Source: Armatimonadota bacterium
GTDB taxonomy: Bacteria; Armatimonadota; UBA5829; DTLH01
NCBI GenBank assembly: GCA_039680575.1
Contig: JBDKSP010000047.1
Span: forward strand, 1 to 53,950
Reading direction: 5' to 3'
DNA length: 53,950 nt
A program made the position numbers and the translations under genes. Shown piece after piece: positions 1-53,950 of this stretch (position 1 is the stretch's first letter; each line of letters opens with the position of its first letter). The notes beneath the pieces are model-generated. The model saw only the letters and a list, made by a program, of their open reading frames with translations, made no database searches and was not told the DNA's origin.

Positions 1-312
1 TGCAATATACCTACTACTTCTACAACCTTTTTAATAGTACCTAATTGTAATATATGTCACAAACTGTACTCGCAATTAATCCTTCGCATGCACTCTTAAC
101 GGAAATTATACTTGTGCGTTTGCCCTGTATGAAGGACCGGCCCACTACGCATATTGGTGGATGCCGATAGAAAAGCGGAAGCTGGCGCTTCCGCACTCCA
201 AAGAGATTGGCAGAGATTCGTAGCATAAGAGTAGATGTGTAAGTCTCCACCTTCCGCGTTTCCAATTATTCCGCGTCTCCGCGGTTCAGAAGCTGGAGCC
301 ATCCCCTGGTAC

Positions 313-416
313 AAAAAAAACCCCGCCGGACTATCGTCCAACGGGAGGAGGGTTTTATCCCTCCGTCGATTTTGCCACAACACTTTAGGAAGGAGAAAAA
401 GATGTTTTTTCTCTGG
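313..416 (-). ncRNA. Candidate sigma54-dependent small RNA (~100 nt)
   Basis: Lies downstream of a consensus sigma54 promoter; three hairpins, the last (CCCGTTGGAC-GATA-GTCCGGCGGG) followed by T8; no credible ORF; 5' end approximate. Confidence 0.55.
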
Positions 417-426
417 TAATAGGTTT

Positions 427-443
427 TGCAAGATTCGTGCCAA
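427..443 (-). promoter_or_regulatory. Sigma54 (-24/-12) promoter
   Basis: Minus strand reads TTGGCACGAATCTTGCA = TGGCAC-N5-TTGCA. Confidence 0.75.
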
Positions 444-547
444 TCCGCATATTTTTCTGAAAATTAGCTCAGCAATCTTGCAGGGTATTGTGATGGGTTG
501 TTACACATGTTATCGGCAGTATAAAAGGAGTTCATTAGCCCGTTTTA

Positions 548-2017
548 TCACATAACCAGCAGCAAATATATAAAGAGAAAAATAACGCTGTTGTGGATCG
601 CGTGCGCGACCATCGACGGAACGAGTGAGCGGCGGGTCTCGAACAACAAAGCGAAGACTGAAGCTATGGCAAATATCGGCAGAAATCCTCCAGGAAACGG
701 GTGGATAATCGCAAAAGCCGCTGATGCCAGGATTAGGGCTCCTGCTATACCCATCCGCGCGCGAAGAGCGTTATATAGTGTACCCCTGAAGAATATCTCT
801 TCGAAAAACGGAGCGAGCACTGAGCCAAGCAGTATAACGACAAAAACCACAGCGGTGTTCCCGGACAGGAATAACGGCACTACCTCGTTTACGGGCGTCT
901 CGACTCCACGGAAGAATATTCTGGAGAGGATACTCCACACTAATCCTGCAACCAGGAGCAATGGCAGCATTGAGCAGTAACCGGCAACTCCCCAGAGGAT
1001 ATTCACCGGAAGTTCGCGCAGGGTAAGCCCTATAACCGCCAGCTTGCTGCCCTGCCGTCTTAACAGATGGTACAACACTCCGAGGCCGATCAGACCGCTT
1101 GCAACACTGAGCCCGAACTCCAGAATTACTATATAAAGGACCCTGGAATCAGACGGCATCTTCTCCAAAGAAGAAAACGAAAATACACTGACAATTAACC
1201 CCAGCGCAATCATAGAAAGTAAATAGGCAATAAAGCCCGTAAACAGTGCTTTGGACAGGGGTGCCTTATCTACTGGTTCCTCCGCAGGGCGCTCAAGCCA
1301 TTTGCGCCGGTTCACAATAAACAGAATGATGAAAACTACTCCGGCGAGTCCGGCGAGGAAAATCGCTAAAAGCAACCCACCCGTAGCCATAAACGACACA
1401 GCGGCTCGATTCTTGCCTTCGGAGATAGCCTGGCGGGCGCGGTCGAACTGCTCGACACGGTTGAACAGATGCTCCAGCGCAAACGCCCTTGCAGGTCCGA
1501 GGTTCAGCTCGTTTATCCTCTTTGCGTATTCATCGGCTTTCCTTGCGGTCAATTCCCCCGCGTATATGTCGCGCCACATGGCAGCTTCGCTGCGCAGCTT
1601 TCGGACATCCTGCGGAAGAAGGCCTTTCAGCGTTGCCGGAGCCGCCAATTTGTCCAAATACTCGACTGCGCCCTCCCTATGAAGCTCATAGTACATAACA
1701 CCAGCACGGCGGATAGCAGCAGGGCTGGGGCGCTTTGCCGCTTTTTGGTAAAAAGCGAACGCCAGAGGAAGCATCTGACCGGATTCCTTGGTACTGGAAA
1801 ATGTGACTCTCTTATCTATCGCGTATTGGGTGTAGAAATAGAGTTTGACCTGAAGATCGCCGTAGAAGATGTCGGACATGCTTTCTTCCGTCTGTTGAGT
1901 GCTCGAAGCATCTTCACCTCCGCGCTGAGACCATAGAAATATGAAAAGAATCAATACCAAAGCTGCTATGGCGTATCTAAGCCAGACATTTTCCCGGTTT
2001 TCGGTGTTAAATTCCAT
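548..2017 (-). CDS. CPBP (CAAX/Abi) family intramembrane glutamic endopeptidase with large N-terminal soluble domain
   Basis: C-terminal EEIFFRG, FAIIH and HAIHN motifs; multiple TM segments. Confidence 0.9.
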   Translation of the reverse strand: MEFNTENRENVWLRYAIAALVLILFIFLWSQRGGEDASSTQQTEESMSDIFYGDLQVKLYFYTQYAIDKRVTFSSTKESGQMLPLAFAFYQKAAKRPSPAAIRRAGVMYYELHREGAVEYLDKLAAPATLKGLLPQDVRKLRSEAAMWRDIYAGELTARKADEYAKRINELNLGPARAFALEHLFNRVEQFDRARQAISEGKNRAAVSFMATGGLLLAIFLAGLAGVVFIILFIVNRRKWLERPAEEPVDKAPLSKALFTGFIAYLLSMIALGLIVSVFSFSSLEKMPSDSRVLYIVILEFGLSVASGLIGLGVLYHLLRRQGSKLAVIGLTLRELPVNILWGVAGYCSMLPLLLVAGLVWSILSRIFFRGVETPVNEVVPLFLSGNTAVVFVVILLGSVLAPFFEEIFFRGTLYNALRARMGIAGALILASAAFAIIHPFPGGFLPIFAIASVFALLFETRRSLVPSMVAHAIHNSVIFLFIYLLLVM

Positions 2018-2041
2018 GTCACTCCATTGAGATTAAATGAT

Positions 2042-2299
2042 TCACTGTATGATGCGCAGAAGTATGGAGATCGTAACAATAGCCAGGATCGGCGAAAGAT
2101 CGACGTAGGCATCGCCCATCCTCTGCGGCGGCAGTATTTTTCTGAAGATATTAAGTACCGGCCTCGTAATTCGCCGGATGAAGACGACAATCGGGTGATA
2201 GCTCGGGATCGAGGGTATCCAGGACAGTATCGCGTCGATGAATATCAGCCACAGCAGAATCTGCAGTGCCAGTGCTACCAACCGGATCACAAGAGACAT
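2042..2299 (-). CDS. yggT: YggT family membrane protein
   Basis: ILSW..P..ITRPVL..FR..LPP..DLSPI pattern; yggS-sepF-proC-yggT context. Confidence 0.9.
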   Translation of the reverse strand: MSLVIRLVALALQILLWLIFIDAILSWIPSIPSYHPIVVFIRRITRPVLNIFRKILPPQRMGDAYVDLSPILAIVTISILLRIIQ

Positions 2300-2316
2300 C
2301 AGGTAACTCCTTCACG

Positions 2317-3123
2317 CTACGACGAACGTGAGCGGTCCACAGAGGCTTCCACTGCATCATATACCGCAGCACGAAACGCAGTCTTCTCCAATGCGGCGAT
2401 CCCTGCTATAGTGGTTCCTCCAGGGCTCGCTACCGCGTCCCGCAGCTGCGCAGGATGCTTACCTGTATCTATAACCATTTTCGCCGCGCCGAAAACCGTC
2501 TGGGCGGCAAGCGCGGTGGCTTGCTGGCGCGTAAGCCCAGCTCGGACACCTGCATCCGCAAGCGTTTCGATAAAAACATATACATACGCAGGCCCGCTGC
2601 CGGAGAGTCCCGTCACAGCATCCATAAGACGCTCAGGTACCTCTATCACTTTACCGACTGCTCTGAATATACTTTCGGCCCGCTCGATGTTCGCGTCGCT
2701 TGCATTTTTGCCCCGGCTTATGGCGACAGCTCCGGCCATTACCGCGCATGGGGTATTCGGCATTGCCCTTACGACCGGCACGCCAGCCCTCAGCTTCGAC
2801 TCGACCTGCGCAGTGCCGACTCCGGCGGCTATGGAAATTACAACCTGCTCGGTCGTAACATAGCCGGAAATCTCTTCGAGGACCTTTGGCAATATAGCCG
2901 GTTTCACAGCGAGTATGATTATGCCGCACTTCGACGCAGCTTCGACGCTTCCGGCGGACTCGACTCCGGTCGCTTCCGAAAATATTCTGAGCCGTTCTTT
3001 GTCTATATCCGCTGCGACAATATCCTGCGGTGCGTATACATGAGCCATGAGCAGGCCGCGGGCGAGCGCCTGTCCCATCGCGCCCGCCCCGATTATTGCA
3101 AGCCTTCGCGTTATTTCAGGCAT
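2317..3123 (-). CDS. proC: Pyrroline-5-carboxylate reductase
   Basis: GAGAMG Rossmann motif, RAMPNTP, GSGPAY, SPGGTT. Confidence 0.97.
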   Translation of the reverse strand: MPEITRRLAIIGAGAMGQALARGLLMAHVYAPQDIVAADIDKERLRIFSEATGVESAGSVEAASKCGIIILAVKPAILPKVLEEISGYVTTEQVVISIAAGVGTAQVESKLRAGVPVVRAMPNTPCAVMAGAVAISRGKNASDANIERAESIFRAVGKVIEVPERLMDAVTGLSGSGPAYVYVFIETLADAGVRAGLTRQQATALAAQTVFGAAKMVIDTGKHPAQLRDAVASPGGTTIAGIAALEKTAFRAAVYDAVEASVDRSRSS

Positions 3124-3132
3124 TGTCTTATC

Positions 3133-3576
3133 CTACGCACCCATAAAGGGGTTTCTCACTGTGGAATCGTTGTTGTTTTCCACATCTATCTGATAATTGG
3201 CCGGAGTGAACAGGTACACCCGATCGCCGATCTTCTCCACATAACCATCAAGGGCATATGTGACGCCGTTTAAAAAGTCTATGACTCTTCCGCAGATCTC
3301 GGGGCTTGCTTTTTCGAGGTTTACGATCTGCTGATGACCGGCTTTCAGCCCATCCGCTGCTTCCTGAGCGTTATCAAGTGATTGAATGGACTTCCAGACA
3401 GAGATGTGATGCATCCTGGATGGATGGAGCCTAAGCGTTACAGGACGCCGGGTTCCACCGGGATCGTCCAGCATTTCATCGAACTCATCGTACTCTCCAA
3501 GCCCGACGCGCTCTTTTAACTTGGTCCAAAAACCTCTAGGCTGTTCTTCGTAATCGTCCAAAGGTGCGGTTGTCAT
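3133..3576 (-). CDS. sepF: Cell division protein SepF
   Basis: IVNLE...RVIDFLNGVTYALDG..EKI...YLFTP. Confidence 0.92.
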   Translation of the reverse strand: MTTAPLDDYEEQPRGFWTKLKERVGLGEYDEFDEMLDDPGGTRRPVTLRLHPSRMHHISVWKSIQSLDNAQEAADGLKAGHQQIVNLEKASPEICGRVIDFLNGVTYALDGYVEKIGDRVYLFTPANYQIDVENNNDSTVRNPFMGA

Positions 3577-3681
3577 GTATGTACCCTCCCATTTCTGGTA
3601 ATGTGCCGGTCATGGTTGGGTGTTGGGCGGCCACTCCTTGCCTGACATCAGACACTTGCGCTTGTTCCCCAAAGGGATTGC

Positions 3682-4359
3682 TCAGGCTCTCGGGCCGAAT
3701 ATAGCGGAACCGATACGAACCATATTCGAACCTTCTTCTATGGCTATTTCGAAATCGTGACTCATACCCATAGAAAGCCATTGCCGCTGCTCATCCGTCA
3801 GCTTGTCCCAAAGTCCTTTAAGACGGGCAAAATAGGGTCTTGTTTCCTCAGGATCGGCTACGAACGGAGCCATTCCCATTAACCCCTGCAACCTGATGCC
3901 AGAAACCTCCGCGATCTCTCCGGCAAAATCCAACGCGTCCTCCGGAGACACGCCGTACTTTGTTTCTCCCCCGGATATATTGACCTCGACCAGTATATCT
4001 TGAACTATTCCGCGAGCTTCGGCTCGCTTGCCTATCTCCACTGCAAGGGGCAGGTTATCCACACTTTGGATGGTCGAAAATACTCCGACCGCCTGCCTTG
4101 CCTTGTTCTTCTGGAGATGACCGATAAAGTGCCAACGAACATCCGAAGGCTCTATGGCCTCCCATTTTTCGATGGCCTCCTGGACATAGTTCTCGCCAAG
4201 GTCTTTTGCGCCTGCGGATAGGGCTTCACGAATCCTCGGAACGTCGATAGTCTTTGTCACCGTTACAAGAGTGACATCCTCCGGCTTGCGGCCCGATTTT
4301 CGGGCTGCTTCCGCGATCCGTCCGCGCACTACCGCCAGGTTTTCTGCTACTGTTGCCAC
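3682..4359 (-). CDS. yggS: YggS/PROSC PLP homeostasis protein
   Basis: VTKT, GENYVQE, WHFIGHLQ.NK, LSMGMSHDF, VRIGSAIFG; start placed at GTG 4359 rather than 4401. Confidence 0.93.
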   Translation of the reverse strand: MATVAENLAVVRGRIAEAARKSGRKPEDVTLVTVTKTIDVPRIREALSAGAKDLGENYVQEAIEKWEAIEPSDVRWHFIGHLQKNKARQAVGVFSTIQSVDNLPLAVEIGKRAEARGIVQDILVEVNISGGETKYGVSPEDALDFAGEIAEVSGIRLQGLMGMAPFVADPEETRPYFARLKGLWDKLTDEQRQWLSMGMSHDFEIAIEEGSNMVRIGSAIFGPRA

Positions 4360-4559
4360 AATATGTCTACCCGCCACAGGCCAGGTAACGCATGATTGCA
4401 CGTAAAACCATTACGTGTCAAGGGTTTTGTCAAAAATTTATGCATGCGCCCTGCCTGCCATCTGATGTTTTACCCTTGAATATTTATCTTTTACAAGGCG
4501 CTTACGATGTGATATTGTTCTATTAATTCAATCCAACCGAGGAGGCAAAAGATCCGTAA

Positions 4560-5765
4560 ATGAACAGCGAGATAATAATCGCCGGAGGAGGAGCACGAGG
4601 ACTGTACTTCGCCCAAATGCTGCATCAGGTGCACGGTAGAAAAGTTGCCGCGATAGCCGATACATACCTGGAAGGGCACAAGATAATCACTCACCGGCTG
4701 GCTGAGTTTAAGACGCCTGATACCAAAGTGTTTCAGACCATCGATGAAGCTCTTTCATCCATTCCACGCACTCAAGCGAATATCGTCTTTGTGATGACAC
4801 CGGAGTGGACTCATCTGGATATCTTCAGAAAAACAGTCGGATCCGATTGCCATGTGTTCCTCGAAAAGCCACTTGCGACCACTCGCGAGGATGTCCTCGA
4901 AATACTGAAAATAGCACGCAGTACAGACAAGACCATCCAGGTAGGTTTCGTGCTGAGGTATTCGCTGTTTTATAAAAAGATAAAATCCATCATCGACTCA
5001 GGGGTTCTCGGAAGACTGGTCATGATACAGATGAACGAGCGCCTCGGTCTGCAGCATGGGACGGCATTCAAGCGGCTCTGGCATCGTAAGCAAGAGTATA
5101 CCGGGGGCTTCATGAACGAAAAGTGCTGCCATGACCTCGATCTTATGTGCTGGTTCAAAGAAAGCCAATCTTTGCCTGAGCGGGTGTGGTCCTACGGCGG
5201 GCAGCACTTCTGCAAGGGTCGCAGCACTCCTCCTGCGTGTATGGATTGCGATCTTGCAGCCTGCCCATGGAGGTATCAGGGAACTGAAACATTGAAGTGC
5301 ATAGATGGGAATTACTTGATGGATAAAACATCCGCGAAAGCAGGCAGGTGCGTCTTCCATTCAGATTCGGATGTTATGGACCATCAGACGGTCAATATCG
5401 TATTCGGCGATGGGACTCAGAGCATTTTATGTGTATCTACCATGAGTTCTGATCCCGGCAGGGACATTACGATCCACGGGACAGACGGCTACCTTCATGG
5501 TGAGCTGGAAAAAGGTGTTTTGAGTTTGCGGAACTACTGGAAAGAAGATACGGAAGAGATAAATCTGAACCAGACAGACGCGCATGGCGGAGGGGATGAG
5601 ACCATAGTAAAATCATTCCTTGATAGCGTGGACTCAAAGATCAAGCCTTTGGCGACGGTAGAAGCGGGAGTGCGCGCGAGCTTGATAGCGTTCGCCGCAG
5701 ACGACAGCGTCAGAACAAATGCCCCTGTCCAGCTTGATTTCAACATAGGAGCAAATTTAGCATAA
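4560..5765 (+). CDS. Gfo/Idh/MocA family oxidoreductase
   Basis: GGGARG, EKPLA, EKCCHDLD, HGGGD motifs. Confidence 0.9.
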   Translation: MNSEIIIAGGGARGLYFAQMLHQVHGRKVAAIADTYLEGHKIITHRLAEFKTPDTKVFQTIDEALSSIPRTQANIVFVMTPEWTHLDIFRKTVGSDCHVFLEKPLATTREDVLEILKIARSTDKTIQVGFVLRYSLFYKKIKSIIDSGVLGRLVMIQMNERLGLQHGTAFKRLWHRKQEYTGGFMNEKCCHDLDLMCWFKESQSLPERVWSYGGQHFCKGRSTPPACMDCDLAACPWRYQGTETLKCIDGNYLMDKTSAKAGRCVFHSDSDVMDHQTVNIVFGDGTQSILCVSTMSSDPGRDITIHGTDGYLHGELEKGVLSLRNYWKEDTEEINLNQTDAHGGGDETIVKSFLDSVDSKIKPLATVEAGVRASLIAFAADDSVRTNAPVQLDFNIGANLA

Positions 5766-5766
5766 G

Positions 5767-8067
5767 ATGAATAGCGACACATTATGGCTGGCGGAACCGG
5801 CAAAAAGATGGATCGATGCTTTCCCGATAGGGAACGGCAGCATCGGCGCGATGGTGTTCGGGGGAACGGACACCGAACGGCTCGCACTAAACCATGAAAA
5901 CCTCTGGAGGGGTGTTACGAAAGACCGCGCGGTCGAACCTAAACACCAGTATCTCCCCGAAATCCGGGAAAAACTCCTTGCAGGTAAATGGATCGAAGGC
6001 GCAGAGCTTGCTACAAAGCATTTGAGCGGGCATGAACGGCAGGTGCAGCCTTATCAGCCCGCCGGAGACCTCCGCCTGCACTTTGCGGACCACACAAACG
6101 TGGAAAACTACGGCAGAACGCTCGATCTCTCCACTGCGACAGCCGAAGTAAGCTACCGCGCGGGCGATGTGACCTACAAGCGCGAAACATTCGTGTCTGC
6201 AGTCGATGGAGTCATAGTCACAAGGATTGCAGCCGACAAACCCGGTGCAATTGATACAAATATCGAACTTGGGCGAGTAGATGACCCCGAATGTGAACTC
6301 AAGCCCTGGGTAAAACCGGACAGCTTCGGCTTCGCAGGCAAGTTCATCGAAGGTATAGAGTTCGCGGTCGAGACCAGGGTCTATTCATCAGGCGGGAAAG
6401 CTACCCCAGGCAGCAGCGCAGGTATCCATGTGTCCGGCGCGGATGAACTGATCCTTGTGACTGCCATAGCCGTCGATTACAACCAACCTGAACCTGCAAA
6501 ATGGTGTTCGGAACATCTGAACGAAGTTTCCGCGGATTTCAATACTCTGAAAGAACGGCATATTGCCGAGTACAAGCCGCTCTACGACAGGGTGAGCTTT
6601 AACCTTGCCGCAAATGAAGAAGCGGAGAAGCTGCCTCTCGATGAGCGGCTGGACAGCCTCAGGAAAGGCGGAAACGATCCGGGGCTATTCCCGCTTTATT
6701 TCAACTATGGACGATATCTGCTCCTCTCCAGCTCGCGGAAGTGCGACCAGCCCGCCAACCTGCAGGGCATCTGGAACGACGACATCCGGCCGCCGTGGGA
6801 CTGTGACATCCACAACGACATAAATGTCGAGATGAACTACTGGCCTGCCGAGGTGTGTAATATTCCCGAATGTACCGAGCCGCTTTTCAAATACATGGAG
6901 CGGTGCGTCTCCGAAGGGACCAAGATCACGAAGAACCTCTACGGCTGCCGGGGTGTATGTTTTTGCATCCAGACGGATATTTGGGGTCGACCTACCCCGG
7001 AAGCGCCCGGTTGGGATGTCTGGACCGGCGCGGCGGCGTGGCTTTCGGAGCATCTCTGGTGGCGGTACGAGTACTCGCTCGATGAAAAGCTCCTGAAAGA
7101 CAGGGTTTACCCGTTCCTCAAGCTGTGCGCTGAGTTCTACGAGGACTATCTGGTCAAGGATTCACTCGGAAGGCTCGTTACCGTCCCATCGCAGTCGCCT
7201 GAGAACTACTTCGTCGGCGGCGCGACGCCGGTCAGCCTGTGCGTCGGCGCAACGATGGACTTTCTTCTCATCCGCGAGGTGATGGAGCGCTGCATCAAGG
7301 CGAGCGAGATACTCGGCATCGACGAAGGCCTGCGTTTGAAGTGGCATGAGATACTAAACGGCATCCCGCTGTTTCAGGCCGGCAAATTCGGGCAGCTTCA
7401 GGAGTGGCTGGACGACCATGAGGAAGCCGAGCCGGGCCACAGGCATGTGTCGCATCTCATAGGCGTTTATCCCGGAGAGCAGATGACCCCGGAAGCACTG
7501 CTGGAGATGTATAAAGCGGCCAGAGTGTCGCTCGAACGGAGGCTTGCGGCCGGAGGCGGCCACACCGGGTGGAGCAGGTCGTGGGTCTGCGCGCTCTGGG
7601 CGAGATTTTTCGAAGGTGAGCTTGCCTACGAGCACCTTGTCTGCCTGATTACGGATTTTGCGACGAAGAGCCTGCTGGACACCCATCCGATGAACAACGA
7701 ATGGGGCTATGTCTTCCAGATAGACGGGAACTTCGGCGGGACGGCGGCCATCGCGGAGCTTTTGATGCAGAGTTATGGCGGGACTATCCGCCTGCTGCCC
7801 GCACTTCCTTCCAAATGGAGAACCGGTTCAGTGAAAGGACTGCGAGCAAAAGGCGGGTTCACAGTGGATCTGGATTGGAAAGACGGAGCACTCACCGAAG
7901 CCCGGATCACAAGCGATTTCGGAAAACCATGCAGGATAATCTACCACGGCAGCGCGCTCTCCGTGACCAGCGATGGGACGGAGTTGACTGTAGAACGCGA
8001 CGCCAATGGCGGATTCACCTTCCCCACCCTCCCTGGCCAGACGGTAGTGATGAAGGCAGGGAAGTAG
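5767..8067 (+). CDS. Glycoside hydrolase family 95 (alpha-L-fucosidase-like)
   Basis: PIGNG.IGAMVFGG, NLQGIWN, NVEMNYW, SPEN, HRHVSHL, FQIDGNFGGTA. Confidence 0.93.
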   Translation: MNSDTLWLAEPAKRWIDAFPIGNGSIGAMVFGGTDTERLALNHENLWRGVTKDRAVEPKHQYLPEIREKLLAGKWIEGAELATKHLSGHERQVQPYQPAGDLRLHFADHTNVENYGRTLDLSTATAEVSYRAGDVTYKRETFVSAVDGVIVTRIAADKPGAIDTNIELGRVDDPECELKPWVKPDSFGFAGKFIEGIEFAVETRVYSSGGKATPGSSAGIHVSGADELILVTAIAVDYNQPEPAKWCSEHLNEVSADFNTLKERHIAEYKPLYDRVSFNLAANEEAEKLPLDERLDSLRKGGNDPGLFPLYFNYGRYLLLSSSRKCDQPANLQGIWNDDIRPPWDCDIHNDINVEMNYWPAEVCNIPECTEPLFKYMERCVSEGTKITKNLYGCRGVCFCIQTDIWGRPTPEAPGWDVWTGAAAWLSEHLWWRYEYSLDEKLLKDRVYPFLKLCAEFYEDYLVKDSLGRLVTVPSQSPENYFVGGATPVSLCVGATMDFLLIREVMERCIKASEILGIDEGLRLKWHEILNGIPLFQAGKFGQLQEWLDDHEEAEPGHRHVSHLIGVYPGEQMTPEALLEMYKAARVSLERRLAAGGGHTGWSRSWVCALWARFFEGELAYEHLVCLITDFATKSLLDTHPMNNEWGYVFQIDGNFGGTAAIAELLMQSYGGTIRLLPALPSKWRTGSVKGLRAKGGFTVDLDWKDGALTEARITSDFGKPCRIIYHGSALSVTSDGTELTVERDANGGFTFPTLPGQTVVMKAGK

Positions 8068-8074
8068 TATACAG

Positions 8075-8100
8075 GAACGGGAGCGGATTTCCCGTTCTTT
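8075..8100 (+). terminator. Intrinsic terminator after GH95 gene
   Basis: GAACGGGA-GCGGATT-TCCCGTTC-TTT. Confidence 0.55.
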
Positions 8101-8141
8101 CAAGGTTGACATATAAAACATATACGAATAGGAGCATTTCA

Positions 8142-8678
8142 ATGAAAGTAATCGGTATTCTCTGCAGCCCGAGAAGAGGCGCGAACTCTGATACGATGGT
8201 AGCTGCCGCGCTCGACGGTGCAGCAGAAAAGGGAGCGGAGACAAAGACTTTTGCTATAAACGATATGAGCATCAAAGGCTGCCAGGCGTGCATGTACTGC
8301 CGCACGCATGACGGCTGCGCGGTGCAGGATGATATGCAGCAGATACACGCGGAACTTGCCACAGCCGATGCTGTCGTAATAGGCGCGCCTGTGTATATGT
8401 GGCAGTTCTCGGCCCAGGCAAAGATCTTCCTGGACAGGCTTTATGCGTATCTGAACCCGGATTTCACTTTCAAAATGCAGAAACCGGCGCTCGTGCTCGT
8501 AAGCCAGGGGAACGATAACCCGGAAATGTTCATGGACTCGCTGAAGAAGACGGGCTTTATCGGCCTTTCCGTCAAAGATATGATAGTCGCCGCCAACGCG
8601 AAGGAAAAAGACTTCGTAAGCAAACAGCCCGAGCTGCTGGAGCGGATTAAGCAGGCCGGAGCGCGGCTGGTGGGGTAG
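8142..8678 (+). CDS. Flavodoxin family / iron-sulfur flavoprotein (NADPH-dependent FMN reductase-like)
   Basis: SPRRGANS, C-x2-C-x2-C-x5-C, PVY motif; GGAG RBS before ATG 8142 (the track's 7701 start overlaps GH95). Confidence 0.9.
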   Translation: MKVIGILCSPRRGANSDTMVAAALDGAAEKGAETKTFAINDMSIKGCQACMYCRTHDGCAVQDDMQQIHAELATADAVVIGAPVYMWQFSAQAKIFLDRLYAYLNPDFTFKMQKPALVLVSQGNDNPEMFMDSLKKTGFIGLSVKDMIVAANAKEKDFVSKQPELLERIKQAGARLVG

Positions 8679-8689
8679 ATAACGTTGAT

Positions 8690-9014
8690 AGACCGAGGGA
8701 TCCATGCCTCGGTCTGAATTCTCCCGGGCATCCATGCCCTGCACATAATTGAAAGTGGAGTCTTTCGCTAGTTCCTCCACAGGAAACAATGACGTTGGCA
8801 AATCGATTCCGTGTCCAAGAGAATAATTTTCCTTATTTCATTACGAGTGCAGTTACATATTAGCTGCCATGCATGTGGAAATACTCCTGTGCAGGATTTT
8901 ATTATAAAGAAGAGGAGCCGGTTATTCCGGTCAGTCCTCTGATGTGGTAGATTGGTTAAGGGCATGGATGCCCAGGAGAATAAGGCTCGGGGCATGGATC
9001 CCCCGAGCCATCAG
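8690..9014 (+). mobile_element. Non-autonomous RAYT-derived element, family A (inverted REP doublets flanking an internally deleted transposase)
   Basis: GGATCCATGCC/GGGCATCCATGCCC hairpins at 8690-8740 and their reverse complements at 8960-9009 around a RAYT remnant. Confidence 0.7.
8789..8950 (+). pseudogene. Internally deleted REP-associated tyrosine transposase (RAYT) remnant
   Basis: MTLANRFRVQENNFPYFITSAVTY*LP (RAYT-like N-terminus with W->TAG) fused in frame to WKYSCAGFYYKEEEPVIPVSPLMW* (RAYT-like C-terminus); HUH core missing. Confidence 0.7.
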
Positions 9015-9073
9015 CAACGCGAAAGAAAAAGACTTTGTAAGCAAGCAGGCTGGAGCGCGGCTGGTGGGTTGAT
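9015..9073 (+). repeat. Diverged second copy of the flavodoxin gene 3' end
   Basis: Matches 8594-8680 with a 27-nt in-frame deletion and synonymous substitutions. Confidence 0.85.
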
Positions 9074-9108
9074 GTTTTACTATAAGTATGAATTAAGGGG
9101 GGATAACT

Positions 9109-10524
9109 GTGAGATATGTTTTAAGGCTATTTCTGTCTGTAATTCTTTTATCCGGCTTCCTCTTGCCATCAGAGGCTGTTATTCTTCAGCCGGGAACGTA
9201 TAAGCTGGCCTGGACTACATCCGAAGACATCAGCAAAACCACTTGCCAGTTTTTAGAACTTGATTTAGCTCCGCAGGATAATGGTGTACCTGCCATAAAT
9301 GGACTGAAGTCTGCCAAATATCTTCGATGTGGACCCGATGAAGATTGCTACTTAAGGATGGTTCTGGATGAGTCCAAGGGAACAGGCAAAGGCTACGATG
9401 TTGCATACATATCACTAGCTGCATCAGGTAAATTGACTGATGTAGCTCAGGCCATCAAGCTGCCGCTAAGGAAAAGCAACAACGCTCCACTGATGTGGAA
9501 AGATGTCAAAGTGCTGGAATCCGACAAATTCACACTGGACATACCTTACACATCGTCAAATATCATACGCAAAACTACTATTTCGCTGGAGATCGATATA
9601 TTCGACGATGGCAATATAACCGGCACTGCAGCAATAAAGCTCTGGTCGGGCTGGAGCGGGGTTATCAAGACAGATGGCGAAGACCTGAAAGTCATCCTTG
9701 ATGATCAGAATGCAGATGGGCTATTCGAGAAAAATTCATCCAATCAAGCAATAGACGGTACAACTCCGTGTTTGAACGATTATATATGGATAGGCAGGCA
9801 TAATGGGCAGTGCGAATGCGGCGAATGCAAGTCCTTTATGCTGGGAGGCGTTTCATCCTACGATAACAAGCTCTATATAATCAATGTTAAGCCGTCAGGT
9901 GAAGAAATTGAGATTAAGCCCTATACGGGACCAAGCGGAACGGTAATACTCAATGCTATCGACGGCTACAATAAACCAGCAAAGTGCGGCGCCACCATTC
10001 ATGGTAAAGAAGGGTTTTTCAAACTGCTGGATAACGGCAAAGAAACGCAGATCCCTGCCGGTGTTTACAAGACATCACCGCTTTTCATTATCGAACCTGA
10101 GCAAAACAAGGCATCGGATAAAAGAATCTCCATTTTTCAGAGAGCCAACCTTGAAATAACAGTCCAGCCTGAAAAAGCAGTCACAATAGATGCTGGCGGA
10201 CCTGTCACTTTATCTATTAATTCGGAAAAAGACGCTGTCACGGCAAAAGCCGGCCAGGAAATAAAAATTTCCCTTGATATAAAGATAAAAGATGAGAAGG
10301 CAGTTATTCTCAGCGAAAAGAATCCTGTTATAAGCATCTATAACTCTGCCGGTAAGCTGCTAAAGAGCGGCAAAGGGGAGTTTGGGTGAGGCGGAGTCTG
10401 TGAGTATTCCGTGCGAATACCTTCGAATTGGAAACCAGGCACCTATAAGATCAGTGCAAGCATCGATTTGAGGCCCTACCAGGATCAAATCGATGCAAAG
10501 AAGACTCTGAAGATCGTAAAGTGA
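9109..10524 (+). CDS. Secreted hypothetical protein, probable selenoprotein (Sec at TGA 10387-10389)
   Basis: Signal peptide; frame stays open 44 codons past TGA (GEFG-U-GGVCEYSVRIPSNWKPGTYKISASIDL...) to TGA 10522-10524; SECIS-like hairpin. Confidence 0.72.
10390..10425 (+). promoter_or_regulatory. Bacterial SECIS-like hairpin
   Basis: GTATTC-CGTGC-GAATAC (10404-10420); loop starts 20 nt after the UGA, with G at loop position 2 followed by U. Confidence 0.55.
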
Positions 10525-10551
10525 GCTCAGAACGAAAGGTAGCCGAATTTA

Positions 10552-10971
10552 ATGTCGTCAGAATATATCGTTATTGATACACAAGAAGCAATGGATAGAT
10601 TCTTGTGGCTCGTAGATGGCTTCCATGATGCCTTACTTAGGGAAGTTGGTATAGTCTCACAAGGCTACGTCGATACTGGAGATATGTATGGTGATGTTGC
10701 CCCAAGTGATATGAGATTGATAATCCATTCGCAATTTGAGGAAACACCATATATCGAGATAATATTCAGAGAGCTTAAGGAATTCAAATGGATCGATGGC
10801 TATGATCTGGAACCAGCAAAAGGCTCTGTTGCAAATGATCTCGTGACACTTTTCTTTAGTTCAAATTCTAAGAATTTTTTAGTTTCAGGGAAACAGATGG
10901 AATACAGGATATTAGGCCGTGATTGCTTGGGCAAGCAACCTCGCACAGTTGAACAGATTCAATCAGAATGA
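10552..10971 (+). CDS. Hypothetical acidic protein (immunity-protein-like)
   Basis: 139-aa ORF, AAAGGT RBS, FHDA motif; no firm family. Confidence 0.65.
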   Translation: MSSEYIVIDTQEAMDRFLWLVDGFHDALLREVGIVSQGYVDTGDMYGDVAPSDMRLIIHSQFEETPYIEIIFRELKEFKWIDGYDLEPAKGSVANDLVTLFFSSNSKNFLVSGKQMEYRILGRDCLGKQPRTVEQIQSE

Positions 10972-10978
10972 AAAAAAG

Positions 10979-11077
10979 GTTGATAAACCGAGGTATCTTG
11001 CCTTAGTCTAGGGATTGGTTAAGGGCATGGATGCCCAGGAGAATAAGGCCTGGGGCATGGATCCCCCAGGCCATCAG
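10979..11077 (+). repeat. REP family A: degenerate left hairpin joined directly to the right end
   Basis: GTTGATAAACCGAGG.. resembles 8685-8715; GATTGGTTAAGGGCATGGATGCCCAGGAGAATAAGGC.. is nearly identical to 8950-9014. Confidence 0.85.
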
Positions 11078-11098
11078 TGTATAAATATGCGAGGTATT

Positions 11099-11668
11099 AT
11101 GGAAGATAAAGAAATCCCTCTCCTTATAGCCCATATTGAGCGTTCCCTGGGAAAAATGGATGATTATCGCAAAGATACGGACGATAAGAATCCATTTATC
11201 CTAGTCACAGCCTACAAAAACCAGCCTTGCGAGGATTGCACTACGTTAGTGACATTAGGGTTAAGTAATCATCTGTTAAATCGAGATGGTCGGGATTACC
11301 GAATGGAATTGATTCTGGCGTTTCAGAACTCAGTACTTTATTATGACGCCGTTTCTCTCCTGATGTCATTTGGACAATATGTAATAACTAAGCATAAAGC
11401 GTTACTTCGGGGCGATGTAATTGGTCCGGCTACACCGATTATGCCAGATATAAAGATGACCGCTCTCTATGCTTCATGTCCCACCATATTCGATGATGAT
11501 CTGGCTGTTTTTGAAGAAAGTGATCCTCCTACGATTTTCGTCTGGTTACTTCCGATATATACCAAAGAAGCTGAGTTTATATACGAGAATGGGTGGAGTA
11601 TATTTGAGGATATTCTTATAGAAAAAGACCCTAATTTGCTGGATTTTCATAGGGAAAGCATTGTGTAG
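11099..11668 (+). CDS. Suppressor-of-fused (SUFU) domain protein
   Basis: TLGLS, ELI, RGDVI, WLLPI..E..F...GW..FE..L pattern; GAGGT RBS before ATG 11099. Confidence 0.85.
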   Translation: MEDKEIPLLIAHIERSLGKMDDYRKDTDDKNPFILVTAYKNQPCEDCTTLVTLGLSNHLLNRDGRDYRMELILAFQNSVLYYDAVSLLMSFGQYVITKHKALLRGDVIGPATPIMPDIKMTALYASCPTIFDDDLAVFEESDPPTIFVWLLPIYTKEAEFIYENGWSIFEDILIEKDPNLLDFHRESIV

Positions 11669-11691
11669 GACAAGTCCTATCCATCATGTGC

Positions 11692-11729
11692 AAAAAGCCC
11701 GGAAGGTGTTCCCTCCGGGCTCTTATTTT
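11692..11729. terminator. Bidirectional terminator between SUFU gene and groEL
   Basis: AAAAGCCCGGA-..-TCCGGGCTCTTATTTT. Confidence 0.7.
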
Positions 11730-11737
11730 AGCTCAAA

Positions 11738-13372
<1,635 letters not shown>

Positions 13373-13403
13373 TCACTCCTTTGCTTATTTTCGGATTTCG
13401 GGA

Positions 13404-13691
13404 CTATTCGCGGACAGCGAAGATAGAGTCCTGATCGAGGATGATGTAGTCCTCATTGTCAACGGTGACTTCGGTCCCGCCATACTTGGCGAAAATGACC
13501 TTCTGACCCTCTTTGACGTTCATCGGAGCCCTGTTACCGTCTTCAAGCACGCGGCCTGGTCCGACTGCGACGACCACACCTTCCTGCGGCTTTTTCTTAG
13601 CGGTATCGGGAAGGAAGATCCCTCCTGGGCTCTTCTCCTCACCTTCAGTCGCCTTAACGACTACCTTGTCCCCAAGCGGTCTAATGGCCAA
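13404..13691 (-). CDS. groS: Co-chaperonin GroES
   Basis: [22 protein letters not shown]. Confidence 0.99.
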
Positions 13692-13788
13692 TTTTACTCC
13701 ACCTCCTGTTTAGTAGATTATTATAGGCTTTTACAAGCCCAACTGAAACATGTTGAGCGTTAATCACTCTTTCCGTGAATAACGCAGA

Positions 13789-13815
13789 TTAGCACTCTAA
13801 CTCTCAGAGTGCTAA
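13789..13815. promoter_or_regulatory. CIRCE operator (HrcA site)
   Basis: Perfect TTAGCACTC-N9-GAGTGCTAA upstream of groES. Confidence 0.97.
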
Positions 13816-13818
13816 AGC

Positions 13819-13848
13819 ATTTTAGATTACAGATGATAGGGTTGTCAA
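13819..13848 (-). promoter_or_regulatory. Sigma70-type promoter of groESL
   Basis: TTGACA-N18-TAAAAT immediately upstream of CIRCE. Confidence 0.75.
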
Positions 13849-13980
13849 TAGGTAGATGAGGATTTTGGGGATGTGGGGTGGATGGTCCCAGTTTTTCAGG
13901 TCCGGGACCACATTTAGAAGCTATTAATTACTGTTGGCGAGCCTTCATTTTCTCAGCAATATGAGCGTTTGATGCCATCT

Positions 13981-14010
13981 GCGCTTCGGCGCAAAAAAAC
14001 GCGCCGAAGT
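13981..14010. repeat. Solitary REP family H palindrome
   Basis: CTTCGGCGC-N8-GCGCCGAAG, same family as 14678, 14894, 40471 and 42628. Confidence 0.8.
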
Positions 14011-14111
14011 ATTATAAAGCTCGCGACTAAGCGTTTTTATGTGGTAAAAAGCATTAGGACATTTTTCAATGTCCTAATGCAGAATAGCTGCAATGATTAC
14101 GGTGATGGCTG

Positions 14112-14348
14112 CTATTCGGGAGGGTACATGTAATCCCATAGCAACACAACGACAACAACAAGAACAATCAAAACAATCACCAATCTATATTTTCGAAACC
14201 ATACCACAGGTTTTGACTGACGCCATTGTAGTCCAAATACAGTATCGAGCACCTTCAATAGCAGATGCTCCACTATGATAATCACAATTGAGCCTAGTAT
14301 AAATTTTATAAAGCCTAGTATAAATGTTATGAAGTTCATTTTTCCCAA
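14112..14348 (-). CDS. Small AT-rich membrane protein
   Basis: GAGGTGA RBS before TTG, two hydrophobic segments, downstream hairpin 14050-14080 with minus-strand T run. Confidence 0.55.
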   Translation of the reverse strand: MGKMNFITFILGFIKFILGSIVIIIVEHLLLKVLDTVFGLQWRQSKPVVWFRKYRLVIVLIVLVVVVVLLWDYMYPPE

Positions 14349-14670
14349 TAAATCACCTCACTTATAGCCAAAGGCAAAGCAGAAAACACGATTACCTTGG
14401 ACTACCAATATTTCCTCAGTACCTTAACAAAATCGCCTACTATCTCGCCTGTCTCTTTGAATAGCTCTTTTAAAAGCCCCTGTAGTTTTCCTTGTATACA
14501 CGCAGCGCACATTACTCTAATTCCAGCGCTTACACATTTCTGTGCTATCCCGCGAGCTGCGCCACCCCAAATAAAATCAGTTGTGTACGACAAAGATTGT
14601 TTCACACAAGGGACTAACCCTCCTCCATTTCTTCTGCATTGAATAAGTTTTGCTGCCGTCATACCAAGAA

Positions 14671-14930
14671 TTGGAATGCTTCGGTGCGATTTTTGCGCCG
14701 AAGCCCCCGTTCTCGACGTCCACGGCCTGAATGTGCCGTGGCTACCATCCGTCTACGCGGTCATCGCCAATGGACCAGTCCCACAACTATACAAGGCATG
14801 AACTCTACTACCGAACTGGTCCAGAAGCAGGCTACGCCATCATATACACGTTATGATGTCTCTTTGATGTCAATGCTGCATATCCGATAGATTGGCTTCG
14901 GCGCAAAAGGCACGCGCCGAATCATACCAA
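14671..14930 (-). mobile_element. Non-autonomous RAYT-derived element, family H (260 bp, empty form)
   Basis: Terminal GCTTCGGCGC..GCGCCGAA palindromes, imperfect 19-bp terminal inverted repeats, internal RAYT-like N- and C-terminal stubs; both ends recur at 40464-40587 and 42610-42663. Confidence 0.7.
14742..14873 (-). pseudogene. Internally deleted, frameshifted RAYT-like remnant
   Basis: MTSKRHHNVY/DGVACFWTSSVVEFMP joined to LYSCGTGPLA/DRVDGW*. Confidence 0.55.
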
Positions 14931-15004
14931 AGGGGAGAAGGGGTTTTTACTTCGGACTGCTTGCTCTCGCCAATGAATGGTGTCGCAGCCTGTCCATTTT
15001 TCAG

Positions 15005-15724
15005 CTATTTCCCCTTCAACCTCTTAATTTCGGCATCCGTCAGATGACGCCAGGCGCCAGACGGTAGGTTGCCGATTTTTATGTCCGCGATCTTCGTCCG
15101 AGCGAGGTGTTCTACCCTATGTCCCACAGCATTCAGCATCCTGCGGACCTGCCGCTTCTTGCCTTCATGAATTGTAATCTCGACGACACTTCTTCTGCCG
15201 TCAGGGCTGGTGTTCAGCAGTTTTACCTCAGCCGGGGCGGTCATTCCGTCCTCAAGCTGCACGCCTTCTCTAAGCTGCTGCAGTTCATTTTCTTCAACGG
15301 CGCCTCGAACAGTTGCGACGTAGGTCTTGCGGACTTCATGGCTCGGATGAGTGAGTTTGAAGGTCAGATCACCGTCATTTGTAAGGATAATCAACCCTTC
15401 CGTGTCCACATCCAGCCGTCCGACGGTGTGAAGGTTCGCGCTTACATCGGCCACCAGTTCCATAACAGTCTTTTTCGCATAGGGGTCGAACCTGGTGCTG
15501 GTGTAACCGACAGGCTTATTGAGGAGAATATAGTACATACGGTCCGGCAGCGTGATTAGCTTGCTGTTGACCCGTATTTCGTCTTTCTCTGGATCAGCCC
15601 GTGAACCGAGTCGGTCGACGAGTTTCCCGTTAATAGTGACTTTGCCGGCGGTTATCAGCTCTTCGCATTTTCTACGAGAGCCGACTCCTGCCATTGCCAT
15701 GACTTTTTGCAGACGTTCTTCCAC
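15005..15724 (-). CDS. rluB: RluB/RsuA family pseudouridine synthase
   Basis: S4 domain (ERLQK..G.GSRR), GRLDVDTEGL, EGKKRQVRRM; follows scpAB-dac; GTG start 15724 chosen. Confidence 0.9.
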   Translation of the reverse strand: MEERLQKVMAMAGVGSRRKCEELITAGKVTINGKLVDRLGSRADPEKDEIRVNSKLITLPDRMYYILLNKPVGYTSTRFDPYAKKTVMELVADVSANLHTVGRLDVDTEGLIILTNDGDLTFKLTHPSHEVRKTYVATVRGAVEENELQQLREGVQLEDGMTAPAEVKLLNTSPDGRRSVVEITIHEGKKRQVRRMLNAVGHRVEHLARTKIADIKIGNLPSGAWRHLTDAEIKRLKGK

Positions 15725-16883
15725 ACACAACTCCAAGTGTTAACATAGTGAGCAAACTTACAGTTTTTACCCATGGCCAGGCGGCGAATGCAATGCTTTC
15801 ATTTACATCCTGCGCCGCCTTCAGGTCTACCGATGCTATAGGCTTGCTTCCGATGTAGGCGGTCATCGTGCCGACCATGTCGCCTTTTCTTACCGGCGCA
15901 TGGATTTCATTCAGATCGATTTTTGTCGTGGCCTGGTCCGCTTCATTCAGCCTTACGGCCACCTGTAATCTCTCGGCTGGGACGACCTCCAGCTCATCTT
16001 TTCCGCCCTTTACCGGTACTCTTCTCACCGGCTGGCCCTTATCCGCCAGCACGAGCATTTGGTAGTTTTTGAATCCGTAATCCATAAGCGCGGCCGTTTC
16101 AGCCTGGCTGTCGCTGCTCTTAAGGACTACAGAGACAAGCCTCCAGCCGTTTCTTGTGGCCGATCCGACATAGCAGTAGCCTGCCTGCTTGATATAGCCG
16201 GACTTAACTCCGTCTGCACCCGGATAATGCAGTAAAAACTTTGATTTAGTATAAACCAGAACATCCTGTTTATTGATCGAGCGATCTATTCGAGTGCGCC
16301 TGGTCGCTATTATTTTGTTGAACTCAGGGTTTCTCAACGCATAGCGGGTTATAAGCGCAAGATCGTACGCGGACGAATAGTGACCAGGTGCGTGCAGTCC
16401 GTTAGGCGTTACGAAATGCGTATCAGTTGTACCGATAATCTTAGCTTTGTCGTTCATCATCTGGACGAACCCCGATACGGTCCCTCCGACGTGTTCGGCA
16501 AGCGCAACTGCTGTATCATTTGCGGACCTGATCATGAGCGCATGAAGGAGATCATCAACACTGGCCTGCTCTCCGGGCTGCAGATGCAGCGATGTAAACG
16601 GTGTCTCAGAAGCAGTCTTGCTTGCAGTGACGGTTTCATGCAGGTCACAGTTTTCGAGCACCAGGATTGCCGTCATAATTTTGGTCGTGCTTGCTATTGG
16701 CTTTTTGGCATGTATGTTTTTTGCGTATAGTATCTGCCCGGTTACGGCATCCGTCAGAATTGCGCTTGCTGCCTGTATCTTGGGCTGCGCGGCGGCGCCA
16801 TCATTCGCATAAGCAGGCCCGACCCCGAGCGCGACCACTATAATAAGCCATAAAATGTGTTTGTAATCCCTTACTGCCTTCAC
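15672..16883 (-). CDS. D-alanyl-D-alanine carboxypeptidase (peptidase S11)
   Basis: STTK (SxxK), SAN (SxN), KSG (KTG-like); signal peptide; C-terminal anchor. Confidence 0.93.
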   Translation of the reverse strand: MKAVRDYKHILWLIIVVALGVGPAYANDGAAAQPKIQAASAILTDAVTGQILYAKNIHAKKPIASTTKIMTAILVLENCDLHETVTASKTASETPFTSLHLQPGEQASVDDLLHALMIRSANDTAVALAEHVGGTVSGFVQMMNDKAKIIGTTDTHFVTPNGLHAPGHYSSAYDLALITRYALRNPEFNKIIATRRTRIDRSINKQDVLVYTKSKFLLHYPGADGVKSGYIKQAGYCYVGSATRNGWRLVSVVLKSSDSQAETAALMDYGFKNYQMLVLADKGQPVRRVPVKGGKDELEVVPAERLQVAVRLNEADQATTKIDLNEIHAPVRKGDMVGTMTAYIGSKPIASVDLKAAQDVNESIAFAAWPWVKTVSLLTMLTLGVVCGRTSAKSHGNGRSRLS

Positions 16884-16940
16884 TTTTCCACTTCCATGTG
16901 CAAGTCTCCACCATTCCTTCTGTTCCCTGTCACCTGTTTC

Positions 16941-17546
16941 TCAAACTTGTACCACTGATTCCGGCGATATTGTAATCTCTCCATCCGTGAAGAGGTTCCT
17001 CTGCGCTTCCAACTCCTGTACTTTTTCGACAGCGAGCGAATCTATATCGGGCAGATCAGCCAGATCGTCCAGTCCCATATGCTCCAGAAACTTCGGTGTC
17101 GTGCCGTAGAGTATCGGACGCCCCGGCGTCTGCTTCCTGCCGGTTTCTTTTACAAGTCCCCGTTCGAGCAACTTTTTCATAACGCCGTTGCTGTCCACTC
17201 CACGAATAGCTTCGACCTCAGGCTGCGTGACCGGCTGCCTGTAAGCGACTACGGCGAGTGTCTCAAGCTGTGCCCGGGACAGCTTCTGGTTTTGCGGAAT
17301 CAGGATGCGCTGGCAAATATCTGAGTATTCCGGCTTGGTGCACATCTGGAAACCGCCGGCCACTCTAGCTATCTGCAGACCGCTCTGTCCATGGTCCAGC
17401 TTAAGGTCATATATCGCCTGCTCGACCGCCTGCTCATCGACTTCCAGCACCGAAGCCATCTGCGCCGTGGTTACCGGTTCCGTCGACACGAACAACATAC
17501 ACTCTATCGCTGATTTCAAGTTACCGTTCTCGATCTCACTATCCAT
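16941..17546 (-). CDS. scpB: SMC-Scp complex subunit ScpB
   Basis: LETLAVVAYRQPVT..EVEAIRGV, PGRPILYGTT. Confidence 0.97.
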   Translation of the reverse strand: MDSEIENGNLKSAIECMLFVSTEPVTTAQMASVLEVDEQAVEQAIYDLKLDHGQSGLQIARVAGGFQMCTKPEYSDICQRILIPQNQKLSRAQLETLAVVAYRQPVTQPEVEAIRGVDSNGVMKKLLERGLVKETGRKQTPGRPILYGTTPKFLEHMGLDDLADLPDIDSLAVEKVQELEAQRNLFTDGEITISPESVVQV

Positions 17547-18312
17547 TAGTACTTTCCCCGTCCGGGACTGCGTTATTTGGGAATATCTCGATATTATCGA
17601 ATGTTTGATTTTGCCTTACGATTATCTTCTGAAGTCTCAACAACTCCAGTATAGCAAGAAATGTTACAACAATCTCTGCTTTTTGCCGTGGTTCCTCGAA
17701 AAGTTCGTCGAAAACCACGCCGTCGGCGCTGGCGCTGATCCGCCGCCAGACTTCACTCATTCTCATCCTGATCGATATCTTCTGGCGGGCGATAGTCGTG
17801 ACTTCTTCCTCGCCTTCGCCGACATCGGCCAGAATCCTGCGGAGCGCCTCGATCAGGTGCTCTGGCTTGACGTCCTTCAGCATAAACGGCGCGTAATCGA
17901 TCTCTATCTCGCGCGCAGCACCGGAGAAAACCTTCTGTCTTTCGGCTTCGAAGTCGTGGAATATCTCCGCAGCCTCTTTAAACCGCTGATACTGTATCAG
18001 CCGCTCGACGAGCACCATCCTCGGGTCTTCGACTTCCTCATCCTCGGCAGTCGTTGGGTCCGGCGGCAGAAGCATCTTCGATTTGATCTCAAGAAGCGTT
18101 GCAGCCATAACCATGAACTCTCCGGCGATGTCGAGGTCGAGCGACTCCATAACGTTTAGGTAAGCGATATACTGGTCCGTGATATTCTCGATAGGAATAT
18201 CGTAGATATCCAGCTTGTTCTCTCGAATCAGGTGCAGGAGCAGGTCCAGCGGCCCCTCGAAAATCGGAAGAACGACCTGATATGGATTTGTCCGAGTCTT
18301 TTGAAGTCTCAT
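17539..18312 (-). CDS. scpA: Segregation/condensation protein ScpA
   Basis: FEGPLDLLLHLI, TFLAILEL. Confidence 0.97.
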   Translation of the reverse strand: MRLQKTRTNPYQVVLPIFEGPLDLLLHLIRENKLDIYDIPIENITDQYIAYLNVMESLDLDIAGEFMVMAATLLEIKSKMLLPPDPTTAEDEEVEDPRMVLVERLIQYQRFKEAAEIFHDFEAERQKVFSGAAREIEIDYAPFMLKDVKPEHLIEALRRILADVGEGEEEVTTIARQKISIRMRMSEVWRRISASADGVVFDELFEEPRQKAEIVVTFLAILELLRLQKIIVRQNQTFDNIEIFPNNAVPDGESTNG

Positions 18313-18316
18313 TTTT

Positions 18317-18650
18317 AGCTATCAGCCGTCAGCGGGCAGCTTTCAGCTCGTTGTTTTGGAGTGCGGCGGCTTGACGCCGCTTTTCTATCGACATTTGCTA
18401 ATAAGTGTAGTGGCCGGTCTCTGCCCGGCCATCGGCCTCGCAGAGACCGGAATACCCTCTCTCTTTGACGGGAGAGGGACAGGGTGAGGGTGATTCTGCC
18501 GACCTGCAGCATACCCCTCATCCCAACCTTCTTCCGCAAGGGGAGAAGGAGTAGATTACCCCATGCTTCGGGATCGTTTTTCATCCCGAAGCACAAATCC
18601 CCACGAATCTTTTCTTGCTGATAACTGAAAGCTGATTGCTGACAGCTATA
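18317..18650. repeat. Mosaic of palindromic REP-like units between trpS and scpA
   Basis: Inverted 7-mer GCTGAnn tracts at both ends enclosing GGAGTGCGGCGGCTTGACGCCGCTTT, GTAGTGGCCGG.., family C pair 18452-18550 and family F 18563-18596. Confidence 0.8.
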
Positions 18651-18657
18651 AGAGAAG

Positions 18658-19638
18658 CTACCCGATCTTCATTGCGGCGCGAACATCAGCCATCGTTGCG
18701 GAAGTAACCTTCCTGGCCTTCTCTGCGCCTGCGGCAAGGATATCGCAAAGCTCCTTTGGGTTCTCCTCAAGCTGTGTTCTTCGCTCTCGGACAGGTGCGA
18801 GCGCTGCGTTCATATTGGCTATAAGCCGTTTCTTGCAGTCTACGCATCCAAGCTCACCCTTCTTGCAGACCTCGCAAATCTCCGCAGTCTCGCTCTTGCT
18901 GTATACGTTATGCAGCGCAAAGACAGGGCAGGTATCAGGATGTCCCGGGTCTTTCTTATAGAGCTTCAGCGGGTCCGTGAACATCGTTTTGATCTTCTGC
19001 TGAGTCTCTTCGGCGGTGTCTTTGATGTAGATCGCGTTGCCGTAGGATTTGCTCATCTTTCGGTTATCGGTCCCCGGCATGATGGGGTATTCCGTCATTT
19101 TAGCTTCCGGTTCCGGGAAAACATCGCCGTAGATATGGTTGAACCTGCGGCAGATCTCGCGCGTCAACTCAAGATGAGGAAGCTGGTCCTTCCCGACCGG
19201 GACGACGGTTGCTTTATAGACAAGAATGTCGGAAGCCATCAGTACGGGATAGCCGAGCAGACCGTAGCTGGCCGACTCGATCTGCAAATTGTCCAATTTA
19301 TCCTTATAGGTCGGTACGCGCTCCAGCCACGGAACAGGAGTTATCATCGAAAGCAGCAGATGAAGCTCCGCATGCTCCTTTACATCCGATTGGATAAATA
19401 TCGCGCATCTATTGGGGTCGAGCCCGGCGGCAAGAAAGTCCAGAGCTACCTGGCGCGTGTTTTCCTTGATTGCGTCCGGCGTCTCATAGAGCGTCGTGAG
19501 GGAATGCCAGTCGGCTATCATAAAGAACGAATCGTATTCGTCCTGCAATTTGACCCAGTTCCGAAGCGCTCCCTCGTAATTGCCGAGATGGAGCTGTCCG
19601 GTGGACTGCATTCCGCTAAGTATTCTAGGTTTGCTCAT
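18658..19638 (-). CDS. trpS: Tryptophan--tRNA ligase
   Basis: HLGN, KMSKS, VPVGKDQ. Confidence 0.97.
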   Translation of the reverse strand: MSKPRILSGMQSTGQLHLGNYEGALRNWVKLQDEYDSFFMIADWHSLTTLYETPDAIKENTRQVALDFLAAGLDPNRCAIFIQSDVKEHAELHLLLSMITPVPWLERVPTYKDKLDNLQIESASYGLLGYPVLMASDILVYKATVVPVGKDQLPHLELTREICRRFNHIYGDVFPEPEAKMTEYPIMPGTDNRKMSKSYGNAIYIKDTAEETQQKIKTMFTDPLKLYKKDPGHPDTCPVFALHNVYSKSETAEICEVCKKGELGCVDCKKRLIANMNAALAPVRERRTQLEENPKELCDILAAGAEKARKVTSATMADVRAAMKIG

Positions 19639-19670
19639 TGTAGCTCTAAAATCCGCCTTTCTTCTATATG

Positions 19671-20315
19671 CTAAAACCCTAAACCGGTGAACAACCTGAA
19701 TATTATGATCGCCGGCTTTACAAGTATCATACTTAATATATCGATATGCATTGCTGGGGCGATTATGACAAGTCCCAGTAGAATCATAAACCCATACCGC
19801 ATCATAAACATATCGTATCTCCGGGCTTTTTCCACCGGAAGGAGCGACGACATAATGTGTGAACCATCCAGCGGTGAAATCGGAATCAGGTTAAAGAGCG
19901 CCAGCATAATGTTAATAATCACGAAGTAACCGATTATGGACCTGTCGATTCCGGAGAGGCTTGCATTAAAGAACCTGAATGCCTGGGCGAATATAAACGC
20001 CAGAATCAGGTTGGAAAGCGGTCCCCATAGGGATACCTTAAGGTTGTCCCATCGGGGATGCCGGAATTTGGCGGGGTTCACAGGCACAGGCTTTGCCCAG
20101 CCTATCCCGAAGCCGGAAAGTGATGACATTATCATCATCACGGTTCCTATTGGGTCCAGATGGTCCAGAGGGTTGATCGATATCCGTCCGGCCAGCCGCG
20201 CGGTGTCGTCTCCGGCGGACTCTGCGGCTTTGGCGTGCGCCATCTCATGCACTGTCAGTGAGACGATCAGCACAAGCATACTTATAAGAAATAACTGGAG
20301 ATTGAAATCCCCCAA
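19671..20315 (-). CDS. Site-2 protease family (M50)
   Basis: HEMAH, GWAKPVPVN, NLIPISPLDG. Confidence 0.93.
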   Translation of the reverse strand: MGDFNLQLFLISMLVLIVSLTVHEMAHAKAAESAGDDTARLAGRISINPLDHLDPIGTVMMIMSSLSGFGIGWAKPVPVNPAKFRHPRWDNLKVSLWGPLSNLILAFIFAQAFRFFNASLSGIDRSIIGYFVIINIMLALFNLIPISPLDGSHIMSSLLPVEKARRYDMFMMRYGFMILLGLVIIAPAMHIDILSMILVKPAIIIFRLFTGLGF

Positions 20316-21659
20316 CTAACTCCTCATTTCTACGCCCGCCGCAAGCCTGTCTGGGATCTCGTCATGACTTACGAGGTCTTCGTGGGTCTCCCGGCGGATT
20401 ATGACATCGGCCTTACCGCCTGAAACCAGTACTGCGGCAGGCCGGGGCAGTCTATTATAGTTCGATGCCATCGAATAATTATAAGCCCCTGTCGAATATA
20501 CGGCTACAATGTCCCCGGTTGCAGGATTTGCGATTTTGGCGTCCTTTATAAGCGTATCGGTCTCGCAGTGCTTGCCTGCAAGTGTTACGACAGCGTCAGC
20601 CGGAGCTTCAGCGCGGTTTACAATGATCGCTTCATACTTCGCGTCATAAAGCGACGGCCTGGGGTTGTCCGAAAGCCCTCCGTCTACCGACACATAAGCC
20701 CTTGATCCCGGCGCTTCTTTGGTTTGGACATTTTTGATCGTCCCAATCTTGTAAAGAGTCGTTCCGGCCTCACCGATTATCGAGCGACCCGGTTCCACCA
20801 TCAATCTTGGCGCGTCCAGCTTGTATCTGGCAAGCTCGCGCTTCACGACAGTGATCAACGCGTCTGCGAAATCCTCTATGGAAGGCGGATTGTGCTCCGA
20901 TATGTAACGGATTCCAAGCCCGCCGCCGAGGTTTAAAATTTCTGTCTTATAACCGATCTCCTCAGCCTCCGCCATAAACCGCACCATAATCCTTGCGGCC
21001 TGTGTATGGGCCGTGTTATCGAGCAGTTGTGAACCGACGTGGCAGTGGAGGCCTATCAGGTCGATATTCGTGCATTCGAGAGCTTTTTTGACGGCCAGCA
21101 TCGCCGATCCGTCCTTGATGTTGAACCCGAACTTGGTATCGGATTGTCCCGTTCGGATCAGCTTGTGAGTGTGCGGGTCGATGCTTGGCGTGAGCCTGAG
21201 CATAATCCCGGCGCGTTTTTTGGACGCTCTTGCCAGCTCATCCAGCTTGGCAAGCTCGAGGAAGTTATCGACTACGACGCACCCGACTCCAAGATCGATG
21301 GACATCTGCAGCTCATCGATTGATTTGTTGTTTCCGTGGAACAGTATTTTCTTAAGGGGGTATCCGGCCGTTTGGGCAGTATAAATCTCTCCGCCGGATG
21401 CTACATCCAGATACAGCCCTTCCTGGTCGACGATCTTGCACATAGCCGCGGTCATGAACGACTTTCCGGCAAAGGCTATATCAGCATTACCGTAGCCGTT
21501 TTTGAACGCATTGACATAACGCCGGCTGTTTTTGCGGATAAGATCCTCATCCATCACGTAAAGCGGAGTGCCGAATGTTTCGGCCAGCTCGACAGTATCG
21601 CACCCGCCAATATCCAGGTGCCCTGCACTGTTGATTTTTTGTGTTCCAAGGAGCATCAT
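20316..21659 (-). CDS. lysA: Diaminopimelate decarboxylase
   Basis: GTPLYV, KFG, HCHVGSQ, EPGRS, CETD, GAYNYSMASNYN; GGGAGGG RBS favours ATG 21659. Confidence 0.96.
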   Translation of the reverse strand: MMLLGTQKINSAGHLDIGGCDTVELAETFGTPLYVMDEDLIRKNSRRYVNAFKNGYGNADIAFAGKSFMTAAMCKIVDQEGLYLDVASGGEIYTAQTAGYPLKKILFHGNNKSIDELQMSIDLGVGCVVVDNFLELAKLDELARASKKRAGIMLRLTPSIDPHTHKLIRTGQSDTKFGFNIKDGSAMLAVKKALECTNIDLIGLHCHVGSQLLDNTAHTQAARIMVRFMAEAEEIGYKTEILNLGGGLGIRYISEHNPPSIEDFADALITVVKRELARYKLDAPRLMVEPGRSIIGEAGTTLYKIGTIKNVQTKEAPGSRAYVSVDGGLSDNPRPSLYDAKYEAIIVNRAEAPADAVVTLAGKHCETDTLIKDAKIANPATGDIVAVYSTGAYNYSMASNYNRLPRPAAVLVSGGKADVIIRRETHEDLVSHDEIPDRLAAGVEMRS

Positions 21660-21736
21660 TTGCTCGAAATATCCCTCCCAAAAAGTCCCTGATAACAAAC
21701 GAACCAGCCATAAAATAATCTAGCCGGTTCGTAAAA

Positions 21737-21765
21737 AGTTTATCATACTGAGCTTGGGAAGTCAA
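21737..21765 (-). promoter_or_regulatory. Sigma70-type promoter of lysA operon
   Basis: TTGACT-N17-TAAACT with extended -10 TG. Confidence 0.65.
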
Positions 21766-21885
21766 ATATGAGAAAAAGTTTCAGAGTGCATCCATTATTC
21801 GAGGTAAACAAGCTCTATGCGGCGGGAACGACTGCTTTCATGAAGTTGACAACTTTGTACAGCCAAGAGTTCCCACAGTATCATG

Positions 21886-21961
21886 ATTATCACAACGTCA
21901 TGCTGAGCTTGACTCAGCATCCAGGAAGAAAATGGACCCTGAATCAAGTTCAGGGTGACGT
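21886..21961 (+). repeat. REP family B doublet (GTCATGCTGAGCTTGACTCAGCATC / GACCCTGAATCAAGTTCAGGGTGAC)
   Basis: 76 nt identical to 48421-48496; interrupted inverted copy at 50748-50911. Confidence 0.92.
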
Positions 21962-22215
21962 GCTGGTTATTCAGGTTGATGTACAATCTCTCATTAAGAG
22001 TGAACTCTTACTCAAATTGCCACTAGCAGCTCAGGCGTTTTGTCATTTATACGCGAACAATCGGGCTTCAAGTTCCAACTTAGTTTAATTTATACCATGC
22101 AGTTATAGGGTATATGAAATTGCAGTCAGAATGATTATGTTAGGATTATTACGAATAGGAGATGTATAGAAATCCAAACACTGGTTTTGTGCGATGTAGA
22201 TGGGGTGATGATAAA

Positions 22216-23367
22216 ATGAGCAGCATTACACTAACCGAACTGCTAGATGTGGTAGGAAAGCTAGATGATTCGCCCGGAGAGAATTCTGCTCGAGAACGCT
22301 TCAGAAGACGTATAAAAAGTAAACTCATTGATACTGGGCAGGTGCGCGATTATGTTGAGGAATGCTTAAGAGTGTCTGGAGAGCAATATAGTAGGGCGCT
22401 GCAGGATCTAGTTAATCACATTGGATGCTTTTTAGGATTTGATGTGATCTTTGGTCGCTATCAAGGAGTGAAAGGCGAGATAGGGTTTGATGGTTATTGG
22501 AGCTCGCCAACAGGGTTTCATATCGTTATCGAGGTGAAAACGACAGAGGTTTATAGCATAAGATCAACAACATTGATCGGATACATTGATCAACTCATTT
22601 CTGACGAGAAAATATCTGGCTGGGATAATGCCCTTGGATTATATGTGATAGGTAAACCGTATCCTGATATTCGACAACTTGAGCACATGATAGTAGCGGA
22701 GAAGAGAATTAATCAGCTTCGTATCATATCAGTAGAGTCATTGCTGACTCTGGCTGAAATGGTGAATCAGTATGATGTGACTCACGAAAGTATACTAGCT
22801 ATCCTGAAGCCATCTAGCCCTATGATTGATCACATTGTGAGCTTGATGGCAAGACTTACTGCTCAGAGCAAGGCGGTTGTTGTGATTGAAGAACCGATTA
22901 TCCCTGGGCAACAGGGAGAACCTGACATTGTAAAAACGAACACAGAAACATCTGAATCTTATTGGCTGACCTCAGTTACATCTGATGAAAATGAAACTGC
23001 TGAGGATTGCATACAAACGATAGTCGGACAAGATGGTATCTACGCTATCGGTGAAAGGACCCCCGGAAGGAAGCGGATAAAGTCGGGTGACTATATTTGT
23101 TTCTATGCTACTGGAAAGGGTGTTGTAGCGCATGCCAGGGTAAAATCGCCACCTGAACGTAGAACGCACCCTCATGTCGATCTTCCTTGGGTATTCAACC
23201 TTGAGCAAGCAAAGTTATATTTGCAGGAACCGGTAGTATTGGATTCAGAAAAAAGGTCCAGTCTTGATGCGTTTCAAGGTAAAGATCCACGGAAACCATG
23301 GGCGTGGTTTGTGCAGGCGACGAGGCAAATAACTAAACATGACTTTGAATCATTGATTCGGACATGA
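22216..23367 (+). CDS. PD-(D/E)xK nuclease fused to C-terminal EVE/PUA-like domain (candidate type IV restriction enzyme)
   Basis: GFDGYW..HIVIEVKT nuclease motif; YWL..IKSGDYICFYATGKGVVAHARV EVE-like; start may be 22162. Confidence 0.7.
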   Translation: MSSITLTELLDVVGKLDDSPGENSARERFRRRIKSKLIDTGQVRDYVEECLRVSGEQYSRALQDLVNHIGCFLGFDVIFGRYQGVKGEIGFDGYWSSPTGFHIVIEVKTTEVYSIRSTTLIGYIDQLISDEKISGWDNALGLYVIGKPYPDIRQLEHMIVAEKRINQLRIISVESLLTLAEMVNQYDVTHESILAILKPSSPMIDHIVSLMARLTAQSKAVVVIEEPIIPGQQGEPDIVKTNTETSESYWLTSVTSDENETAEDCIQTIVGQDGIYAIGERTPGRKRIKSGDYICFYATGKGVVAHARVKSPPERRTHPHVDLPWVFNLEQAKLYLQEPVVLDSEKRSSLDAFQGKDPRKPWAWFVQATRQITKHDFESLIRT

Positions 23368-23461
23368 ATAGCAAATCTTCTCTCAAGTGGTTACTTCTTT
23401 ATCCAGCATCTTGTATAATAATAGACCAGTTGAATGAAATATATACAGGTGCAGGAGCAAA

Positions 23462-23656
23462 ATGGCAGTACCGCGAAGAGACGAAATAAGGCCGGGGCTT
23501 TCGGTTTGTATAGTCGAGAAGCAGAACCAACCCACAGGTAAGCTGACGGAAGGCACGGTCTCGCGTATCCTTACCAAAAGTCCGTCGCATCCTCATGGGA
23601 TCAAGGTGATGCTGACGGACGGCAAGGTCGGGCGCGTCCAGTCGATAATCTCATGA
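23462..23656 (+). CDS. YwbE family protein
   Basis: TGKLTEG.V.RILTKS..HPHGIKV.L.DG.VGRV. Confidence 0.9.
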   Translation: MAVPRRDEIRPGLSVCIVEKQNQPTGKLTEGTVSRILTKSPSHPHGIKVMLTDGKVGRVQSIIS

Positions 23657-23664
23657 GTCTTTCA

Positions 23665-23907
23665 TCAATTGTCCTGGCCGAGTACCTCGCTCGTATCGCT
23701 CCGGTGGGCGGTTTCACCTTTGATGAAGTTCTTTGCAGCGGGTGATGTTATCGCTGATGACTTCTCAAGCGTCTGGATCCGCTCGGTCTGTGTCTGAGAG
23801 TTCGCCGGTGAGGCCGTCTGCGTATGGTTGAGCTTCACAATCGCCAACCCGAGGAATACCCCGACAGTAAGCAGCAGCACCAGATAAATGGCATATTTCA
23901 TATTCAT
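23665..23907 (-). CDS. Small single-pass membrane/secreted protein
   Basis: GGAAAGGG RBS before ATG 23907, N-terminal hydrophobic helix. Confidence 0.6.
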   Translation of the reverse strand: MNMKYAIYLVLLLTVGVFLGLAIVKLNHTQTASPANSQTQTERIQTLEKSSAITSPAAKNFIKGETAHRSDTSEVLGQDN

Positions 23908-24127
23908 TGTTCGGTCATCCCTTTCCAGCATTGCCCACAAAGGTCTTATTCCATATTCTGTTAATTGCTCGAAATTGCGAGTGTATATTGAATATGCTGG
24001 TTCCTGACAATGAAGCAGAAGGAAGATTCGTGGCAAATGTAGAACAACTTTATATAGATTTTCAGCGTTGTATCCCTAATACTGAGTGCCGCAGGCACAC
24101 CAATTACATCTTTGGAGGTGTACCAAA

Positions 24128-25945
24128 ATGATATGTCCGCAGTGTGGTAAGGAGTTTGCCGATGACACACTTCGCTGCCCCCATTGTGGGGCGGGCGCCA
24201 AGCCAGTCGATGCAGGTGAACCGGAAAAGGCTCTTTCCGAGTGCAGTACCGATGCTGCAGGCTCAAGTGAGCCATGCTGCTGTTCCGCCGCCGGCGAAAA
24301 GGCAGTATGTAAGAAACGCCGTCCCGGAAATCGACTGAAGATAGCCATTGCGCTGCTCCTGATCCTCGCCGGTGTCGTCGCAGTCGGTTATTTCAAGTTT
24401 AGCCGCAGTCCGGAACTGGAGGAGATGATACCGGGAAGCTGTCCGATGTTCGTATCGAGTGACGCATCCTGGTGGTGGGAAGCGGCTGAAGATGTCAGAG
24501 TGCTCCCGGAAGTACAGAACGGTCTAAAGGAGATTGAGAAGGAATTCGGGCTGACATTCGAGAAAGACTTGACCCCATGGATGGGACAGATGGCTTTTGC
24601 CGTTATCGAAGCAAAGCAGACTAATCCCAGGTTCGCTGTAATCGCTGAAATCCGGGATAATGAAGCTTTCAAAAGATGCCTCGATAAACTGAGTGCCCGC
24701 GCGGAACGCGACACAGGCATGAAGTGGAAGAAAGTAGAATACGAAGGCGTCAAAATGCGCCAGCTGGACATTTCGGGCCGGGTCTCACCTGTGACTGTTG
24801 CAATAATAAGAGGATATGCCGTATGTGGAATCGGACCCGATTCCGTGCAGGCAGTAGTCGATGCGTGGAAGGGACGCAAGCCCTCGATCAAGAACGATCC
24901 TGTTTGGGCGCGCGCGTTTAATGCACTGCCGGAAGATGCTGTCGTCCGTGTTGCATACAATACCGAGGCTGTTATGAAAAATGTCTCCGAAGCTGACCCC
25001 ACGGGGTCGATTCGGATTCCGGAGTCTGCCAAGAGTCTGATAGTCTGTGCGTTTACCGAAGGTGACGGGTCGCTCAGGATGGATACTGTTTCCGTTGCGA
25101 AGAGCGAGGAAGCGAAAAAGGCGCTCCGCGAGGCTAAAGACAAGATGGGCGGTATCGACGGCCGGTCTGTAAAACAATTGCCAGACGGCACTTTTGCCGT
25201 AATGGTGACATCCAACCCTGGATATATGGTGGATAATCTGCGAAAAGGCCTGCTTGATATGGTCAATAACCCGCAAGTACGGATGATGATAGAGAAGAAC
25301 CTTGCGCAGGTGCAGCCGGTCTTCGATGCTCTCCATCGCTGCACCGGCGAATGCGCCGCGGCTTTCACTTATCGCAACGGCGACGGTTTCGGCGCGGTCG
25401 TAGTAAGCGAGACGAAGGATAAAGTAAGCTCCAAAGCATCAGTCAAAGACCTGACATCATTTATCGCTGGTAATGGTGTGAAAATATCGCAGAACGCGGG
25501 GCTGGCGACATTTACGGATGCAAAAGTCGATAAGACAAACGTCCATGTGCTGCCTTGCCTGGGAGTCAGAGACAAGTGGCTGGTGTTCGGCACTCATCCA
25601 ACCTGGATTACGAGCACTGTCAAGACCGACCTCAAGCTGCCTTCTAATATTAAGGATGTTCAGTTCGCCGGTGCGGGTAATTTCAAGTTCATCCCATCCG
25701 TTATCAAGTGGGCGGAGCAAGAAGCAAAGGGTGATATTTCCAGTAATAAGGTTATAGGTTTCATTCGTCAGCTAAAGCTGGAAAATGCAACCTGGACAGC
25801 CTGGGCGAAAATCGATCCAGAGCAGGGCATAGGCCAGAGCGTGATGGTTCTGCAAGGATGGGACTGGCGGCAGGGGCTCAAGTCCGCGATGAGCTTCATC
25901 CAGAAAGATCAGAAAAAGGGAATCGGAGGCAGTGTTATTAATTAA
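24128..25945 (+). CDS. Zinc-ribbon + TM + DUF3352-like periplasmic protein
   Basis: CPQCG..CPHCG, TM helix, GLTFEKDLTPWMGQ.AFA pattern; GGAGGTG RBS. Confidence 0.75.
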   Translation: MICPQCGKEFADDTLRCPHCGAGAKPVDAGEPEKALSECSTDAAGSSEPCCCSAAGEKAVCKKRRPGNRLKIAIALLLILAGVVAVGYFKFSRSPELEEMIPGSCPMFVSSDASWWWEAAEDVRVLPEVQNGLKEIEKEFGLTFEKDLTPWMGQMAFAVIEAKQTNPRFAVIAEIRDNEAFKRCLDKLSARAERDTGMKWKKVEYEGVKMRQLDISGRVSPVTVAIIRGYAVCGIGPDSVQAVVDAWKGRKPSIKNDPVWARAFNALPEDAVVRVAYNTEAVMKNVSEADPTGSIRIPESAKSLIVCAFTEGDGSLRMDTVSVAKSEEAKKALREAKDKMGGIDGRSVKQLPDGTFAVMVTSNPGYMVDNLRKGLLDMVNNPQVRMMIEKNLAQVQPVFDALHRCTGECAAAFTYRNGDGFGAVVVSETKDKVSSKASVKDLTSFIAGNGVKISQNAGLATFTDAKVDKTNVHVLPCLGVRDKWLVFGTHPTWITSTVKTDLKLPSNIKDVQFAGAGNFKFIPSVIKWAEQEAKGDISSNKVIGFIRQLKLENATWTAWAKIDPEQGIGQSVMVLQGWDWRQGLKSAMSFIQKDQKKGIGGSVIN

Positions 25946-25956
25946 TCTCTGAATTG

Positions 25957-25989
25957 AAAAGGGCCGGGGAACACTCTTCCGGCCCTTGC
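25957..25989. terminator. Terminator hairpin between convergent genes
   Basis: AAAAGGGCCGG..CCGGCCCTT. Confidence 0.65.
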
Positions 25990-26082
25990 GTTTGCGCTTC
26001 TCCACCAATCCCCTTTTACGTATTTCGTGCTTCTTCGCGTCCTTTGCGATTCACTGGACTGATAGCTAAGAAACACCCAAAC

Positions 26083-26766
26083 CTACGTCCCCTGGTGGCT
26101 CTTGGCTATCTGCTGGAACTCGCCGGTTTCCATGTAGACTATTCTTTCGGCTACATTCGTTACATGATCGGCAATCCGCTCCAGGTAGCGGCTGATAAGC
26201 ACAAAGTGGACAGCTTGTCTGATCAGAGAGGGGTCTTTTCTCATGAAATCCATCAGTTCATCGAGCAGCCTGCGGTTTATGTGATCGACGGCATCATCAT
26301 CCTCACAGACCTTCAGCGCTTTGTCGATGCTGCGCTCCACAAATGCCTGCAGCGCGTCTCTCACCATCTTCTTGGTCAGTTCCGCCATCTTCGGAAGATC
26401 GACCAGCGGCTTGAAGTAGGTCTCGTCAGCAAGCAACTTTGCGGCGCGAGCTATATCGACTGAGTAATCACCGATTCTCTCGAGGTCTGTTATGATCTTG
26501 AGAGCGGTGCTTATTATCCTCAGGTCCTTCGACATCGGCTGCTGCAGCGCGAGAAGCCGTATGCAGGCAACTTCAATATCAAAGTCCATCTGGTCGGCGA
26601 CGTCGTCCCGGTGGATGACGTCATCCGCGAGGTTTTTATCCTGTTTGACGAGCGCCTGCATCGCGGAATCGAGCATTCCCTCAACAAAGCTTCCCATCTT
26701 GAGGACCTGCTGTTCCAGATCATTCAGTTGCGCATCGAATGTTTTTCTGATCGTTGTATGGTCCAT
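26083..26766 (-). CDS. phoU: Phosphate signalling protein PhoU
   Basis: QQPMSKDLR, DLERIGD, YLERIADH. Confidence 0.97.
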   Translation of the reverse strand: MDHTTIRKTFDAQLNDLEQQVLKMGSFVEGMLDSAMQALVKQDKNLADDVIHRDDVADQMDFDIEVACIRLLALQQPMSKDLRIISTALKIITDLERIGDYSVDIARAAKLLADETYFKPLVDLPKMAELTKKMVRDALQAFVERSIDKALKVCEDDDAVDHINRRLLDELMDFMRKDPSLIRQAVHFVLISRYLERIADHVTNVAERIVYMETGEFQQIAKSHQGT

Positions 26767-26790
26767 ATATGTAGAACTCGCCTTTCATAA

Positions 26791-27618
26791 TCAGCCGAAG
26801 CGGCCTCTTATATAATCATCAGTGCGTTTATCATAGGGTTTTTCGAATATCTGCGCGGTGTCGTCGATCTCGACAAGCTCGCCTGAGAGGAAGAACCCTG
26901 TCCGCTGCGATACGCGCGATGCCTGGTACATATTGTGTGTGACCAGGACGACCGTGTAACGCTGCTTCAATTCTACCATCAGTTCTTCGATCTTGAACGT
27001 GGATATCGGGTCAAGCGCCGAAGCGGGTTCGTCCATTAATACGACATCAGGCTCGACTGCGAGCACCCGCGCGATGCAAAGCCGCTGCTGCTGTCCGCCG
27101 GACAGGTCGAATGCCGATTTTTTCAGCTTGTCCTTTACTTCGTCCCACAGCGCGGCGGATTTCAACGTGTTTTCTACGATTTCTTCGAGTTTTGACCTGT
27201 CTCGCTGCCCATGCATCCTGGGGCCATAGGCGACGTTGTCAAAAATCGACATTGGGAACGGGTTCGGACGTTGAAATACCATCCCGACCTGCTTCCTAAG
27301 CATCACCACGTCTATATCCGGCTCGTAAATGTCCGTATCGTCGATGAATACCGATCCGACGGTCCTTGCGGAGGGTATCAGGTCGTTCATCCGGTTAAGT
27401 GAACGGAGGAATGTCGATTTTCCACAGCCCGACGGGCCGATAAGCGCGGTTATCTCATTTTCATAGATGTCCACGTTGATGTTTTTAAGCGCTTTGAGAT
27501 CGCCGTAGAAGAGACTCAAATTCCGCGCCTTGATCTTAACACGCTTATTGTCTGGATCGTGCATATTTCTTTCATCAACGGAAGGCATCGACTTTTCCTC
27601 CACATTGGCAAGTGGCAT
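26791..27618 (-). CDS. pstB: Phosphate ABC transporter ATPase
   Basis: [38 protein letters not shown]. Confidence 0.97.
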
Positions 27619-27663
27619 ACGTATCTCCTTTTTTAGAGCCGTCAGCAGAAATGGATGCCGGAC

Positions 27664-27818
27664 ATACTCTCTCCCTTGACGGGAGAGGGCAGGGTAAGGG
27701 TGAAATATCTCAATGCTGCGGGAATTAAATCTGTGTAAATCAGTAGATTATACAGACCTGCCATTCCCGCAGCATAAATACCCCTCATCCCAACCTTCTC
27801 CCGCAAGGGGAGAAGGGG
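27664..27818. repeat. REP family C pair with family D hairpin nested in the spacer
   Basis: CTCTCTCCCTTGACGGGAGAGGG..CCCCTCATCCCAACCTTCTCCCGCAAGGGGAGAAGG as at 18452-18550; ATGCTGCGGGAAT..ATTCCCGCAGCAT at 27713-27775 as at 53227-53289. Confidence 0.85.
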
Positions 27819-27883
27819 CTAATCACCTTGATTGCGAGATCAAGCAGTCCGAAGCAAGGTTTAACGCCACCAATCCCTACATC

Positions 27884-28762
27884 CTACATCCTCTTCCCCC
27901 TGATCTTTGCTCTCAGCATAATTGCAAGCGCGCTCATTCCGAGAACCAGCGCGAGCAGCACGAGTGCAGTTCCCCACTGCAGCTCCGGCCTCACATCCGC
28001 CTGCGTCGCCAGAGTATAAAGATGATAAGGCAGCGCCATCACCGGGTCATACACATTTCTCGGCAGGTATACCTGGTAGTAGACCGCCGCGGTAAAAAGT
28101 ATCGGGGCAGTCTCGCCGGCGGCTCTTCCTATCGCAAGGATAATACCTGTTAATATACCCGGCCACGAGTTCGGCAGAACTACGTTTCTGACCGTCTGCC
28201 ATTTCGTCGCACCGAGCGCGAGACTCCCTTCTCTCAGGTTCTGCGGAACCCTTCGCAGAGACTCCTCGGCTGCGGTTATGACAAGCGGCAGCACCAGAAG
28301 CGCCAGTGTGAGCGACCCTGCAATGATCGATGTGCCGAAATCGAGCAGCAGCACAAAGACCCCAAGCCCAAAAAGGCCGTAAACTACAGATGGAACGCCC
28401 GCGAGGTTCGTGAGCGACAGCCTGATTATCCTGACAAACCAGCCGCTTCCGGCATACTCGGACAGGTAGACCGCTGCCATCACTCCAAGCGGGACAGCGA
28501 CGACTATAGTCCCGATTACAAGGTAAAACGTCCCGACTATGGCGGGCATGATCCCGCCCTCGGTCATACCGTTTCTCGGCACAGCTGTCAAGAACTCCCA
28601 GCTTATCGCGCTTGCGCCCAGGCTTATCAGAAAATAGAGTATCGCAAGCACCGGGAGGACTATCGCCAGTGTCGAAAGCCCCAGGAGCCAGTAGATTACC
28701 TTCTCTTTTGTGTCTCTTACCTCGGTTTTTCGGACAAGGCTTCTTTCGATAGTAACGCTCAT
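27884..28762 (-). CDS. pstA: Phosphate ABC transporter permease PstA
   Basis: LAGVPSVVYGLFG, GRAAGETAP. Confidence 0.96.
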   Translation of the reverse strand: MSVTIERSLVRKTEVRDTKEKVIYWLLGLSTLAIVLPVLAILYFLISLGASAISWEFLTAVPRNGMTEGGIMPAIVGTFYLVIGTIVVAVPLGVMAAVYLSEYAGSGWFVRIIRLSLTNLAGVPSVVYGLFGLGVFVLLLDFGTSIIAGSLTLALLVLPLVITAAEESLRRVPQNLREGSLALGATKWQTVRNVVLPNSWPGILTGIILAIGRAAGETAPILFTAAVYYQVYLPRNVYDPVMALPYHLYTLATQADVRPELQWGTALVLLALVLGMSALAIMLRAKIRGKRM

Positions 28763-29703
28763 GCCCTCACCCCTCTCCTGAGCGAGATATCGGCGATGAG
28801 ATTAATCACGAAACTTATCAAAAAGAGGAGCGCACCGACCGCAAAAAGCGCAAAATAGTGCTCGCTTCCCTGCGGAGTCTCGCCCATTTCGGCAGCGATA
28901 GTCGCAGTCATTGTCCTGACCGGCTGCAAGAGTGAAAAAGTGGTCTGCGCCGCGTTTCCTGTGACCATCAAAACAGTCATTGTCTCCCCGATTGCTCTTC
29001 CTATGCCCAGCATGACGGCCGCCACTATCCCCGACCTTGCCGCCGGGAGGATTACGCTTACTACTGTCTGCAGGTGTGTCGTCCCCAGTGCAAGCGAGCC
29101 TTCACGGTAGTCTCTTGGGACCGAACGGATTGCGTCATCAGCTATCGAGACGATTGTCGGCATAGACATCCACGCGAGCATTACCGCGCCGGTAAGGGCT
29201 GTAAGCCCGGTCGGAAGGTTGAATATAGTTTTTATCCACGGCGAGACGATCATAAGCCCGATGAACCCGATTACGACTGATGGTATCGCCGCAATAAGCT
29301 CCACTGTGACTTTGAGCCATTCTCTCACGCGGGTGGGCGCAATTTCAGCGATGTAGACCGCCGCCGCAAGCCCTATCGGAACGGCGAGCACAATTGCCCC
29401 GCCGGTGACAAGAAGCGAGCCTACCAGAAGCGGGACAACCCCGAACTGCGGCGGTTCGGCGGTCGGATACCAGTCGCGCCCATTGAGAAAGCCTGTTATG
29501 CTCGTCGTCCTGAAAAGCGGAAGCGAGTCCCGAAGCAGGAACACGAGAATGAGTATGACGAAGAGCACCGATGCTCCGCCGCAGACCGAGATCAATAGCT
29601 CAATCAATGTTTCCTTGGGGCGCTCTCTCAAGCGGCTCAAAAGTGACATAAACCTGCACGTAAAGCCGGATATGCCCGATTTTGCAGGCCCACAGCTTCG
29701 CAT
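28759..29703 (-). CDS. pstC: Phosphate ABC transporter permease PstC
   Basis: ELIAAIPSVV, GRAIGETM; start could be ATG 29649. Confidence 0.95.
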   Translation of the reverse strand: MRSCGPAKSGISGFTCRFMSLLSRLRERPKETLIELLISVCGGASVLFVILILVFLLRDSLPLFRTTSITGFLNGRDWYPTAEPPQFGVVPLLVGSLLVTGGAIVLAVPIGLAAAVYIAEIAPTRVREWLKVTVELIAAIPSVVIGFIGLMIVSPWIKTIFNLPTGLTALTGAVMLAWMSMPTIVSIADDAIRSVPRDYREGSLALGTTHLQTVVSVILPAARSGIVAAVMLGIGRAIGETMTVLMVTGNAAQTTFSLLQPVRTMTATIAAEMGETPQGSEHYFALFAVGALLFLISFVINLIADISLRRGVRA

Positions 29704-30584
29704 CAGCGTGCCTCCACCTTGCGGATCGGGACAAAGTCTATTTTTTCGACTATCTGCTGACCTTTATCGCTAAGCACGAAGTCTACGAAGGCTTTCACTT
29801 TGCCCGTGGGCTGGCCGTTAGTGTAGAAATAGAGCGCTCTTGAGATCGGATAAGAGCGGTTCATGACCGTCTCGATTGTCGGTTTGATGTAGGGTCTCTC
29901 GTTCGATTTTGCTATGGCTACATCCGCCACTTTGGGGGTGACATAACCGAGTCCCACATAGGCTATAGCTCCCTTGTCCTGCTCGACAGTCTGAACTGCA
30001 GTCTGAGACGAGGTTATGGTAAGCGCAGACCTGGGGAATTCTTCCTTGCCTTTTGAGTTGCCTCTTCGCAGGACCTTTTCTTTGAAGTATTGATGAGTCC
30101 CTGAACTCGTATCCCGTGTGGTGACAACGATTTCTTCGTTCGGTCCGCCGACTTCGCGCCAGTTTTTGACTTCACCTAAGAATATGCTGCGAAGTTGCTC
30201 AATCGTGAGCTTTCTCACAGGATTGCTTGGGTTTACGATTATCGCCAGCCCGTCCCAGGCAACGGTCGTCCGAATAGGGTCGATCCCTTTTGCTTTGGCA
30301 TCTTTGATCTCAGCAGGTTCCATCTCACGGGATGCTTCGGCTATGTCCGTAGTCCCGTTTATGAGCGCGGATATTCCGACTCCCGAGCCTTCACCGGAGA
30401 CCGAGACTTTTGTTGACGATATGGCGTTATACGCTTCAGCCCACGCCTGACCGAGCTGGAGCATTGTGTTCGAGCCTTTGACCTGTATACTGTTGCCGGC
30501 CTTACTGGACCTGCGCCCGCATCCTGCCACTATAAGAGCAGTTACAACGATCATCACAAACAGCAGAAAATTCTTTGTACGCAT
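29703..30584 (-). CDS. pstS: Phosphate-binding lipoprotein PstS
   Basis: Lipobox VAGC, GSGVG..LING..DIA.ASR, SGT, YPISR.L. Confidence 0.95.
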   Translation of the reverse strand: MRTKNFLLFVMIVVTALIVAGCGRRSSKAGNSIQVKGSNTMLQLGQAWAEAYNAISSTKVSVSGEGSGVGISALINGTTDIAEASREMEPAEIKDAKAKGIDPIRTTVAWDGLAIIVNPSNPVRKLTIEQLRSIFLGEVKNWREVGGPNEEIVVTTRDTSSGTHQYFKEKVLRRGNSKGKEEFPRSALTITSSQTAVQTVEQDKGAIAYVGLGYVTPKVADVAIAKSNERPYIKPTIETVMNRSYPISRALYFYTNGQPTGKVKAFVDFVLSDKGQQIVEKIDFVPIRKVEAR

Positions 30585-30617
30585 TTAGCTCCTCCGTCTA
30601 CCTTTGTTCTACCCTCC

Positions 30618-30672
30618 AGTGTAATGAATGCAGCTTACAGGAAGCTTACATCCACATTTTTTTGCGCTTAAC
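30618..30672 (-). promoter_or_regulatory. Pho-box-like 11-bp direct repeats and -10 of pstS
   Basis: CTTACA 30634, CTTACA 30645, ATTTTT 30656, CTTAAC 30667 (plus-strand reading); minus-strand TACACT -10. Confidence 0.65.
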
Positions 30673-30714
30673 CGCTAGAATGGGATGGGGATGGTAGGAA
30701 TGAGGTATGAGTTT

Positions 30715-30770
30715 GATGGCTCAGGGGATCCATGCCCTGAGCCCAATTTTCCGGGGCATCCATGCCCCTT
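30715..30770. repeat. REP family A doublet
   Basis: GGCTCAGGGGATCCATGCCCTGAGCC..GGGGCATCCATGCCCC. Confidence 0.85.
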
Positions 30771-30891
30771 CATTTCTATCTATATCCACCATATTATCGT
30801 CCTGAACCGCGGGGTCACGGAAGAGACTGAGACGCGGAAGGTGGAAATCTATAGATTTGCCTTTCGTGTCTCCACAGATTGGTGGAAACTT

Positions 30892-30926
30892 GTGCTTCTC
30901 CCCGTGGTCCAGTAGGTCCATGGGGT
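30892..30926. repeat. Palindromic repeat family G
   Basis: GTGCTTCTCCCCGTGGTCCAGTRGGTCCAYGGGGT, also at 53310-53344. Confidence 0.75.
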
Positions 30927-31024
30927 ATACGGGGCGAGTTGCGATTCCTAAGCATAAGAAAGAGGACATAAAAAGAGGCCGGGATAGATGCCCGGCTGGT
31001 TATCGATATTAATGGTTATTTCCT

Positions 31025-32020
31025 TCAAAAGATGGAAACAATCTCTGCTCGAAAGATGTCATTGTCCGGTTTCGCGCCATTTTGCGTGTTGAGCTCATAG
31101 AAAAACTTGAGCTTAGTCTTTTCGTCCAGATACCGGATAACTCCCAGATGCCAGCGGGTCAGTCTGTCGCTGCCGGCGTCGGTATTGGGGTCGAATGTGT
31201 CGTATTTAACAACACCGGTGTATTTGGGGCCGAAGTTCTGTGCCAGTTGGAGATAGCCGCCCTGGCTGTCTGTCTCGCCGTCTTTGCCAAAAATCCACTC
31301 GCCCTTAACGGTCGCTGTGCTGAGGTAATATTGGAAATCAGCGCCGTACCGGTCTTTATCGACGTTGGTACCGAGCCCCGGGGGAGTCGGTGGTGGAACA
31401 AATGTCCTGCCGAAGTAGCTCGAAACTCCGGCATTCAAGCGGCTGTTCACCTTATAGCGGAACCTGCTGACAAAGTCTTTTGCGCTGTTATCGTCATCTG
31501 TATTCGCGCCGGTCCCGTTGAAGAGGCCTGCCTCCCACCTGAACCGGTTTTTAATAGGGCTGGAGAACATTGCTCCTTTGTCGCGCTCTCCGGGAAAGAG
31601 TTTTTGAATGACTATCGCACGCTCTGGTGTCTCGCGCACTGTCGATGACTCGATTATCTCCCATCCGAACGGCCATTTCATCTGTCCCATCAGAAATGTG
31701 GCCGCAACGTCTTGGTTGTCGCCCATTATGTAGCCGAGGTAAGCGTCCTTTGTGGTGACATCATTCGTCAAATCGGCCTGATATACGAGTTGAGTACGCA
31801 CGGTCGGGTTGGCAGTAAGCTTGACCCTGGCGCGGCGGACATAAAAACTGTCCTTGTTGGTGCTGTTGCCGTTTGCATCTACTCCGTCTGTCGAATCTTC
31901 ATCCGATTCATACCGGGCCTGAATGTAACCCGAAAACTTGATCTGGTTGAGCTTTGCCATATCTGCAATCGCTGATGTTGCGAGCGCCACGGCAAGTATT
32001 ACGAACATAAAGAGCCTCAC
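31025..32020 (-). CDS. Outer-membrane porin (phosphate-selective OprO/OprP-like)
   Basis: Signal peptide, FSGYIQARY, F.VRRARVK, DAY, GQMK.PFG.E, terminal Phe; upstream of pstS. Confidence 0.82.
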   Translation of the reverse strand: MRLFMFVILAVALATSAIADMAKLNQIKFSGYIQARYESDEDSTDGVDANGNSTNKDSFYVRRARVKLTANPTVRTQLVYQADLTNDVTTKDAYLGYIMGDNQDVAATFLMGQMKWPFGWEIIESSTVRETPERAIVIQKLFPGERDKGAMFSSPIKNRFRWEAGLFNGTGANTDDDNSAKDFVSRFRYKVNSRLNAGVSSYFGRTFVPPPTPPGLGTNVDKDRYGADFQYYLSTATVKGEWIFGKDGETDSQGGYLQLAQNFGPKYTGVVKYDTFDPNTDAGSDRLTRWHLGVIRYLDEKTKLKFFYELNTQNGAKPDNDIFRAEIVSIF

Positions 32021-32059
32021 AATAGTTTCTCCCTTCTATATGGCTTCTTGTTCGTCAAC

Positions 32060-32114
32060 ATTATAACGTTTGTAGCTTTCAACCGTATTTCCGGTTCCTT
32101 ACAGCATGCTTAAT
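32060..32114 (-). promoter_or_regulatory. Pho-box-like repeats and -10 of porin gene
   Basis: CTTTCA 32076, ATTTCC 32087, CTTACA 32098, CTTAAT 32109; minus-strand TATAAT at the same offset as for pstS. Confidence 0.62.
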
Positions 32115-32191
32115 ATTGTAGAGTATAACCGCGCGTTTTCCACCATGCAAACAGGGGTAATCCATATAATAGACACGTCCTGACCTTACAG

Positions 32192-33322
32192 GTGGCAGTT
32201 ATGAGAGGATACAGACTCGGCGAAATAGCCGGTTTCGAGATAAACATCGACTGGAGTTGGTTGATCATCCTTTTTCTGGTTACGTACAGCCTCGCGGCTT
32301 ATTACTTCCCGGATGTCAATCCGGGGATGTCGGTTCCTGTCAACTGGGTGATGGGGTTCATCGCGGCGCTTCTCCTGTTCGCTTCGGTGCTTGCTCATGA
32401 GTTGATGCACAGTGTCGTCGCGCGGCGTTATGGGATCGAGATAAAGGGCATTACGCTCTTCATATTTGGAGGAGTGTCGCAGACCGGCGCTGAACCAGAG
32501 ACACCAAAGGTGGAGTTTTACATGGCAATCGCCGGTCCACTTACAAGCCTTATCCTGGGAGGGGCATTTTACCTTCTCGCAGCCGTTGGAGCCAGCGGTA
32601 AGTGGCCTATGCCGGTAGTTGCAATAACCGGTTATCTCGGACTGATAAACATTATTCTGGCGATATTCAATATGGTCCCAGGGTTTCCTCTGGACGGTGG
32701 GAGAGTGCTGCGCTCCGGGCTCTGGGCCTGGACAAAGAGCCTGGAGAGGTCTACCAGATACGCGTCTTACTCAGGCCAGGGGTTCGGCTATCTTTTGATG
32801 GGATTCGGGCTCTTCAACATCCTGGGTGGAGCGTTTATCGGTGGGATCTGGATGATCTTCATCGGGTGGTTCCTTGCCGGAGCTGCAAAATCGAGCTATG
32901 AGCAGGTTGTTTTTAGAGAAGCGCTTTCAGGAGTCGATGTCGAGCGCGTGATGACTGCGGAAGTGCCCACGGTCTCGCCTGATGTCTCTGTAGAGGACTT
33001 TGTAACCGATTATCTGATGCGTCAGGAGTTCACATGCTACCCTGTAGTTGAGGATGACCGTATTCTTGGTGTAGTCAGCATAGATGAAGTGCGTGCACTG
33101 CCCAGAGACCGATGGATGTATACTCCCGTGCGCGAGATAACGGAGCCTGTCGAAAGCGAGATGAAGGTCAGCAAGGAGGATGGCGCCTGGGATGCGCTTA
33201 TGAAACTTGCAGCCGAGGACCGGCGAAGGCTTCTGGTTATGCATAACGGCACGCTGGACGGTACCGTAACCCAGGAAAACATCCTGCGGCTGGTACGGAC
33301 GAAGATGCAGCTTGGGGTCTAG
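32192..33322 (+). CDS. Site-2 protease (M50) with tandem CBS domains
   Basis: HELMH, FNMVPGFPLDGGR, C-terminal CBS pair; start GTG 32192 or ATG 32201. Confidence 0.93.
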   Translation: MAVMRGYRLGEIAGFEINIDWSWLIILFLVTYSLAAYYFPDVNPGMSVPVNWVMGFIAALLLFASVLAHELMHSVVARRYGIEIKGITLFIFGGVSQTGAEPETPKVEFYMAIAGPLTSLILGGAFYLLAAVGASGKWPMPVVAITGYLGLINIILAIFNMVPGFPLDGGRVLRSGLWAWTKSLERSTRYASYSGQGFGYLLMGFGLFNILGGAFIGGIWMIFIGWFLAGAAKSSYEQVVFREALSGVDVERVMTAEVPTVSPDVSVEDFVTDYLMRQEFTCYPVVEDDRILGVVSIDEVRALPRDRWMYTPVREITEPVESEMKVSKEDGAWDALMKLAAEDRRRLLVMHNGTLDGTVTQENILRLVRTKMQLGV

Positions 33323-33398
33323 GACAGTCCTGGCTGCCGAATGTGAACCACTCCTGTTTGACCTGCGGAGGCGGTTTTGGGGTATCGGTTGGCCATGC

Positions 33399-33488
33399 CT
33401 ATAGATTTTCGGCTATTTTCTTGGCAACCGATCGTATACCAGCTATCGCCGAAAATCTTCCGGGAGAGTTTCAGGTGTTACCTGAAAC
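33399..33488 (-). repeat. Repeat family E (short first hairpin)
   Basis: Reverse complement contains CCTGAAACTCTCCCGGAAGATTTTCGGC..GCCGAAAATCTATAG. Confidence 0.8.
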
Positions 33489-33864
33489 CCATTAAGAGAA
33501 GACCGGCAAGTAATACCAGGATTATTGCAATGAATGCAGTGAAGATGGCCGCGAAAAGGTCGCGGCTTCGGCGCGTTCCTTCCGTCGGCGTCGCTGCCTC
33601 CGCCGATTGAAGAATAAAGTATGTTGCGAGTGATATAAGGAGCGCGAATGCTATTGTGTCAATAAGTGTATAGTTCACACTACTTTTTACCGGCCTTTTC
33701 CGGTTGCCAAACGGTAAATTGAGCAGTCGTCGCCTATGTTTCATTTTCTACTAATTCGCTTATATGAGTTGTGTAACTTGTCCGGCTGTAAGCTCGTCTA
33801 ATTATCAGTTTTTAGCTGTAGCGCAGCCGAATTCTTCAGCAGACAGAAATGTAGGGGGAGTCAA

Positions 33865-34614
33865 ATGCGAGTTGCAGGTCTTGTTTTGCTTTTAGTCACG
33901 GTTCTCGGCTGTTCATCGCTTGCCGGGACGCCTAAGGTGACGATAGACGCCAAGGATATGGCTCTCGATATGGTCGTTTCGAAGCTGTCCGATCAGGCGG
34001 GTGTCCAGATCATCCTGGACACGGGGGTTCTGGGCTCGTTCAGCGGGGAATTGTCCGATATGGACCTCGAAAAGGTCCTCGGTCTGGTAACAGCCGCTAA
34101 CAATCTCAAATGGCAGAAACTCTACGCCAAGCCGGATGAAAAAGGCAAGATTCCAATGCCGGATATCAAAGCGCAGATAGATGCGCTTTCGATATTAAAG
34201 GATACTCCGCTTGTAGTCTTCGATCCGGCTACCGGTAAGAAGACCGTATTTGCACGCATCGAGCAAAAGACTGCCGATTCCGCTGTCGATCCTGAAAAAC
34301 TGGGGATGAAAGAGTTCTACTTTATATTCAAGCTGAAAGACCCGGTCAAGGCAGATGAGAAACCCGAGGAAAGTGCAGCCGCAAAGTTCGGGCAACTGAG
34401 ACAGCAGCAGATGGATCTGTTTATGCAGATGTCCCCGGAGGAGCAGAAAGCAGCTGTCGAGCAGGAATTCACCAGCATAATGAACATGCCGGCTGAAGAC
34501 CAGGTGAATATGATGAGGAGTTTCTTCGGAGCAGCAAGAAATATGGACCCTCAGCTTAGAGACCAGTTCAGGCGGACTATGATGGAAGCGATTCGAAGCT
34601 CTCACGGACAGTGA
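33865..34614 (+). CDS. Secreted hypothetical protein with secretin-N/STN-like domain
   Basis: Signal peptide; VTIDAKDM.L..VV..LS.QAGV.I..D...D.DLEKVL pattern; helical Met/Gln-rich tail. Confidence 0.7.
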   Translation: MRVAGLVLLLVTVLGCSSLAGTPKVTIDAKDMALDMVVSKLSDQAGVQIILDTGVLGSFSGELSDMDLEKVLGLVTAANNLKWQKLYAKPDEKGKIPMPDIKAQIDALSILKDTPLVVFDPATGKKTVFARIEQKTADSAVDPEKLGMKEFYFIFKLKDPVKADEKPEESAAAKFGQLRQQQMDLFMQMSPEEQKAAVEQEFTSIMNMPAEDQVNMMRSFFGAARNMDPQLRDQFRRTMMEAIRSSHGQ

Positions 34615-34642
34615 GAGCCAGGCCTGTAGTTGATTTTGCAGA

Positions 34643-34679
34643 ATGATCCGGGACTATACTGATCCCGGATCATTGTTTT
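34643..34679 (+). terminator. Intrinsic terminator
   Basis: AATGATCCGGGA-..-TCCCGGATCATT-GTTTT. Confidence 0.65.
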
Positions 34680-34711
34680 ATAGGAGCAGGCAGTGCTAAT
34701 ATTAAGGTGTT

Positions 34712-36487
34712 ATGGAAGAAAAGAGTCGAATCAAGACATTTAGCAGACTGCTGGACTTTTTACGCCCTCATTGGCGCAAGGTGCTGACAGGTGTAGTTTC
34801 GTTGACAGTTGTTGCACTGCTCGACCTTATACCGGCAAGAGTATATGGGTTTATTGTAGATAAGCTGCTCATCAATAAAGCCAATACGCCTTTGAATGAC
34901 AGGTTGCGCCTGCTCGGCCTGATTGCGATAGGGTTAGTGTTACTTAAGATAATAAGTGCGACATTCGATCGCATCCGTGCATGTGTGATGCATATTCTGG
35001 GAGAGAGATTCATAATGGACCTGTCCCGGAAGATATATGAACACGTCCAGACCTTATCGCTGACATTCTTCGAGTCCCAGCAGACGGGCGAGGTCATGTC
35101 CCGCGTCACCAATGACTGCCAGGTTGTCGAAGAGTTCGTGACGCATGTGGCTGATACCGTCATCGCCGATGTCCTCAAGGTGATCTTGATTGTCATCATT
35201 CTTTTCTGTCTGAATCCCACGCTTGCATTCGTTACGTTGATACCTGTGCCGTTGCTCGGATATGTATCATTCAGATACAGCCGAAGAGTCCGCAAGATGT
35301 ACAGAGCGTGCCGGGAACGATATGCGGCTATAAATGCAAAGCTTCAGGATAATCTCTCGGGAATAAGAGTAATCAAGTCGTTTGCCAGGGAGGACTATGA
35401 ATACGGGCGTTACTCCCAGGAAACCCTTGATTACTTCAATATGCGGGTAAATGTCATCAATATATGGACAATTTTCATGCCGCTTACTCAGCTTATCGTC
35501 GGGTTCGACGCAATACTTTTGTGGTGGTACGGCGGCGGTATGATAGTCCGGCAGGAGATGACGCTAGGGATATTCATGTCCTTTATCTTCTATATGGGCA
35601 TGTTCCATCCACCTGTACTGAACATCGCAAGAATAAACGACACGATACAGCGTGCTTTAGCCGCAGCAGACCGCATTTTCGAGCTTCTGGATACCAAGCC
35701 CGATCTAGAGGATGCTCCTGACGCAAAACCGATACCGCCGATTACCGGCTCTGTGACATTCGATAATGTCCATTTCAGCTACGCAACCGGTGAGGAAGTC
35801 CTCTCGGGGATAAATATCCACGCAAAACCGGGGCAGATAGTCGCTCTCGTTGGCCGAAGCGGCGCCGGCAAGACAAGTATCGTCAACCTGATCCCCAGGT
35901 TCTATGACCCATCCAAGGGACGGATACTTATCGACGGGATAGACGTCCGCACCGTAACGCAGCAGTCTCTCAGAAGCCAGATAGGGATCGTTTTGCAGGA
36001 GACATTCCTCTTCAACGGGACGATTCGAGAAAATATACTCTACGGCAGGCTGGATGCCACCGAAGAAGAGATGATCAAAGCTGCAAAAGCCGCCCACGCG
36101 GATGAATATATCGTGAAAATGCCTCAGGGATACGATACAGAGATCGGTGAGCGGGGGATCAAACTCTCCGGCGGACAGAAACAGAGACTTGCCATCGCTC
36201 GGGCGATCCTTGCTAACCCACGGATACTGATTCTCGATGAAGCTACATCATCGGTCGATTCCGAGTCCGAATATCTGATACACAAGGCTATGGACCGGCT
36301 CATGCAGGACAGAACTACGTTTGTTATAGCGCACCGTCTGTCCACAATAAAGCATGCTGATATCATAATAACCCTTGAGCATGGTCAAATAGTCGAGGTC
36401 GGAGACCACAAAACCCTCCTGGACCTTGACGGGACCTACAGCCAGATGTATGAAGCCCAGTACAAGCTCGAAAGCGAGCTGTCCTGA
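34712..36487 (+). CDS. ABC exporter, fused permease/ATPase (MsbA-like)
   Basis: TM domain + GRSGAGKT, LSGGQKQR, LDEATS, IAHRL. Confidence 0.95.
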   Translation: MEEKSRIKTFSRLLDFLRPHWRKVLTGVVSLTVVALLDLIPARVYGFIVDKLLINKANTPLNDRLRLLGLIAIGLVLLKIISATFDRIRACVMHILGERFIMDLSRKIYEHVQTLSLTFFESQQTGEVMSRVTNDCQVVEEFVTHVADTVIADVLKVILIVIILFCLNPTLAFVTLIPVPLLGYVSFRYSRRVRKMYRACRERYAAINAKLQDNLSGIRVIKSFAREDYEYGRYSQETLDYFNMRVNVINIWTIFMPLTQLIVGFDAILLWWYGGGMIVRQEMTLGIFMSFIFYMGMFHPPVLNIARINDTIQRALAAADRIFELLDTKPDLEDAPDAKPIPPITGSVTFDNVHFSYATGEEVLSGINIHAKPGQIVALVGRSGAGKTSIVNLIPRFYDPSKGRILIDGIDVRTVTQQSLRSQIGIVLQETFLFNGTIRENILYGRLDATEEEMIKAAKAAHADEYIVKMPQGYDTEIGERGIKLSGGQKQRLAIARAILANPRILILDEATSSVDSESEYLIHKAMDRLMQDRTTFVIAHRLSTIKHADIIITLEHGQIVEVGDHKTLLDLDGTYSQMYEAQYKLESELS

Positions 36488-36585
36488 GTTCTGTGATTAC
36501 AGAGTATCTGCTCTTAATAGCGGGCCAGCTTGGTGTTAGTGGCCGGACTCTACCCATGGTTGCTACCAGAAACGGAGACTACTTA

Positions 36586-36747
36586 GAGAGTTTCAGGAGA
36601 TAAAGTAACAGCCTTACAGTTATATAAACAGTTCTCTGATATAGCTTTATCTGTTGATTTTACACTTACACCTGAAACTCTTCCGAAAGATTTTCGGCAA
36701 CAGCCAATATATGATTGGCCGTTAATTAATCAGCCGAAAATCTATAG
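36586..36747 (+). repeat. Repeat family E, full two-hairpin copy
   Basis: AGAGTTTCAGG..CCTGAAACTCT then AGATTTTCGGC..GCCGAAAATCT. Confidence 0.8.
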
Positions 36748-36891
36748 TCACGGAATCCACTTTTCCTCAGCTCAGCACATATTGCGGCAAGATATTTACA
36801 AACTGGATGCCTACTGGTTTGAGTGTTTACACCACCGGGTAACGCATAATCGAGCAAGCGAAGCGGGATTAAGAGCTGATGGAGGCCCAAA

Positions 36892-38040
36892 ATGTCCCGC
36901 TGGAAACTATCTATTATAATCCCGGTGATCCTCATCGCCGCAGCCGTGCCATCGTTTCCGAAAGAGTCGAAAGAAGAAAAGATGGGGCGGGAGATCGCCG
37001 AGCGGTATGAAGAGGACCTGGAATTTATCACTGATGAGCAGGCAGTCGAGCGCGTAAACCGCATCGGACAGGCACTGGCGAAAGTTGCGAAAGCACAGGA
37101 AGTTCCCGCGACTTACGGAGAGTCGCGCCTGGCAGATTATTCCTACCAGTTCAGGTTGGTCGAGAACAAAGACATAAACGCCTTTTCCCTTCCGGGAGGC
37201 CGCATTTATGTTTACAGCGGACTGCTCGACTTCGCTGAAAGTGACGACGAACTGGCGGGGGTGCTGGCTCATGAAGTCGCTCATGCGGCGCATCATCACG
37301 TAATGGCTTTGACGCACAAACAGTCGAAGATGAGCGTAGTGGTAGCGCTCATCGCTATCGCGGGCGGACTCGGCGGAGTGGACAGCAGAGACCTTGCCAA
37401 CGTCATATACGGCCTGCAGTCGGTACAGACGGCACGGCTAAGCGGCTATGGACAGGAAGCTGAGTATGATGCCGACAGGGCTGCAGCCATTTATATGGAG
37501 ACTGCCGGTTATGACCCACGCGGTATGATCCGGTTTTTTGACAGGTTGAGCAGATACCAGCAGGAAACCGGTACGGTAAGGAACCTTGGGATATTCCAGA
37601 CCCATCCGGGGACTGATGACAGGTTAATGAGGATCGCACATCAGTGCAGCGAGATGGGAATACCGGTCGATATGCGAGAAGTCCGAGGATTGGTAAAAGC
37701 CGAAACGCAGCTGGTAACTAAAAACGGCGTTGAGATGTGGGCAGTCAATCTGGCAGGCAAAAACCTGTGTATGCTTGCAAATACGGATGGCTCTACATCA
37801 TGTGAGCGAGCCGGTAAGGTGTGCGAAGCAGTCAATGCACTGCTCAAAGAGGAACCCGGTCGGCTGGATATATCGGTAATCCCGGAGGCAGGAGAACTGA
37901 GAGTTCATGGGAAGCCTGTCATGTCAATTACCCAGGCGGATTGCAGCGCGACAGGCCTGAAAACGGCTCAAATGCTCGATCACGCCGCAAAGGTGATAGA
38001 ATACGCGGTATGGTGCGACAGGGTGAAGACGGAATACTAA
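36892..38040 (+). CDS. M48 family metalloprotease
   Basis: INAFSLPGG, HEVAH, EYDAD, THP; signal peptide. Confidence 0.92.
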   Translation: MSRWKLSIIIPVILIAAAVPSFPKESKEEKMGREIAERYEEDLEFITDEQAVERVNRIGQALAKVAKAQEVPATYGESRLADYSYQFRLVENKDINAFSLPGGRIYVYSGLLDFAESDDELAGVLAHEVAHAAHHHVMALTHKQSKMSVVVALIAIAGGLGGVDSRDLANVIYGLQSVQTARLSGYGQEAEYDADRAAAIYMETAGYDPRGMIRFFDRLSRYQQETGTVRNLGIFQTHPGTDDRLMRIAHQCSEMGIPVDMREVRGLVKAETQLVTKNGVEMWAVNLAGKNLCMLANTDGSTSCERAGKVCEAVNALLKEEPGRLDISVIPEAGELRVHGKPVMSITQADCSATGLKTAQMLDHAAKVIEYAVWCDRVKTEY

Positions 38041-38073
38041 TGAGTTTCTGTTGTATCACAACCATAAATCAAT

Positions 38074-38110
38074 AATTGAGCCGGGTATCGACTTCGACAC
38101 CCGGCTCAAT
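38074..38110. terminator. Hairpin between convergent genes
   Basis: ATTGAGCCGGGT..ACCCGGCTCAAT. Confidence 0.6.
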
Positions 38111-38120
38111 GTTACCTACT

Positions 38121-38204
38121 GAGTTTCAGGCGATAATACAACAGCCTTACAGGTATATAACAAGTTCCCGATGCTGTTGATTCTGCACTTATACCTGAAA
38201 CTCT
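38121..38204 (+). repeat. Repeat family E, first hairpin only
   Basis: GAGTTTCAGG..CAACAGCCTTACAGGTATATAA..CCTGAAACTC. Confidence 0.8.
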
Positions 38205-38212
38205 ATATATAT

Positions 38213-38449
38213 TTATGCGCTGCCGACCGGCACGCGCCTGATTCTGATATTATCTATAACTTGCCTGACACCGGGCAACCCCTTAACCAATTTCTCTGCC
38301 GTAATACGTTGCAGTTCGGAGTCAACGATACCAATAAGCTGTATGTCACCGTCGGCCACATATACGTCTATGGTCTGCCCGCTGGTGCGCGTGTCTTCAG
38401 CAAGTTTAGTCCTGATTATGATTGCGATGGCATGTTCTCTAAGGTTCAC
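38213..38449 (-). CDS. BON domain protein
   Basis: IDV.V.DG.I.L.G.VDS...AE.LV...PGVRQV.DNI; AGGAGG RBS. Confidence 0.85.
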   Translation of the reverse strand: MNLREHAIAIIIRTKLAEDTRTSGQTIDVYVADGDIQLIGIVDSELQRITAEKLVKGLPGVRQVIDNIRIRRVPVGSA

Positions 38450-38798
38450 TGCGCACCCTCCTTTCTATGGAAGATTTGAGACGCCGCCGACAGTCTGCAA
38501 TCTCATAACGGACCCCGACAATATTAGTTTAGCCGAATTTAGGCATGGCTAAACGTAGTGTTTGGTTGAGTTGGATCTTTCTTTAATGAATAGAATGTCA
38601 TCCTGACATATTCTACTTAACAAAGCAGTAGTAGGTGTGGATCGAGGTTGCCGGGCGCACACAAAAAAGCAGGCGGCATGGTCAGGATGCCGCCTGCTCG
38701 GGGCAATAGAGGACGGCTGTCATTGAGTGTACACCGTCCCATAGGCAATACATTTTATCCGCTCGCCTGCCAAGCTAAACATGCTGAACATTAAATTT

Positions 38799-38963
38799 TT
38801 ATTCGCTGTAAGATTCATTCATCGGAGCCAGATAGTCATCCGAATTCTCAATGAATTCCTGCGCGCATTCTCTGCTGCAGAAATAATACGTTCCATCTTC
38901 CGTTTCTACTTTGTAAGGGGTGTCAGAACTGACTTGCATACCACATACAGGATCTTCTGGCAT
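38799..38963 (-). CDS. YHS/TRASH domain small protein (54 aa, absent from the ORF track)
   Basis: MPEDPVCGMQV..TYYFCSRECAQEF; AAGGAGG RBS. Confidence 0.9.
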   Translation of the reverse strand: MPEDPVCGMQVSSDTPYKVETEDGTYYFCSRECAQEFIENSDDYLAPMNESYSE

Positions 38964-39046
38964 TTCGACCTCCTTGTAATACGCGATTTTACCGATAAGT
39001 AATTATGTGTTTACCTTCCATGGGTAAAGTATAAACAAACCGGGAG

Positions 39047-39075
39047 TTGACAGTAAAATAGGTTGCGTTTATAAT
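39047..39075 (+). promoter_or_regulatory. Consensus sigma70 promoter upstream of ASCH gene
   Basis: TTGACA-N17-TATAAT. Confidence 0.8.
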
Positions 39076-39105
39076 GCTGCAGCGGCTTGGTAAAGAAGCA
39101 TTAAT

Positions 39106-39264
39106 GTGTTTCATGTGATGATCAACAGCCTTACGGGCATATAACCAGTCCTTGATGCTGCTGTATCCGATGACTTTACACTTACCACTGAAAACTCGCT
39201 CGGAAGATTTTCGGCAATAGCCCGTATACAATTGGTTGCTGAAAGAACAGCCGGAAATCTATAG
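39106..39264 (+). repeat. Repeat family E in the ASCH gene leader
   Basis: CAACAGCCTTACGGGCATATAA..GGAAGATTTTCGGC..GCCGGAAATCTATAG. Confidence 0.78.
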
Positions 39265-39276
39265 ATTAGGAGTGAC

Positions 39277-39672
39277 GTGATGTTCGCGCTCAATTTTTAT
39301 TCTGAGATATACGCTGATATGCTGAAAAAGGGTAGAAAGACTGCCACAATCCGCCTTGGAGACAAGACCGATAAGTATCAGCCGGGTATGCTTGTGTGGA
39401 TTACGGTCGGACGCAGGTTCGGGCCAAGACAGCGGTTGTTTACGGCTGTAATCGACGAAGTGGTGGTCAAGCAGATCGGGGAACTCACTGCTCGAGAAGT
39501 CGAGAAGGAGAACCCTGAGTTCAGATTGCCCGAAGAGATTATGACGCTGCTTTCGAGGATATACGATAACGTCGTCACACCGCTCGACACAGTGACGATT
39601 ATCTCGTTTTCGCCGGTACGCGAAGAGCCTAAGGCAGAAATGGAAGATTTGTTCGAACGCTGGCTCGTATGA
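39277..39672 (+). CDS. ASCH domain protein
   Basis: GRKTATIR (GxKxxxxR) motif; AGGAG RBS. Confidence 0.85.
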   Translation: MMFALNFYSEIYADMLKKGRKTATIRLGDKTDKYQPGMLVWITVGRRFGPRQRLFTAVIDEVVVKQIGELTAREVEKENPEFRLPEEIMTLLSRIYDNVVTPLDTVTIISFSPVREEPKAEMEDLFERWLV

Positions 39673-39861
39673 TAGTCCTCACAAAAAAATAGCCCGCCGG
39701 AAAGTGGGGGAACCGACGGGCTGCAATTGTCGGCCAAGCCGATTTGGCTTTGGCCGCTTCAGAAAGGAGAAAAGAGTCGCAAGCGTTTAACTCTATCTAA
39801 AATACGCGGTATATTGGACTTTAGTTCCCTGCATAAAAATAGATTTTCGATGCAATATTTG

Positions 39862-39963
39862 TTGACAGGGGCAGCGGGCTATGATATACTTCGTGTGGTG
39901 TTTTCTTGCAGGGCGAAAGTCCTGAGGGTTTAGGAAACGGGTGCAAAAAAGCACCTGTTTTTT
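39862..39963 (+). ncRNA. Candidate ~65-70 nt small RNA with its promoter
   Basis: TTGACA-N17-TATACT (extended -10), GAAA-tetraloop hairpin, then intrinsic terminator; no ORF. Confidence 0.55.
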
Positions 39964-40009
39964 ATGCAGAAGCTTTGTTAGTTAAGCTGATAAAGCTTGC
40001 CCAACGACA

Positions 40010-40038
40010 TTGACTGGAAGCGGAGTATTTGATAGAAT
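40010..40038 (+). promoter_or_regulatory. tRNA operon promoter
   Basis: TTGACT-N17-TAGAAT. Confidence 0.75.
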
Positions 40039-40050
40039 AATCTCCGTCTG

Positions 40051-40126
40051 GGGCGAATAGCTCAGTTGGGAGAGCGCTTCCCTTACAAGGAAGATGTCGG
40101 GGGTTCGAGTCCCTCTTCGCCCACCA
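40051..40126 (+). tRNA. tRNA-Val(TAC)
   Basis: Cloverleaf, CTTCC-CTTACAA-GGAAG anticodon arm, CCA end. Confidence 0.97.
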
Positions 40127-40134
40127 AAGAACGC

Positions 40135-40211
40135 GGGGGTGTAGCTCAGTTGGTTAGAGCGCCTGCCTGTCACGTAGGAGGCCGCGGGTTCGAGTCCCGT
40201 CATCCCCGCCA
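40135..40211 (+). tRNA. tRNA-Asp(GTC)
   Basis: Cloverleaf, loop CTGTCAC, CCA end. Confidence 0.97.
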
Positions 40212-40228
40212 TTTTGTTTTTTGTGCCT

Positions 40229-40304
40229 GCCGAGATAGCTCAGATGGTAGAGCAGTGGACTGAAAATCCACGTGTCCGCAGTTCGATTCTGCGTCTCGGC
40301 ACCA
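40229..40304 (+). tRNA. tRNA-Phe(GAA)
   Basis: Cloverleaf, loop CTGAAAA, CCA end. Confidence 0.97.
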
Positions 40305-40309
40305 TGCCT

Positions 40310-40385
40310 GCCGATGTAGCTCAGTTGGTAGAGCAGCGCATTCGTAATGCGCGGGTCAGAGGTTCGAGTCCTCCCATCGGCTCCA
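40310..40385 (+). tRNA. tRNA-Thr(CGT)
   Basis: Cloverleaf, loop TTCGTAA, CCA end. Confidence 0.96.
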
Positions 40386-40401
40386 GATTTGAGCTCAAAC
40401 T

Positions 40402-40426
40402 AAGCCCCCGATAAGGGGGTTTTTTA
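40402..40426 (+). terminator. tRNA operon terminator
   Basis: AGCCCCC-GATAA-GGGGGTT followed by T run. Confidence 0.8.
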
Positions 40427-40463
40427 TTGTCTCCCCACAGCTCACAAACACCGCGTCAATCCT

Positions 40464-42663
40464 TTGAAATGCCTCGGCGCGATTTTTGCGCCGAAGCCCC
40501 CACTTTCGACGTCCACGGTCTGAATGTGCTGTGACTACCATCCGTCTACACTGTCTATCACTAAAGGGCCTGCCCCATTGCTATACACTGTTAATTATTG
40601 CACAGTTTTGATCTTCATCCTCTCAGCTGTTACCTCTTTGATCAGTTCTTTCTCCCTGTCAGGAGAATATATAGGAAAAGCTACATTGAATGAAAACTTT
40701 ACCGGCTCCTTACCGCCATGAATCTCAACTGTGTATGTGTGCCTCTCAAGTCCATCATAATCCTGTTTCGTATCCTCGACCAGCTTCATATACAGCTTGG
40801 ATATATCCACTTCAGGTCTGGATTCGGCGGGGAGTGAATTGAAGAGCTCCTTGAGCTGTTCGGTGTCGAGGTTTGCTATGTTCGCTAAATATATACCAGA
40901 ACCATAAGCAGTGTTCAGATCGTCCACACTCATTGCAGCCAGTATATTCAACAGAGCCGCATGAGTCATATATTTTGCCGACACAAACCTATGTAAATCT
41001 TTAACAAAACAAATCCAATCAAGCTCCTGCCCGTCCGTCAATCTCCACATTGCCAGGAAATCATAAAGCTCAAGTCCTGAGCTTCTTGCACTGCTCAACC
41101 AGTCCGCAAACGATGCCTTCGGAACCAGATTATTATACCTGTCAGCCCAACTCCAGGCTTTAAGATCGATCAGCTTGTTTTCTTCGCTGATATACCATTT
41201 GAATACACGCTTGATGCCCAGCGACCACTTTACATCTACCAGAGACTTCTTTCCGTTGAATATATCCTTGTAAGCATCAGGAAGTGTGTCTTTATGGTCC
41301 ATATAATCGTCAGCAAGAATACTGCGGCCGGTCGTCTTCGATATCTCCGTTAACACATCAGCAAGCAGAATTGTTTTATTATCCATTTTATTGAACTGAT
41401 ACTTTTTATCCGGCTCTAATTTATCATTAGTTGCAGCTTTCAGAAATCTCATCTCAAATGTCGGTTGTTCGGGATGCTTAGGAAAGACTGGTCGGTTCGA
41501 ATCTGCAGCAGTCAATGGTTGTTTTGTATTATTGGGAGCAGATTGTTGCTTTGTGCTTTTTGAAATTGACAAACGGTCCAAAGCCGAACTAAAGCTTAAT
41601 ACATCACCGAGAAATCCCATAGAATGAAATGGACCTGCAGACACTGAAGAATTAAGTGATAATCCATTGCTTGCATCTAGCTTAAAAGCTATCTGTGCAT
41701 TCTCCAAGTCAGGTGTAACAGGTTCATATATAGTTCGAACCTTGCGTCGAACACCATTGCTGTCAATTGTTTCTACCTCACGATTTGCATCATAGTTGCC
41801 CGTAACATCGAATATTTCCTTTTTCTGAAGGACAAAGTCCTGCACCATCTTCCCGATATCGCCGCCCTGCTTAACGCTTAGTATAATTTCTTCACCATTT
41901 AAAAGCCTGGACATTCCTTCATCGCCTATAGCTTTAATCAGTCTGCTATAAGAAACTATTTCGTCGTATCCAAGCCTTGATGTGCCCGGTCCATATGCTC
42001 TAGTACAATCGGGAGATACTGCGTTAGCTTCATTATAGACCTTTTCAACCTCTTCATCTGATAGAGAAGCCATCCAATTGAAAAGCTTCCATCTGTATAA
42101 CTCTCGTTGCATTTCAAGGTTTGCAATATTATCGTTATATTTGCTTAATAGATCCTGATATACTTTTGGCCTGTAGAACCTGTATAGTGTCTCACCATCT
42201 ACATCAGTCTTTTTCAATGCAAGGTAATACGCATCAGTCATCAGGTTAAGGAGCTTTCCGACTTCTATATCGTTGGCACACACCACAACCGGCATATCCC
42301 GCACCTGCCAGTCATTACGGGATATACCTGCGGCTATCTTGATGCCGGATAGCTTGCTGATCTCAGCCACAGCATCGCTTAAGCGGACATATCCGCTGTA
42401 GTAGGTGATTTTCTTGCTTAGTCTTGTGTCACTTTTCTCGGCTGCATAGCTTCCGGTTAACATGCAAGCCATCAGCAGCATTACGAGCGATATTCTTCTG
42501 TTCATAGTTCTCCTCCTGAGGAAAATCCGGCATCTATACATAAAAAAAGCCCGAAAGCACTACCTTACTCTGCAAAACATAAGTTGCAGCCCATGGTGCT
42601 GCTTGTATGTGCATATCCATAAGATTAGCTTCGGCGCCAAAGGCTCGCGCCGAAGCATTTCAA
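40464..42663 (-). mobile_element. Family H RAYT-derived element carrying a cargo gene
   Basis: 18/19-bp terminal inverted repeats; both ends homologous to 14671-14930; RAYT C-terminal stub at 40535-40587; interior is a secreted-protein gene. Confidence 0.68.
40595..42505 (-). CDS. Secreted hypothetical protein with secretin-N-like repeats (paralog 1)
   Basis: AGGAGGAG RBS before ATG 42505, signal peptide, RLSKKIT..LSDAVAEISKLSGI and LADVLTEISKTTG..ILADDY segments. Confidence 0.8.
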   Translation of the reverse strand: MNRRISLVMLLMACMLTGSYAAEKSDTRLSKKITYYSGYVRLSDAVAEISKLSGIKIAAGISRNDWQVRDMPVVVCANDIEVGKLLNLMTDAYYLALKKTDVDGETLYRFYRPKVYQDLLSKYNDNIANLEMQRELYRWKLFNWMASLSDEEVEKVYNEANAVSPDCTRAYGPGTSRLGYDEIVSYSRLIKAIGDEGMSRLLNGEEIILSVKQGGDIGKMVQDFVLQKKEIFDVTGNYDANREVETIDSNGVRRKVRTIYEPVTPDLENAQIAFKLDASNGLSLNSSVSAGPFHSMGFLGDVLSFSSALDRLSISKSTKQQSAPNNTKQPLTAADSNRPVFPKHPEQPTFEMRFLKAATNDKLEPDKKYQFNKMDNKTILLADVLTEISKTTGRSILADDYMDHKDTLPDAYKDIFNGKKSLVDVKWSLGIKRVFKWYISEENKLIDLKAWSWADRYNNLVPKASFADWLSSARSSGLELYDFLAMWRLTDGQELDWICFVKDLHRFVSAKYMTHAALLNILAAMSVDDLNTAYGSGIYLANIANLDTEQLKELFNSLPAESRPEVDISKLYMKLVEDTKQDYDGLERHTYTVEIHGGKEPVKFSFNVAFPIYSPDREKELIKEVTAERMKIKTVQ

Positions 42664-42692
42664 CGATTTATACTTTTATCGGTTTTGTTTTA

Positions 42693-44567
42693 TTACTTGA
42701 TCTTCATCCCCTCAGCCGTTGCCTCTTTGATCACTTCCTTCTCCCTATCAAAAGAGTAGATGGGAAAAGCTAAATCCAAAATAAACTCCAATGGCTCCTT
42801 GCCGCCATTAATCACAATTGTGTAGGTGCGTTTCTCGACATTAAAGTCCAGTATCTTATGCTCAACTAGCTTCATGTATAACTGAGATATATCTCCGGCA
42901 GGTCTGGATTCGGCAGGGAGCGTATTGAAGAGCTTCTTGAGCTGTTCAGTGTTGAGGTTTGCTATGTTCGCCAGATATATACCGGAACCATAGGCTGTAT
43001 TCAGCTCGTCCACGCTCATTGCTGCAAGTATGTTCAACAGAGACTCATGCGCCATAGATTTATCTACTATAAACCTCCGTAGGTCTTTAACATCCTGAAT
43101 CCAATCAAGCTCCTGCCCGTCCGTCAATCTCCACATCGCCAGGAAATCATAAAGCTCAAGTCCCGAACTATTTGCTTTGTCCAACCAATCCGCAAACGAT
43201 GTCTTCGGAACCAGATTATTGTAATTGTCAGGCCAGCTCACGGGTTTCAGGTCTATGAGTTTGTTTTCCTCATTGATATACCATTTGAACCTATACTTGA
43301 TGTCTGACGACCACATCACATTCACTAGAGACTTCTTTCCGGTAAAGACATCTTTGTAAGTACCAGGCTTAATATCACGATGGTCCAGATAATCATCGGC
43401 AAGGATGCTATAACCGGTAGTCTTCGATACCTCAGTCAAGACATCAGCGAGTGTAACAGTCTCTTTGGCAGGTTTCTTGAACTCGTATTTTGTTTCAGGC
43501 TTCAGTAAGTTGTTGGATGCATCCGTCAGGTATTTCATCTCGTACATGGGCTGCTTTGAATATTTTGGAAATACCGGCTTTTCAGACGATTTTGATGTTG
43601 ATTGGGGGTCTAAATCCTTAGGAGTCGAGGACTGCTCCAGCGCTAAAGTAAAAGAAGTTAAATCCCCAAGAAACCCTTCTGCGTAAAATGGCCCAGCGGA
43701 TACTGAAGATTTAAGTGATATCCCATTTGTTGAGTCCAACGTAAACTTGATTTGCGCTTGCTCGAGATCTGGCGTTTCTGGCTCAGGTATAATTTCAGTG
43801 TAGGATGGTAAGGGATTGCCATGCTTATCCATTAATACAGATTTGCTGATCTCGGCAACGAGTGCATCGACTATCTCCTTCTTCTGAAGAATGTAGTCTT
43901 GTACCATCTTCCCGACATCGCCGCCTTGCCCGACACTTAACGTAACATCTTCACCGTTCATGAGCTTGGCCATTCCCTCTTCCCCGAGGGATTTGATCAA
44001 CTTGCTGTATGAAACTACCTCGTCATATCCCAACCTTTGTGAATCCGGTCCATAGAAACTGAGGCAGTTTGGATTTTTCTGGTTAATCTGCTGGTAGAGT
44101 TTCTCAACATCCTCGTCCGAGAGAGAGCCCATCCAGTCATATAGCTTCCATTTGTATAGTTCACGCTGATATTTGTAGCTCTCTTCCTTGTCGTTAGCTT
44201 TGCTCAATATATCCTGGTATATCTTCGGACGGTAGAACCTGTAGAGCACCTCACCGTCTACATCGGTCTTCTTCAGCGCCAAGAAGTATGCATCAGTCAT
44301 CATATTAAGAAGCTTGCCGACTTCTATATCGTTAATGCACATCACGACAGGCATGTCCCGCACCTGCCAGTCATTACGGGATATACCTGCGGCTATCTTG
44401 ATGCCGGATAGCTTGCTGATCTCAGCCACGGCATCGCTTAAGCGGACATATCCGCTGTAGCAGGTGATCTTCTTGCTTAGTCTTGCGTCACTTTTCTCGG
44501 CTGCATAGCTTCCTGTTAGCATGCAAGCCAGCAGCAGCAGCATTACGAGCGATATTCTTCTGTTCAT
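42693..44567 (-). CDS. Secreted hypothetical protein (paralog 2)
   Basis: Same RBS and N-terminus as 40595-42505; colinear throughout. Confidence 0.8.
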   Translation of the reverse strand: MNRRISLVMLLLLACMLTGSYAAEKSDARLSKKITCYSGYVRLSDAVAEISKLSGIKIAAGISRNDWQVRDMPVVMCINDIEVGKLLNMMTDAYFLALKKTDVDGEVLYRFYRPKIYQDILSKANDKEESYKYQRELYKWKLYDWMGSLSDEDVEKLYQQINQKNPNCLSFYGPDSQRLGYDEVVSYSKLIKSLGEEGMAKLMNGEDVTLSVGQGGDVGKMVQDYILQKKEIVDALVAEISKSVLMDKHGNPLPSYTEIIPEPETPDLEQAQIKFTLDSTNGISLKSSVSAGPFYAEGFLGDLTSFTLALEQSSTPKDLDPQSTSKSSEKPVFPKYSKQPMYEMKYLTDASNNLLKPETKYEFKKPAKETVTLADVLTEVSKTTGYSILADDYLDHRDIKPGTYKDVFTGKKSLVNVMWSSDIKYRFKWYINEENKLIDLKPVSWPDNYNNLVPKTSFADWLDKANSSGLELYDFLAMWRLTDGQELDWIQDVKDLRRFIVDKSMAHESLLNILAAMSVDELNTAYGSGIYLANIANLNTEQLKKLFNTLPAESRPAGDISQLYMKLVEHKILDFNVEKRTYTIVINGGKEPLEFILDLAFPIYSFDREKEVIKEATAEGMKIK

Positions 44568-44602
44568 AGTTCTCCTCCTGAGGAAAATCCGGCATCGACA
44601 TA

Positions 44603-44709
44603 AAAGAAAGCCCGAAGGCACTACCTTACTCTGCAAAACACAAGTTGCAGCCCATGGTACTGCTTCCGGGCTCGACTTTAATATATACTCCCTACTGCTC
44701 GGCTGTCAA
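44603..44709 (-). promoter_or_regulatory. Promoter and structured leader of paralog 2
   Basis: TTGACA-N18-TATATT followed by long hairpin AGCCCGGAAGCAGTACC..GGTAGTGCCTTCGGGCT and T-rich tract. Confidence 0.55.
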
Positions 44710-44779
44710 TGTCACTGGAGCTTAAATATATGGTAAACTACGATGCAGTCGCTTATGGTTATCGAGGAGGATATGCCTG

Positions 44780-45877
44780 TTGAAAAAAGTATACATCGCC
44801 GCAACACGGCAGAATGACGGCAAGACCATCACATGCCTCGGACTTATCTCCGCGTTCAAAAAACGCTTTGCGAATGTCGGTTACATCAAGCCGGTAGGCC
44901 AGCGGTTCATCGAAATCGAGGGACACAAGATAGATGAAGACGCGCTTTTGGTCAATGAAGTCTTCGGTATCAATGGCGACATTAGTGACATGTCGCCGGT
45001 TGCCGTACCCCACGGGTTTACCGAGTCATATATCGAAAATCCTAACCGGGAAGCCCTCGTCACGGCCATCATGGACGCTTTCGGGCGGATCTCCGCGGGT
45101 ATGGACGCGGTCCTGGTCGAAGGAACAGGCCATGCGGGAGTGGGATCGGTCTTCGATATGTCGAACGGCGATGTCACGAAGATGCTCGGCACGAAGGTAG
45201 TGCTTGTTTCGGCAGGCGGCATCGGAAGGCCGATAGATGAAATAGTGCTGAACAAGGCCATGTTCGACCAGTTCGGGGTGGAAATCATCGGCGCAATCAT
45301 AAACAAGGTCCAGCCGGATAAATACGAGAAAGTGAACCGGGTCGTGCGCAATGGACTGGCGCGTAAAGGGATCGAAACGTTCGGCGTTATGCCGTACAGG
45401 CCGGTGCTCTCGAACCCAACCATCGGCCAGCTATTGAATGACATCGACGGCGAACTGCTGTCCGGTAAATACGGGCTTGAGAACTCCGTCTCCCGTATGA
45501 TTATCGGCGCTATGCCGACACACGAAGCGCTGGACTATTTCAGCCCGGACACACTGCTGATAACACCGGGCACGAGAGAAGACCTCATACTCGCCGCTAT
45601 GAGCTCGTATGTCGTCGGGTTGAGCGCGAACCACTGTGTTTCGGGGATTGTCCTGACAGGAGGGACTGCGCCGCATCACAACATTATGGAGCTCATTAAA
45701 CGGACCAGAATACCGGTAATCCTGGTCGAAGAAGATACATTTACCGTGGCAACAAAGATCGACAAGCTGATCGTTAAAATCCGGTCTGGCGATACGGAGA
45801 AAATACAGGTCTCGGAGCAGTTGATCGAGGAATTCGTGGATGTGAATCGGCTGCTCGATATGCTGGACGAAGGATAA
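44780..45877 (+). CDS. BioD-like ATPase + DRTGG domain protein (phosphotransacetylase N-terminal-like)
   Basis: QNDGKT P-loop, GYIKPVG, VEGTGH, ITPGTRED, VLTGG. Confidence 0.88.
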   Translation: MKKVYIAATRQNDGKTITCLGLISAFKKRFANVGYIKPVGQRFIEIEGHKIDEDALLVNEVFGINGDISDMSPVAVPHGFTESYIENPNREALVTAIMDAFGRISAGMDAVLVEGTGHAGVGSVFDMSNGDVTKMLGTKVVLVSAGGIGRPIDEIVLNKAMFDQFGVEIIGAIINKVQPDKYEKVNRVVRNGLARKGIETFGVMPYRPVLSNPTIGQLLNDIDGELLSGKYGLENSVSRMIIGAMPTHEALDYFSPDTLLITPGTREDLILAAMSSYVVGLSANHCVSGIVLTGGTAPHHNIMELIKRTRIPVILVEEDTFTVATKIDKLIVKIRSGDTEKIQVSEQLIEEFVDVNRLLDMLDEG

Positions 45878-45966
45878 GCTGCGCTCCTGCCACTTTTGTT
45901 CGTCAGCTTGACACAGCATTAGCGCTGCGATAAGATTTATCGTTGGGAATCTTTGAGGAGTGCTTT

Positions 45967-46812
45967 ATGAAACTATCGGTTATAACAGACGAAATCTCTA
46001 TGGATTTCGCGCATGCGCTGGATGTCATGCGCAAGTACAATGCAAACGGCGCCGAACTGAGGTCGCTGTGGGGTAAAAGTGTCGTCGACCTGGATGACGA
46101 TGATATCGACAAAGCTCTCGGTATCCTGCGCGATAAAGGCGCGGTAGTATCGTGCATCGCGTCTCCGCTTTATAAATGCGATCTGCATACGGATGCAACG
46201 GTTGAGAGCGGAAATACCCATCAGGCTCGGGCGCGCGTCCACGCAGAGCAGTTGGCTCTTCTGGACCACTGCATAAAGCTCGCAGACAAGTTCGATACCA
46301 GGCTGGTCAGAGTCTTTTCTTTCTGGAAAAAAGGCAAGTTAACCCCGGAAATCGAAGACCAGATAGCTGAAGAGCTTTCGCAAGCAGCCGAGATAGCCAA
46401 ACGCGAAGGCATTACGCTGGTGCTTGAAAACGAACACGCCTGCTACCTCGGCTCGGGAGAAAACACTGGCAGGATGCTGAAAAGGATCGATTCTCCTAAT
46501 CTGCGGGCTATATGGGACCCTGGAAATGCTTACTGCACCGGCGAAATCCCATTCCCGAACGGCTATAATGCAATAAAAGAATTTATCGCCCATGTCCACC
46601 TGAAAGATGCAACCGGGTCGGACGAAAATACGTATAAGTTCATAGCTATCGGCGACGGCGAGATCGATTTTCCCGGTCAGTTAGCCGCGCTGAAGAATGA
46701 CGGATATACTGGTTGGTTGTCTCTCGAGACCCACTTCTCGCTGAACGGCGACAGTGAGACCGGATCCACCCACTGTCTTGCTACATTGAACTCAATGCTT
46801 GAGAATATTTAG
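45967..46812 (+). CDS. Sugar phosphate isomerase/epimerase (xylose-isomerase-like TIM barrel)
   Basis: LENE, WDPGN, HVHLKD, SLETH; GAGGAG RBS. Confidence 0.88.
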   Translation: MKLSVITDEISMDFAHALDVMRKYNANGAELRSLWGKSVVDLDDDDIDKALGILRDKGAVVSCIASPLYKCDLHTDATVESGNTHQARARVHAEQLALLDHCIKLADKFDTRLVRVFSFWKKGKLTPEIEDQIAEELSQAAEIAKREGITLVLENEHACYLGSGENTGRMLKRIDSPNLRAIWDPGNAYCTGEIPFPNGYNAIKEFIAHVHLKDATGSDENTYKFIAIGDGEIDFPGQLAALKNDGYTGWLSLETHFSLNGDSETGSTHCLATLNSMLENI

Positions 46813-46855
46813 GCAGGCAGCATATTTGAAGGTTTGCTACTGGAGGAACTACTAA

Positions 46856-48382
46856 ATGTCCATCACAAAATTGCGGAACAACTCCGCCCGGTATATGAAG
46901 GTCGGGCTGTGGCTATTCGTTATCATCTTTGTCGCCAGTATCCCTTTCTGGAACGCCGGGACCGGTTCTCGCTCAGATGATAAGCTGGAGCAGAGCAATG
47001 AAGCTATAGCCACAGTCAACGGCAATGATATCAAAAACGCGGATTTCCTTGAGAGATATGATGCCCAGAAAGAGATGTACAAGAAAATCGGCGGGATGAA
47101 TGCAATTCAGGATGCTCAGTTGCGAGGTGAAATCCTGAGCCAGCTTATAAACGAACAGGTAATAGTCTCCGCTGCTGAAAACAAGGGAATCTCCGTCGGG
47201 CGGGGCGAGCTCAGGCGCGAGCGCAACAAGCTGATCGATGATCGAATCGACCAGGAAAAACAAATGGCCGCCGGCAAGGGCAAGAAGTTGACTGACCAGG
47301 AGTTCGACAGGCTCCTTCGCCAGTCCAGCCCATCCAAAACACTCGGCCAGTTCCGCAAAGAGATTGCAAATGAACTGACCAAGGCTAAGGTCCGCAATTA
47401 TATGATGCTGACCAAGCTGGAAGCTCAGCTTAAGTCAAGCGTCGGCAAAGTAGACGATCAGAAGCTGACCGATAATTTCCGGCAACTGAAGATCCGCCAT
47501 ATCCTGTTCCTGTCCAATAATTCGCCTGAAAAGGCACAGAGAAAAGCTGAAGAGGTTCAGAAGAAATTAAAGACCGGTGAGGACTTTGCCAAACTGGCTG
47601 CACAGTTCTCCGATGATCCTACATCGAAGAGCAAAGGCGGCGACATAGGGTTTATGCCCGTTGCCGGCGATAAGGACCTGCAGGGGCTGAAGGTAGGCCA
47701 GACCAGCGGGATAATCAAACTGCCTTACGGCTACCGGATAGTCAAAGTTGAAGACAGTAAGCTGGAACTCCCCAAAGATTTCGATAAAGAGAAGAACAAG
47801 TATCGGGACCAGTTAGTATCACAGCTTCAGTCCGAGGCAATGAGGAATTTCTTCGAGGCTGCTCAGAAATCAGTCAAAATCGAGGTCCGCAATCCTGAGT
47901 TCAACGGCTACTGGCTTGCAAAGAAGGCAATGAACTCCATGGATATGAATGAGCGGACAAAGCTGTTCAAGCAGGCTCTTCAGTCGCTCGACAAAGCAAC
48001 CAAAGACGACAACAGCAATCTTCCCGCATACGCCGAGAAGGTTGTAGTCTACCAGATGATCGGTGAAGGCAAAAAAGCTATCGATGTACTTGTAGACATT
48101 ATGGATAATAAACAACTTACCGATACGCCTGAATTGAGAATGATGCTCGGCGAGCTTTACATACAAAACGGTGAGAAAGAAAAATCAGTGCCTCATCTCA
48201 AGATAGCATCAGAGGAGGCTTACGATGCGCAGACTCACGTGAAGCTAAAATCGATGTATGAGTCGATAGGGCATCCAGAGCTTGTGGCAGTGGAAACAAA
48301 ATGGATGAAAGCTAATCCTGAGTTAATGGCCAAGCTGAACGCATCGAAGAAGGAAAATGCACCGGTCAAGCTCCAAAAGTAG
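46856..48382 (+). CDS. SurA/PrsA-like parvulin peptidyl-prolyl isomerase with C-terminal helical repeats
   Basis: N-terminal TM, IATVNG, RHIL, FAKLAAQFSDD..KGGDIG, YGYRIVKV. Confidence 0.88.
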   Translation: MSITKLRNNSARYMKVGLWLFVIIFVASIPFWNAGTGSRSDDKLEQSNEAIATVNGNDIKNADFLERYDAQKEMYKKIGGMNAIQDAQLRGEILSQLINEQVIVSAAENKGISVGRGELRRERNKLIDDRIDQEKQMAAGKGKKLTDQEFDRLLRQSSPSKTLGQFRKEIANELTKAKVRNYMMLTKLEAQLKSSVGKVDDQKLTDNFRQLKIRHILFLSNNSPEKAQRKAEEVQKKLKTGEDFAKLAAQFSDDPTSKSKGGDIGFMPVAGDKDLQGLKVGQTSGIIKLPYGYRIVKVEDSKLELPKDFDKEKNKYRDQLVSQLQSEAMRNFFEAAQKSVKIEVRNPEFNGYWLAKKAMNSMDMNERTKLFKQALQSLDKATKDDNSNLPAYAEKVVVYQMIGEGKKAIDVLVDIMDNKQLTDTPELRMMLGELYIQNGEKEKSVPHLKIASEEAYDAQTHVKLKSMYESIGHPELVAVETKWMKANPELMAKLNASKKENAPVKLQK

Positions 48383-48420
48383 GTAAGTGTTCAGAGTTGA
48401 TGAGTATAACATCATGCTGA

Positions 48421-48496
48421 ATTATCACAACGTCATGCTGAGCTTGACTCAGCATCCAGGAAGAAAATGGACCCTGAATCAAGTTCAGGGTGACGT
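48421..48496 (+). repeat. REP family B doublet
   Basis: Identical to 21886-21961; shared downstream TCTCTCATTA.GAGTGAACT. Confidence 0.92.
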
Positions 48497-48624
48497 CTCT
48501 ATTGTTCAGGGTGACGTGCTTCCATCTATGGTGATGTGTTTGGTTGTGCAATTTGATGTAAGATCTCTCATTACGAGTGAACTGTTACAAAAGTAGAGCT
48601 GACCGATAATAATACATAATCGAT

Positions 48625-48657
48625 AATGAGCCCGGGCTTAACCACCCGGGCTCATTT
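48625..48657. terminator. Hairpin between convergent genes
   Basis: AATGAGCCCGGG..CCCGGGCTCATT. Confidence 0.6.
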
Positions 48658-48726
48658 ATGTCTGCTGCGAGAATATCTCTGTTGATTCAACCACTATGCT
48701 GTTTCTCTCTCATCGCCCAAAACTCT

Positions 48727-50685
48727 TTAATACGCAAACGGGTCGTCCGGGTCCGGCTGAGAGAGAACATCGAGAGATGGACGGGTGGGAACCTGGTCAA
48801 CTTTTGCTTTTCTTCTTATGCAATTTCGGAAAAAGGACGTCGGATCGTCCGGCTGGCGCTGTATCGTCAGATTCATCGCACGGACAACTTCTTCGGGATC
48901 GCCATCTGCAAGAGCTATGACATCCCGAACGACGTTGCGCTGCATAGTGTTATCAAGCCTTGAGAGTTGGTTAAAAACCGCTTCGTCGAGCGGAACTTCT
49001 TCGCTTGGGGGGAACATCTTGATGCCATCCGGGCCGCGCAGGACATTCGGCCTCGGGAACTTAACGAATATCGGCTGAGAGAAGTGCGGATGCCGGAGCA
49101 TTAACTGACCTTTCGATAGAGTCGCAAGCTTTTCTTTGGTAGCTGCGGTCAAAACCTGATACCCAGGAGTCGCAAGCTCGTCCATGTCCATCCGCCCATA
49201 GATACACGTCGCACTGTTACCGACTATCCGCTTGTGGACTTGGCTCCTGAACTGCTGCGCGGAGAAAAGGACTAGCCCAAGATACCGGCCGCGCTCCGAT
49301 ATATCGAGAAGCGTCTGCTTTAGGTATGTATCCGGTCCATCGGAAGGTGCGTACTTGTTCAACTCGTCAACTACTACGACGACATGCTCGACTCCAAGCG
49401 TCTTTTTCTCAAGGTGCTCTCTTAACTGGCTGACAACGCGTGTAAAGACAAGGTCCTGCGCCTGCGGGTCGACATTTGCGACGTCTATTACATAAATCGT
49501 CCTGTCTGCAAACTCTCCCCAGGGAAGGTCGCAGGTCGCCTCATCCGGGCTTATCAGACCTTTGTAGCGCGTAACCAGGTTCGAGAGCCTGTTGTAGACT
49601 TTCCTGATTGTAGCGTAGTGGTGCGTCTGATACTCGGACTTGTCGCTCGATTCCATAAACCTCAGAACCATATCGAACCACTCGGTAAGCCCCTTGAAAT
49701 CACGTACAGTCAGCTTATTTCCGCCGACATCCGTCGTCTGGTCCACTACACGCTGGTTGATGTATTGGATGAGCGCATCGGCCTTGGCATCCACATCATC
49801 GCGGTTCAACACGACTTCCGTGAACTTCATGATCTCTTTCAAGCCCCAGGAGAGCGGGTGGACATTCGAAACCAGCTCAGGATTTGTGCGCAGAGTGTTA
49901 AGGTTTACCCTGTCAGACTTATACGGCGCATAGTAAACAACATTTTTGAACGGCTCAACGGGGATTCCGAGCAGGTTATACATTTCCCGGTCTCTGTCTG
50001 AAAGTGTTGGCACATTATTGGCGGTATATCTCTCCGCCAAGCTGTTATCAGGGGCAACTTCAGCTCCGTGATCCAGAAAAAGCATATCCGGTCCCTTAAC
50101 ATTGAAGCAGACAACGGCCACATCTTCTTTATAATGCGCGAATATGCTCGACAGAACGAACTCTATGGAACTCGTCTTTGTGGCAAGCCCCGAAACGCCC
50201 GTTAAGTTCAAGTGAGCCGCCTCCGGGCCAAGCAGAAACTCGGCATCCAGATAAACAGGAGAAAGAAACTCGCCGTTTTGATATAGTCCTATAGGAATGC
50301 CGGATGTTTCCTGGTATGAGTCCATCCTGAGGGCGCGGCTTACTGCTGAGTCATCGGCAAGGAATACCGGCCCGACAGGAACCGGCTGCAGCGGCTCTTC
50401 AGGTTCGACCCTGAGCACCGCTGCGGCATAGCACCTGACCTCAGGCCTGAGCGTTGCAGGCTCCGCCTCAGGATTGCCTTCCGCAGCGATAAAATCATGC
50501 AGCGCCGAAGCAAGGTCAGTAAACCCGAAGCCTTCTACTACGACCCCGTATATATTTTTATCTTCAATCTGAACGTGTACAAGAGTGCCTATTCCGACGG
50601 GCGAATCCATCGGCGTCCAGAAGTTGAAGCTGTACGCGGTGTTTGGCTTGTTCTCCGTAGCTATGACTCTGCCGATTTGCTGCAC
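48727..50685 (-). CDS. herA: HerA-like ATPase (HAS barrel + FtsK/HerA fold)
   Basis: N-terminal barrel, variant Walker A GVSGLATKTS, FNVKG, Walker B VVVVDELNKYAP, ERGR.LG..L..AQQ. Confidence 0.82.
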   Translation of the reverse strand: MQQIGRVIATENKPNTAYSFNFWTPMDSPVGIGTLVHVQIEDKNIYGVVVEGFGFTDLASALHDFIAAEGNPEAEPATLRPEVRCYAAAVLRVEPEEPLQPVPVGPVFLADDSAVSRALRMDSYQETSGIPIGLYQNGEFLSPVYLDAEFLLGPEAAHLNLTGVSGLATKTSSIEFVLSSIFAHYKEDVAVVCFNVKGPDMLFLDHGAEVAPDNSLAERYTANNVPTLSDRDREMYNLLGIPVEPFKNVVYYAPYKSDRVNLNTLRTNPELVSNVHPLSWGLKEIMKFTEVVLNRDDVDAKADALIQYINQRVVDQTTDVGGNKLTVRDFKGLTEWFDMVLRFMESSDKSEYQTHHYATIRKVYNRLSNLVTRYKGLISPDEATCDLPWGEFADRTIYVIDVANVDPQAQDLVFTRVVSQLREHLEKKTLGVEHVVVVVDELNKYAPSDGPDTYLKQTLLDISERGRYLGLVLFSAQQFRSQVHKRIVGNSATCIYGRMDMDELATPGYQVLTAATKEKLATLSKGQLMLRHPHFSQPIFVKFPRPNVLRGPDGIKMFPPSEEVPLDEAVFNQLSRLDNTMQRNVVRDVIALADGDPEEVVRAMNLTIQRQPDDPTSFFRNCIRRKAKVDQVPTRPSLDVLSQPDPDDPFAY

Positions 50686-50747
50686 TTCTCGTTTCTCCTT
50701 TATTATTGATGCTTGTTGACAAACACATCACCTTGGATAACCAGCAT

Positions 50748-50940
50748 GTCACCCTGAAACTCTCTCGGAAGATTTTCGGCTATAGCCGATAATCCATAGA
50801 TTCAGGGTCCATTCGTATGCTTCGGGATCGCTTTTCATCCCGAAGCACAAGTCTCCAATAATTTGATAAGCTTTCCTGGATGCTGAGTCAAGCTCAGCAT
50901 GACGTTGTGATCACAGGCTGGCAAGGAGACCGGCCACAAC
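50748..50940. repeat. Nested repeat mosaic between nurA and herA
   Basis: Inverted family B doublet with family E and F units inserted, plus GACCGGCCACAAC unit. Confidence 0.82.
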
Positions 50941-50945
50941 AAAAT

Positions 50946-51938
50946 TCATATCATCCCTGCCAGGGCGCTATCGATCATTGTTTTGCTGGGCGCTATGCTC
51001 TTGATGTACTGCTCGCAGTCGCGTATGGGATAGATCATCCTGTCCCACCGGCTGTCAGGCAGAGCAAGGGGCGACCGCTCCCGCATAAGCCACCCCGAAA
51101 TCTCATCTGCTATGGCGATTGTATTCTTACTCGCGGCGGCTTCCACCCTTACCAGGCCGAAGTATACATCCCTTCCCACATTGGAATGCAGCCTCAGATA
51201 CCAACTGTAAACAGGAACCCAGTCTCGCCCGCGCGGTTTAAAGACGCTCGATCGTTCCCCTACCCCGAGTGAAAGTATCTTTCTCTGGTCTTCAGCATTG
51301 AAATACTGCGTTTGATGGCTTTTTATGACTCCGACCACTCTCGGATGCTTCGCAGCGTCCATTCGCCCGGTAATCGAGCCGTCCCAGAGCAGCCATTCAT
51401 CGTCCGCTGAATTTTTCATCCACTCATCGGCAAGTTTCCGCTCCAATTCAGCACGGTCATTGCTCGCAGAACGTCTTGCGAGCTCCAAAAGCCTCAAAGG
51501 ATGCGTGTCACCATCGCCATCAATCTTGACATTTTTCGCTTCTATGCCGCTTTTCAGCATCTCCGCCGGGTCCAGATGGTCAAATGAAAAGTATAAGTTT
51601 TCAGAAAATGCTTGATAAGACGTAGACATCCGCCTGTCGGCGTTTCTTCGCCTTATTACGGCTCCCAAGTGAGCGTAAAGCAGTGGTACGGTGTGGTTAT
51701 GGAACCCGATACGCCGTGTGGCTTGAGCGCCGTCAAGAAAATGTGTAAAACGGGTGTTTTTCGTCTGCTGGATGGGATGAGCCAACATCCCGGTCCCTTC
51801 GGCTATCTCAGCCTGTTCGGCAACGACAGGTTCAGCGGATGGAAGCGCCCTATCCTCATCCACATCACTCTGGACAACCACCTGGAATGAGTTATCGGGC
51901 TGAGATTTAAGGTATTCGGCGAATTTATTAAGAAGCAC
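50946..51938 (-). CDS. nurA: NurA-like nuclease
   Basis: FLDG, LLWDGSI, VVGVIKS, WYLRL, C-terminal helix with E; directly upstream of HerA. Confidence 0.75.
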   Translation of the reverse strand: MLLNKFAEYLKSQPDNSFQVVVQSDVDEDRALPSAEPVVAEQAEIAEGTGMLAHPIQQTKNTRFTHFLDGAQATRRIGFHNHTVPLLYAHLGAVIRRRNADRRMSTSYQAFSENLYFSFDHLDPAEMLKSGIEAKNVKIDGDGDTHPLRLLELARRSASNDRAELERKLADEWMKNSADDEWLLWDGSITGRMDAAKHPRVVGVIKSHQTQYFNAEDQRKILSLGVGERSSVFKPRGRDWVPVYSWYLRLHSNVGRDVYFGLVRVEAAASKNTIAIADEISGWLMRERSPLALPDSRWDRMIYPIRDCEQYIKSIAPSKTMIDSALAGMI

Positions 51939-52108
51939 GTGGGACTCCAGCCTGCAAGCTTAGGTTGACTCAAATCTACCACGGCGGTCAGTCGATGTCA
52001 AGAAATTGGTGGAACTCAGGATGGCAGGCTGGTATAATTCTGTTAATATGAATAAATAATCCCCGGAGCATATGTATGCTTTGGATGGTGAATGGAGAGA
52101 TTTTGACA

Positions 52109-53203
52109 ATGCAAAAGGCCAAGATCGGGATCATCGGCTGCGGCAACATCAGCGGCATATATTTCCAAAACGGCAAGATCTTTGACATCCTTGACGTAGT
52201 GGGGTGCGCGGACCTCGACGTAGAGCGCGCTAAGGCAAAGGCCTGTGAGCACGGCTGCAAGGCGTACAGCGTGGACGAAATCCTCGCTGACCCAAGCATA
52301 GATATTATCCTGAACATAACAATACCAAAGGCACATGCCCAGGTTGCTTTCGCGGCGCTCGAGGCGGGTAAATCGGTCTATAATGAAAAGCCTCTTGCGA
52401 TTACGCGCGAAGACGGACGGAAGATGCTCGATTTGGCCAAATCCAAGGGTCTCAGAGTGGGCTGCGCTCCTGATACATTCCTTGGCGGAGGCATTCAGAC
52501 CTGCATCAAGCTCATAGAAGACGGCTGGATCGGCGACCCCATAGCCGCGACAGCTTTTGTGACCGGTCATGGTCCTGAAAGCTGGCATCCTGATCCTGAG
52601 TTCTTTTATAAGGCCGGCGGCGGCCCGATGTTCGATATGGGACCATATTACCTCACAGCTCTTATTACAATGATGGGACCTGTGCGAAGGGTCACCGGCT
52701 CAGCCAGGATCACTTTCTCCGAAAGGACAATCACCAGCCAGCCCAAGTTCGGTACGAAGGTAAAAGTCGATGTGCCGACTCATATCGCCGGCGTTTTGGA
52801 CTTTGCAAACGGCGCTGTCGGAACGATCATCACAAGCTTCGACGTGTGGGGAGCTAATCTGCCATGCATCGAAGTTTACGGGACTCAGGGATCTCTCAGT
52901 GTACCTGACCCTAACGGTTTCGGCGGACCTGTAAAGGTAAAGCGTGCGGACGCATCCGAATGGACCGAAGTGCCGCTGTCTCACTCCTACTCCGAAAACA
53001 GCCGCGGCATCGGGCTCGCTGATATGGCGTATGCTATCCGCTCAGGCAGGGCACACCGGGCAAACGGCGAACTGGCGTTTCATGTCCTCGATATAATGCA
53101 TTCCTTCCATGATGCGTCGAAGCAGGGAAAACATATCGAGCTTGAAGGCACATGCCAGCGTCCGCAGCCGCTGCCTATGGGTCCATTGACGGCTGATAGC
53201 TGA
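52109..53203 (+). CDS. Gfo/Idh/MocA family oxidoreductase
   Basis: [34 protein letters not shown] before ATG 52109. Confidence 0.92.
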
Positions 53204-53364
53204 CGGCTGACAGAGGGAACAGATTTATGCTGCGGGAATGGCAGATTTAGGATAATTGTGCAATATGCACGAAATCAATTCCCGCAGCAACGGAAAATTG
53301 GCGGATGTCGTGCTTCTCCCCGTGGTCCAGTGGGTCCACGGGGTGGATGTCATCCCGAAGCATC
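53188..53364. repeat. Repeat mosaic (7-mer tract, families D, G and half F)
   Basis: TGACGGCTGATAGCTGACGGCTGAC; ATGCTGCGGGAAT..ATTCCCGCAGCA; family G; CATCCCGAAGCA. Confidence 0.78.
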
Positions 53365-53369
53365 AAAAA

Positions 53370-53777
53370 TCAATCATTATTGAAATAAGTATTGGTCACT
53401 TTATCATTATCATCAAAGCGAATTTGTAGCCCTCCTTGTTCTACTATCCAATTATATGAGTAATACCATTCCTTGATATAACCAATCCGTTTTCCACTTC
53501 TCTTGCTTAAGCGGCGTTTTATATCTGCCATTGACATGCCTTTGCTTATACCTAATCTTGTTACTAGCAAATCATCGACTAGTAAGACAACACTGTCACC
53601 ATTGGAATTACCATACCAAAACGACACCCGTTTTGAAGAAGGACTCCCTTCATAAAGCCATACCTCATAATGATGAACACTACTTGGTGATCCTAGTAAA
53701 CGTCCGACTTGCTGCGTCGTCATTCCAGGATTGATATTATGGAATTTGGCATTACGGCTAATCATCATGCTAAACAA
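53370..53777 (-). CDS. Hypothetical AT-rich protein with SmpA/BamE-like segments
   Basis: I.PGMT..QV..LLGSP..W.Y and I.KGMS..DI...L...EWYY..L.I.FD....V; start uncertain. Confidence 0.55.
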   Translation of the reverse strand: MFSMMISRNAKFHNINPGMTTQQVGRLLGSPSSVHHYEVWLYEGSPSSKRVSFWYGNSNGDSVVLLVDDLLVTRLGISKGMSMADIKRRLSKRSGKRIGYIKEWYYSYNWIVEQGGLQIRFDDNDKVTNTYFNND

Positions 53778-53950
53778 GATAAATATCCCTAGTAAACAGG
53801 CAGCACTAATAACAAAGCTAGTTATATTGAGTTTTGCATATTAACTTGACGAGCATTCTTGTTTATCAAAGAGTCCAGAAGCTCTTAGAAACCCTTGTAT
53901 TATGGTTTGTTTGCCTGCCAATCTATCGACTGCTAATTCTATCTTGTGGG

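Follow-up and report, generated by a model that had tools for sequence, protein, structure and literature searches.

RAYT-derived MITE pieces as boundaries of gene exchange in an Armatimonadota genus

Pieces of a RAYT-derived MITE form the boundaries of gene exchanges between two sister species of Armatimonadota, which is a known kind of phenomenon but new in this form. The case analyzed most closely lies in a window of 53,950 nucleotides (the whole stretch of DNA that was analyzed), where a gene for a secreted protein, gene A, stands between two such pieces and next to its paralog, gene B. The original prediction was that the element ends had captured this gene and could move it. Gene A most likely came by recombination at repeated right ends and not as the cargo of a jumping shell, and host recombination at dispersed repeats is, on balance, the likeliest engine of the REP-bounded swaps described below.

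The genome of the window (G000, 97% complete) was compared with that of the sister species (G001); both are incomplete metagenome assemblies. The comparison covered 2.07 Mb of the roughly 3.1 Mb of G001, with REP-bearing contigs favored, and used genes predicted by a purpose-made simple gene caller; 1.56 Mb could be aligned, at 87%. In addition, contigs (and only contigs) were used from the probable source run of the window (X1) and from three further runs (X2, X3 and X4), of which X2 belongs to another study and has a backbone 99% identical to the window. The features of the window are collected in Table 1.

Table 1. Features of the window, in window coordinates
Feature	Position	Strand	Remarks
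Solitary REP of the MITE's family	13984..14009		Near the groES/EL synteny breakpoint; the G001 alignment stops at 13910
Full 260-bp MITE	14671..14930	+	Fused N- and C-terminal RAYT stubs between a pair of inverted REPs
tRNA operon Val-Asp-Phe-Thr	40051..40385	+	Adjoins the element in G000; in G001 followed by an HD-type gene region instead
Left half of RAYT-derived MITE	40464..40587	+	Made up of a REP hairpin (40472-40496, foot AATG), a spacer and the C-terminal stub of the RAYT
RAYT C-terminal stub YSNGAGPLVIDSVDGW*	40535..40585	-	Translation of the left end's minus strand
Gene A, 636 aa	40595..42505	-	3' third like G001 gene X; 5' two-thirds unlike
Putative crossover zone in gene A	41240..41256		Corresponds to 43326-43342 in gene B; gene X turns from A-like to B-like
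Truncated leader copy fused to right end	42506..42604	-	Identical fusion in G001
Right half of MITE	42610..42663	-	Hybrid: inner part as in G001 right2; hairpin (42629-42655) and outer flank as in right1
Tail, right end to gene B	42664..42692		In G001 comes after right1 (5-bp indel)
Gene B, 624-aa paralog	42693..44567	-	Reciprocal mosaic to gene A
Full leader	44568..44779	-	Divergent from DRTGG/AAA_26 (pta-like) gene at 44780

The repeat ends and their parent RAYT

As originally proposed, both ends of the arrangement align with the full element at 14671-14930: over 124 bp, the left end (40464-40587) agrees at 83% with 14671-14793, and the right end (42610-42658/63) matches 14877-14930 at 83–86%. 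The terminal inverted repeat was recomputed as the same 18/19 bp, and the left and right hairpins fold better than 200 of 200 shuffles. On its minus strand the 260-bp element encodes a RAYT N-terminus fused to a RAYT C-terminus, and over 25 aa the N-stub shares 76% identity with the RAYT of locus L078. The element is multi-copy (three full copies in G000 and one in G001, plus many halves), keeps both ends and has lost the transposase interior. Sequence comparison confirmed that the two ends are halves of an internal-deletion derivative, of about 260 bp, of a subclass-2.6-like REPtron. G000 has 30 copies of this family's REP hairpin, and the compared part of G001 has 31; the bases ahead of its AT[GA] foot vary, and the GT[AG]G foot of canonical REPs is absent from this REP and the parent element. 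Among 401 genomes of the phylum, the MITE interior query matched three, G000 being one of them, and the interior DNA pattern had no match in metagenome contigs.

An intact RAYT gene, P0001, was found on a metagenome contig, L287. Its product ends WYTEGRGPLAIDAVDGW, and the same hairpins as those of the two ends lie on both sides of the gene, which supports the earlier identification of the stub as a RAYT C-terminus. The predicted protein of about 186 aa has NHLH, WK in place of WQ, YVHENP and an SS tail motif; the Y1 HUH transposase motifs (HuH, Y---NP) are thus present, and the gene lies between inverted cognate hairpins that recur genome-wide. Its match to NF047646 (E=1.5e-18, 67 bits) falls under the 80-bit NCBIfam cut-off for RAYTs, its clade relatives match Y1_Tnp, and none of the solved structures matched it by sequence. 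The motifs fit TnpA-REP subclass 2.6 as characterized by Quentin et al. 2018 in the available portion of PMC6006769.

The intact RAYT that had been sought therefore exists in L287, whereas none was found with the queries used in the incomplete assemblies of G000 and G001, so that the active cognate enzyme presupposed by the original prediction did not emerge from either genome. Candidates for an intact cognate RAYT are present in G004, G006, G018, G021 and G035. The Y1 genes of the two genomes are about 30% identical to P0001, and the two in G000 (L001 and L002) were rejected as the cognate RAYT as they fall into other clades and have different repeats on either side. The sequence at C122:18535-18834 was also rejected, being a second deletion derivative with type-2 REPs. 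The locus around it (G000 C122:18435-18890) is of the same RAYT clade as P0001 and represents an independent deletion derivative, with aa ~1-59 fused to 144-184 and type-2 REP flanks; a similar relic (L058) is present in G007. Another genome, G033 (L100, L101, L102, L107), has 59 Y1_Tnp matches and contains near-identical RAYT-like ORFs in tandem arrays, many of them frameshifted; these could be genuine multicopy arrays of RAYT-like genes, or else the assembly may have produced them. In G025 (L089), two tandem RAYT-like copies are apparently identical at both ends.

The junctions of the element are variable. Inner ends of left halves are spread from about 53 to 184 along it and only 40587 coincides with the N/C fusion point, at odds with the idea of shared inner breakpoints; a second left half at the fusion point (G001 C30) turned out to be a multi-deletion artefact. 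On the foot-bearing strand, CA precedes both inner junctions of the pair around gene A as well as the MITE deletion junction, and a TG-ending foot could select CA by analogy with the system outlined in the accessible part of PMC8266576. Nevertheless, among 22 junctions, scored with a filter that left out the window locus's own, CA was found exactly at one and within 2 bp at four, with no dinucleotide preference, and a CA-cleavage signature was rejected. Microhomology is seen at some of the deletions. Target duplication, predicted to be lacking, is absent at the 40464/42663 pair and at four full MITE copies, but its absence at the first of these carries no information, since a rearrangement breakpoint forms the outer flank on the left. 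The predicted co-variation of the ends (TTGA/TTGG) held for four of four pairs in G000 (40464, 14671, C11, C93) and for neither of two in G001; the type follows two MITE subfamilies.

Genes A and B and the sister-species allele

Gene A is a complete secreted-protein gene with an RBS, a signal-like N-terminus and a truncated leader, and is a paralog of the gene just outside the ends (67.7% protein identity to B), both as predicted. The family is Armatimonadota-specific and of the secreted type; a Pfam/NCBIfam search gave no match, and weaker Atlas rows suggest STN-like domains. The leader had no match in Rfam, and a riboswitch reading was dropped. The suggestion that the elements expand surface-protein families was not supported, since a MITE-family REP is near only four of ten family members in the two genomes (A, B, gene X of G001 and one further G001 paralog). 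Gene A does not have the stop position of B and X and extends three codons into a 20-bp spacer (40588-40607), which has inverted ends and is part of neither the MITE nor the tail. The stretch after tRNA-Thr (40386-40430) resembles C24:41290-41350 of G000, where G001 continues from the tRNA operon; this looks like a split integration site or a rearrangement scar.

In G001 the order is groES/EL, a left end (1-116) joined to a right end (right1), the tail, gene X, a truncated leader, a second right end (right2) and a 371-aa beta-propeller gene (Y), which is followed by the full leader and the pta-like gene; contigs of runs X3 and X4 show the joints of this layout. The left end is thus joined to the orthologous right end without gene A, an empty-site allele of the expected kind but not a precise one, as its breakpoints are 116/~222 versus 124/~207. 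In addition, the fusion of leader and right end in G001 stands outside any left-right pair. At the window's right end, the inner sequence and leader fusion correspond to right2, and the loop, outer flank and tail to right1. Perfect homology at this hybrid is only ~10–15 bp, which is short for RecA. In run X2, one contig joins 44710 to 45888, and the pta-like gene is apparently missing there.

Of the sites where A and B differ, 134 lie up to 41240, and gene X agrees with A at 89 of them; of the 321 from 41256 to 42296 it agrees with B at 259, and of the 15 beyond 42296 with A again at 11. At its extreme 3' end the first ~15 such sites are B-like. The turn from A-like to B-like is similar in runs X2, X3 and X4, and A and B are reciprocal mosaics relative to X. 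Run X2 contains a single A-3'/B-5' gene (94% and 89% identity), with a left half that runs into sequence unlike the window. Because the X2 strain also has one such gene, the single gene looks ancestral, a polarity that rests on two genomes and run contigs; given the B-type and A-type extreme ends of X, G001 could also descend from a two-copy state. The right1/right2 hybrid and the reciprocal mosaics together suggest a duplicated unit, bounded by two direct-repeat right ends, that entered via one crossover inside the resident gene.

These observations can be combined in a model. A subclass-2.6-like RAYT would once have spread the hairpin REP and the 260-bp deleted REPtron copy, both of demonstrable RAYT origin judging from their sequences, through the genus, and the scattered co-oriented pieces would now serve as portable homology. 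A donor with the layout kept in G001 (right1-tail-gene-leader-right2) would have undergone a crossover of its two direct right ends, which released the unit, presumably as a circle, or tandemly amplified it and gave the hybrid right end. One homologous crossover near 41240-41256, within coding sequence, would then have put the unit into the resident gene; this probable order of events would yield two reciprocal mosaic paralogs with the hybrid right end between them. The donor-type layout and the mosaic pattern are directly visible in the aligned alleles, which we read as traces of this exchange. The left half would merely abut the 3' end of the resident copy, and the left-gene-right shell would be a by-product and not a unit that moved. 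Recombination by the host, also acting on incoming DNA of relatives, would likewise produce the other REP-bounded swaps and the 3.4-kb tract described below. The 25.8-kb block between two left ends was considered as one integrated circle and rejected, since it maps to at least three G001 contigs.

Other REP-bounded swaps and the genome-wide break test

The link between the repeats and gene gain or loss, part of the original prediction, holds beyond the missing gene A of G001. In contig C121 of G000, a 152-aa gene lies between two direct REP-doublet copies, where G001 (C64) has one copy and no gene; this locus and the right1/right2 unit are the direct-repeat-bounded genes with filled and empty alleles. 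In G001, a 155-codon ORF of C62 lies inside paired hairpins where C89 of G000 is empty. This ORF is the one other cargo found within such ends, and its breakpoints differ from those of the pair around gene A; different cargos with matching inner breakpoints had been named as the decisive check. Between matching core genes, the REP-punctuated arrays of C106 and of G001 C34 contain entirely different genes. Crossovers map in or beside hairpins at three loci, with no fixed base, and the same cassette or unit was not found at two sites.

Only one tract of at least 99% identity was detected in the 1.56 Mb aligned: C93:22082-25465 of G000, which corresponds to L025:2042-5445. In the assemblies, on which this comparison is based, it has 17 differences in 3,384 bp (99.5%), and its flanks are at ~90%. 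The tract starts 7 bp before one REP hairpin and stops at another, and it contains a 1,094-aa MFS fusion with 46% GC that is frameshifted in G000 and had no full-length close relative among 59 other genomes with the query used (best matches at most 32% over parts). We interpret it as a recent 3.4-kb transfer between the two sister species.

The association was also analyzed across 1,240 orthologue adjacencies, 46 of which were dropped as uninformative. Initially, junctions with a MITE-family REP showed a gene-scale break in 18 of 21 cases, versus 139 of 929 for repeat-free junctions. In a stricter test, rearrangements less than 2.5 kb from a G000 contig end were dropped and one split gene was reclassified; the controls were repeat-free junctions that were broken or had a gap of at least 150 bp. 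MITE-family REPs were then at breaks in 11 of 15 cases versus 117 of 269 controls (p=0.03, uncorrected, small numbers). This exceeded the frequency of breaks at type-2 REPs (18/55; p=0.007, uncorrected) and at a presumed IS66-type MITE (25/58; p=0.046, uncorrected), and the comparison with another REP family gave 12/24 versus 11/15 (p=0.19, uncorrected). In convergent gaps the REP enrichment was not significant (6/7 versus 26/42, p=0.40).

G000 carries dozens of dispersed repeat families in all. Within the window, a second REP family (of the GGGCATGGATGCCC type, 8686-11727) bounds G000/G001 indels, namely a 2.8-kb insertion in G001 and a SUFU-domain gene in G000, and the RAYT of this family (L002, L090) is at different loci in the two genomes. 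Other dispersed repeats are at 21886-21982, 33393-33487, 36580-36753, 38113-38200, 39123-39264, 48421-48517, 50753-50802 and 50873-50911.

Alternative explanations and known systems

Host recombination is supported by the right1...right2 layout of G001, the hybrid right end and the mosaic A/B/X sites in the window, by the C121 gene between direct REP doublets with a single copy in G001, by junctions without a dinucleotide preference together with the lack of a detected intact cognate RAYT in G000 and G001, and by the occurrence of breaks at other repeat families (25/58 for the presumed IS66-type MITE). Counting against it are the ~10–15 bp of perfect homology at the hybrid right end, the higher frequency of MITE-family REPs at breaks than of other repeats, and the CA that precedes the window's inner junctions and the MITE deletion junction. 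An unlikely but consequential alternative is that subclass-2.6 RAYTs are cassette recombinases: the HUH enzyme, perhaps present only transiently or until recent times, would nick single strands near direct REPs, excise the gene between them as a single-stranded circle and rejoin it at another REP. The only tract of at least 99% identity is bounded by hairpins, although just 24 of 1,692 intergenic gaps contain a MITE-family REP, and this is what such an enzyme might produce, as are the different-gene arrays of C106 and G001 C34 within the same core genes and the filled and empty alleles at C121 and at G001 C62 versus C89. Furthermore, 60 of 70 genes flanking REPs are co-oriented with the RAYT stub (counts that are not independent), 22 of 42 G001 genes beside a MITE-family REP are without a G000 homolog versus 463 of 1,770 overall, and for E. 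coli TnpA-REP the available text of PMC3333891 describes distant cleavage and recombination and proposes that genes are sequestered. However, an intact cognate RAYT was not found in G000 or G001, the junctions have no common position or dinucleotide, no cassette occurs at two sites, viral contigs had no match to the exact REP pattern, and relaxed selection in variable regions would yield equal enrichment.

A further reading is a passive association, in which REPs and foreign genes gather in insertion-tolerant gaps, deletions trim the elements and the repeats are non-causal. REP-free gaps of at least 150 bp are broken at 117 of 269 junctions, breakpoints vary, some deletions have microhomology, and the convergent-gap enrichment is not significant; all of this would follow, yet the hybrid right end, the direct pair at C121 and the position of both 3.4-kb borders in or a few bases from hairpins would not, and we consider this reading improbable. 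A non-autonomous left...right REPtron shell that took gene A in place of its transposase and moves as a unit seems quite improbable. Gene A does occupy the place and orientation of the RAYT, with the left junction at the MITE fusion point and both ends of the TTGA subfamily type, and G001 joins left to orthologous right without the gene; at G001 C62, too, an ORF stands between paired hairpins where C89 of G000 is empty. But this shell occurs once, adjoining its own paralog and with a right flank orthologous to that of G001, the breakpoints of the empty allele differ, the leader-right fusion of G001 lies outside any left-right pair, and capture of a copy would not give reciprocal A/B mosaics. 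Very improbable, finally, is an assembly chimera of co-occurring relatives at the window locus or the 3.4-kb tract. The assemblies are metagenomic, near-identical N-terminal repeats break contigs, and the tract is seen in assemblies alone; on the other hand, X1 contigs span tRNA-left end-gene A and leader-right end-gene B at a uniform 26–35x, the single-copy depth, which argues against mis-assembly but is not independent support. In addition, the G001-type long contigs of X3 and X4 are not among the listed pieces of X1, the middle of gene A is uncovered in X3 and X4, and the tract differs at 17 sites between G000 and G001.

If subclass-2.6 RAYTs did act as cassette recombinases, Armatimonadota would have a scattered integron that needs no integrase and serves secreted and membrane proteins, with insertion also into a sister species. 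The benefit of RAYT-REP systems to their hosts, an open question according to the accessible part of 10.1101/2021.07.10.451892, would then be accounted for. The intact enzyme-hairpin pair (P0001 in L287), of a subclass whose biochemistry the consulted papers do not report, makes the matter directly testable, and the genus offers base-level cases in the hybrid join, the filled and empty alleles and the recent hairpin-bounded tract shared across species. Should host recombination drive the swaps, the finding would be a more ordinary one, with scattered repeats that provide portable homology for the exchange of genes.

Integron cassette arrays and CALINs consist of co-oriented single genes with imperfect palindromes between them, and their contents vary among relatives. 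The loci described here are similar in having co-oriented genes between imperfect palindromes and in differing in content between relatives. The difference lies in the spacers, here REP/MITE pieces whose inner ends vary, and in the right end, which departs from the attC core consensus. Tandem duplications of enterobacteria reportedly have REP join-points. Common to these and to the window is a hybrid REP at the join of the duplicated segment, whereas here the repeats carry RAYT stubs and the copies are divergent alleles, which implies foreign DNA. Effects of REPs on recombination and amplification are cited in the available text of 10.1101/2021.07.10.451892. Our literature search on REP join-point duplication, RAYT cargo and integron-like RAYTs, with most subscription journals outside its reach, found no description of the present system, and the accessible parts of PMC3390384, PMC3733652 and PMC3686654 describe no cargo system.

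The MITEs and TIRtrons of Di Nocera et al. 2013 (PMC3733652), as far as the available text goes, are likewise non-coding elements of 70–300 bp that go back to a transposase unit and have inverted repeats at their termini. In contrast, the ends here are self-complementary hairpins, target duplication is absent, and the GGGGWSAS motif was not seen. The E. coli TnpA-REP/BIME model (Ton-Hoang et al. 2012, PMC3333891, accessible portion) proposed that circles form and re-integrate at REPs already in the genome and that genes on their flanks are sequestered; REPtrons were reported not to move as units. That enzyme cleaves at CT next to a GTAG foot, whereas here the foot resembles (A/T)ATG, the search for a cleavage signature gave none, and genes of 0.5–3.4 kb make up the units. 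The closest relative appears to be REPtron subclass 2.6, or Bertels group 5, with which P0001 shares the motifs, the length of ~186 aa and the inverted hairpins without GTAG, and which is described as atypical in the available part of PMC6006769. As presented there, subclass 2.6 is mainly from Bacteroidetes, whereas the P0001 system is in Armatimonadota, where 260-bp MITE-like derivatives keep both stubs and their pieces bound gene-scale swaps.
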